Shown here piece after piece: positions 1 through 64,000 of a stretch of 64,000 nt of DNA. The stretch's first letter is position 1. Every line of letters starts with the position of its first letter. The DNA is from Eledone cirrhosa (Eukaryota). The stretch is from the NCBI GenBank assembly GCA_964016885.1, contig OZ024748.1:34534001-34598000 (forward strand), in the 5' to 3' direction. The notes under the pieces are model-generated. The model was not told the DNA's origin. It saw only the letters and a program-made list of their open reading frames with translations, and ran no database searches. The translations under genes and the position numbers were made by a program.

Positions 1-772
1 ACTGCTGCTGACGTCCTACAGTATATGTCTGTGGTTGATACTGCTGCTGACGTCGCCACAGTATATGACGTTAGTTGACATTGCTGCTGACGTCACCAGA
101 GTATATGACGTTGGTTGAAACTGCTGCTGACGTCACCACAGTATATGACTGTGGTTGACACTGCTGATGACGTCTCCACAGTATATGACGGTGGTTGACA
201 CTGCTGCTGACGTCATATAAAGTATATAACGGTGGTTGACACTGTCTCTGACGTCACTACAGTATGTGACTGTGGTTGACACTGCTGCTGACGTCATATA
301 CAGTATATGACGGTGGTTAACACTGCTGCTGACGTCACCACATTATATGATGCTGGTTGACACTGCTGCTGACGTCACCACAGTATATGACGGTGGTTGA
401 CACTACTGCTGACGTCACCACAGTATATGACGGTGGTTGACACTGTTGCAGACGTCACCACAGTATATGACGTTAGTTGAAACGGCTGCTGACGTCATAT
501 CAGTATATGATGGTGGTTGACACTGCTGCTGATGTCATATACAGTACATAACTTTGGTTGACACTACTGCTGACCTCACCACAGTATATGACTGTGGTTG
601 ACACTGCTGCTGACGTCTCCACAGTATATGACGGTGGTTGACACTGCTGCTGACGTTATATACAGTATATGACTGTTGTTGACACTGCCTCTGACGTCAC
701 CACAGTATATGACTGTGGTTGACACTGCTCCTTACGTCATATACAGTATATGACGGTGGTTGACACTGCTGA
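1..772. repeat. 40-bp minisatellite, about 19 units, truncated by the window start
   Basis: Consensus ctgctgctgacgtcaccacagtatatgacggtggttgaca repeated head to tail with point variants and no spacers. Confidence 0.95.
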
Positions 773-1449
773 TATCATCAACATCTAAAATCATCAGTAA
801 AAGGGATTGATGACTGTAGTTTAGTTTGTTGTTGCTGTTGTTTTGTTATTTTAAGGGTTACCATGTGGTCACAATCTAATGGTTGGAGCTGAGAAATAAA
901 CAGGGATAGAATATAATTTTTAAAAAACATACGCAATAAAGAGTCAACAAAATGGCCGAGACGAATATTTCGGTTTTCATAATAAATAAGCTATTGTGTT
1001 ATATCGAACGGCAGTGGCCATGCTTAATGCCAACGGACTGAAAGGGGATCACCATAAATCGTTTTTAACTGCATATCATATCTCTGATCCATTGCTGAAT
1101 TTACACTGAGATTAAAAACAATGTTCACAATATGTCTGTGTAAGCAGGAAACACACGTTTGTCTACCCACCGTTCCACACACTCCCTCTCTCTCTCTTTA
1201 TTACATTCAATGTCTATTTGCTTAAGGGTATAAACATGAAATTATTATACATATACAAAGAAATATATTGATATGAGTGTATATGGTATCTATTTATGTA
1301 CAATTGTAGAGGTTATGTATATGTTGAACATTTAATGATATTTTATACAAACATGAGAGATAGAGGGGGAGAGAGAGAAAGAGAGAGGGAGAGAGAAATA
1401 TATGGTGTAACACCCACCCACACAATTAACCAACGACACACACATACAT

Positions 1450-1495
<46 letters not shown>

Positions 1496-1635
1496 GCAAA
1501 ACACATATATATGTATAAATTACAATCGCTTATCTTCCATCATTGAACAATCCAATTAATGGTTGGTCACTGTTTGTTCTGCACCCCCACCCAACTCCAC
1601 ATTTCTACAACTAGACGTTCCACCGCCGCAATCCA

Positions 1636-1671
<36 letters not shown>

Positions 1672-1782
1672 TATATATACATTATATATAAATATATATA
1701 TAATATATTTATATATATATACATTATATATATATTATATATATATTATATATATATATATATATATAATGTGTATATATAT

Positions 1783-1969
1783 AATTGTTTCAACTTTAGG
1801 CACAAGGCCAGCAATTACCCAGTACATTACTGGTACTTTATTTTATCGATCCCGTAAGGATGAAAGGCAAAGTTAACCTCGGCGAGATTTGAACTCAGAC
1901 TGTAAAGGGGCGTAACTATGTTAGAGAGCATGGCGTCCAACCCTCTACCGATACTGCCAATTCACCGCC
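1783..1969 (-). mobile_element. tRNA-derived SINE with Meta/MESC-like central domain (SINE family 1)
   Basis: Minus strand has an A-box-like tggcagtatcggtagag, a B-box gagttcaaatc and a central ctttcatccttacggg-tcgataaaataaagtacc; six similar copies in the window. Confidence 0.85.
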
Positions 1970-2103
1970 ATGTATATATATAATGTATATATATAATATA
2001 TATATATAATTTATATATATATAATGTATATATAATGTGTATATATATATATAATGTATATATAATGTATATATATATATATATATATATTTTAATATAG
2101 ATG

Positions 2104-2154
2104 AGATTCTACAGGACTAGAGCTGTTTCATTCATTAGAAATCATCAGGAATCT
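2104..2154 (-). ncRNA. Type I hammerhead ribozyme motif (inverted copy)
   Basis: Reverse complement reads agattc CTGATGA tttc-taat-gaat GAAA cag-ctctagtc-ctg TA gaatct. Confidence 0.75.
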
Positions 2155-2354
2155 GGGTATCAAAAAATAAAAATGGTATTTATAGGTCTCTACAAGTGGT
2201 AGGAGAGGGTGGGGAGTGGGATGGGTGCAGGTCATTGGTTGATAGAAAAGGGAATTCATTAAAAGCTAATTCTACAAAGCTATAGTTTATTTTTATTTAT
2301 TTATGTTTTTAGAGTAACAAGGGCAGACAGAGTTCTATATATTTTTTGATACCC

Positions 2355-2405
2355 AGATTCCTGATGATTTCTAATGAATGAAACAGTTCTAGTCCTGTAG
2401 AATCT
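2355..2405 (+). ncRNA. Type I hammerhead ribozyme motif
   Basis: Stem I agattc/gaatct; core CTGATGA 2361-2367; stem II ttc-taat-gaa; GAAA 2380-2383; stem III cag/ctg; GUA triplet 2397-2399. Confidence 0.75.
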
Positions 2406-2487
2406 CATCTATATTAAAACTTTTATACTCTGCTATGTATTGAGTACCTTACTTACTGTGGTTACCTCCGATTCAACCCGGAATAAC

Positions 2488-3570
<1,083 letters not shown>

Positions 3571-3576
3571 ATCGTA

Positions 3577-3990
3577 GTGGACTATTGTATGCGCCTTGCA
3601 CTGGAGAAACACCAGGACTCTGGCTTTACTGTAACACCGGCTCAGAGCAGGCGAGTTAAGGCGCAAAAGATATCGGATGCTGAATTTGCCGACGACATAG
3701 TTTTAGTGACAAATACAGTGAAGGAGGCAGAGGATTTGATTCAGGAGGTTGAGACTGTTTCGATGAGTGTGGGGTTGAGAATAAATGAGACTAAGACAAA
3801 ATGTCTGGTAGAGAATGTTGAGAAGCCAGAGGGGATCACTAATGTAGGTGAGAAGCCGCTGGAATTAGTTGAGGACTTCCTGTATTTGGGAGCAAAGATG
3901 GGAATACGGAAGATGATGTGGTTGAGAGGAAGGGAAAATCCTGGGCGGCGTGCCACAGCTTGAGATCGGTGTGTAAGTCGCAAGTCCAAC
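3577..3990 (+). pseudogene. RTE-like LINE reverse transcriptase fragment
   Basis: ORF 3577-3963 contains EFADDIVL, GLRINETKTK and VEDFLYLG non-LTR RT motifs. Confidence 0.8.
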
Positions 3991-4029
3991 AGTCGCAAGC
4001 GGTGGGAGGAACCGTCCTGACGAAAGCCT

Positions 4030-4155
4030 GTTAATGACGTATTATATTCGTTTTTTCCCGTTCTTTGCCAGGGAACGTTTCCACGAACCAAAGTATCGTC
4101 TTCCTGTCTTCCTCCGGTTGCAACGTTTTTTTAAATATCCACTTCTGCGTTTACA
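4030..4155 (+). mobile_element. Fragment of PLE family B terminal repeat
   Basis: Near-identical to about 51128-51252. Confidence 0.85.
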
Positions 4156-4631
4156 TATTGACAAATGAGACATTTCTAATATATCTCTTCCCAGACGGAC
4201 GTCTCGTTTCATTATAGGACTCCTACAATTTGGGTGCAATTATACCAATTTATGTAGGAGCTTGTATACCATCAATAGATATATATTCAAGTGGGCTCCT
4301 ATAATTCATCAGTGGGTGTCCCAATAATACTAATATTGATAATCTAACCAACATCAGCATTTAGCGATAATCACTTTCTGCGCCTGAGGTATCTGTCAGG
4401 TTGCTAGTCCAGCAGTTCTGAAAGAAGTGCTCGAACTGATTCAAAAAATGAGGAAGTGAATTATTGCCAAAAAAAAACAATACAAGCGCGTGACAATGAA
4501 CTCTGAAAGGAATTCAGGCCACGTGCTAAGAACTCAATTGAAAATTGAAAAAATATCTATATATATATAATGTATATATATAAGTAATGTATATATATAT
4601 ATATATATATATATACATTATATATATATAC

Positions 4632-4704
<73 letters not shown>

Positions 4705-4769
4705 TATATATATATATATATATTATATATATATATATTATATATATATATATATATTATATATATATA

Positions 4770-6462
4770 TACTTGGGGAGGGTCATATTGTTGTAATAAT
4801 ATTGCCAGAAATAATAACAGAACACACTCACTGTTTGGATGGTTTTCGCTTCTGTTTCTTTTATATCTCCACAGTTAATTCATTTGGTCATCAATGTTTA
4901 TCATTGACTGACCAACGGTCAAAAATACGGATATAATATAGATATAAACACATATATATAGTCTAATAAAGTTCTTTAGTTGCACATCTGCACATCTGCA
5001 ACATCATAACCAATATGATTTAAAATGTAGCACAATGGACAGCATCCAGTAGATACATAACTCCATACACCAGAGTATAACTGTAACTATCGACTACCCT
5101 TCCAAACACCCTAACAATAGACTACCTGTATTAGACACGGAACTCTGGATTAACACTATAGACGAGAGAGCCAAAATTCTCCACACACACTACGCTAAAC
5201 CCATTGCCTCCAAATACCTGATACTCAAAAACTCAGCAATGTCCAGTAGTGCTAAGTTTAATATTCTGATCGCAGACATGGTACGAGTGATGAAGAACGT
5301 GTCCCGCATGTGCGACCCAACAGAAATGGAAAGACACATCCAACACTTCATCAACCGCATGCAGTTTTCTGGCTAAAACCAAAGAGACAGAATCAGAGTT
5401 TACAAAGGAGCCACGGAGAAATATAAGCCTCATAGAACTGGACATGAAAGAAATTTGCCCATTATACAGGAGCAAATCATGGAATAGCTAAGATAGGACT
5501 AAACATAAGATAGGGAAAGCCACCTCATGGGACGACAACCAGAGATACCAGAGCATCATGTTCGTGGACGCTACCCCTGGAGGGATATTAGCTAACCAGT
5601 GTAGAAAGGCCCTGAGAAAGACCCAATTAAAGATTAAAGTGGTAGAAAAGACAGGAACTACCATAAAACTCCTGCTCAGCAAAACTTTTAAGAAAACCCA
5701 CTGTGCTAATAGGAAATGTGTTATATGTAAAGTAAACCCCCAGATAAACTGTAAAACTAGAAACGTAGTCTATAGCATAAGATGTACAGAGGGTACTTGC
5801 AGAAGCATGACAGCAACATACATAGGCGAGACAGCTCGAAGCATAGGAGAAATGATAGACCAACACTGGGGGGAACTAAAAGGAAGAAAAAACGGTTCAG
5901 TACTATACGAACACGCCAGACAACAACATGTCGGTGACGTAGACAACATAGAAATTAAAATAATATCTAAACATAGTACAATAATAACAAACACATATAA
6001 ACACACACTAGTAAACTAAGATAGAATACAATAACCATAACACAGTCACCCAAACGCGAACACACACCAAACACTATACACACACACAAACGCATGCGTT
6101 GAGAAGACATAAATAAATAAACAGATAAAATAAAAATGGCGTAGACATACAATACAATAGGAGAAACATAATAGTACCACTGATCAATTTGCAGATGTGC
6201 AACGAAAGACTATATATGTGTTTATATCTATATTATATCCGTATTTTTGACCGTTGGTCAATCAATGATAAACATTAAGGACCAAATGAATTAACTGTGG
6301 AGATACAAAAGATACAGAAGCGAAAACCAACCAAACAGTGAGTGTGTTCTGTTATTATTTCTGGCAATATTATTACAACAAAATGACCCTCCCCAAGTAT
6401 AACAATATTTGTTTCGACACACGATTTCATATCAAAAACCTCGCAAAACAAATTCATCGCCA
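4770..6462 (+). mobile_element. PLE family A, 5'-truncated copy with inverted terminal repeat at the 5' end
   Basis: RT thumb (YPSKHPNNRLPVLD) then GIY-YIG ORF 5558-6019 (VVYSIRC...YIGET); 4770-5000 is an inverted copy of about 6190-6400; microsatellite flanks. Confidence 0.9.
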
Positions 6463-6569
<107 letters not shown>

Positions 6570-6648
6570 GTATATAAAGTTATTTTCGCTGTCACATATA
6601 ATCTATATAGTATATATATAATATATATATATAATATATATATATAAA

Positions 6649-6748
<100 letters not shown>

Positions 6749-6895
6749 ATACTTTGGGAGGGTTATGTTGCCAATAACAAACACACGCACCAGTTGCTTT
6801 CACTCCAATATATTATAAATTAAATTATTAATTTAAAAATTTATAAATTTCCGGTTGGCTGGTTGGTTCCACAACCGGACGGTTGTTCATATATT

Positions 6896-6938
6896 GTCAA
6901 AGTTCTTTCGTCACACATTCTGTGACCTCATCAGTGAC
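6896..6938 (-). ncRNA. Minimal type I HHR in the family A2 3' terminal repeat
   Basis: Reverse complement reads gtca CTGATGA g gtcaca-gaatg-tgtgac GAAA g-aa-c TT tgac. Confidence 0.75.
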
Positions 6939-8876
6939 CGGGATTATTTTCTTTGTTTTGTGCCTCTCCTTTGTTCTGTCCTACGCCATCTTGTTTTTAT
7001 GTGTGTTGTGTGCTTAGTTTGCGCATGTGTTACATCCGGGTGTCTGTGTGTGTTTTTATTTGTTTATCTACATGTTACTGGTTGGTTGTTTGTTCTATGT
7101 GTGTGTGTGTTTTCATTTTGTCCTTAATTGTAAGTTGTGATGTTGCTATTCCATTCATGTTTTCTATTTAATTTTGGTTGGAATTCATTTATGTTTATTG
7201 CCTCTGTGATTTGTCTAAACATTGCGTCTTTTCTGTGTGTAGATTTTATTTTTATTTCTATGTTCTCTAATTTCCCCTTGTGTTCTATTTAAGCATGTTG
7301 GTGGAGTACTGATGATTCTTTTCTATCTTGAAGCTCTCGCCAGTGTTAATTTAATCGTTCTCCTATACTACGAGCTGTCTCACCTATGTACACTATATTC
7401 TTATCTTTACATTGTCCTTCAGTACATCTTATGCTATATACTATGTTTCCTGTTTTACAGTTAATATGGGGGCTAAGTTTACAGATTATGCATTTCTTAT
7501 CTATACAGGGAGGTCTTTGAAAAGGGTATGTATTATTAATAAGTGTTTTTATGGAGGTGCCTGGTCTTTCTACTATCTTAATATTTAGTTTAAGTTTATC
7601 TAGGGCCCTTCTAAATTTGTAAGCTAGTTCATCTCTAGGCGTTGTATTGATGAACATTATACTCTGGTATTTATTGCTATCATACCATGATTTATTCTAT
7701 TAACCTTATTCCTAGTTCTTTCTATTCTATTCCAAAATTTGCTCCTATACAAGGGGCAGGTCCCATTTGTGTCATTATTTACCATTTTTTCCCATTTCGT
7801 TCCGGCTCCTCTATATACTCTGATTTTATCTCTCTGATTGTAACCAGAGAACTGCATACGGTGGATGAAGAAGTGTTGTATGTGTCTCTCTAGTTCTTTG
7901 GGGCTGCACATGCGGGACACGTTTCTCATCACCCGTACTAAATCCGCAATCAGTATGTTGATTTTGATGTGATCCGAAACAGCTGAGTTTCGGTGGATCA
8001 GATATTTGGAAGTCATGGGTTTGGCATAATGGGAATGGAGGATTTGTTTATTGTTATTAATGGTTTCTAACCAGAGCTCTGTGTCTAGTACAGGTAATCG
8101 ATGGTTGGGGTGTTTGCTTGGGTAGTCTATAGTAACTCTAATACCCTGGTGGATGGAGGTAGCTATTTGCTGGATGCTTTCCATGGTGTTTTTCTCTAAT
8201 TCCTGACTGTTCTCTAGTGGGGGTGTTTTTACTACGATATTTATATCATCAACGTAGCGAGAGTACATTATCAGGGTTAAGAGGTTGCTGTCTTCTAATT
8301 GTTCTTTAAGTTTATTGTCCCACCATACCATGAATACGTCAGCTATGTCGCCTGCAATGCTAACACCAATGGCTGCTCCCTCCTCTTGGGCATATGTGTT
8401 TCCATTAAATTTGAACATATGTTCCTTAACGGTTAATTTTATACTGGCTCCCACCGCATGTGCAATCATTTTCTTTAGTTCATCATGGTTTTCGGAGGTC
8501 CGTATGGCTCTGGTCCACCCGTTCCATCTTCCTGTGTGGATTTTCTTTGGCCATTGAGGTAATGGTAGGTGGTCTGCCTCTTGCTGGTCTTGTGGGGCAG
8601 AGGTTGCTAAGGTCATACGTATCTAGATAATCATTACTATAAGTAAGTTTAAGTAGGAGTCCAAGCTCACTGGTATCAATCCCACTGAATTCAACATTGC
8701 TCTCACTGATCATCAATCAACCAGTAACATGTAAATAAACAAATAAATAAACAAATAAAAGCACACACAGACACCCGGATGTAACACATGCGCAAACTAA
8801 GCACACAACACACAGAAAAACAAGATGGCGTAGGACAGAACAAAGGAGAAGCACAAAACAAAGAAAAGAATCCCCG

Positions 8877-8919
8877 GTCACTGATGAGGTCACAGAATGT
8901 GTGACGAAAGAACTTTGAC
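8877..8919 (+). ncRNA. Minimal type I HHR (inverted copy of the family A2 repeat)
   Basis: gtca/tgac stem I; CTGATGA 8881-8887; 6-bp stem II; GAAAG-AA-CTT. Confidence 0.75.
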
Positions 8920-9273
8920 AATATATGAACAACCATCCGGTTGTGGGACCAACCAACCAACAGGAAATTTATAAATTTTTAAATTTATAATTTAATTTAT
9001 AATAAATTGGAGTGAAAGCAACTGGTACGTGTGTTTCATATTGGCAACATGACTTTCCCAAAGTATAACAATATCGGTTTCAACACACGTTTTCAGATAA
9101 AGAATCTTGCTAAACAAATTCAGAAACGAAATATATATATATATATATATAATGTATATATATATATATATATATATAATGTATATATATAATATATATA
9201 TATCATATATATATATATAAAATCTATACATATATATAATGCATATATATATATAATGTATATATATATATAC

Positions 9274-9458
9274 TTGTTTCTACTTTTGACACAAGGGCAG
9301 CAATTAACCATTGTATTACTGGTACTTTATTTTATCGACCCCATAAGGATGAAAGGCAAAGTTAACCTCGGCGAGATTTGAACTCAGAATGGCAAGGGCC
9401 GTAACTCTATGCCTCAAAGCATGACGTCGGACCCCCTACCGATACTACCAATCCACCA
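9274..9458 (-). mobile_element. SINE family 1 copy
   Basis: Matches 1783-1969. Confidence 0.85.
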
Positions 9459-9589
9459 TAATGTATATATATACATTATATATGTATATATATATATACA
9501 TTATATATATATATAATGTATATATGTATATATATATATATATATAATGTAAATAATGTATATATATATATATATATATTTATATTTAC

Positions 9590-9672
<83 letters not shown>

Positions 9673-11035
9673 AATATAAATATATATATATATATATATA
9701 TACATTATATACATTATATATATAATGTATATAATGTATATATATATATATATATATATAATGCATATATATATATATATTTATATCAAAAACCTCGCAA
9801 AACTAATTCATCGCCGTTATATTTATATTTATATTTACATATATATATATATATATATGACTGTTTAGCTTGACTTGTTTTTTTGGTTTCTTGTTTATCA
9901 CTCTGGTCCTTTTAGCCCATGGAGCGCTTGACAACATGACTCGGAATTTGCGTTATATTTCGCTTTTTCTACCCGCCGAAATGCGATTCTCGCTGAATTT
10001 ATATTTGTATATATATATATATATATAGTAGATAAATATACCAAAAGTTTACGGTAGTGTCCAATCCGTATGAAGAACTCAATGTAATCCGGATATCATG
10101 AAAAGAGAAGATGCATTCAAAAACTACTTTCGGTGAAAAATAAACGGAAAACAGAGTCAAGATAAATTAATAAAATAATGAATAAACAAAGAAACAGTTC
10201 CTTATATTAAAAAGCTAATAAACAAGCTAAAACACCTAAATCAATAATTCTAACTAAAAATGTGTGTGGTGAGGTCATTAACAATAATTCTCTTAATAAA
10301 CATCAGGATGCATCCTATAAAAACAATAAACAACATCGAAACCGTAATAGACGAGTTACTTGGTACAATGCTCCATTTAATTTACAAATTAAGGATAATA
10401 TACCTAAAAAATTCTTTAATATCCTAGAGAAAAACTTCCCGCCAAACCACAAATACCATCAAATCTTAAATAGATCAACGGTTAAATTCTCCTACTCAAC
10501 AACCAAAAACATAAAACAAAATATAAGTGCCTATAATGCATATAAATGTAAAAAAACCATGAGTATACCACCAGTACATCAAACTAACCATAATATCTCC
10601 CCAGATACAGGAATCACGAAAAGGTGTAACTGTAGAAACAAGGCAAACTGTCCATTAAAAGGAAATTGCCTTGTTAATAACATAGTATATAAATGTAAAG
10701 TTAACACTAAGGACTCAATTTATTCATATATATAGGAGCTACCCCTAACAAATTTAAGGTAAGATTTAATACCCACAAACATAGTTTTAAAAATGCCGCA
10801 CTAGCTAATACAACATCTCTAGCTGAAATATTAAATATTTATAGAAAGAGGAATATAGAATATGACCTGACCTGGAGTGTGCTCAAAAGGGCCACCCCTT
10901 ATCAAAATAGTAGAAATGAATGTAAATTATGTTCCCAAGAACTTTTTGAAATAATGAAATCTAAGGATATCCTATTAAATAGGCGACAGGAATTAATAAT
11001 ATCGTGTAATCATAAACTGAGAAAAACTTTTAAAT

Positions 11036-11260
11036 ATTATAAACCTAATTAATATACACTTTAGAAATTAATTTATAAATTATTTTTAATTTAGTTAACC
11101 TATAATTAATATTCTACTACTGATGAACTACATAATTCTGCTTTTTTAAAAATTATAAACCTAATTAATATACACTTTAGAAATTAATATATAAACTATT
11201 TTTAATTTAGTTAACCTATAATTAATATTCTACTACTGATGAACTACATAATTTTGCTTT
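11036..11260. repeat. About 116-bp tandem duplication at the family C ORF end
   Basis: attataaacctaattaatatacactttag... occurs at 11036 and 11152. Confidence 0.85.
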
Positions 11261-11481
11261 CCTTCTTACAAATATCATTTCCTAAAACTGATACCATTAA
11301 GTAAACATATATAATGCTTTAACTTCAGGTTATGACTCTATGTTCCTTGAAAACTATATATATTTACTATTTCTCACTAATAAATTTAATCCCCCCCCCA
11401 CAATAATTATATGTATATATAAGTGTATATGTGTGTGTATGTGTATGTGTATGTATGTATATATGCATGTATATATCTATG

Positions 11482-11512
<31 letters not shown>

Positions 11513-11672
11513 ATATATGTGTATATATATATATATATATGTGTGTATGTGTGTGTGTGTAAGTGTATACATATGTATATATATATGTATATGTAAGTGT
11601 ATATATATATATATATGTATATATATGTATGTGTGTATGTGTATATATATGTGTATATATATATATATATAA

Positions 11673-11734
<62 letters not shown>

Positions 11735-12366
11735 TTTATATTCTTTTAATTTCCCCTCATCTTTAACAGTACTTTTCAACTGCATCTAACTCTTATTTAT
11801 CATATCTATATGTATTAGTATAATTTTATCAATATAAATTATACCCATCAATTAAATTAATTTATATTCTTTTCATAGATGTATTTTTTTCACTAACATT
11901 CTTATCTTAAAACTTTAGTCACCTTAGATATTTGTATTGGCATTACTATTTTATAACAGCAACTGCTTGTATACCTTTTACTGACCACCTGACCTATTTT
12001 CACCCTTAAAATAAGCTTCAATTACTACTATTTTACCATTTGGCCAATTATTAACTTTCTATTGGTTAATTCTAAACCTCTTACCATACAGACAGAATAT
12101 ATTAGATCTTTGTTGGTTTTATTCAATGAACAAATAAAATTATTTCTGAGGTCAGCATAAGACCTATTTCTTCCCTAAAATAATCCTTCATTCATAATAT
12201 TCTTTTCCATCCAAAACTGAAATCTACCTTCCTCTACCCATAATTTAAGGTTCTTCTACTACTATATTACTATCCTGACCCTCACTATCTCTCTATTGGT
12301 CAATTCAAAACCTGTTCCCAAACAGACCTATTGTATTGAATCTTTGTCTTTTTCAATAAACAAATA

Positions 12367-12508
12367 TCATTATTTCTGAAGACAGCATATATATGTGTAG
12401 GTATGTATATTCCCTCTGATAGTTTGTATAAATATTGTACATAGATCTATAGAATATGCATACCAACTCTAACACATATATATCCTAGAAACGATCGTAA
12501 AATGATGA
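12367..12508 (+). ncRNA. Type I HHR with about 105-nt stem II insertion and palindromic minimal stem III
   Basis: tcattattt CTGAAGA (12376) ... GAAAC GATC GTA aaatgatga; the insert pairs as atatatatgtgt/acacatatatat and ggtatgtatattc/gaatatgcatacc. Confidence 0.75.
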
Positions 12509-12545
12509 ATTTTTTTAATATAAGGAACTATTCATTATTTTATTA

Positions 12546-12609
<64 letters not shown>

Positions 12610-12654
12610 ATATATATATTGGAAAATGTGTGTAATCCTTGGTACAGTTAGGTA

Positions 12655-13054
12655 TATTAAGACAGGGGGGAAGAAAAAATGGCTTCACTTGTGCTTTCAA
12701 CAAATTTATTTTCTTCACAAAATCAAAAAAGAATTTTTTCCGGATTAGAAAAAATGTTTTCTTAAAAAAAATTATTTTCGAAATTAAGTCGTTGGTTGTT
12801 GGTTAGGAGTTCTTGGTTAACGTAGGAGGTATTGTTTCGTTTTTAGAACGACCTTTCACGCTGAGGTGCGCAAACGAAACAATACCTCCTACATTAACCA
12901 AGAACTCCTAACCAACAACCAACAACTTAATTTATAAAATAATTTTTTTTAATAAAAAAAATTTTCTAATCCGGAAAAAAATTCTTTTGGGATTTTGTGA
13001 AGAAAATAAATTTGTTGAAAGCACAAGTGAAGCCATTTTTTCTTCCCCCCTGTC

Positions 13055-13060
<6 letters not shown>
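12655..13060. repeat. About 185-bp inverted repeat with short spacer, between (AT)n tracts
   Basis: 12655-12841 is the reverse complement of about 12873-13060. Confidence 0.85.
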
Positions 13061-13122
<62 letters not shown>

Positions 13123-13126
<4 letters not shown>

Positions 13127-16100
13127 GGGAGGATCATATTTGTGTAATAATATTGCCAGAATTAATAACAGAACACACTCACTGTTTGGTTGGTTTTCGC
13201 TTTCTTTATATCAGTTAATTTAATTTATTCGGTCCTCGACGTTACTATTGACTGACCAACGGTCAAAGATACAGATATAATATAGACACAAACACATATA
13301 TATAGTCTAACAAAGTTCTTTAGTTGTACATCTGCATCATCGTCAGTGGTGCTATTATGTTTCCTCCTGTTGTATTGTATGCCTACGCCATCTTTATTTA
13401 GTCTGTTTATTTATTTATTTATTTATTTTTGTCTTCTTCTCTGCGCATGCGTTTGCGTGTGTGTATAGTGTTTGATGTGTGTTCGTGTTTGGTGACTGTG
13501 TATTGGTTATTGTATTATATCTTAGTTTACTAGTGTGTGTTTATATGTGTTTGTTGTTATTGTGCTTGTGTATGTATTTATTTATGTATTTATACTTCTC
13601 TTAAGTCAGTATTGTTTGTTTGGGTGTTGTTGTTATTCCATTCATTCTTTCTGTTTAGCCTTGGCCTTCTAAGTTCTATTTCGCTGGCCTCTCTGATTTG
13701 CCTATCTGGTGGGTCATTTCTATGTTTAGATATTATTGTAAGTTCTATGTTGTCTATGTTACCGTCATGTTGTTGTCTGGCATGTTCGTATAGTACTAAA
13801 CCGTTTTTTCGTCCTTTTAGTTCCCCCAGTGTTGGTCTATCCTTTCACCTATGCTACGAGCTGTCTCGCCTATGTATGTTGTTGTCATGTTCCTACAAGT
13901 ACTCTCTGTACATCTTATGCTATAGACTACGTTTCTAGTTTTACAGCTTATCCGAGGGTTTACTTTACATATAATACATTTCCTATTAGTACAGTGGGTT
14001 TTCTTAAAAGGGTAGGTTTTGCTGAGCAGGGATTTTATGGTGGTTACTGGCTTTTCTACCACCTTAATCTTTAAGTGGGTCTTTCTCAATGGTTAGCTAC
14101 ACAAACATGACACTCTGGTATCTCTGGTTGTCGTACCATGAGGTGGCTTTCCCTATCTTATGTCTAGTCCTATCTAAGCTATTCCATGATTTTCTCCTGT
14201 ATAATGGGCAAATTCCTTTCATATTCAGTTCTATGAGGGTCTTATACTTCTCCGTGACTCTTTCGTATACTCTGATTCTGTCTCTTTGGTTGTAGCCAGA
14301 GAACTGCATGCGGTTGATGAAGTGTTGGATGTATCTTTCCATTTCTGTTGGGTCGCACATGCGGGACACGTTCTTCATCACTCGTACCATGTCTGCGATC
14401 AGAATATTAAACTTAGCACTATTGGACATTGCTGAGTGTTTGAGTATCAGGTATTTGGAGGCCATGGGTTTAGCGTAGTGTGAGTGGAGAATTTTGGCTC
14501 TCTCGTCTATAGTGTTAATCCAGAGTTCTGTGTCTTATCAGACTCAGACTCAGAAGCTCCTGCGTCTTGCGACGTATGAGGCAATCATAGTGTTCCATCG
14601 CGTTCGGTCAGCAGCCAGTTGCACAGCGTCCCGCCATTGTCTGTTTGTCGCTCGCAGGTCCCTCTCAACTGTCTGGCGCCAGTTCATTTTGGGTCGCCCT
14701 CTTCGTCTGCTTCCCTGCGGGCTCCATTTAAGTACTTGGTTCGCCAGTCTTTCCGGGGGAAGTCTCAAAGCGTGCCCAAACCAGCCCAGGCGTCGCTTGC
14801 AAATGGTAGAAGAGACTAGTTGCTGGTTGGTGCGGTTCCTGACTTTCTGGTTTGTTACATGGTCACTTCATTTAATCCCCAGGATCTTTCGCAGACATCT
14901 GGAATCGAATGCGTCCAACTTCTTCCCTTGGCCCCTCTTAAGGTGCCATGTTTCACATGTCTAATACAGGTAGTCTATTGTTAGGGTGTTTGGAAGGGTA
15001 GTCGATAGTTACAGTTATACTCTGGTGTATGGAATTAGCTATCTGCTGGATGCTTTCCATTGTGCTACGTCCTAAATCAAACTTGTTAGTACTCTCTTGT
15101 GGGGATGTCCTTATTATTATATTGATGTCGTCTACGTAACGAGAGTACATGATGAGGTCTATCGAGCTCTCATCATGAGATCTTTGAGTCTCCTTTCCCA
15201 CCATACCATAAAAAGGTTGACAACGTCACCAGCTATGCTGACGCCAACGGCTGATCCCACATTTCGGGTGTAGATCTTCTCGTTGAATTTGAATATGTGG
15301 CCCTTTAGGGTAGTTTTGATACTAGCCCCTATTGCATGTGCGACCATTTTTCTTACCTGATCATTGTTTTGGGGGATCCGTATAGCTTTGGTCCACCCAA
15401 TCCACCTTCCCATGGGAGTCTTTTTTACCATTGAGGTTATGGTGGGGGTCTACCTCTTATGGGTCTACTGGGGCAGAAACGTCTAAGGTCATGGCTGTCT
15501 AGGTAGTCAGTGTCATAGTTAAGTCTAAGTAGGAGGCCCAGTTCGTCTGTGTCGGCGTCGCAAAACTCCACCTCACTCTCAATGATCATCTCCACACATT
15601 TTTCCACAGCAAAATCAATGTTAATGGATGGGTACAGTGGTACCGCATCCATACTGCCTATTATGCAGTTGGATAGGGTTTTGTTTTTGTTGCACTCACT
15701 GATTCTGCTGAGGAGGTCCTCTGTACTGTCACATACATCTGGGTACATCTTGATTATGGGGTGTATAACCATTGAGAGGAAGTAGGAGATCCTGTAGTTG
15801 CTAGCTACATTGGCTCCGCATACAGGTCTTGTTGGTGGTCATGTTGTCGGGTCGTCGGCTGTCTTATGGAGCCCATACAAGGGTGGTATGCCATTGTTAG
15901 ACGCCTGGAAGTTGTTGGCAGTGCGTCTGCTTGGCTTTACGATGTCGGTCAACATCATCATGTGAGCGTTGAGGATTTTCTCTCTCCTCTCATGTATTTG
16001 CTGTGCAATTTGGCCCGTGTTGGTGATGTGGGGTTGCATAGCCTTGATGTGGTTCGGCATGCTGTCTATTGACATCCTACCAGACTTATCCGTGGGTAGA

Positions 16101-16180
16101 CATACTACCTCACCATCCCTTGTGCGCTGTTTGAGGCTAACCAAGCCTTCTACAGGTTTCCTCCCAAGTTGTTGGACCTC
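13123..16180 (-). mobile_element. PLE family A, longest copy, multiply frameshifted
   Basis: Collinear fragments PTDKSG, PPLYGLHK, GSMDAVPLYPSI, YSRYVDD, VVYSIRC...YIGET; 3' repeat 13123-13560. Confidence 0.92.
14536..14957 (-). mobile_element. 5'-truncated RTE-like LINE 3' end inserted into the PLE
   Basis: ORF 14550-14768 (W.PQG.RRRGRPK..W, AADRTRW); (ctgagt)n tail; tgtct at both flanks; PLE sequence resumes across the insert. Confidence 0.85.
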
Positions 16181-16415
16181 TCTCTATATATATATATTGG
16201 ACCTATATATATCTAATGTATATAATGTTATTTTCGCTGTCACATTGCCCTTACAGAAAAATATTGAAGCTGTTGTTTGTAAAATGTGTGTGTGTTTCAA
16301 TGTGTGTGTCTGTGTGTATCTATCTATATTTGTAATTATTAAATTGAGGAAATAAACCTTTTTCCTTTTGCATTTTCCTCTACCTATTATTTGTAATATT
16401 ATTGAATTTTCAATA

Positions 16416-16417
<2 letters not shown>

Positions 16418-16506
<89 letters not shown>

Positions 16507-17490
16507 GGTGGAGGTGGTGGGAATGGTGATGAATAGATGGAGGAGGAGGTGGTGGGAGTGGTGGTGATGGTGGTGGTAGTGATGGAGGTGGTGGGGGTGG
16601 GGGTAGTGATGGAGGTGGTGGTGGTGGTGGTGGAAGTGGAGGTTGGGGTGTTATTGGTGGTGGTGGTGGTGGTGGTGGAAGTGGAGGTTGGGGTGTTATT
16701 GGTGGTGGTGGTGGAAGTGGAGGTGGAGGTGGTGGTGGTGGTGGTGGGGTTTATCTATAATCAAATAATCCATATTTCCAAACTAAAAAACCTAGTAAAA
16801 ACCCCTTAACAATACAAATAAATTAATGTGAAGTAATAACTGTGATTTATTTTAATTTCGTCCATCAAAGTTTTATTGGGAATTTTTAGCTGGGATTTTA
16901 CAGTCTGTTGTCTATTTTTGTTTCCTGATATGGTGAAGTACTTAACAACAGTAACAACAACAGTAATAACAACAGTAATAATAACAGTAATAACAATAAC
17001 AAGAGTAACAACAACAGTAATAACAATAACAGGTGGTGGTGTTGGTGGTGGCAGTAGTGGTGGTGGTGTAGTGGTTGTGGTGGTGGGGGTGCTGCTGCTG
17101 CTGCTGCTGGTTTTGGTGGTGGTGGTAGTGGTATAGTGGGAGTGGTGGTGGTGGTGGTGTTGGAAGTGGTGTAGTGGGTGTGGTGGTGGTGGTGGTGGTG
17201 GGAGTGGTGGTAGGAGTGGCGGTGTAGTGGTGGTGGTGGTGGTGGTGGGAGTGGTGTAGTGGTGGTGGTGGTGGTGGTGGTGGTGGTGGGAGTGGTGTAG
17301 TGGGTGTGGTGGTGGTGGTGGTGGGAGTGGTGGTAGGAGTGGTGGTGTAGTGGTGGTGGTGGTGGTGGTTCAGTTACTGCTGTTGGTGTTGTTGGTGCTG
17401 TCATTGCTGCTGCTGGTGTTGTTGATGCCGCTGTTGTTGCTGTTGTTGCTGAGGTTGTTGTTGTTGGTGGTGGTATTGTTGTTGTCATTT
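16418..17490. repeat. (GTA)n followed by degenerate (GGT)n, (AAC)n and (GTT)n trinucleotide field
   Basis: Direct inspection. Confidence 0.95.
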
Positions 17491-19087
17491 GTTATTGTTT
17501 TATTTTTTTACTTTGGCTGTTCCATTTTGTGGACACTGCGGGGGACTTCTTGTCGTTGGACATGTCTATTTTTTAATAATGGTAATATTTGTGAAAAGAA
17601 ACACGAGATGTTAGGGTAAGGGGCCACAGATTAGGGAAACCAACCATCTCCCTAAGAAGATGTTTAGTTTAGCCACAAAACAATATATCATGTTCAGAAA
17701 TACGTTAACTTACTTCATCGATTAGCAGGGGTGGTGGAAGCATTTGGTGGGGCCAAATTTGGGCAATTTAGTTGTTGTGATTAGTATAGCTCTAAAATGG
17801 TCAGAAAACTTCGATATGCGATAAAAATAACATGTACATAAATTGTAGCGTATATCCAGATAGACGTGTGTTTTGGTAGTTTGGGGAGAAAAATATAATT
17901 AGTGTGGGGGGTGGGGGGCATGCCATCCCAGTTCCATAGCCCTTGTATATATATATAATGTAAAACAAATAATGATCTGTACCCTTTCCTAAGGGGTTGA
18001 TATATCCAGCTTCTTCGCATTTGGTAATAAACTGGTATTATCCCCAATTTATTCATCTCTCTCTCTATATATATATATATATCAAGTAACACCAAACTTT
18101 CCCCCTCTCTATATCTACTATATGGAACTCTCTTCCAATACCCCTCGCTATATCTATCAATACCTACCTCTGTCCTCTCCCCCTCTATATATCTAATACA
18201 CGGAACTTTCTTCAAATCCCTCTCTCTATATCAATAAACATCAATCTCTCCCCTCTCTATATCTGATATACAATACACTCTCCCAACCTTCTCTATATTA
18301 ATTACCACCAAACTCTCCCCCTCTCTATATCTATCTCTCCCATCTATCTCTACATAACATGTACATGAGTTGTAACGCATATACAAATAGATGTCTGTTT
18401 TGATAATTTGGGGAGAGAAATATAATATGGGGGTGGGGAGGCATGGCCCTCGGGCCCTCCCAGTTCCACCGCCGCTGATATGTACCACATCTAAGGAGAC
18501 TCAACAACAATAGCAACAATAATAACATTTTCTAATTTAAGCACAAGGCTGGTACTTCAGCCGGGATAATAACAGAAACAATGACAATAACAACTACAGC
18601 AACTATAATTACTACCACTACTACTACTGCTGCTGCTACTACTACTACCACGCAACCACCAGCACCACCACTACTACTACAGCAACAATCAGATAACAAT
18701 AGATCAGCATACCTCACACAACATATCTGTCTCTCTGTTTATGAGAACTTGTATGTAATATCGTTTTATAAGACCTCTTATTTCTCAGCTACTAACAATA
18801 ATACAACATATTGTAATATCATCTTAATCTCATTGCTTTTTACAATGTAGCGCTTGTGTATATGGATATGTGTGCATACATACGTGTGTACACGTGTGGG
18901 AATATGCGTGTGTAAATATGACCGTCAGTTTATATACATGTGTGTGTGTTTGAGTAAATGTGTGTGTGGGCGGTTGAGTTTAAGTCGTGTGGTTATAATT
19001 TACAATAATTTCTAATAAAATCATCCAAAGTAGAAGATATCTTGATGATAGGACTTCCGATATCTTCACATTTAATGAATATGTATG

Positions 19088-19770
<683 letters not shown>

Positions 19771-19823
19771 GAGATTGTGTATATGAATGTGTATAGTTAC
19801 TTTATATATGTATATATCTTTAT

Positions 19824-20003
19824 AATTGTTTCTACTTTTGGCACAAGGCCAGCAATTACTCAGTACATTACTGGTACTTTATTTTATCGACCCCCGTAAG
19901 GATGAAAGGCAAAGTTAACCTCGGCGGGATTTGAACTCAGACTGTAAAGGGACGTAACTATGCTAGAAAGCATGGCATCCAACCCTCTACCGATACTGCC
20001 AAT
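19824..20003 (-). mobile_element. SINE family 1 copy
   Basis: Matches 1783-1969. Confidence 0.85.
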
Positions 20004-20329
20004 TTATAATAGGTGTTTGTAAGCACATGTATGTATGTACACAACATTATATGTACGTCAAAGTGGATATCTGTGTGAATAAACACACACAAGCACACAC
20101 ACACACACTCATATATATATATATATACAGACCATATTATATATATATACATTTATATAATGTTCTAGTGACTTTTAGGTCATGTATATAAGTATTTATT
20201 ACGCTAACCGATACAATTGGCCAGGTACACGGGATTCATGGGTATCAATTCATCGCTCCAGCCATTTTGGAAAGGTTGACATCCTTATGTTCTATTATAT
20301 ATCTTATTTTAAAATATTGTCCAAATGAT

Positions 20330-20840
20330 ATTTCCTGGGAAAGAAAAGGTTTCTTCTCTGTTAGAATATGCTCAAACACTGTCGAACAAGACTGTATTTG
20401 TGAGAGAATTCGATAAAAAAAGCATCAACAGCAATATGGATGTGGACATTGCGCAAAAAGCTGAAAGAGGAAAGTTGTCTGTGTAGAGGAAAAGAATCTG
20501 GACAACAACCAGCATAGGAAAAGATGGTCGAGCGTGTTCACAAAAAACTTTTACGAAACCCCAGGAAGTCTAAACCAATATTATTCCAACGACATTTTGG
20601 CGTTTCCTGAGGAAACGTTTACAAAAGAAAACCTACAGGCTGCAACTCGTTCAGACTATAAACCTATGTGAAGGGATTGGTCCTTGCATCCCACCCCTCT
20701 TCCTCAAACATAGAGGAACTCAAGCAGAGGATCACTGCCGTACTGAACAATATCACACAAAACAATGTATTTAATAGGGGCTGAGCTACTGACTTGACAT
20801 GAATCTCAGACAACGCACATATTCAACATTTCTGAAATCG
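20330..20840 (+). pseudogene. Degenerate, internally deleted Tc1/mariner-like transposase
   Basis: N-terminal LEYAQT.SNKTV.VREF helix-turn-helix-like segment and C-terminal PPLPQNIEELKQRITAVLNNIT; catalytic middle absent. Confidence 0.55.
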
Positions 20841-21106
20841 TCTATGGAATCTATCTTTTGAATATTTCATTCAAATTTTAAGAAATAAATCTTATGTTGT
20901 TCAACCTTAAGCCTGTTCAGTCTCGTTACCCGAGACTATATGGTTTCTGTGATAGTTATATCTCAAATAATTGTTTCTACTTTTGGCACAAGGCCAGCAA
21001 TTATCCCAGTGTATTATATAGTTACATCTCAAATATTAACAAAATATTATATTTCTAAATATTAATTTCATCTTTCTGTAAGCATTATTTATTCTGGACG
21101 TGAAAG

Positions 21107-21285
21107 GGCGGTGAATTGGCAGTATCGATAGAGGGTCGGATAATGCTTTCCAGCATAGTTACGTCCCTTTACGATCTGAGTTCAAATCCGGCCGAGGTTA
21201 ACTTTGCCTTTCATCCTTACGGGGTCGATAAAATAAAGTACCAGTAATATACTGGGTAATTGCTGGCCTTGTGCCTAAAATAGAA
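21107..21285 (+). mobile_element. SINE family 1 copy
   Basis: ggcggtgaattggcagtatc...gagttcaaatcc...ctttcatccttacggggtcgataaaataaagtacc. Confidence 0.88.
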
Positions 21286-21352
21286 AAAAAAATTATTTGT
21301 TCTGGACGTGTGTGGACAATCTTTCTCTCTCAATGTATGTATATATATATAT

Positions 21353-21383
<31 letters not shown>

Positions 21384-22924
21384 AATGATATCCAGAAAAT
21401 CTTTCGAGTGCTTCGAATCTGTTATAAATATATATATTTGTTGAATTACCAACAAATTAAATATCCCTTTGCTTATATATATATATATATATCATTTTAT
21501 ATGTATTCAATATATTTATGTATGTTTGTATGCATTGTTTTATGTTTTTGTGCCTTGTATAAACATTTCTATTTATTAATGGATGTTATACATACGTCAA
21601 TAGGAAAAGTTATGATGGATGCGACTGTAGTGAAGGTGGTGGTATTAGTAGTAGTGGTGATGTTAGTATGTACGTTTTTGTGTATATGTTTGAATGAGTG
21701 TATTTTTGTGTGTGCGTTTCTTTATATATGTGTATGTGTGTAACTGTATATGTGTATAAATATATATGTTTGTGTGTGTCTTCTGGACGAAGGTTTCATT
21801 TTGGTTTCCGAGATGCCGTGTTCCAGTGTATAAGCAAGAAATTAGTAACACGGACAACCAATCAACTTTTGGCTAATAATAACTTTGCTTTCTAGTTAAG
21901 TCTGTCACACCACGCAACGATCTAGATCAATAACTTACGTCAATGAAGGAAATGATCGCAGTGTCAACAAGGTTTAGTAAATATGTTGACCGACTCATAA
22001 CCGAAGAATGCGAGTTCAATTCTGACTTACGGCAGAAAAGATAACATCGCTTTGGTTAATTTTTCTTTCTAAATTTCTGGAAAATATTATTTTCCAAAAA
22101 TAACGTCGAAGGAGGCAAATACGAAACTTGTATTTCTAAATTTTCGAAAGATCGATAATAGACGGCTAAAATTTTACATTAATTTCTTTAATTTTCATTT
22201 CTTAATTTCCAGAATTTTCCAAAAGAATGACGGAGGATGTAAATCCGAAAATACTAGATGGCAAGAATTTGATAAGGTTTCAACTGAGTTTTCTTTCTAA
22301 ATTCCTAGGAAAAAATATTTTTCAGAAAAAATACGGAAAACAAAATTACGAAACTAACAGACGGCTGGATTTTCTTTCTTTGTCGATAACATTTCATAAT
22401 TGTTTCTACATATGGCACAAAGCCAGCAATGTAGCATTTCACAATGAAGCGGACTTCTTAACCACTCAGCTATTTATATCTATTTTACGATCAATTCCAT
22501 CTCCAATTGTCAACGAATGTTATATTAGGGGTAAGGTATATTATCACAGAATGAATTCGAACTAGAGACCTTTATTTCCCAATGAACGAAGCTAATCTCC
22601 AGTGGCACATCTATTTATTATTACTCTTACTTTAGAAATATAATTTTCTTGTTCAAATCCAGTTTGCAACCATTAACATATCAAAGAATAAGACACGTGA
22701 TCTGAGATGAAACTGATCAAAATGTAATATAACCATAATATGCTGTAAATATACCCTTTAAAGATGAGATTAATGATCCGTGAAATTATATACTTATAAA
22801 CTTATTAACAAACATACATCTCAAACATTTCAGACATTTAATCTATCTAGCTTGTCATGTGCTTGTTGAACTACAGATTAAAATAAAAACATTGTTACCC
22901 GATAAACAAAAATACAGCGTATAA

Positions 22925-23067
22925 GGTGCAGGTATGTCTATGCGGTTAAGGAAATGTTTCAGGTTCAATACCACTGCGTCACACTTTGGGCAAGTGTATT
23001 TTACTATAACCTTCCATTAATAAATGGTTGGTGAACGAAATTTTGTAAATGAAAAGTATGCAGAATC

Positions 23068-23072
<5 letters not shown>
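22925..23072 (+). mobile_element. tRNA-derived SINE family 2, decayed
   Basis: ggttcaataccactgcg B-box-like segment and tttgggcaagtgt body; homologous to 29190-29355. Confidence 0.6.
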
Positions 23073-23108
<36 letters not shown>

Positions 23109-23955
23109 GTGAGGGTTTTTTACAAAATGAAAAATAACCGAGGTGTCCTACACGAGTGAAAGTATTAAAAAAAAAAGATGAAATCGAAAATGCAACTGGA
23201 GTCTTATTTAAAAAAATATATATATATTTATTTGGTTCCTTTACCGGTTTCGCAGTTCTTCTACTTTTCAAAAGTAGAGTTGAGATGGAGAGTCTGTGGT
23301 TTTTCTCACATCTCTTTTATATATATATATACGGCGTAACAAATAATTGTTATATGCAGTCCACTTAGGTGTAGTCCAGTTATGGTACTCCGGGTAGTGG
23401 AAGATATCAACGCTTGGCTAAGTTTGACTCAACAAGGCGTTTCCATAGTGATGCTGCGAGTACGGTGTAATTCTTATGTTGTAAACACTTGGAGTAATAC
23501 AATATAGCTTCTGTTACTTGTGAACTAACTTTCAGTGAGTGCTGTGTTGGTACATTCTTATATTTGTTTTATTATATTTGTTTTTTTCTCGGACATCGCT
23601 TCGGTGTGTGTGAAAGTGTGTGTGTACCCACCCACGCTAATTCTACGGGTTTAATACTGTGTTGATGTGTGTCTATATCTGTATATATTTTTCTTTGACC
23701 TCGAGCCGATGTATATGGGTGTGGAGTGTGTGTGTACCCACTCACTTTTAACTGTGACTGACTGTATCCCTACAGATTTGATTGATGTCCAGCGTCTTTT
23801 GCAGCGATAGAAATCTGAAAACTTTTATGACCTCAACTAAAGCTAATAGCAGTCGCCATGTCTCTGACAGAGTGGTGTGTCTCCATATGAGGGAATGGAT
23901 TCTGTGAGAGAACATCGTTATTTTTTCTCCCTCATATCAAGAATTTGAAGACAAT

Positions 23956-24043
23956 TCATTTTCACCTGATGAGATCAGTGATAATCGATCATGGCTTCAC
24001 AATCGATCTATCTCTTATTGAAACATGTGTCGTGATTAAATGA
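23956..24043 (+). ncRNA. Type I HHR motif with extended stem II (left palindrome arm)
   Basis: tcatttt-cac CTGATGA (23966) ... GAAAC ATGT GTC gtga-tt-aaatga; ACATGT palindrome in stem III. Confidence 0.65.
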
Positions 24044-24218
24044 TTGGAATTTTACCTTGCCTTCGGATTTTCATTTTGATACTTATACTCCGTTTTACAT
24101 CATCTAGCTGTTCCCTCGAATGGAATTGAAGATTTACAAAAGCATGGAGAACTTAATATTGCTAACATAAAGTTATTGGACCATTTGACACAACCAATAA
24201 TGCACCTTACTATATAAC

Positions 24219-24289
<71 letters not shown>

Positions 24290-25163
24290 CAAATAACGAA
24301 ACGAAATTAAATTTCGTTTCGTTTGTAACTCACTTTTGTATGACTGACGCTTAAACAATTAAGTTAAAAATGTACATCTACATATGCATACTGAAATACT
24401 AGTGTGTATATGAATACACACACATATACATATGTAGGTGTACCAAGTCTTTCACTGGTCGCTTTACAGTGAGCGGCCAGCTATTCTGTATGTAAACACA
24501 CAGACAAACCGGTTTTTAGAGTCATACTGGTTTTTCGGGGGAACACCTTCCCCCTATTTTCCAGAAAGCCAGACAAGGAATATTGAACTAGTTTCGTTGT
24601 TGTTACAACTCATCAGCAATATTTACCTATCTACCGGCCTTTCTGGAGAATTGTAAAAGCACATATCGTTATATGCTTTTTCTATGAAAATTAGTAGTGG
24701 GCAGACTAATTTGCATAGAGTGTGAGTACGCACTCTATGCAAATTAGTCTGCCCACTACTAATTTTCATAGAAAAAGCATATAACGATATGTGCTTTTAC
24801 AATTCTCCAGAAAGGCCGGTAGATAGGTAAATATTGCTGATGAGTTGTAACAACAACGAAACTAGTTCAATATTCCTTGTCTGGCTTTCTGGAGAATAGG
24901 GGGAAGGTGTTCCCCCGAAAAACCAGTATGACTCTAAAAACCGGTTTGTCTGTGTGTTTACATACAGAATAGCTGGCCGCTCACTGTAAAGCGACCAGTG
25001 AAAGACTTGGTACACCTACATATGTATATGTGTGTGTATTCATATACACACTAGTATTTCAGTATGCATATGTAGATGTACATTTTTAACTTAATTGTTT
25101 AAGCGTCAGTCATACAAAAGTGAGTTACAAACGAAACGAAATTTAATTTCGTTTCGTTATTTG

Positions 25164-25252
<89 letters not shown>

Positions 25253-25427
25253 GTTATATAGTAAGGTGCATTATTGGTTGTGTCAAATGGTCCAATAACT
25301 TTATGTTAGCAATATTAAGTTCTCCATGCTTTTGTAAATCTTCAATTCCATTCGAGGGAACAGCTAGATGATGTAAAACGGAGTATAAGTATCAAAATGA
25401 AAATCCGAAGGCAAGGTAAAATTCCAA

Positions 25428-25515
25428 TCATTTAATCACGATACATGTTTCAATAAGAGATAGATCGATTGTGAAGCCATGATCGATTATCACTGATCTC
25501 ATCAGGTGAAAATGA
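25428..25515 (-). ncRNA. Mirror HHR motif (right arm) with GTC changed to ATC
   Basis: Reverse complement reads CTGATGA...GAAAC ATGT ATC gtga. Confidence 0.55.
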
Positions 25516-26283
25516 ATTGTCTTCAAATTCTTGATATGAGGGAGAAAAAATAACGATGTTCTCTCACAGAATTCATTCCCTCATATGGAGACACACCACT
25601 CAGTCAGAGACATGTCGACTGCTATTAGCTTTAGTTGAGGTCATAAAAGTTTTCAGATTTCTATCGCTGCAAAAGACGCTGGACATCAATCAAATCTGTA
25701 GGGATACAGTCAGTCACAGTTAAAAGTGAGTGGGTACACACACACTCCACACCATATACATCGGCTCGAGGTCAAAGAAAAATATATACAGATATAGACA
25801 CACATCAACACAGTATTAAACCCGTAGAATTAGCGTGGGTGGGTACACACACACTTTCACACACACCGAAGCGATGTCCGAGAAAAAAACAAATATAATA
25901 AAACAAATATAAGAATGTACCAACACAGCACTCACTGAAAGTTAGTTCACAAGTAACAGAAGCTATATTGGTCAAATCTCAATTTGACGATGTAAATAAA
26001 CACGCGCGTGCGCGCAAGTAAGTTCAGTTCAGTGTTCTGCTATACGTGTATAGATCGAATTGTAACATCCATATCTTCAAGTGTGTGTTATGGTATATAC
26101 ACATCCGAATCGTCCAAAAAATAGGGGTGGGGGTATGTCCGGGTATATACACATCCATGTGAAGAGCAAGCAATCAGCTCATGTCGAACTCCCTGTGTAC
26201 CGCTGTCCCATTGAGAATCCGTGTCACCAAACCCGTGCGTGCAAGCAACTGCAATGTGGGCCGGCAAAGGGCTCCGTATAGGG

Positions 26284-27801
<1,518 letters not shown>

Positions 27802-28345
27802 TAGTCGGCGACTAAACCAGCAACAGCACCAAGTTTACTTGGTAGGGAAGGTGATTGCAGGACTAAAATTAAAACCTGACAAAGGGCGGAAGAACTCATA
27901 AGAGTCAACAGCCATCCAGAAATGTGTAAATATGTATATACATGTATGCATGTGTATATATGTATATATCTATATACATCTATATACATGTGTATGTACA
28001 TGCGCGGGGACATAGAAATAATCGGGCTGGATACCCAATTGTGCGGTTAAACCACTGGGAGTGAAGGACCTCTAGCCTTTGTCAAGGCATTCTTCTAGGA
28101 GAAGGCAACTCAGGAAACTGGGATAACTCCGACATAAAACCTATGGCTCAGTCGTTACCGATGATGTTGATCTTTACTTCTTTTCGATTTATAGCCACTG
28201 TCGCTCAGAGAGTGGGATTGGCTCAGTGCACAGTCTTTCTTCACTTTAAAAAACATCTTCACGCACAGGCATTGCACGGTAGCATTAATTAATAATTATT
28301 AATAATGTTATATCGTGCAATGGCCATACACGATAACGAGGGGCC
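27802..28345 (+). mobile_element. Second copy of the RTE-type 5' region repeat
   Basis: Reverse complement of about 19140-19600. Confidence 0.6.
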
Positions 28346-29008
28346 AGCCATCATGTATGTATGTATGTACGTACGTATATATCTATGTGTGTGTGTGTGT
28401 GTTTGTATGAGTCTTTATGTTTCGTGTTTGTATGTTTGTATGAGTCTTTATGGGGTCGACAAGAAGAGATCGATAAAATAAGTACAATATTTGAACAAAA
28501 AATGCTGGAGTAAATTATGTCCTTTCAAGGCAGTGCCCCAGCATGGCCATGGTGTAATGACTGCAGCCAGATTTAAAAAATATAGTTACGAAGCAACACA
28601 TTTTCTAATATCGAGTAGTGTAAAATATATTCAACTACTAATGACAACAGATATATCTAAAGGAATATCTTCGCACATATAACTATAGAAAAATGTGATA
28701 TGATTAAGATATCGGGTTATAATATATATAATAGTTAATAGTGTAAAATATATTTAGATATTGGTTATACAACGAGATATACATTCAGATATACATAGAT
28801 AGATATCTAGATATCTATCTACACTTTAAAGAAATTTCTTCACCCAGAAATGCAATTATATTAAGATAATGGAAGCTATAATACTTAGTGGCGTAACAAA
28901 TTCAAGTGCTGACTCCATACACACACACACTCACACACATACTCACACACACTCACACACATACACACACACACATACACACACACACATACACACACAC
29001 ACATACAG

Positions 29009-29097
<89 letters not shown>

Positions 29098-29189
29098 CAT
29101 ACATACTATGCGTGTGTGTGTATTATATTGTACGCACACATACAGAATCAGAACATACATATGTATATACACACACACATATATATACA

Positions 29190-29355
29190 CGACGGATTTC
29201 TACAGTTCTCGTCAACCAAATTTCAAACCTAAAAGCATTGGTCAGGTCGTCCCGAGGCTATTGTAGAATACATTATTTCAAGGCATCATGCAGTGGGATT
29301 GAACCCGAAACCACATGGTTACGAAGCGAACTCTTTAACCACAGAGTCACACTCG
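29190..29355 (-). mobile_element. tRNA-derived SINE family 2
   Basis: Minus strand tgtggttaaagagttcgcttcgtaaccatgtggtttcgggttcaatcccactgc forms a tRNA-like head. Confidence 0.7.
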
Positions 29356-29613
29356 AGTCTATCAACAACAACAACAAATGTTAATAAATATTCGCGTAAT
29401 ATATACAAGACCAACGTATTCCAATAAATATTACTGGATGTTTATAGGATATGAAATGAAATGCTTATAAACAATATAATATTTTTGTCGTCTGTAATAA
29501 AATATTAACTGAAAGTGTTAATATATATTAAGACAATATACAACATCAATTTCTTCTACTGAATACATACGATGTTAATAGGATATTATTTACCGACAGA
29601 TTTATAAATATAA

Positions 29614-29677
<64 letters not shown>

Positions 29678-30167
29678 TATATCATTATCGTCTGCTATAG
29701 GATATTAACTGAAAATGGTAGCTACTATTATATATCATTGCTGGTTGCTAATATGAAATAAATTGTATATAATCTCCTTCCGATTTATCCCACTACTTAC
29801 TGATTTAATTTTTATAGTTATCAGTTTATTAGACATTCAGTAGATTTCCTTAATGTAATTCATCATCATTGCTGTGGTTGTTGTTGTTGTTATCATTAGG
29901 ATATTCATCTATGTTACTACACTGGACCGCTTCCTTGCCACAAGACATATATTAATGTAAAAATAAATACACAAACACCGATAAAACGGTAAAGACCAAT
30001 GAAACACACACACACACAGAACTATATTATACATACACTCACACAGAGAACTACATACACACACATATATATATACACACAACAGATTATCTTAAGAGGA
30101 TTCTACTGTAATCTCCTTCAATGAACAATATGACGTAGCTACAGTAAAAAACATGATACAAGGTCTG

Positions 30168-31545
30168 TATATAACCATAGCATAACTATAGTAAAACTAT
30201 AGTATAACTATAGTATAACAATAGTATAACAATAGTATAACCATAGCATAACTATAGTATAACCATAGCATAACTATAGTATAACTATAGTATAACTATA
30301 GTATAACCATAGCATAACTATAGTATAACTGTAGTATAACTATAGTATAACTATAGTATAACAATAGTATAACCATAGCATAACTATAGTATAACCATAG
30401 TATAACTATAGTAATACAATAGTATAACTATAGTATAACCATAACATAACTATAGTATAACTATAGTATAACTATAGTATAACGATAGCATAACTATAAT
30501 ATAACTGTAGTATAACTATAGTATAACAATAGTAGAACCATAGCATAACTATAGTATAACTATAGCATAACTATAGTATAACTATAGTATAACCATAGTA
30601 TAACTATAGTAATACTATAGTATAACTATAGTATAACCATAGTATAACTATAGTATAACCATAGCATAACTATAGTATAACTATAGTATAACCATAGCAT
30701 AACTATAATATAACTATAGTATAACCATAGTATAACTATAGTATAGCCATAGTATAACTATAGTATAACCATAGCATAACTATAGTATAACTATAGTATA
30801 ACCATAGCATAACTATAATATAACTATAGTATAACCATAGTATAACTATAGTATAACCATAGTATAACTATAGTATAACTATAGTATAACTATAGTATAA
30901 CTATAGTATAACCATAGTATAACTATAGCATAACTATAGCATAACTATAGTATAACCATAGTATAACTATAGTATAACTATAGTATAACCGTAGCATAAC
31001 TATAGTATAACTATAGTATAACTATAGTATAACCATAGTATAACTATAGTAATACTATAGTATAACTATAGTATAACCATAGTATAACTATAGTATAACC
31101 ATAGCATAAATATAGTATAACTATAGTTTAACCATAGCATAACTATAATATAACTATAGTATAACCATAGTATAACTATAGTATAGCCATAGTATAACTA
31201 TAGTATAACAATAGCATAACTATAGTATAACTATAGTATAACCATAGCATAACTATAATATAACCATAGTATAACCATAGTATAACTATAGTATAACCAT
31301 AGTATAACTATAGTATAACTATAGTATAACTATAGTATAACCATAGTATAACTATAGCATAACTATAGCATAACTATAGTATAACTATAGTATAACCATA
31401 GCATAACTATAGTATAACTATAGTATAACTATAGTATAACCATAGTATAACTATAGTATATAACTATAGTATAACTATAGCATAACTATAGCATATCTAT
31501 AGTATAACTATAGTATAACTTTAGTGTAGCTATAGTATAGCTATA
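30168..31545. repeat. 11-bp minisatellite (tagtataacta), about 125 units
   Basis: Head-to-tail units with cca, gca and caa variants. Confidence 0.97.
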
Positions 31546-31620
31546 GTGTATATACATACACACACAGATATATATATATATATACACACACACATATATA
31601 TATACATATATATATACACC

Positions 31621-31654
<34 letters not shown>

Positions 31655-31722
31655 CATACACACATATATATATATACACATCCACAAACACACACATAAA
31701 TATATATAAATATACACACATC

Positions 31723-31783
<61 letters not shown>

Positions 31784-31935
31784 ATGTGTTATAATTGCAA
31801 TGACTGCAATGGCTGATCTAGGATCGATCTTATCTTGTTAGATTTGTTGTGTTTAGAAAATCATCTTTACATCTTTCCATGTTTGTATACTGGTGATAAC
31901 TTGTTTAGCTTTCAACAGTAATATACGTCTCTCTC

Positions 31936-31981
<46 letters not shown>

Positions 31982-32149
31982 GTTGAAAATTGCAAACATG
32001 ACTGTCACCACAGAATATGAACCTGAAGATTACGAAAGAATGAAAGTACTTGTTCAATTAACACTTAACATTTAATAATCTACCATACTATTTCATTCTA
32101 ATACCATTATACATTTTAAAGGATTGTAAATAAAACGAGTAAATCACAA

Positions 32150-33398
32150 AGTTGGCGATGAATTAGCTTTGCGAGGTTTTTTATATGAAATCGTGTGTCG
32201 AAACAAATATTGTTATACTTGGGAAGGGTCATATTTGTGTAATATTGCCAGAATTAATAACAGGAGCAAATATACACGAGCAAATCATGGAATAGCTTAG
32301 ATAGGGCTAGACATAAGATAGGGAAAGCCACCTCATGGTACGACAACCAGAGATACCAGAGTGTCATGTTTGTGGACGCTACCCCTGGAGGGAAATTAGC
32401 TAACCAGTGTAGAAAGGCCCTGAAAGAGACCCACTTAGAAATTAAGGTGGTAGAAAAGCCAGGAACCACCATAAAATCCCTGATCAGCAAAACCTACCCT
32501 TTTAAGAAAACCCATTGTACCAATAGGAAATGTATCATATGTAAGGTAAACCCCCGGATAAACTGTAAAACTAGAAACGTAGTCTATAGCATAAGATGTA
32601 CAGAGGGTACTTGCAGAAACATGACAACAACATACATAGGTGAGACAGCTCGTAGCATAGGTGAAAGGATAGACCAACACTGGGGGGAACTAAAAGGACG
32701 AAAAAACGGGTCAGTACTATACGAACATGCTAGACAACAACATGACGGTAACATAGACAACATAGAAATTAGAATAATATCTAAACATAGAAATGACCCA
32801 CCAGATAGGCAAATCAGAGAGGCCAGTGAAATAGAAATTAGAAGACCAAGACTAAACAGAAAGAATGAATGGAATAACAACAACACCCAAACAAACAACA
32901 CTGACCTAAGAGAAGTATAAATAAGTAAATAAAATAAAATAAATAAATAAATACATACACAAGCACAATAACAACAAGCACATAAACACACACTAGTCAC
33001 CCACCACACAGCAAACAAAACACTATACACACACGCAAACGCATGCGCAAAGAAGACAAAATAAAATGAACAAACAAGCAAATAAATAAATAAATATATA
33101 GACAGACTGAATAAAAATGGCGTAGACATACAATACAACAGGAGGAAAAGATAGCACCACTGACGATGTTGCAGATGTGCAACGAAAGATTTATGATAAA
33201 CTATATATATGTGTTTGTGTCTATATTGCATCTGTATTATTTTTGACCGTCGGTCAGTCAATGGCAACATTGAGGACCGAGTAAGTTAGATTACCGATAT
33301 AAAAGACACAGAAGCGAGAAGCGAAAACCAACCAAACAGTGAGTGTGTTCTGTTATTAATTCTGGCAATATTACACAAATATGACCCTCCCCAAGTAT

Positions 33399-33403
<5 letters not shown>
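32150..33403 (+). mobile_element. PLE family A, 5'-truncated, intact GIY-YIG C-terminus
   Basis: ORF 32366-32920 (Cys linker, VVYSIRC, YIGET.R, RQIREA.EI, LNRKNE); inverted terminal piece 32150-32262; ends in (AT)n. Confidence 0.92.
33155..33196 (+). ncRNA. HHR-like motif in the family A terminal repeat (decayed homologs at about 6176, 13305 and 4965)
   Basis: CTGACGA t gttgca-gatg-tgcaac GAAAG; stems I and III weak in this copy. Confidence 0.5.
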
Positions 33404-33492
<89 letters not shown>

Positions 33493-33659
33493 AACTGCAC
33501 AGACTCAGAGTCGATCAATCGACCAATAAATATTAGAGATAATCTAATGTTTCGTAGAGAAGAACAGAAATAAATAATTAAAACAAAAACAAAAACAAAG
33601 ATAGAGGAAACCAGCCAGAGGAAAACTCCCTACCCTTCCTGGCCAAAAGAAAGCGGTGG

Positions 33660-34139
33660 GTCGATCTTCACTATGGACTCGGCCGATAGCCTGATCCGTT
33701 CTACACGCGGCAACAGCTGTTCGACATAACTCTACAAGTCAGTAATGCGCGGACACTGGACGAGTGCGTGCAGAACGGTTTCGTCGCTCTGCGCGCATCT
33801 CGGGCAGATCCGTCTGACAGCACTTCCGTGCCTGTAGAGTTTATCTCGAACCGGCAGTGGCCGCCGGTAGCACTGCCAAGCGAGGGATTTTTGGAAGTTA
33901 TCCATCGTCCCCGGCTTGAAAGTCCTCCGGAACAGACTGGTTAATTAGACTTCGTCGACGCCCAGAGCCTCTCCAAGAGCGTCGTCGCACTTGCTCACCA
34001 CTAATCCTCTATAGAACTCGGGAGTGGAAGTTCCACTGACCGCATTGCCCGCCTGGAAGAGGGCAGTGCATGCCTGGAAACATTCTAGATGCCAATCACC
34101 CAGTCTCGGTCTCTTCATGACCCAGGACTGCAACTCAGT
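33660..34139 (-). pseudogene. L1/Tx1-type ORF2 C-terminal fragment
   Basis: LQSWVMKRPRLGDWH, SKCDDALGEALG and LAWQCYR match the 56357-59794 protein. Confidence 0.85.
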
Positions 34140-34830
34140 CTAAGAGACATCCAGAAGCAACCACATGTCAAGTCCTGGTGGGATTCTGGGAATGCGGAGA
34201 CGAGCTATTCTTTTTGCCATGTAGGAGGGGTACATTATGACCTTGCTGGTTTTGCAAGGGGTCATATCATGTTTCATAGCGAGGGCTTCTGACTTAAACA
34301 GCACCCAAATGGTGCCGTATAGTCTGCCCCTCGCTATGTATTCGGTGTCATCCCTGATGAACTTCAGCACAACTTCGACATCTGCTTGTGCAATTAAAGC
34401 TGCCCCATTGGTTTCTGCTGAGATGCATATGTAATGCACTGTTCTGCGCTCCACTGCTTCAATAGCTTCTACCGAGACAGTTAAGTTTGCTCAGGTTTGC
34501 TCTTGCTTGATGAGCTTCCTAGCCTGGGCCAATTATTCGAGAGGTCCATGCTGAAGCATGACCTCTTTTGGACTGCTGCCGCAGCGAAAGTGTTCTTGTT
34601 GTTGTCGTTAGTGCTGCTGGTGTTGTCGTTCTTTTTGTTGTTGCTGTTTTGCTGTTTTTCGTTGACTATATTGTTGCTGGTGTTGTCTTCGTTCTTGTTG
34701 TTGTTGGTGTTGTCGTTTTTGTCGTTGTTCTTGTTGGTGTTGTTGCTGTTATCACTGTTGCAGTTGATTATGTTTTTAAGTCACTCCAGGTAGAGCCGCT
34801 ACTTCTCCGAATTGAGAGATCACAACTCCG
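34140..34830 (-). pseudogene. L1/Tx1-type ORF1 fragment (related subfamily)
   Basis: LYGTIWVLFK...PSYMAKR...LDMWLL aligns with LFGSISVL...PTYMGKR...VNIWWI of the 60-61 kb ORF1. Confidence 0.7.
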
Positions 34831-35129
34831 ATAATATGAACATGTGGTTAGAATGTCTCAGTAAAGAATCGCTGGACACATTTTACAGGCAAAGCCAACC
34901 GGCAAGAGACCCTGAGCAAGATAGTTGGATAACCTCCATGAACTTGGCTGGTCACACTTTGGGATTCAGCTGGATCAGTTAGAGATGTTTGCTTCTGACA
35001 GACTCGCTGGAAGGAGTGTTTGAGAAGGACTCTGCCCCTATTACCCTCTCAGAAATAAGTGGGCGAAGAAGAAGATATTGTTAATTTACTTTTCAATTTA
35101 CATATATATATCGCGGGCGGTTTTTCTGC

Positions 35130-36050
35130 TAGTAATAATAATAATTGTTTCTTTATTGGCCACAAGAGCCGAAACAAAAGAGAGACAGTGATGATTTACA
35201 AACAAACTTGAAATTAAACAGATAACAATAAACAATGAAACAGATAACAATAAATAACAAATTAAAAATAATAAAAAGATTCCCAAAGAGGGAGTGCACC
35301 ACCCAGGGGTAAATCAGAAACTCCACAGATCCTAAACCACCCTAATCTTCAAGAGTACCATAGGAAGGTGCCTCTCTCCTATCGAAACCCTCCAACCTAC
35401 ATGTTCAGAGTAGGCTCATTTACTCGGGTCAGCCTCATTAGGTTCTCTGTTTTGAGATGGTTCGACCTCCATATCTGCTGGGGTTTCCTTTGGGAATCTC
35501 TTTAAAAGCCTAGTCGTGGCTTTTACATTCGGGTTTCCTACGCCGCGGGGGAAAATCTCCTTAATGTTTTGTAGGCGCCTAGAAACATTCGCACCATCAA
35601 TTTCGTGTGGAACTTTAAAAGTGCTGGTGCCATTAATCTCCCCCTCTCTCTCAATATCTTTACTTCTTGATATGAGAGCCATCAGTTCTTCGATGGCCCT
35701 CCTCACAAGCACGAAGTTTGGTGTCTTTTTGGTTGGTTGTTGTGTGATTTCCTTTAGTGAGTAGTGTTTGTTGTGCTGTTAGTAGTAATGGTGATTGTGT
35801 TCGCAATTGTGGTGTTAGTGTTGTAGTAGCTGTCACTGTATTTGTTTTGCGAGGGATTTCTGTGTTTTCTGGAATGTGTGTTGGAATGGTGCAGGGTGTG
35901 TTTTTTTTTATATATATATATCATTGTTTTGTTTCTGGGCTTTTGAGGTTCCCCTTCTTAATACTGCGAGAAGAGGAGGTTTTTGTACCTGAGTAATTTG
36001 ACTTAGATGACTGTGTGTCTGTGTGTCTGTGTGTGTTTGGAAGAGGGAGA
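35130..36050 (-). mobile_element. L1/Tx1 derivative: ORF1 C-terminus joined to the ORF2 tail and 3' UTR
   Basis: ORF 35416-35712 is ORF1-like; followed by RVNEPTLNM* and a 3' UTR ending ttgtggccaataaagaaac. Confidence 0.65.
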
Positions 36051-36054
36051 GATA

Positions 36055-37775
36055 TGCTGAGCCGCTAGAGCCACTGCTGCGGAAGTTGGAGTTGTTGCAG
36101 GGCATCCCGTTGGAACCGGGATTGCGGAAAGCGGTGTCGGCCTACGCTGACGACGTAACAGTAATGGTGTCGACGGCCTCGGAAATCGGGGCGATCGGCA
36201 CCTTACTGGAGGAGTACGAAAGGTTTACAGGGGCTAAGCTGAACCGGGACAAGTCGATCGGTCTGCAACTTTGATTGATGCTCTCCGATGGCGTCGTCGG
36301 GCGTTGGACGGAGGGCCCGGTGAAGTTGCTCGGGGTCTGGTTCGGACCAGACCTCCAGATGGAGAAGAACCGGAACGAGGTAACGAACAGGGTGTTTGCA
36401 CTGACCCAGAAGTGGGCAAACTATCCCTGAAAGGTCGGGCGGAGGTGGCGAACACTTATATAGCGTCCGTCATCTACTACCGCCTGACCGTTGTGCCTTG
36501 CCCAAGGGAAACGCTCGCCAAAATGGAACGCTCACTCTTCCAATTCCTTTGGAAGAAGCGGGCTCCTATGGTGGGGAGATCCATCTGCTGTCAACACCCT
36601 TCGAAAGGATGGCTGGGGATGCCGTGGCTAATGATACCTAAACACGCATTAAGGCTACGGCACCTCCAGGTGTTCCTCATCGGTCAACCGGTGTGGGCCC
36701 CGTTTGTGAGGCGAGCCTTTCGCAGACTCGTTTTACTCACCGAGCTGCAATCCTGGGTCAAGCAAAGACCGAGAAAACTGGGCGCCTGGCACACCGAGTG
36801 TGCCCAGGCGCTCACGGCTCTCTGGTAGGCGGACCCGGCTGTCAGTGGAGAATCCACCTCGTCATTCTATAGAGGGCTGGTGGTTAGCAGGTGCGACGAC
36901 GCCCTCGGAGAAGCCCTAGGCATGGAGGAAGACGAACTGGACAACCTGTTCGGTAGGACATTCAGCCCGGGACCCATGGATAACTTCCGGACGTCCCTGG
37001 CCTGGCAGTGCTACCGAGGGGCTCTGCCCGTTCGAGAGAGGCTCTACAGACACGGGCGCCCGGGTAGGGACCCCTCGAAAAAGATCTGTCCCAGATGCGT
37101 GTGCGACGAGGAAACCGTTGCACACGCTTTGGTACACTGCTTGGGCATTGCCGATCTGTGGGGCTATGTCGAACAACTGCTGTCAATGGTGGGACCGATC
37201 CGGTTGACCACCGAGTCTATTGTAACGATCAAGTCGCCTCCCCTCTTCAAAAACGAAGGAGAGGCGGTGTTTCTGTGCGTAATAGCCATGGCGAAAGAGG
37301 TTGTATGGTGGACACGTCTGAAAGGACTGAGGTCAGACGCCTTTCTCTCTGGCCAACAACTGGTCCGTTTCTTCCGATATCATTTCGGAAGAAGGATCAG
37401 GATGGAGAGAGAGGTGCTGCACCCCAGCCGTTTTTATGAAAGATGGGTGAAAGTGGCGAGAATGGCCCGTGTGAATGGGCCTTCACTCTACATCAGACTA
37501 TAGGTGAGGAAGATGAAAGACCAAGGGAGCATCCCCTCTCTGTGCTCCTGAGGAGAAGAGTTGCACACTTTTTTCGGGGGGGGGCGACCCCCCAAGGCGC
37601 CTCCCCGTTATTGAGGATTTTGTTACAAAATTTATTTTGTTATATTTTATTTTATTTTTATACTTTTATATCTTGTTATTGCCTCCTCCATATTGAGGAC
37701 GCTTTGCATGTAAACTCCCCCCTTTGTACTTGTCCCACTTTTGATGCCCTGGTGGCAAATAAAAAGAAAGTTATC
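36055..37775 (+). pseudogene. L1/Tx1-type ORF2 3' portion with 3' UTR, disrupted
   Basis: AYADD motif and CPRC...H...C; ORFs at 36023, 36271 and 36880 are collinear with 56357-59794; aataaa at about 37758. Confidence 0.93.
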
Positions 37776-37974
37776 TTTCTTATTTACGGAACATAAACAA
37801 ACAATAAACATACACACACATACACACACATATATCTATATATAATAGAGAAAGAGAGAAAGAGATCTGCTTTGCATTATCTGATTCGGCCTTTTACATT
37901 CTGAGTTCAAATTCCGTTAAAGTTATCATTGCTTACATTCTTACATGGTCATTAAAAAATAGCATCAGTAAAGT

Positions 37975-40900
37975 GGCGGCTACCAACCTAAACGCTCCGC
38001 CTTCACCACTGCCAAGGTCCAGAACCACTAGTCGACCCTCCGGGTCCAAATGTACCGTCTGTGTTGCGAGACCCAGATGTTTTTGCAGCAGAACGACCAC
38101 CCCACCTCCACCTCCGGGCTGACAGAGAGATGCGTGCATCTCAAAGTCATCAAAGGTGGGGGCCAGCTGTCGCACGTTGCTGATCCGGGCCTCGCAAATA
38201 ACCATCACATCTATACGTTGTGACCTGAGGTCATTTAGAAGCACTGCTTGCTTCCAAGTTGAGCCCAGGCCACGCGCATTTAGACAGCCTACTCTTAGCA
38301 TAGCCATGTTGGTGGTGAAGAGAAAAGGCACTTACCTCTCTGCGTCCCGGGTATCGGGCTGCACAATTTCCATGAGGGTGGGGGATGGGTTGTTGGGTGG
38401 GGTGGTGGTTTCTGGCGGGGTGGGGACGGAGGTGTTTGGTGGGGAAAGGGTGTCTGGTGGGGTGGGGATGACTTGGGTGGTGGTGCCTGTGGTGGGGAGG
38501 CCTTTGTAGAGGACGCGGTTGATTGGTTTCACGCAGGAATTCCCTACGTCCTCTACAAATGTTTCTTTTAGGGATCTATAAGTTCCTATTTGGACCCTGA
38601 TCAGTTTTAGGTTCATTTTTTTGTTTTTGTTGGAGCTATCCAAAGTTTTCCCTTCGGTTTTGACCAAAGTGTTGTTTCTGATGGTCTCCATCAGTGTTCT
38701 ATTTTCTTCGTTTATGTAAGTGTATGTGTACTTTTCCTGTGTTGTGTTTGTTTTTGTCTGTGGTTCCTGCATGCATTTTCTCTTTGTTGTGGGTGTTTTG
38801 TTTTCGGGAGGGGGAACTTTTGTTTGTGATTTTTGTGCTATTTGTGCTGGTGTTTGTGTGATTGTTTCGTTTTTGTTCATGCGATTCTTTCTTTTTATTC
38901 TTCTCACGGGTTGGAAGGGTTCCTCCTCATCGCCGTTGGGTGCCGTCGATAGGGGTTCCTCATCCGTGTTGATGGGTAGGGGTATGTTTTGGGGTTCTGT
39001 AGTGTCTGTGTGTGTTTTTGTATTTGTTTTGGGTTGGGTGGGATAGTGTTCTCTGTTGTTTTTTCTTGTTGTCGTGGTGGTGGTGGTGGTGGTGGTGGTG
39101 GTGGTTGTGTTGTTATTTGTGGTGTTGGTAAAAGTGGGGTTTTTTTTGTCAATTGAGGACAGGCAGCCCTTAGGTGACCTCTGCTTGCGCAGTGGTAACA
39201 TGCTGACCGCCTACCCCCAACCGAAATGTTTATGTAGGTCTGTTCATCCAGAGGTACTCTCTGTGGGATTTTCATTATACGTTCTGGGCTCATCTGCACC
39301 AGAATTTCGACGCTAGTCCCACTAAATATATATCTGGAGGATTTTCCTACTGAGATCAAAGTGTCTTGTTCAAAGTCAATTAGGCTTTAGCAGAGAAGTA
39401 TATTTCGAGAGTTGTAATGTTACCACCAGGAACCACCGTTGGTAGAAAGATATGATAGGAATATCGACAACGACTTTAGCTTGGTTTTACATTATTTATT
39501 AACAGAGGTTGAGCTGGCATGCCAAGAGAAATAAAACAAATCAATTAAGATTACAAGAGAAAATACGGTCGACTGGCTGAGGCGTTTAGCCAATTCCGTA
39601 GTAAAATTGTTGTGTCGTTACATATTGGTTGTGCTGGCGGAGCAAAAGAACAAGTGGTGTTTACCTTAGCACGGTCTAGCTCGAAGTGATAGCGTCCTCA
39701 AATCTTTGCGGGCTATTTCTCCCTCAGAACGCGTAGGGATACATCCTCTTCTACTGGCGCTGATTGGCTGAGCTGAGCCAAATCACGCACAGAGAATGTA
39801 TGTGAGCCCGCGGAATATAGGTCACTTCATCACCTCCGAGCAGATTTTTAGCCGAAAATCGTTAACGATGAAGCCGAGGACCTACAGATTATTGAATCAC
39901 CAAGAACAAATGCTGAAAGAGCTTATCAGTGAAAAAATAATTGAGCAGAAAGATGCATGCAAGAAAAAAAATGAGGCGCGACGGGCCGTGTTGAGCCGTT
40001 GTCAAATGACTAGCTGTTTTGTAGTTTATACGTGACCACCAAAGGTCTACCAGAAAACAGATAAAGTCTGACATGGGCGAAGTTGCTGTTCTTGCATTAA
40101 ATGTTAATGGTAAGTGTTGTACCAGTAGCTGTGGACGAAGCTATTATGGTAGTTTACAAGTGCTGGCAAGAAGATGATGGGTAGGCGAGAAAATGTTGGC
40201 CTCCCAGATGTATTGCCGAATGTGCTAGGGAGCCAGGAAAAAATGGCTGGTTGCTTTGAAAAGAAAAAAAGCAAGCTGAATCTGTAGGTGGGTTGCAGTT
40301 CCATGATTCGGGCGAATCCACAGAAGTGTTGAAAAGTCCAGTGCTATTTGTTGTTTTCCCGGTGAGCTGGGTAAGATAACAAGATAGGTTGTTATGGACG
40401 ATGAGTGTGCAACGAGATTCAAAACTGTTTGAGTCCAGCTGCAATTAGCATACTCGTGTTGCGGTGCAGGTGAACTAAGCTGCAAGTGTCGATAGTATGT
40501 TTTGGTACCTCCAGAAGGTGAAAAGGGATCTCGCAGAATATTACGACGCTTGAAGATCATATACTATAGACAACATGTTGGTGTGTGTATATATGCAGGC
40601 ATGTAATACAGCAAAGAAAATGTGTGCGTGCGGTCACATATACAATGATAGAGAGAAATGAATTTTCATATAATACAGTTTTTAAAAAATAAATGTCCAA
40701 AATAAATTCCTGAAAAAAAAAGGAAAAAAGAAAGAATTGTTTCTTTTCCTTTAACCAAAAGTTTGCTTCTTTTTTCTTTGGGATCGTTCTTACTAGGAAG
40801 CTAGTAGAGTTCTTGTTAAAGCAAAGTCACAATGAATCTTCTGTAGAGTCGAAGTCTAGCGTTGAAGAACCTATAGTCACCAACATGGCAGCCACGTCTG

Positions 40901-42330
40901 ACGCCATAATGGTGAGAAAACTAATGTCTTAATTTCTCGAGTCCTTGTGGTAACGAGACAGAAGGTATGGTGATTGCGTCGGTAAAGTTACAAGCCGTTT
41001 CCTGGTGTTGGTTAATAGTTAGCCATCTGTTGCTGCCGATGGCTGGTACTTGGTGGTAGCCGTTTTGAAATTTCCTCGTGGCGTGAATTTTATGAAATAC
41101 TGATAATTGTTTTTCCCAAATATTCTAAAGAAAATTTGAAAATATTCTAAAGAAAAAAAATTATTTTCCATGATGGCCGATCGAAAAATGTGTCCGTGAT
41201 GAAGAAGCCGTCATGTGGCACGATAGAGCCAATCAGATGGCTGGGATTGGAGAAGAAAAGCTGTACGCGGGAAAAAGAAATTTCTGAGTCTCCATTTGTA
41301 ATTTCAACAGAACGCCGAAAGCAAAATTCCACATCCAGAGAAATCCTTTTTTTTTTTAATTAATTTTTTTTTGTGTTGTATTTTTGTGTTCGTCTGTATG
41401 CGTGAGTTACTAGTGTTACCATGAAAGTTATGACAGAAATATTGTGCAGGCCGCGTGCTTCAACAAATGGAATATTATGAATTTTATGGACTTACGCTAA
41501 GTGAGTCTAGCTACCCGATTCGAACATTCCAAATGTTAAGCCACTCCACATTGCCATTAAAATGAATGGCGAATTCAAATAGGCTGCGTTTTCATACTTA
41601 ATCGTCGAGGGTCGCCAATTTGGTATAGGTATATTGTCACCAATTTAGCGGAGAAGTGTATTTAGAGAGTTGTAATGTTACCACCAGGAACCACCGTTGG
41701 TAGAAAGATATGATAGGAATATCGACAACGACTTTAGCTTGGTTTTACATTATTTATTAACAGAGGTTGAGCTGGCATGCCAAGAGAAATAAAACAAATC
41801 AATTAAGATTACAAGAGAAAATACGGTCGACTGGCTGATGCGTTTAGCCAATTCCGTAGCAAAATTGTTGTGTCGTTACATATTGTTTGTGCTAGCGGAG
41901 CAAAAGAACAAGTGGTGTTTACTTTAGCACGGTCTAGCTCGAAGTGATAGCGTCCTCAAATCTTTGCGGGCTATTTCTCCCTCAGAACGCGTTGGGATAT
42001 ATCCTCTTCTACTGGCGCTGATTGGTTGAGCTGAGCCAAATCACGCACAGAGAATGTATGTGAGCCCGCGGAATGTAGGTCACTACAAGGCCATTATGTA
42101 TCCACCAAATATCTACTTTGGGTCTTATACATGTAATTTTTATTTTTTGCGTTCTTTTTCCCATGTATGTAGGGACAAAACAAGTACCTGAAAAAAAAGG
42201 TAGTTGGATAAAGGCGGGTTCCATTATTGTCAGGATAGAATAACCAAAACCAGTAAAAAAAATATAAAAGTCTGCATAAATAAATAGTTTCTTGGCAAAT
42301 AACCTTTGAGTAAAAATTGTCATTCAAATT
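37975..42330 (-). mobile_element. L1/Tx1-type copy (ORF1 plus APE start) interrupted by an LTR element
   Basis: APE N-terminus CLNARGL...ICE; ORF1 zinc knuckle CYHCASRGHLRAAC; ORF1 resumes at 42088-42330 (PTYMGKRTQKI). Confidence 0.9.
39386..42087 (-). mobile_element. Non-autonomous LTR retrotransposon, 444-bp LTRs, 4-bp TSD AGGC
   Basis: Direct repeats 39386-39829 and 41644-42087; aggc at 39382-39385 and 42088-42091; TGG-starting PBS-like sequence next to 41643; short purine-rich ggaggtga next to 39829; no long ORF. Confidence 0.9.
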
Positions 42331-42978
42331 GTGTTATTTATTTTAATATATACTTATAATCTCACCCAAAGGTGTGTAGCTTAATGGTTAGAGTATACGG
42401 CTAGGGCAGGTAATGTTGTATTAATAAAAGTTTTAAGAATTAGTTCTTTGTTTTGCCATTCATTACCAAATACCATTTCGTATATATTTACATTATTATA
42501 ATAATTAAACATATTCCAGGATGCTAAGATGTTTTTCTGTGGAAACCTTACAAAGCACGAAATGGTTATCAAACTTAATGGTATTACTAAGATTTCTTTC
42601 TTTATAGTGTATATGGTGTATGTATCTATATATGATGTATATATAGTGTATATATCTATATTTATATATGGTGTATATATCTATATATGATGTATATATA
42701 TGAGAAAAACCACAGACACTCCATCTCAATTCTACTTTTGAAAAGCAGAAGAACTGCGAAACCGGTAAAGGAACCAAATAAATATATATATTTTTTTTTA
42801 AATAAGACTCCAGTTGCATTTTCGATTTCATCTTTTTTTCTTTATATATATATATATATCTATATATCTAAATGACCCCATTGAGTGTAAACTCTAAGTT
42901 ATATTATATATATATATATATATGGTGTATATATATATGATGTATATATATATATATATATGGTGTATATATATATGT

Positions 42979-43011
<33 letters not shown>

Positions 43012-43171
43012 TGTATATATCTATATATGGTGTATATATCTATATATGATGTATATATATACATTTATATATATATCTATGTGTGTGTGTGTGTGTATCT
43101 ATATAATATAAAATCATTGTAAGCACATCTGTAAGTCTCAAATGTAAGGAAATATAGACAAATATGAGAAC

Positions 43172-43174
<3 letters not shown>

Positions 43175-43262
<88 letters not shown>

Positions 43263-43356
43263 GTGTGTGTGTGTGCGTGCGTGTGTGCGTGTGTGTGTGT
43301 GCGTGTGTGCGTGCGTGTGTGTGCGCGTGTGTGTGTGCGTGTGTGTGAGTGTGTGT
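43175..43356. repeat. (GT)n/(GC) microsatellite
   Basis: Direct inspection. Confidence 0.95.
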
Positions 43357-44015
43357 TGGTTTCGTCGTTGTTGAGATTTGGTGTGTGACAAAGATGTAAT
43401 GATGTTCCGCTGGCAGTCCTGCGTTCCAATACTCCAGCATTGATTTTGACTACAGCGACACTTACCCAACATCCCCCATATATATATATGTGTGTGTGCG
43501 TGTATTGTTTATATAAAGTATTGTGAGATACCTAATAGATAGTGTTCAGAAAGTCAGTATAATAGAGAAATATAGAGATTGAATTGGATTAAAAGGATGC
43601 CGAAACAAAAGAATATTTTTACCAAATGATATTTCCTCCTGATATTTGAAGGAAACGAAAATCTTTTCAATGATGAATGGTGCGTGTGTATGTGCGTGTT
43701 TCTGTGTGTTTGTATGTGTTTGTGTGTGTGTGTGTGTTTCTGTGTGTGTGTGTTTCTCTGTGTGTGTGTGTGTTTCTGTGTGCGTGTGTGTGTTTCTGTG
43801 TGCGTGTGTCTTATATTTTAGGCTAGTGTCAAGCCCTGTTAAACCGTAATCCCCTCATGGAAAATAAAGGCTGGTACTTCAGTTTATCGCCATCGAAAGG
43901 ACTAAAATGGAATTTGAACTTAGAATATACAGAGGTGGAACAGACGCTACAACACATTTGTCTGGCGCTCTACCGATTCTGCCTACCCACCGACCTATGT
44001 GTCAATAACAATAAT

Positions 44016-44201
44016 AATTGTTTCTACTTTAGGCACGAGGCCAGCAATTACTCAGTGCATTACTGGTACTTTATTTTATCGACCCCATAAAGATGAAAGG
44101 CAAAGTCAACCTCGGCGGGATTTGAACTCAGATCGTAAAGGGACGTAACTATGCTGGAAAGCATGGCGTCCGACCCTCTACCGATACTGCTAATCCACCG
44201 C
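44016..44201 (-). mobile_element. SINE family 1 copy
   Basis: Matches 1783-1969. Confidence 0.88.
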
Positions 44202-44642
44202 CCTAATAATAACAATAATAATAAAGGAAAAATAGGAATAATGGTTACAAAATCCGACAAAACCCTATTACAAAGCCCAGCCAATATGTCAACTTCGCTT
44301 TCTTCTTTTATCAGCGTTTCTTCCATTTCTTTCAGTCTTCTAGTTTTGCAGTATCAATAATGGCCTGACTTCCGGAAATTACTTACATGTATTTTTAATG
44401 ATCATCTCATAGTAACCCTGAACTTTGATTTGCATGTCACTATTCTGATCTCTCTCTCTTTCCTGCTTTCACACATTCTTTATCTGTTCCGAATTTCTTA
44501 TTTTCTCATTATACGTATATCTAATACCTTGTCTCTTTCCCTCTGACTCTCTCTCTCTCGCTCACCTTCTCACTCTCTCTCTCTCTATCTATCTATCTAT
44601 CTCTTTCTCTCTCACTTTCTCTCTCACTCTCTTTCTCTCATA

Positions 44643-44674
<32 letters not shown>

Positions 44675-44873
44675 AATTTTTTTTTTCCCACATAAATTAT
44701 TATTTGTTTGACCCGAATAGCTTGCTCGGCTTTGCGGTTAATGGTTTAATGTGTGTATGGCCTTTTAAGGTATGTTTTATTGCTCTAGTACACTCGTATC
44801 TATTGAGCGCTTGCCACACAATTCGCAAGTTGCTTTTCGCTCATTTCCAATAGCCGAAATGCGATTCTCTCTA

Positions 44874-44935
<62 letters not shown>

Positions 44936-45439
44936 GATTTGTGATATTTTGCATTTTCGCAATATTATACACAACTGAATTCATTCGCCTAATATAGGTG
45001 TTGCCTCCCTTGCTGAACCCCAGGTGGGCTCAGTTACAGACACATTTATGTGGACATTCGAACTGAATCCCGTTGACAACGCGTACTCCCAGTTCAGTCA
45101 TAGTACCAGAAGCCTAACATCCTTTATGTAAGTGGACAGTAAATGACTTATGGAGCCGAAGAAACCCAAATACTGGATTTTACCATCGTTCCAGGGGTCC
45201 GGGTAAATATTCAACCATATATATTTTTATATATTTTTATACTTGTATATCTGTTTGACCCGAATTAGGCGGTCGATTTTTCGCTGTGCGGATGATTAGT
45301 TTAACCACCGTGTCAGTGTGTTTGGCCTTTAACGTAAGTTGTAAGCTCTAATTCATATGAATTATCGAGCGCTTGCCGCACAACTCGAAAGTGTTTATCG
45401 TCAATTCCTGACCTGAAATTCGATTCTCGCTAATTTTGA

Positions 45440-45498
<59 letters not shown>

Positions 45499-45743
45499 TA
45501 AAATAACAGTCTGTTTTCTGTATCAGGAGTTTTAGGTATGTTTTCCTGCTTGGTACGGGTATGTTCTTTGTAGAAATATTCAGATGTTGTTTCTGCATGA
45601 TGAATATAAGTCAGTAGAGTGCTCAACCGAGGGAGCCAAATAGTAATAATAATAAATTTGAAGACTAAAATCCAAAGAGGGCTCGATAAGGATAAATATA
45701 TATCAAATATATAAGAACCGTAGAGCAAATATTTATTAAAATA

Positions 45744-45819
45744 ACAGATTAAAGTTTAAGCAAAGAATCGCTGCTTTCACCCTTAACGGGATCTTCTGAA
45801 ACTAACAAAGTCAATCTGC
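45744..45819 (-). ncRNA. Variant-core type I HHR motif (family B)
   Basis: Reverse complement of 47976-48051. Confidence 0.65.
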
Positions 45820-47975
45820 AAACGCAGAAGTGGATATTTCAAAAAACGTTGGAACCGGGGGAAGACAGGAAGACGATACTTTGGTTCGTGGAAACGTTCC
45901 CTGGCAAAGAACGGGAAAAAACGAATATAATACGTCATTAATAGGAGCGGTGAAAAACAATTACGCACAAAGACAGAACCACGTTTATGGTATAAAAGAG
46001 GTCGTAGACTAATGTTCTCTTAGGTAGTTCATAGAGACGTTCTCTGGCAATGAACGAAAAGAACGAAGATTATACGTCATATGTGGAGCGTGGAGAACAA
46101 TAGCACGCAAACAAAAAAGTAAATAGTATAGCAGAAGTCGTAGACTAAAATTCTAACTAGGAGACCGAATGAATCTCCGCTTCAGAGTTAAGAACAAAGT
46201 AAATAAATACAATACAGAAGTAATAGAAATAAATAAATACATACACGCAAACAAATACGTACATATACAAGCATACGCAAAACACTTACCATATGTATAC
46301 AAAACCACGCACATATAAATATGTGTGTGTGTATGCGTGTATACAAATAAATAAATAATTATATAAACGTATATAAATAAATAAATAAATAAATAAATAC
46401 GTATATAACAAGCGCACACACATACCTACATGTAAATACACGAATGTTCGGAGACGTAAGTCAACCAAAACATGAAGTACACCCAACATACGTACGAACC
46501 TGCATACTCACACAGACGCAAAACTCCCGTATACACATAGCCAAACCATATGTACCAGAATATATAAAAAAATTATACGCCATAACATAAACAATCAAAT
46601 ATACGTACGAGAAGGTATACGTACCTTCACAAAACATACGGGTAATATATACTTACCTATGCAAATAAGTAATCGTATAAACATAACATATACTTAGCTA
46701 CCACATCAAGACGTAAAATATCCTCGTATAGATCGTACTATCCGTTAGGGTATAACGTGGGACTGTAATACAGGAAAGTTTTGTGCAATTTATGTTTACA
46801 AGCCGAAATTGCCTCAAATTTTTGTTTAAGATGTGGTCTGTGGCGTAGAGTATTTCCAGGGCCTCAGCGGCGCAGAGATCACATGTTCTTTTATTTCCGT
46901 TATACGATCTAGCCCTAGCTAGGATCTCCCAGTGTAACTTATATTGGGTGTGGTTGTCTTTTAGACTCCAGATATAAGCAGAAAGTGACGTCATATTCCT
47001 TCTTAGAGGGTAACGAAAAGAATTGGTATGCATGTAAAGACGCTGCTTGAATCTATTGGCGGTTAACCCTATGTAGGCCCTACGGGACGTGGGTGTTACA
47101 ACCTCACATTTGTAGACAATGTTACTAGAGAGGCATTTCCCGGATAGGGGGCAATCAACCCGATTCCTACAATTACAGTTAGTACTAACTACAGGGTTGC
47201 ACGTGTTCCTACGGCTAGGTAGTTTAGCTAAATTTGAAGCTGTGATGTTATGTGCAAGGTTAGGAGTCGTAGAATAAGAAATTTTAATAGTATTTCTATT
47301 AAAAATTTTACTATATTTATGTGTAGGGGGAAAATGCTTCGTAATAAGGGAAAGAAGAACTTCGTTAATGGTGTGGCCACCTCCATATTATATGGTGGGT
47401 TATACCAACAAATGCGACGGGATCTATTTCTTCTAGGTCTATTTTCGTACACGCATACACACACACACATATTTATATGTGCGTGGTTTTGTATACCTAT
47501 GGTAAGTGTTTTGCGTATGCTTGTGTATGTACGTATTTGTTTGCGTGTATGTATTTATTTATTTCTATTACTTCTCTATTGTATTTATTTACTTTGTTCT
47601 TAACTCTGAAGCGGAGAATCATTCGGTTTCCTAGTTAGAATTTTAGTCTACGACTTCAGCTATACCATTTACGTGGTTTTGTCTTTGCGTGCTATTGTTC
47701 TCCACGCTCCACATATGACGTATTATCTTCGTTTTTTTCGTTCATTGCCAGAGAACGTTTCTATGAACCACCTAAGAGAACATTAGTCTACGACCTCTTT
47801 TATACAATAAACGTGGTTTTGTCTTTGCGCGTAATTGTTTTTCACCGCTCCTATTAATGACGTATTATATTCGTTTTTTCCCGTACTTTGCCAGCGAACG
47901 TTTCCACGAACCAAAGTATCGTCTTCCTGTCTTCCTCCGGTTGCAACGTTTTTTTAAATATCCACTTCTGCGTTT

Positions 47976-48051
47976 ACAGATTGACTTTGTTAGTTTCAGA
48001 AGATCCCGTTAAGGGTGAAAGCAGCGATTCTTTGCTTAAACTTTAATCTGT
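47976..48051 (+). ncRNA. Variant-core type I HHR motif (family B, 5' pLTR)
   Basis: acagattga-ctttgtt-agttt CAGAAGA t ccc-gttaa-ggg t GAAA gca-gcgattctt-tgc TT aaact ttaatctgt. Confidence 0.7.
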
Positions 48052-48196
48052 TATTTTAATAAATATTTGCTCTACGGTTCTTATATATTTGATATATATT
48101 TATCCTTATCGAGCCCTCTTTGGATTTTAGTCTTCAAATTTATTATTATTACTATTTGGCTCCCTCGGTTGAGCACTCTACTGACTTATATTCATC

Positions 48197-50322
48197 ATGC
48201 AGAAACAACATCTGAATATTTCTACAAAGAACATACCCGTACCAAGCAGGAAAACATACCTAAAACTCCTGATACAGAAAACAGACGCGTTCATTAAAAG
48301 GTTGCGTTGGCGTGCATTTTATTTCGATAATCCGCGAAAAGCAGACAACAAGCAGGATGAATTTGGATTTAAAACCTATAATAACCCCCGTGTAACCCAG
48401 CATTGCTACCCTCCGAAAATGATGTCTTGGAACTCATTCTGAGTATCAAATTTTGGAATAGGAGCAATTCCTTCCAGCAACACCTGAAGAATAGAATTCG
48501 TTCTATTAAGGATTCTAATGCCGTGCACGTCCATTCCGACAAAACTGGCAACCTATATCAAGTGGAGCGCAGTACTTACCATCAACTACTACATAATGCT
48601 GGAACTAAGGATTACCGTAAGACTAATCGGTGCGTCATCAATGAAATCAACGATGCTGGGTTTAAAATCACATCTGATCTCAACATCCTGGACCGGACCG
48701 AACCTCTGGACCCTATTTCTCCCCACTTTACCCTGAAGGATCACAAATCCTATTTTCCGAACAACCCCTCTATTCGGCTTATTAACCCTACGAAGTCCGA
48801 TTTAGGTAGACTTAGTAAAACGATTCTTGATAGAATTATACCTGAAATTAGAAGTTTGGCCGCTCTTGCACTGTGGAACAATTCTTTCGCGGTGATTGAT
48901 TGGTTCAACGGCATATGTAACAAGGAACATTACCGTTTTATCCAATTCGACATCAACAATTACTATTCCTCCATCACTTTACCACTTCGCCTTAGAGCTA
49001 TCAATTTCGCTAAAACACTCACAGTGGTTAAGGATTTCGAAGTTGATGTCATCCTCAATGCCCAAAAGTCGGTGATTAATTTCGACGACTCTATTTGGAT
49101 TAAAAAATCCAATAGTACCCCATTCGACGTGAGTATGGGCGCCAGTGATTCTGCGGAGGTTACTGATCTTATCGGCCTTTTCCTTCTTTTCTCTATCAAG
49201 GACGAATTCCCCAACGCGGGCGGTGGTTTGTACCGTGACGATGGTCTTTTGACCATGACTAAGTGCGGACCTCGGGCTTGCGACAGGTTCAGAAAAGAAC
49301 TCACAGCCTTCTTTAAAGGCTTCAACCTCTCTATACAGGTTGAGACCAATCTCTCGGTCGGTAATTACCTCGACTTTACCCTCAATTTATTGAATGGGTT
49401 GTATTACCCGTATAGAAAGCCGAATGATACGCTTAATTACATAAGTAAGCATTCTAACCATCCTGCCAGCATAACCAAGAACCTGGTAAGAAACGTTTCG
49501 TTGAGGCTTTCCCGTCTTTCCACTAACGAGCGTATTTTCAACGACCATTCCACTTATTACAATGAAGCTCTTGCTCGAAGTGGATTTGTCGATAAGGTAG
49601 CATATACAGAGTACGAAAATAGACCTAGAAGAAATAGATCCCGTCGCATTTGTTGGTATAACCCACCAAATAATATGGATGTGGCCACACCATTAGCGAA
49701 GTTCTTTCTTTCCCTTATTACGAAGTATTTTCCCCCTACACATAAATATAGTAACATTTTTAATAGAAATACTATTAAAATTTCTTACTCTACGACTCCT
49801 AACCTTGCACATAACATCGCAGCTTCAAATTTAGCTAAACTACCTAGCCGTAGGAACACGTGCAACCCTGTAGTTAGTACTAACTGTAATTGTAGGAATC
49901 GGGTTGATTGCCCCCTATCCGGGAAATGCCTCTCTAGTAACATTGTCTACAAATGTAAGGTTGTAACACCCACGTCCCGTAGGGCCTACATAGGGTTAAC
50001 CGCCAATAGATTCAAGCAGCGTCTTTACATGCATACCAATTCTTTTCGTTACCCTCTAAGAAGGAATATGACGTCACTTTCAGCTTATATCTGGAGTCTA
50101 AAAGACAACCACACCCAATATAAGTTACACTGGGAGATCCTAGCTAGGGCTAGATCGTATAACGGAAATAAAAGAACATGTGATCTCTGCGCCGCTGAGG
50201 CCCTGGAAATACTCTACTCCACAAACCACATAAACAAAAAATTTGAGGCAATTTCGGCTTGTAAACATAAATTGCACAACACTTTCCTGTATTACAGTCC
50301 CACGTTATACCCTAACGGATAG
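48197..50322 (+). CDS. PLE reverse transcriptase plus C-terminal GIY-YIG endonuclease, one frameshift at about 48385-48390
   Basis: Motifs SDKTGN, TLKDHK, IRLINP, FDI..YY.SI, MGA.DS, YRDDG, YLD, CNC....CPL.GKC, IVYKC...YIG, CDLC; ORFs 48197-48442 and 48403-50322 join if one base is restored in a C-run. Confidence 0.92.
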
Positions 50323-51249
50323 TACGATCTATACGTGGATATTTTACGTCTTGATGTGGGAGCTAAGTATATGTTTTGTTTATACGATTACTTATTTGCA
50401 TAGGTAAGTATATATTACCCGTATGTTTTGTGAAGGTACGTATACCTTCTCGTACGTATATTTGATTGTTTATGTTATGGCGTATAATTGTTTATATATT
50501 CTGGTACATATGGTTTGGCTATGTGTATACGGGAGTTTTGCGTCTGTGTGAGTATGCAGGTTCGTACGTATGTAGGGTGTGTGTATATGTGTACTTCATG
50601 TTTTGGTTGACTTACGTCTCCGAACATTCGTGTATTTACATGTAGGTATGTGTGTGCGCTTGTTATATACGTATTTATTTATTTATTTATTTATATACGT
50701 TTATATAATTATTTATTTATTTGTATACACGCATACACACACATATTTATATGTGCGTGGTTTTGTATACCTATGGTAAGTGTTTTGCGTATGCTTGTAT
50801 ATGTACGTATTTGTTTGCGTGTATGTATTTATTTATTTCTATTACTTCTGTATTGTATTTATTTACTTTGTTCTTAACTCTGAAGCGGAGATTCATTCGG
50901 TCTCCTAGTTAGAATTTTAGTCTACGACTTCTGCTATACCATTTACGTGCTTTTTTGTTTGCGTGCTTTTGTTCTCCACGCTCCACATATGACGTATAAT
51001 CTTCGTTTTTTTCGTTCATTGCCAGAGAACGTCTCTATGAACCACCTAAGAGAACATTAGTCTACGACCTCTTTTATACCATAAACGTGGTTTTGTCTTT
51101 GCGCGTAACTGTTTTTCACCGCTCCTATTAATGACGTATTATATTCGTTTTTTCCCGTTCTTTGCCAGGGAACGTTTCCACGAACCAAAGTATCGTCTTC
51201 CTGTCTTCCTCCGGTTGCAACGTTTTTCGAAATATCCACTTCTACGTTT

Positions 51250-51325
51250 ACAGATTGACTTTGTTAGTTTCAGAAGATCCCGTTAAGGGTGAAAGCAGCG
51301 ATTCTTTGCTTAAACTTTAATTTGT
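51250..51325 (+). ncRNA. Variant-core type I HHR motif (family B, 3' pLTR)
   Basis: Same fold; core CAGAAGA at 51271. Confidence 0.7.
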
Positions 51326-51423
51326 TATTTTAATAAATATTTGCTCTACGGTTCTTATATATTTGATATATATTTATCCCTATCGAGCCCTCTTTGGATT
51401 TTAGTTTTTAAATTTATTATTAT

Positions 51424-51486
<63 letters not shown>

Positions 51487-51722
51487 ATTGAAAAGGAGGC
51501 CAAATATGTTGAATCTCCTTCATTTGTTTATTTCTGCAAACACTATGTACATTTCAGTGACCTGCTTGCGTAAGAACCCGGTGACATCTTCAGGTGTAGA
51601 TGTACAGCAACAGAATGGTAGTAGACTTTAAGGAAACAAGCACAGAAAAAAAGAGAGGAAAAATGTGTTTATGTTTTTGACGCAGAGAGGAACGAGCCAG
51701 CATGTTGCTACACTGCTCTCTA

Positions 51723-51790
<68 letters not shown>

Positions 51791-51887
51791 ATAATAATAA
51801 AATTGTAGACTAAAATCCAAAGAGGGCTCGATAAGGATAAATATATATCAAATATATAAGAACCGTAGAGCAAATATTTATTAAATA

Positions 51888-51963
51888 ACAGATTAAAGTT
51901 TAAGCAAAGAATCGCTGCTTTCACCCTTAACGGGATCTTCTGAAACTAACAAAGTCAATCTGT
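51888..51963 (-). ncRNA. Variant-core type I HHR motif (family B, inverted pLTR)
   Basis: Reverse complement of 47976-48051. Confidence 0.65.
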
Positions 51964-52642
51964 AAACGCAGAACTGGGTATTTCAAAAAACGTTGCAACC
52001 GGAGGAAGACAGGAAGACGATACTTTGGTTCGTGGAAACGTTCGCTGGCAAAGAACGGGAAAAAACGAATAATACGTAATTAATAGGAGCGGTGAAAAAC
52101 AGTTACGCGCAAAGACAGAACCACGTTTGTGGTATAAAAGAGGTCGTAGACTAATGCTCTCTTAGGTGGTGCATAGAGACGTTCTCTGGCAATGAACGAA
52201 AAGAACGAAGATTATACGTCATATGTGGGGCGTGGAGAACAATAGCACCCAAAGACAAAACCACGTAAATGGTATAGCAGAAGTCGTAGACTAAAATTCT
52301 AACAAGGAGACCAAATGAATCTCCGCTACGGAGTTAAGAACAAAGTAAATAAATACAATACAGAAGTAATAGAAATAAATAAATACGTACACGCAAACAA
52401 ATACGTACATACACAAGCATACGCAAAACCTTACCATAGGTATACAAAACCACGCACATATAAATATGTGTGTGTGTGTATGCTAGTGTACAAATAAATA
52501 AATAATTATATAAACGTTTCCACGAACCAAATATCGTCTTCCTGTCTTCCTCCTGTTGCAACGTTTTTTGAAATACCCCGTTTACAGATTGACTTTGTTA
52601 GTTTCAGAAGATCCCGTTAAGGGTGAAAGCAGCGATTCTTTG

Positions 52643-52699
<57 letters not shown>

Positions 52700-52849
52700 A
52701 TAATAATAAAATTGAAGACTAAAATCCAAAGAGGGCTCGATAAGGAAAATATATATCAAGGTGATATATATTTTAAGTTAAAGTGAAAGCAGCGTTAAGT
52801 TAAGGGTGATAGCAGCGATTCTTTGCTTAAACTTTAATCTGTTATTTGA

Positions 52850-52906
<57 letters not shown>

Positions 52907-52934
52907 ATCAAAAGATGGTTAAAAGAGTTCCATG

Positions 52935-53005
52935 TATTTTATTATGCGCATTTCAAAAACAAATATCATCATGCGATGACATTTGCGTTTTCGTCACATA
53001 AAATA
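52935..53005 (-). ncRNA. Type I minimal HHR motif with core C3 mutated
   Basis: Reverse complement reads tattttat GTGACGA long-stem-II GAAAT GCGC ATA ataaaata. Confidence 0.65.
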
Positions 53006-53673
53006 GGGAGACATGATATGAAGGTTAAAAAACACTTGTGAATAGTGCAGTTTTAAATCAACATATAAAAAGTAGTTTTAGATTGATGTGTGATATTGGG
53101 GAAAAAATTGAGAGGGAAGGTGGAAAGGATGAAAAAGAGGAGATGAGAGTAAATAATGGAGGGGGAGGAGTATAATAAGGAAGGATGAGATAGGAGGAGA
53201 GATGGGTGATAGAGGGAGAGAGATAGCTTTTATAACTGAGAAAAATATATTGTTTTACAGAGAGAGGTTAAAAATATACAAAAATATACAAAAATATACC
53301 AAAAAATATACAAACCTTAATTTAACATTATTCTTAAATTTTTCTCTTCGTTAATTTTCAAATTCTTTTAATTTATATATTATCTTCCAACGGTTTTTTA
53401 ACCTCTCTCTGTAAAACAATATATTTTTCTCAGTTATAAAAGCTATCTCTCTCTCTCTCTCTATCACCCATCTCCCCTCCTATCTCATCCTTCCTTATTA
53501 TACTCCTCCTCCTCCATTATTTACTCTCATCTCCTCCTCTTTTTCATCCTTTCCAACCCCTCCCCCAGAAATTTTTTACCCAATATCACACATCAATCTA
53601 AAACTACTTTTTATATGTTGATTTAAAACTGCACTATTCACAAGTGTTTTTTAACCTTCATATCATGTCTCCC

Positions 53674-53744
53674 TATTTTATCTGACGAAAACGCAAATGT
53701 CATCGCATGATGATATTTGTTTTTGAATTGCGCATAATAAAATA
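53674..53744 (+). ncRNA. Type I minimal HHR motif with GAAA mutated to GAAT
   Basis: tattttat CTGACGA aaac-gcaaatgtcatc-gcat-gatgatatttgt-tttt GAATT GCGC ATA ataaaata. Confidence 0.65.
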
Positions 53745-53864
53745 CATGGAACCCTTTTAACCATCTTTTGATCTTATATATTATTTATACTCCAGTCCTA
53801 CAAACTGTAGAGTGCTATTTATCCGATATCTGCATTGTTTTATTGTACTACAATAAAACTCACC

Positions 53865-53900
<36 letters not shown>

Positions 53901-53904
<4 letters not shown>

Positions 53905-54393
53905 GATAAATCTACCAAAATATACGGTAGTGTCCAATCCGTATGAAGAACTCAATGTAATCCAAATATCATGAAAAGAGAAGATGTATTCAAAATGTTT
54001 TCGATGAAAAGCACAGGAAAACAGAGTCAAGATAAATTAATAAAAATAATGAATAAAAACAAAGAAAGAGTTCCTTATATTAAAAGATTCATCATTTTAC
54101 CATCGTTTCTAGGATATATATGTGTGTTGGTATGTATATCATATAGATCTATGTAAAACTTTTACAAACTATCAGAGGGAATATACATACCTACACATAT
54201 ATATGCTGTCTTGAAGACAGCATATATATGTGTAGGTATGTATATTCCCTCTGATAGTTTGTAAAAGTTTTACATACATCTATATGATATACATACCAAC
54301 ACACACATATATATCCTAGAAACGATCGTAAAATGATGAATTTTTTAATATAAGGAACTCTTTCTTTGTTTTTATTCATTATTTTTATTAATT

Positions 54394-54396
<3 letters not shown>
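53901..54396. mobile_element. PLE family C terminal repeat folded into a palindrome
   Basis: 53901-54085 matches 10027-10212; about 54032-54211 mirrors 54213-54396; contains the long-stem-II HHR body. Confidence 0.85.
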
Positions 54397-54470
<74 letters not shown>

Positions 54471-54580
54471 ATAACATTTGATTCGTTTGCAATTATGTAA
54501 ACAAGCCTTAGGCCGATCAGTCACTTTGAAAATAGCATATATTTTCACTAGCTCTGACAGTTTGGCAGGTGATCAGTGAG

Positions 54581-54624
54581 CTGTACTGATGAAGGGTGAT
54601 ACCCGGAAACATTAGCGTCTGCAG
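54581..54624 (+). ncRNA. Minimal type I HHR motif inside a small inverted-repeat element (54467-54735)
   Basis: ctgta CTGATGA a gggt-gat-accc g GAAAC attagc GTC tgcag. Confidence 0.72.
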
Positions 54625-54803
54625 ATCTGTTCTCATGCCAACACATAAGCAAGAATGAAGTGTTCATTCTACTGACATGGCTATAAATTGAGGCTTGTTT
54701 GCATAATTGCAAACGAATCGAATGTTATTATTAATATTCGAAAAACTCAGATTACATTTATTGTATTCAAACATGTAGAGCGAAATGTTCTTCTTTTTTA
54801 TTT

Positions 54804-54883
<80 letters not shown>

Positions 54884-55029
54884 AGAGAGAGGAAGAGATA
54901 AACTCTTGCCGGAGACCATGGACAATTGCACCTTTTAAAACCACACCCAAACTTTCCCAATATAAAAACAACAAACCTCGACCAATTACTAATTGTAGCC
55001 GTCCTATTACGACCGACAGACAGAGGGGC

Positions 55030-55985
55030 AGATAGATAGATTTCTTTATTTGCCACAAGGGCGCACAAGAAAAGGGGACAATGCAAAGACATGCCGAGGA
55101 TTTTACATACAGTCGTGTGAAAAATATAAAACAAACAATTGCAACAATCGAAAACCCCAATAGGAGGGAAACGCCACAAATGGGTTGTTTAATACCCCGT
55201 CGATAGAACAACCCTCAACTTCAGGAGCATGTTGTGCAAGTGCTCCTTTCTTCCTTTTTGCTCTCTTCTTCAACCTACAGGCTTATAAACAGGGAAGGCC
55301 CAATCACTCGGGCCATTTTTGCCACATTCACCCACCTTTCAGTAAATTCACTGGGGTGCAGTGCACCTCTATCCACTCTGATTCTCCTTCTAAAGTGGTA
55401 CCTAAAGAAGGGAATCAATTGTTGTCCGGAGAGAAAGGCATCTGTCCTCAGTCCTCTCAATCTCGTCCACCATATAACTTCTTTCACTATAGCCACTGTA
55501 CAGAGGAAAACCGCCTCTCTTTCGTTTTTGAAAGAGGCTGGCGGTTTGATCCTTACTATGGACTCGGTAGTCAACTGTATTTGTCCCATAAGCGACAGCA
55601 GTTCTTCTGCATAGTTCCACAGGTCGGTTACGCCCGTGCAAGACGGTTTCAATGTCCTGCGCGCATCTTTGGACACGTCCTCTTGGAAGGATCCCTGCCG
55701 GGGCGTCCGTACCTGTAGATCTTGTCACGAACCGGTAGAGCTCCTCGGTAGCACTGCCAGGCCAGGGACCTCTGGAAGTTGTCCATAGGTCCCGGGCGGA
55801 AAGTTCTATCAAACAGACTGGTGAGCTCATCGTCTTCGACGCCCAGAGTCTCTCCGAGCACGTCGTTGCCCTTCTAACGTACAATCCCTCTATAGAATGT
55901 CGAAGTGGAGTCTCCACTGATTGCTGTGCCCGCTGGCCAGAGGTCTGTGAGCGCCTAAGCGTATTCAATGGGCCAGGCGCCCATC
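55030..55985 (-). pseudogene. 5'-truncated L1/Tx1-type copy (ORF2 C-terminus plus 3' UTR)
   Basis: ORFs 55275-55676 and 55649-55861 match the ORF2 C-terminus; short tatc tail. Confidence 0.9.
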
Positions 55986-55993
55986 AGAGGGAC

Positions 55994-56072
<79 letters not shown>

Positions 56073-56083
56073 GAGATAGATAA

Positions 56084-56117
<34 letters not shown>
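55994..56117. repeat. (GATA)n microsatellite at the LINE 3' end
   Basis: Directly follows aataaagaaac on the minus strand. Confidence 0.95.
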
Positions 56118-56118
<1 letters not shown>

Positions 56119-56356
56119 TGTTTCTTTATTAGCCACAGGGGCACAAAAGAAGGGGACAAATACAAAGGGGGAAGTTTACATACAATAAAAACGTGTAAAA
56201 TGTTATCACATATGTAATTTAAAAAGTTAGTCGATTTTCCCCAATAGGGGAGAGAGTTTATATGGGTAACACATACCCCCGAAAAAATGTGCAACCCTCA
56301 TCTCCAGGAGTACGAAGAGTTTGTACTCATTTCCTCTCCTCCTCCTTTTCCTCAAC

Positions 56357-59300
56357 CTACAGGCTGATATAGAGAGAAGGCCCATTCACTCGGGCCATTC
56401 TCGCCACTTTCACCCACCTTTCATAAAACTTGCTGGGGTACAGCACCTCTCTCTCCATCCTGATTCTTCTTCCAAAGTGGTATTTGAAAAAAAGAATCAG
56501 TTGTTGGCCGGAGAGAAAGGTGTCTGACCTCACCCCTTTCAACCTTGTCCACCATACAACCTCTTTCGCCATAGCTATCACACAAAGGAAAACCGCCTCT
56601 CCTTCGTTTTTGAAGGAGGGTGGCGGTTTGATCATGACAATGGACTCGGTGGTCAACTGGATTGGTCCCACCCGCGACAATAGTCGTTCTACATAGCCCC
56701 ACAGGTCAGTGACGCCCGGGCAGTGTATGAATGCGTGCGCGACGGTTTCTTCGTCTCGCACGCACCTCGGACAGATCTTTTTTGCAGGGTCCCTGCCCGG
56801 GCGCCCATGTCTGTAGAGCTTGTCTCGAACTGGTAGAGCTCCTCGGTAGCACTGCCAGGCCAGGGACTTTTGGAAGTTGTCCATTGGTCCCGGGCGGAAG
56901 GTCCTACCGAACAGACTGGCCAGTTCATCTTCCTCTACGCCGAGAGTTTCACCGAGCGCGTCGTCGCACTTGCTGCGGACCAACCCTCTATAGAATGACG
57001 AAGTGGAGTCTCCACTGATCTCCGGGTCCGCCTGCCAGAGGGCTGTGAGCGCCTGAGCACATTCGATGTGCCAGTCGCCCATTTTCCTCGGTCTCTGCTT
57101 GACCCAGGACTGCAGCTCGGTCAGCGAGACGAGTCGTGGGAAGGCTCGCCTCACGAACGGGGCCCACACCGGTTGTCCGGTGAGGAATACGGAGAGATGC
57201 CGCAGCCTGAGCGCGTGTTTGCGCATCGTCAACCACGGCATCCCCAGCCCTCCGTTAGAAGGGTGTTGGCAGCAGATGGATCTTCTCACCAAAGGAGCCC
57301 GCCTCTTCCAAAGGAATCGGAAGAGCGCGCGCTCCATTTTGGCGAGCGTTTTGGCTGGACAAGGCACGACGGTCAAGCGGTAGTAGATGGCGGACGCTAT
57401 ATAAGTGTTCGCCACCTCCGCTCGACCTTTCAAGGATAGTTTGCACTCGGCCCACTTCTGGGTGAGTGCAAACACCTTGGCCGTCACTTCGTTCCGGTTC
57501 TTCTCCACCTGGAGGTCCGGACCAAACCAGACCCCGAGCAGATTTACCGGTCCTTCCGTCCAGCATCCGACGACGCCATCGGAAGGCATCGGTCTGCCTC
57601 TCCACGATCCGAGTTGCAAACCGATGGACTTGTCCCGGTTCAGCTTCGCTCCTGTGAGACTTTCGTATTCCTTCAGTAAGGTGCCGACTTCCTCGATTTG
57701 CGAGGCGCTCGACACCATTACTGTCACGTCGTCGGCGTAGGCCGACGCCGCTTTCCGCAGTCCCGGTTCCAGAGGGATGCCCTGCAATAGCTCCAGCTTC
57801 CGCAGTAGTGGCTCGAGAGTCAGTACGTACAGAAGGGAGGAGAGAGGGCATCCCTGTCGAATGGATCGCGTAATATGGAACGGCTCCGAGAGGTAACCGT
57901 TCACCTTGACCCTTGAGCAGATGTTGCTGTTGTGCATTGCAGCAATCCAGCCCCTGAACACGGGTCCGAAGCCTGCCGCCTCGAGCACCGCATCCAGGTA
58001 ACGATGGTCAACCCTATCGAAAGCCTTAGACTGATCCAAGTTGATCAGGGCCCCACCGAAGCCGGGTTTACACCCTACCCTCTCTATGATGTATCGCATG
58101 AGGTGGAGGTTGTCGTGTATGGACCTGGTCGGGATTGCGCATGTCTGCGCTTCTCCCACCAGGTTCTCGACGACAAGCGCCAGCCTCTTTGCCAACACCT
58201 TGGCCAAAATCTGTAACTCTGTGTTTAGCAGAGTTATGGGCCGGAAGTTGCCTATGTCATCCCCCTTATTCTCGTCCTTCCTGATTAGTGTGACCACGCC
58301 CCCGGTTACAGAACTGAGAATTCTCCCGTTCTGTTGCCAGTTGCAGTAGACCGCTTCCAGGAGACCGGAGAATAAGTCCGGCATTGCTACGTATAATTCG
58401 TAGGGTAGACCGTCGAGACCTGGAGATTTGCGTTTGCCGCATTGGCTCAGCACGTCCCCTATCTCAGTGGCTGAAATCGGCTTTTCGCAGAACTTCGCCT
58501 CGCTGTCCGAGAGTCGCGGTAGGCCGTCGAGGTATGGACCGAAATCCATAGCCTCTCCCGGCGCGCCGCTCCCCCCGTACAGCCGAGCAAAGTGCCGCTG
58601 AAAAGCCGCACACATCTGCTTCGGCTCACGTATCACGCGTCCGTTTTGGTCCTTCAAAGACCGAATCGTGGACTTGTTGCCACTTTTTGCCTCCGTCACT
58701 CGGGCCCAGCAAACAGCTTTGGCTCCCTCGTTTCCCAGAGCACGTATTTTGCTTCTGACAACGCAGCCCTCGTGCTTTGCGTCGAAGAACTGGTCCAAGG
58801 CCGTTCTCGTTGCTAGCACGCTGGCTACGTTGCCACTTCTAATTGCCTCTTCTACTTTATCTACCAGTTCCTTCTCGGTTCTATTTCTATCTAACGCTAA
58901 TTCTTTACTAAAAGCTATCGAGTCTAATCTAACTGCCCTCTTGAGAGAGTACCACCATCTGTTGTTGACAATGGCCCCTGTCAAGTGCTGTTTAACTAAA
59001 GTGCTAATCCGTCTACTGTAGGCTTTGCTTGTCGGTAACGACAAGTTCAGCTTCCAGTAGCCGGGTCCTTGTCTATGGGTTCTATCAAGGTTGGCCATGC
59101 AGGTCACTAGTTTGTGATCTGAATAGGCAACCATGAACATTTGTGGACAGCTTAACATGTCCCTATCCTTATTTCTAACTAGAACCCTATCTAGGTACGA
59201 TCTAGATGATCCGCTACGATTACTCCACATCCACAGTGGCGCAGTCGGAAAATCTAGTCGATATCTATCGGCCAGGTCAAATCGGTCCATTAACTGTTTG

Positions 59301-59794
59301 AGGCTGTTACACCCCCCTTTATCGGGACATGCTCCCACATAGTCCCAACGTGCATCTAGGATTCCATTCCAGTCCCCCACTAAAAGCAAGGAGCGGGACG
59401 TTCCCAGAAAAGTCTCTAGACGTTTGAAGAAGTCTGGCCGCGGTGTGCCGGATGGGGCATATGCGGCCACCAGCCTGAACGCTCCACCTTCACAACCGTC
59501 AACGTCTAGGACCACCAGTCGACCCTCCGGGTCCAGATGTACCGTCTGTGTTACGAGGTCCAGGTGTTTCCGCAGCAAAACGGCAACTCCGCCCCCACCC
59601 CCCGGTTGACAGAGAGATGCGTAGATCTCAAAGTCATCGAAGATGGGGGCCAGCTGTCGCTCGCCGTGGATCCTGGACTCGCAAATGGCTACCACATCCA
59701 AACTGTGCGACCTGAGGTCGTTTAAGAGTTTTCCCCGTTTCCAGGGCATCCCCAGGCCGCGTACGTTCACACATCCAACTCTTATATTGGCCAT
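56357..59794 (-). CDS. L1/Tx1-clade LINE ORF2: APE endonuclease, reverse transcriptase and C-terminal Cys/His domain, intact 1145 aa
   Basis: NVRGL, GDWN, SYLD, SDH (APE); KSPGLDG, FRPITLLN, LDQSKAFD, RQGCPLS, AYADD (RT); CPRC...H...C. Confidence 0.97.
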   Translation of the reverse strand: MANIRVGCVNVRGLGMPWKRGKLLNDLRSHSLDVVAICESRIHGERQLAPIFDDFEIYASLCQPGGGGGVAVLLRKHLDLVTQTVHLDPEGRLVVLDVDGCEGGAFRLVAAYAPSGTPRPDFFKRLETFLGTSRSLLLVGDWNGILDARWDYVGACPDKGGCNSLKQLMDRFDLADRYRLDFPTAPLWMWSNRSGSSRSYLDRVLVRNKDRDMLSCPQMFMVAYSDHKLVTCMANLDRTHRQGPGYWKLNLSLPTSKAYSRRISTLVKQHLTGAIVNNRWWYSLKRAVRLDSIAFSKELALDRNRTEKELVDKVEEAIRSGNVASVLATRTALDQFFDAKHEGCVVRSKIRALGNEGAKAVCWARVTEAKSGNKSTIRSLKDQNGRVIREPKQMCAAFQRHFARLYGGSGAPGEAMDFGPYLDGLPRLSDSEAKFCEKPISATEIGDVLSQCGKRKSPGLDGLPYELYVAMPDLFSGLLEAVYCNWQQNGRILSSVTGGVVTLIRKDENKGDDIGNFRPITLLNTELQILAKVLAKRLALVVENLVGEAQTCAIPTRSIHDNLHLMRYIIERVGCKPGFGGALINLDQSKAFDRVDHRYLDAVLEAAGFGPVFRGWIAAMHNSNICSRVKVNGYLSEPFHITRSIRQGCPLSSLLYVLTLEPLLRKLELLQGIPLEPGLRKAASAYADDVTVMVSSASQIEEVGTLLKEYESLTGAKLNRDKSIGLQLGSWRGRPMPSDGVVGCWTEGPVNLLGVWFGPDLQVEKNRNEVTAKVFALTQKWAECKLSLKGRAEVANTYIASAIYYRLTVVPCPAKTLAKMERALFRFLWKRRAPLVRRSICCQHPSNGGLGMPWLTMRKHALRLRHLSVFLTGQPVWAPFVRRAFPRLVSLTELQSWVKQRPRKMGDWHIECAQALTALWQADPEISGDSTSSFYRGLVRSKCDDALGETLGVEEDELASLFGRTFRPGPMDNFQKSLAWQCYRGALPVRDKLYRHGRPGRDPAKKICPRCVRDEETVAHAFIHCPGVTDLWGYVERLLSRVGPIQLTTESIVMIKPPPSFKNEGEAVFLCVIAMAKEVVWWTRLKGVRSDTFLSGQQLILFFKYHFGRRIRMEREVLYPSKFYERWVKVARMARVNGPSLYISL

Positions 59795-59826
59795 GTTGGT
59801 GCTGAAAAGTTAAAAGAGGAAAAGAG

Positions 59827-61300
59827 ATCACTCACCCTTCGCCTCCTGGGGACCAGGCCGCACGATTTCCATGGGGGTGTTGGAGGGGTTGTCTGGATGG
59901 GTGGTGGTTTCCGGCGGGGTGGGGACGCAGATGTTTGGTGGGGTGGGGTCTGGTGGGATGGGGGTGTCTGGGTGGGGAGGCATTTGAGAAGGACGCGGTT
60001 GAGTGGTTTCACGCAGGAATTCCCCACATCCTTCTCAAATCTTTCTTTTAGGGACCTATAAGCTTGTATAGGGACCCTAATCGGTTTTAGGTTCAGTTTT
60101 TTGCTATTTTTTATAGAGTGGGCGAAAGTTTTCCCTTCGGTGAAAACCGAAGGGTCGTTCGTGATGGTCTCCATTAGTGTTTTGGTTTCAGTGTTTATGT
60201 AAGTGTAAGTGTAATTTTCTTGTGTTGTGTTTGTTTTTGTCTGTAGTTCTTGTGTGTGCTTTCGTTTTGTTGTAGGTATTTTGTTTTCAGGAGGTGGGGG
60301 TTTTGTTTGTGATATTTTTGTTGTTTGTGTTGGTGGTTGTATGTTTGTGGTAGTGTTTGCTGGTTTTTTGCTTTTGTGATGGCTTTTCTTTCTTTTCGAG
60401 CGATGGGGTTCTCCCTCGTCTTCACTGGGTGATGGCGAGATAGCCTCATCTGTTGTATCGTCTGTGTGATTGGGGAGGGGTATGTCTTGGGGAGCTGTTG
60501 TGTCTGTATGTGATTTTGCAGTGGTTTTAGGTGGAGTGGGGTTGGGTGGGACTGTGTTTGTTGTGGTTATTTTTGTGTGTTGGTGTTGTTGTTGTTGTGG
60601 TGGTGTTGGTGGTTGTGTTGTTTTGATGGGTGTCGGCAGAAGAGCCTTTTTTTGGTTCATTAGTTTAGGACAGGAAGCCCTCAGGTGACCCCTGCTAAAG
60701 CAATGGTAACATGAAGGCCGCCTACCCTCAACCGAAAGGTTTATGTAGGTGAGTCCGTCCAGGAGTACACGCTGTGGGATCATAGCTATTCGCTCTGGGC
60801 TCATTTGCACCAGAACTTCAATGCAAGTCCCATTGAATACATCTCTGGAGGACTTGCCTACTGACAGTATTCTGTCTTCATCAAAATTGATGAAGCCGCA
60901 CAGTATCCACCATATGTTCACCTTTGGTGTGACACTTGTGATTCTGATCTTTTGTGTCCTTTTTCCCATGTATGTAGGGAAAAAGGTGTACAGGTTGGAT
61001 ACAATTGGCGACACAGTAATTTTGGGCCGTCAATTGATCCTTCATCAGTACCGAAATACTCCCAAAAAGTTTGCTTCTTTGAATGAATGCAATATCATTC
61101 ATTGAATCTTTGAAAATCAGTTCAATATCTTTCTGTGACAATTGGACTGGTTTTCGGGTAGAATTGGAAACTGTCCTAAAAACTATCGTTTTGAGAGCAG
61201 TTTCCTTGCGAATTTCTACCGGAGAATTGATGCTGAAAGAACCATTCTTTTCGAAAGTGACATATCTCTTAGCGTCCTTTAAAAGTTGTTCGGCATTTGT
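59827..61300 (-). pseudogene. L1/Tx1 ORF1 (gag-like, CCHC knuckle), frameshifted and 5'-truncated
   Basis: CYHCFSRGHLRASC; 2-nt deletion near 61017 relative to 63575; C-terminal MEIVRPGPQEAKGE* lies in another frame by comparison with the 38332 copy. Confidence 0.88.
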
Positions 61301-61304
61301 CAGT

Positions 61305-64000
61305 TGTTCGGAAGGCATCGGTTTGTCTCTCCACGATCCGAGTTGCAAACCGATGGACTTGTCCCGGTTCAGCTTCGCTCCTGTGAAACTTTCGTGTTCC
61401 GTCAGTAAGGTGTTGACACGTCGTCGGCGTAGGCCGACCCCGCTTTCCGCACTCCCGGTTCCAGAGGGATGCCCTGCAATAGCTCCAACTTCCGCAGTAG
61501 TGGCTCGAGAGTCAGTACGTACAGAAGGGAGGAGAGAGGGCATCCCTGTCGAATGGATCGCGTGATATGGAACGGCTCTGAGAGCTAGCCGTTCACCTTG
61601 ACCCTTGAGCAGATGTTGCTGTTGTGCATTGCAGCAATCCAGCCCCTGAACACGGGTCCAAAGCCTGCCGCCTCGAGCACCGCATCCAGGTAACGATGGT
61701 CAACCCTATCGAAAGCCTTAGACTGATCCAAGTTGATCAGGGCCCCACCGAAGCCGGGTTTACACCCTACCCCCTCTATGATGTGTCGCATGTGGTGGAG
61801 GTTGTCGTGTATGGACCTGGTTGAGATTGCGCATGTCTGCGCTTCTCCCACCAGGTTCTCGACGACAAGCGCCAGCCTCTTTGCCAACACCTTGGCCAAA
61901 ATCTGTAACTCTGTGTTTAGCAGAGTTATGGGCCGGAAGTTGCCTATATCATCCCCCTTATTCTCGTCCTTCCTGACTAGTGTGACTACGCCCCCGGTCA
62001 CAGAACTGGGAATTCTCCCGTTCTGTTGCCAGTTGCAGTAGACCGCTTCCAGGAGACCGGAGAATAAGTCCGGCATTGCTACGTAAAATTCGTAGGGTAG
62101 ACCGTCGTGACCTGGAGATTTGTGTTTGCCGCATTGGCTCAGCGTGTCCCCTATCTCAGCAGCTGAAATCGGCCTTTCGCAGAACTTTGTCTCGCTGTCA
62201 GAGAGTCGCGGTAGGCCGTTGAGTTATGGACCGAAATCCATAGCCCCTCCCAGCGCGTCGCCCTTCCTGAACAGTTGAGCAAAGTGCCGCTGAAAGGCCG
62301 CACACATCTACTTCGGCTCACGTATCACGCGTCCGTTTTGGTCCTTCAAAGACCGAATCGTGGACTTGTTGCCACTTTTTGCCTCCGTCACTCGGGCCCA
62401 GCTAACAGCTTTGGCTCCCTCGTTTCCCAGAGCACGTATTTTGCTTCTGACAACGCAGCCCTCGTGCTTTGCGTCGAAGAACTGGTCCAAGGCCGTTCTC
62501 GTTGCTAGCACGCTGGCTACGTTACCACTTCTAATTGCCTCTTCTACTTTATCTACCAGTTGCTTCTCGGTTCTATTTCTATCTAATGCTAATCCTTTAC
62601 TAAAAACTAACGAGTCTAATCTAACTGCCCTCTTGAGAGAGTACCACCCTCTGTTGTTGACAATGGCCCATGTCAAGTGCTATTTAACTAAAGTGCTAAT
62701 CCGTCTACTGTAGGCTTTGCTTGTCGGTAACGACAAGTTGAGCTTCCAGTAGCCGGGTCCTTGTCTATGGGTTCTATCAAGGTTGGCCATGCAGGTCACT
62801 AGTTTGTGATCTGAATAGGCAACCATGAACATTTGTGGACAGCTTAACATGTCCCTATCCTTATTTCTAACTAGAACCCTATCTAGGTACGATCTAGATG
62901 TTCCGCTACGATTAGTCCACGTCCACAGTGGCACAGCCGGAAAATCTAGTCGATATCTATCGGCCTGGTCACATCAGTCCATTAACTGTTTGAGGCTGTT
63001 ACACCCCTCTTTATCGGGACATGCTCCGACATAGTCCCAACGTGCATCTAGGATTCCATTCCAGTCCCCCATTAAAAGCAAGGAGAGGGACGTTCCCAGA
63101 AAAGTCTCTAGACGTTTGAAGAAGTCTGGCCGCGGTGTCTCGGATGGGTCATATGCAGCCACCAGCCTGAAGGCTCCACCTTCACTACTGTCAACCTCTA
63201 GGACCACCAGTTGACCCTCCGGATGCAGATGTACCGTCTGTGTTACGAGGTCCAGGTGTTTTCGCAGCAAAACGGTAACCCCGTCCACACCCCCCGGCTG
63301 TGAATCCTGGACTCGCAAATGACTGCTACATCCATACTGTGCGACTTGAGGTCGTTTAAGAGTTTGACCTGTTTCCAGGGCATCCCCAGAACTTCAACCC
63401 TAGTCCCATTGAATACATCTCTGGGGGATTTTCCTACTGAAAGTATTTTGTCTTCATCAAAATTGATGAAGTCGCACAGTTTACCTTTGGTGTGACACTC
63501 GCGATTCTAATTTTTTGTGTCCCTTTTCCCATGTATGTAGGGAAAAAGGTATACATGTTGGATACAATTGGCGACACAGAGTAATTTTGGGCCGTCAATT
63601 GATCCTTCATGAGACCGAAATACTCCCAAAGAGTTTGCTTCTTTGAATGAATGAAATATCATTCATTGAATTTTTGAAAACCAAAAACCAGTTAAATTTC
63701 TTTCTGTGACAATTGGACTGGTTTTCGGGTAGAATTGGAAACTGTCCTAAAAAATATCGTTTTGAGAGCAGTTTCCTTGCGAATTTCTACCGGAGAATTG
63801 ATGCTGAAAGAACCATTCTTTTCGAAAGTGACATATCTCTTAGCGTCCTTTAAAAGTTGTTCGGCATTTGTAATGTCGAGATATGTTAGTTCCTCCTTTT
63901 TCTGAAGTGTCTGTGCAAAGGAGATTTTCGGTTTCTTTGTGGAATTAACCGTGTTGGTGGTGTTGTCATTATTGTTGCTATTGTTGTTGTTATTCTTGTT
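61305..64000 (-). pseudogene. Further L1/Tx1 copy upstream in tandem: ORF1 5' part fused to disrupted ORF2 5' half
   Basis: 61305-63389 closely matches 57580-59755 with deletions and stops; 63390-63870 matches ORF1 60810-61300. Confidence 0.92.

Follow-up and report, generated by a model that had tools for sequence, protein, structure and literature searches.

A probable slow hammerhead variant with A in place of U4 in a Penelope-like element family of Eledone cirrhosa

A 64,000-nt stretch of the Eledone cirrhosa genome (contig OZ024748.1; this whole stretch is referred to as the window) raises the question of whether an RNA motif that deviates from the hammerhead consensus at a single core position can still be a self-cleaving ribozyme. 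All five copies of the motif in the window read CAGAAGA in the core (45792-45798 and 51936-51942 on the minus strand; 47997-48003, 51271-51277 and 52605-52611 on the plus strand), with an A at position 4, where canonical hammerheads hold a U. An earlier note on this DNA had reported this core in the five copies, which is borne out by their sequences, and had proposed it to be a functional, family-wide variant.

The host element is assigned, by its predicted motifs, to the Hydra clade of Penelope-like retrotransposons. A single ORF with a reverse transcriptase (RT) and a C-terminal endonuclease, together with RWK-like, DKT and CxCX5C motifs, are marks of this clade (PMC8557442). The parts of the element family found in this region are the following:

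45509..47450, minus strand: inverted 5'-truncated copy, with a hammerhead copy at 45744-45819
47440..48155, plus strand: 5' pseudo-LTR, 96% identical to the 3' pseudo-LTR
48197..50322, plus strand: ORF for an RT plus a GIY-YIG-type region at the C terminus (RWR, DKT, CxCX5C), frameshifted near 48390 in this copy
50718..51430, plus strand: 3' pseudo-LTR that ends in (TA)n and holds the second hammerhead copy (51250-51325; cut predicted at 51311/51312)
51784..52517, minus strand: inverted pseudo-LTR copy, with a hammerhead copy at 51888-51963
52513..52645, plus strand: atypical fragment that halts at the predicted cut and is followed by (AT)n

The frameshift of the ORF corrects the earlier note; open frames of 713 aa are present elsewhere in the 3.0-Gb genome. 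Among the 121 proteins collected, DKT/S was found in 119 and RW[KR] in 112, and a Pfam search gave no match. Pseudo-LTRs, inverted 5'-truncated copies and (TA)n insertion are also traits of the Hydra clade that this family exhibits; the one trait it lacks is the canonical hammerhead core, in which A4 replaces U4. Beyond the fragment at 52513..52645 lie an inverted tail (52693-52770) and then a partial copy (52799-52857).

The motif in the 5' pseudo-LTR can be drawn as a type I hammerhead, with the following parts, all on the plus strand:

47976..48051: type I hammerhead-like motif, from constrained folding and sequence
47976-84/48043-51, 47985-91 and 47992-96/48038-42: predicted distal stem I, bulge and proximal stem I
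47997-48003, 48005-15, 48017-20, to 48036, and 48037: core, stem II, GAAA, stem III and U17, as predicted by the fold
47998: core position 4, where A replaces the U of canonical hammerheads; kept in 14,687 of 14,817 genomic matches and the majority letter in all five subfamilies described below
48037..48038: predicted cleavage site after CUU, placed by the fold; genomic ends are not in excess here

In this constrained fold, stem I comprises 9 bp, a 7-nt bulge and 5 bp, stem II has 3 bp with a U.U closure, stem III has 4-5 bp, and the CUU triplet ends at 48037, so that the bipartite stem I, U.U-closed stem II, GAAA and CUU of the original description hold. C3-G8, G5, A6, A9, G12, A13, A14, A15.1-U16.1, H17 and a free N7 are all present, U4 being the only core letter missing. 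The two sense copies are spaced 3274 nt from cut to cut, as had been claimed, and the ATG at 48197 lies 159 nt past the predicted cut (about 160 nt in the earlier description). According to the constrained folding, three helices around the core with an open stem I are possible in both young and old subfamilies, at 1.8-6.0 kcal/mol above the minimum-energy fold; for the motif of the element described above, the gap is 2.1-6.0 kcal/mol. A competing helix that hides GAAA gains one pair from A4, with a probability of 0.40 versus 0.02 in a natural T4 copy, and the pairing of A14 with U17 is frequent in the predicted ensemble (0.28-0.86). No hammerhead in Rfam matched the motif at E<=1 in a search of the window. 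A CUGANGA descriptor misses this motif by definition, as had been anticipated, but A4 is not the sole cause of its non-detection, since the natural T4 copy is likewise missed by Rfam, even at E<=10.

If the five copies descended from one mutated local copy, most genomic copies would be expected to carry a T at position 4. Exact pattern matching with a 33-mer in which this position was left free returned 14,817 genomic matches, with A4 in 14,687 (99.1%) and another letter in 130. As nearly all of them hold A4, the alternative of a single mutated local copy fails, and the claim of a family-wide core variant stands. The non-A letters (G 39, T 37 and C 24 in the first 100, counted by hand) are the expected outcome of decay after insertion. 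In the sequencing runs X1, X4, X6, X7 and X22, no alternative letter at 47998 appeared among the differences listed; these runs hold near-identical copies and therefore add no time depth. Near-identical copies of window positions 47900-48200 occur in runs X4, X6 and X7, which are labelled as other organisms, and it is not distinguishable whether they come from close relatives, transfer or contamination.

A canonical U4 sister family was considered on the basis of 931 matches to CTGANGA with the same stem II. This candidate was rejected, because 28 of the 30 matches inspected are fold-back junctions at position 4, the other two being point changes. Around 900 fold-back insertions are mirrored exactly at this position, in a 3-bp micro-palindrome (47995-48001 in the window); in the inspected loci (L061-L090), one arm usually ends near +29 from the cut and the other near +118. 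This arrangement suggests that two cDNAs, started from both priming sites, have been joined (twin priming).

The age of A4 was approached through older subfamilies, which were found via loop III, N7 and the ORF. Five subfamilies of 77, 35, 20, 9 and 17 copies were compared, with the exclusion of 92 fold-backs, 116 truncated young copies and 25 unassigned old ones. Third codon positions differ between old and young ORFs at 107 of 325 sites (33%), versus 33/328 at first and 25/329 at second positions. When the majority letter of each column is compared among the five subfamilies, none of the 54 stem and core positions differs, A4 included, a result that is inflated in that the search anchors fix about 20 of the 54. 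The loops and N7 differ at 10 of 22 positions, a figure likewise raised because loop letters defined the subfamilies, and the flanks differ at 32/96 positions upstream and 26/98 downstream, where the signal is noisy. The distal stem I lies outside all anchors and has 0/18 changes, though it is partly upstream of the inferred transcription start. In addition, A4 is kept in three old copies that were fetched by their ORF rather than by the motif (L226, L232 and L235). The sole core position that changes is N7, from A to U (15 of 16 copies of one subfamily), and this is the one that varies in working hammerheads (PMC2837043). A check for covariation on the genome copies yielded conservation alone, with the stems invariant among the five subfamilies and no compensatory change seen. 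To judge from these comparisons, A4 is old and not a recent accident, and the motif is under purifying selection; having stayed unchanged while its surroundings drifted, it is likely to be a still-working, though probably slow, self-cleaving RNA.

Two further observations concern the subfamilies. A TATA-like hexamer at 47959-47964, about 30 nt before the inferred transcription start, is present in the old and young-B subfamilies and altered in young-A. Several young-B copies (L007, L008, L038, L039, L044, L051 and L060) have a common sequence downstream of +29, which suggests a composite non-autonomous element amplified on its own.

Among relatives, U4 is as highly conserved as had been stated. 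Hammerhead motifs were found in 50 of 77 related metagenome loci with a descriptor that left position 4 free (five shuffles gave no matches), and all 46 distinct hammerheads hold U4 and a GUH triplet; the 26 Hydra rows of File S2 in PMC8557442 all read CTGANGA with GUH. The remaining 27 loci had no hammerhead by this descriptor, and relaxing the scan to admit non-U4 cores added a single match, inside an ORF. When the nearest outside protein (P0003, 55%) was used as the query, only the same family came back, so no close U4 outgroup was found, and no relative was found in viral contigs. Among the relatives examined, A4 with CUU is confined to the Eledone cirrhosa element family. A related element (L484:2400) has a U3-A8 core variant.

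The closest known systems are the type I hammerheads of the Hydra clade (Craig et al. 2021, PMC8557442), such as Hydra-1_cRog, which are alike in their position in pseudo-LTRs and their type I topology, and also in the U.U closure of stem II, U17 (10 of 26 rows) and the (TA)n target; the bipartite stem I is common to Hydra-1_cRog and the Eledone motif. In contrast, these relatives hold U4, GUH and a tiny palindromic stem-loop III, whereas the Eledone motif holds A4, CUU and a loop III of 7-9 nt. The unusual features are thus A4, C16.2 and the long loop III, the U.U closure and U17 being ordinary in the clade, and the motif is most aptly classed with the type I hammerheads of Penelope-like elements, as a variant lacking U4. 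Natural core variants (U3-A8, A6C, U15.1-A16.1, insertions and the viroid U4C; PMC3088659, PMC4209133) likewise combine an off-consensus core with a low expected activity. However, U4A is absent among the variants described in these sources, while the Eledone family has it fixed, in about 15,000 copies and throughout old subfamilies. No report of a natural U4A hammerhead was found in the literature searched; relevant papers and supplements beyond this search may contain a case or a rate.

The ends of genomic copies provide a record of where element RNA was reverse transcribed. Copies have two common 3' termini:

48060..48066, plus strand: first common 3' terminus, about +29 from the cut and the inferred start of reverse transcription; 127 of 278 copies at +29 and 12 at +28
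48151..48156, plus strand: second common 3' terminus, about +118, the pseudo-LTR end; 72 of 278 copies at +118 and 9 at +119

None of the 278 sampled copies passes into flanking DNA at the predicted cut, and none of 37 long copies that reach it stops there. Likewise, 5' breaks are not enriched at the cut (844, versus 1,267 at a single control site, TTAA in loop II, both counts including small deletions). In run X22, the depth of reads stays level at the cut and falls over 47988-47998, partly through the clipping of one subfamily. The stop of the 52584 copy at 52645, pointed out in the earlier note, is real; as evidence of cleavage it does not hold, since 0/278 copies end there. This copy is thus an exception, which was probably interrupted when something later inserted at a TA. 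The Poseidon element of Anolis (PMC11167929) resembles the Eledone element in being primed internally at two sites downstream of the ribozyme, with two 3' termini and no ends at the cut; it differs in its canonical core and in that its cleavage has been shown to require protein, help from which is assumed in Eledone.

At the 5' side, a single position stands out:

47992, plus strand: inferred capped transcription start, where proximal stem I opens and 1,141 copies begin

These 1,141 copies begin at A47992 behind two non-native letters. The letter preceding A47992 is G in 53, A in 33 and C in 14 of the first 100, counted by hand (G versus C, p 1.8e-6), and in 30 inspected loci G makes up 15 of the 21 preceding letters that are not explained by an inverted arm. 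In two loci (L284 and L292), both arms of a fold-back end at A47992, with an added C and G. An extra G at the 5' end is a known trace of a reverse-transcribed cap, and the pattern points to a capped start within stem I. As cDNAs starting at A47992 crossed the cut site, their templates were uncut, and many templates were evidently uncut at the 5' copy.

Long copies follow a different pattern. The start of the ORF is retained in 70 copies (the best ORF matches, and thus a non-random sample); of these, 37 reach the cut and 33 reach 47998, only one of the 33 stopping in 47989-47998. A sample anchored at 47992 behaves otherwise, as 7 of its 30 copies break off only a few bases from that position (Fisher p 0.004). 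Many of the ORF-start copies extend hundreds of bases upstream of the cap site, and 12 of the 70 stop at 48161-48172, just under one full lap. Among old copies, 36 of 52 stop in 47977-47998. The long copies are most simply read as made from a template that had no 5' end at 47992, in other words a seamlessly joined circle, as proposed for cleavage of the same site in both pseudo-LTRs (PMC4209133); strand transfer, or transcripts reading through from upstream, could account for them as well.

Taken together, the motif is probably a slow type I hammerhead variant (A4, CUU) that is under purifying selection and makes circles, a prediction from sequence in which we infer both the catalysis and the 3274-nt circle. 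It would have been kept by selection because it cuts and rejoins the element RNA into a circle. Transcription would begin with a cap at A47992, leaving the 5' copy without the distal 9 bp of stem I, so that this copy would often stay uncut. Reverse transcription, with its priming at about +29 or +118, would then cross the cut and run to the cap, producing the many copies of 70-160 nt and the fold-backs. Where both copies are cut (48037 and 51311), a 3274-nt monomer would be released and seamlessly ligated, and reverse transcription round this circle would yield the ORF-bearing copies, whose 5' pseudo-LTR reaches far upstream of the cap site. The element's protein may assist cleavage, an assumption made by analogy with the Anolis element. 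Penelope hammerheads are slow and may need protein (PMC4209133, PMC11167929), and a natural U4C viroid variant retained enough activity in vivo to support infection (PMC3088659). Several points count against activity: saturation mutagenesis of a type III hammerhead left low activity for all single changes in the CUGA turn (PMC9901934), no genomic end lies at the cut, read depth is level there, the fold is above the minimum and competes with the helix that hides GAAA and with A14-U17 pairing, and compensatory changes are missing. Ribozyme mutants of the Anolis element, moreover, remain able to insert in vitro (PMC11167929).

All of the points against ribozyme activity favor the main rival, in which catalysis disappeared with U4A and the sequence was retained in another role, as a protein-bound structure near the priming sites, a core promoter around A47992 or a splice acceptor, with long copies arising by strand transfer or read-through. 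The inferred start overlaps the 5' half of the motif, templates were often uncut, and in the D. virilis element the initiator promoter is internal and the 3' end of an intron lies in helix I (PMC2377424, PMC4209133). The bulge and core (47981-47999) resemble a 3' splice site, with a pyrimidine run and two AG, and A4 creates TTTCAG behind this run. The terminal redundancy available for strand transfer is 164 nt. Nevertheless, this rival does not predict that both strands of three stems and GAAA are kept while only N7 and the loops change, and strand transfer would need to work in 32 of the 33 second passes yet often fail in first passes. As for the splice acceptor, no spliced retrocopy joined at 47994 or 48000 occurs among 414 anchors, a point weakened by the fact that Penelope-type elements are known to retain introns. 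On this balance, we regard loss of catalysis as rather unlikely. A neutral relic, amplified from a master copy without a ribozyme, is in line with the success of Naiad elements without canonical hammerheads (PMC8557442), and copy number by itself is no proof of function, but it is highly improbable and already largely refuted by 0/54 stem and core changes against 33% third-position divergence in the ORF.

Returning to the slow, circle-making hammerhead, its most specific form can be put forward tentatively: a natural, working A4 hammerhead whose 15.2-16.2 pair is flipped, silenced in the 5' copy by the cap site in stem I and required for the circular template of full-length copies. If this were true, the truncation record of the genome would be fossil evidence of Penelope hammerheads making replication circles. 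As U4 is taken as fixed in hammerhead descriptors, a selected U4A in about 15,000 copies would mean that whole families have been missed, and this family would offer a natural test of what compensates for the loss of U4. The model of a cap site and a second lap, with uncut capped RNA giving rise to short copies and circles to long ones, can be checked in genomes with a large young family.

Elsewhere in the window, a hammerhead of another family occurs as an inverted pair (24563-24634, minus strand; 24819-24890, plus strand) with the canonical CTGATGA and GUU, and matches HH9 in Rfam with an E value of 3e-6, under the gathering score. Other Penelope ORF fragments resembling RT/GIY-YIG are present at 5558-6019, 7657-8616 and 32366-32920. 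An open frame of 1145 aa at 56357-59794 (minus strand) resembles a LINE ORF2 with endonuclease and RT, and more LINE ORF2-like fragments lie at 36922-37503 and 61585-62076.
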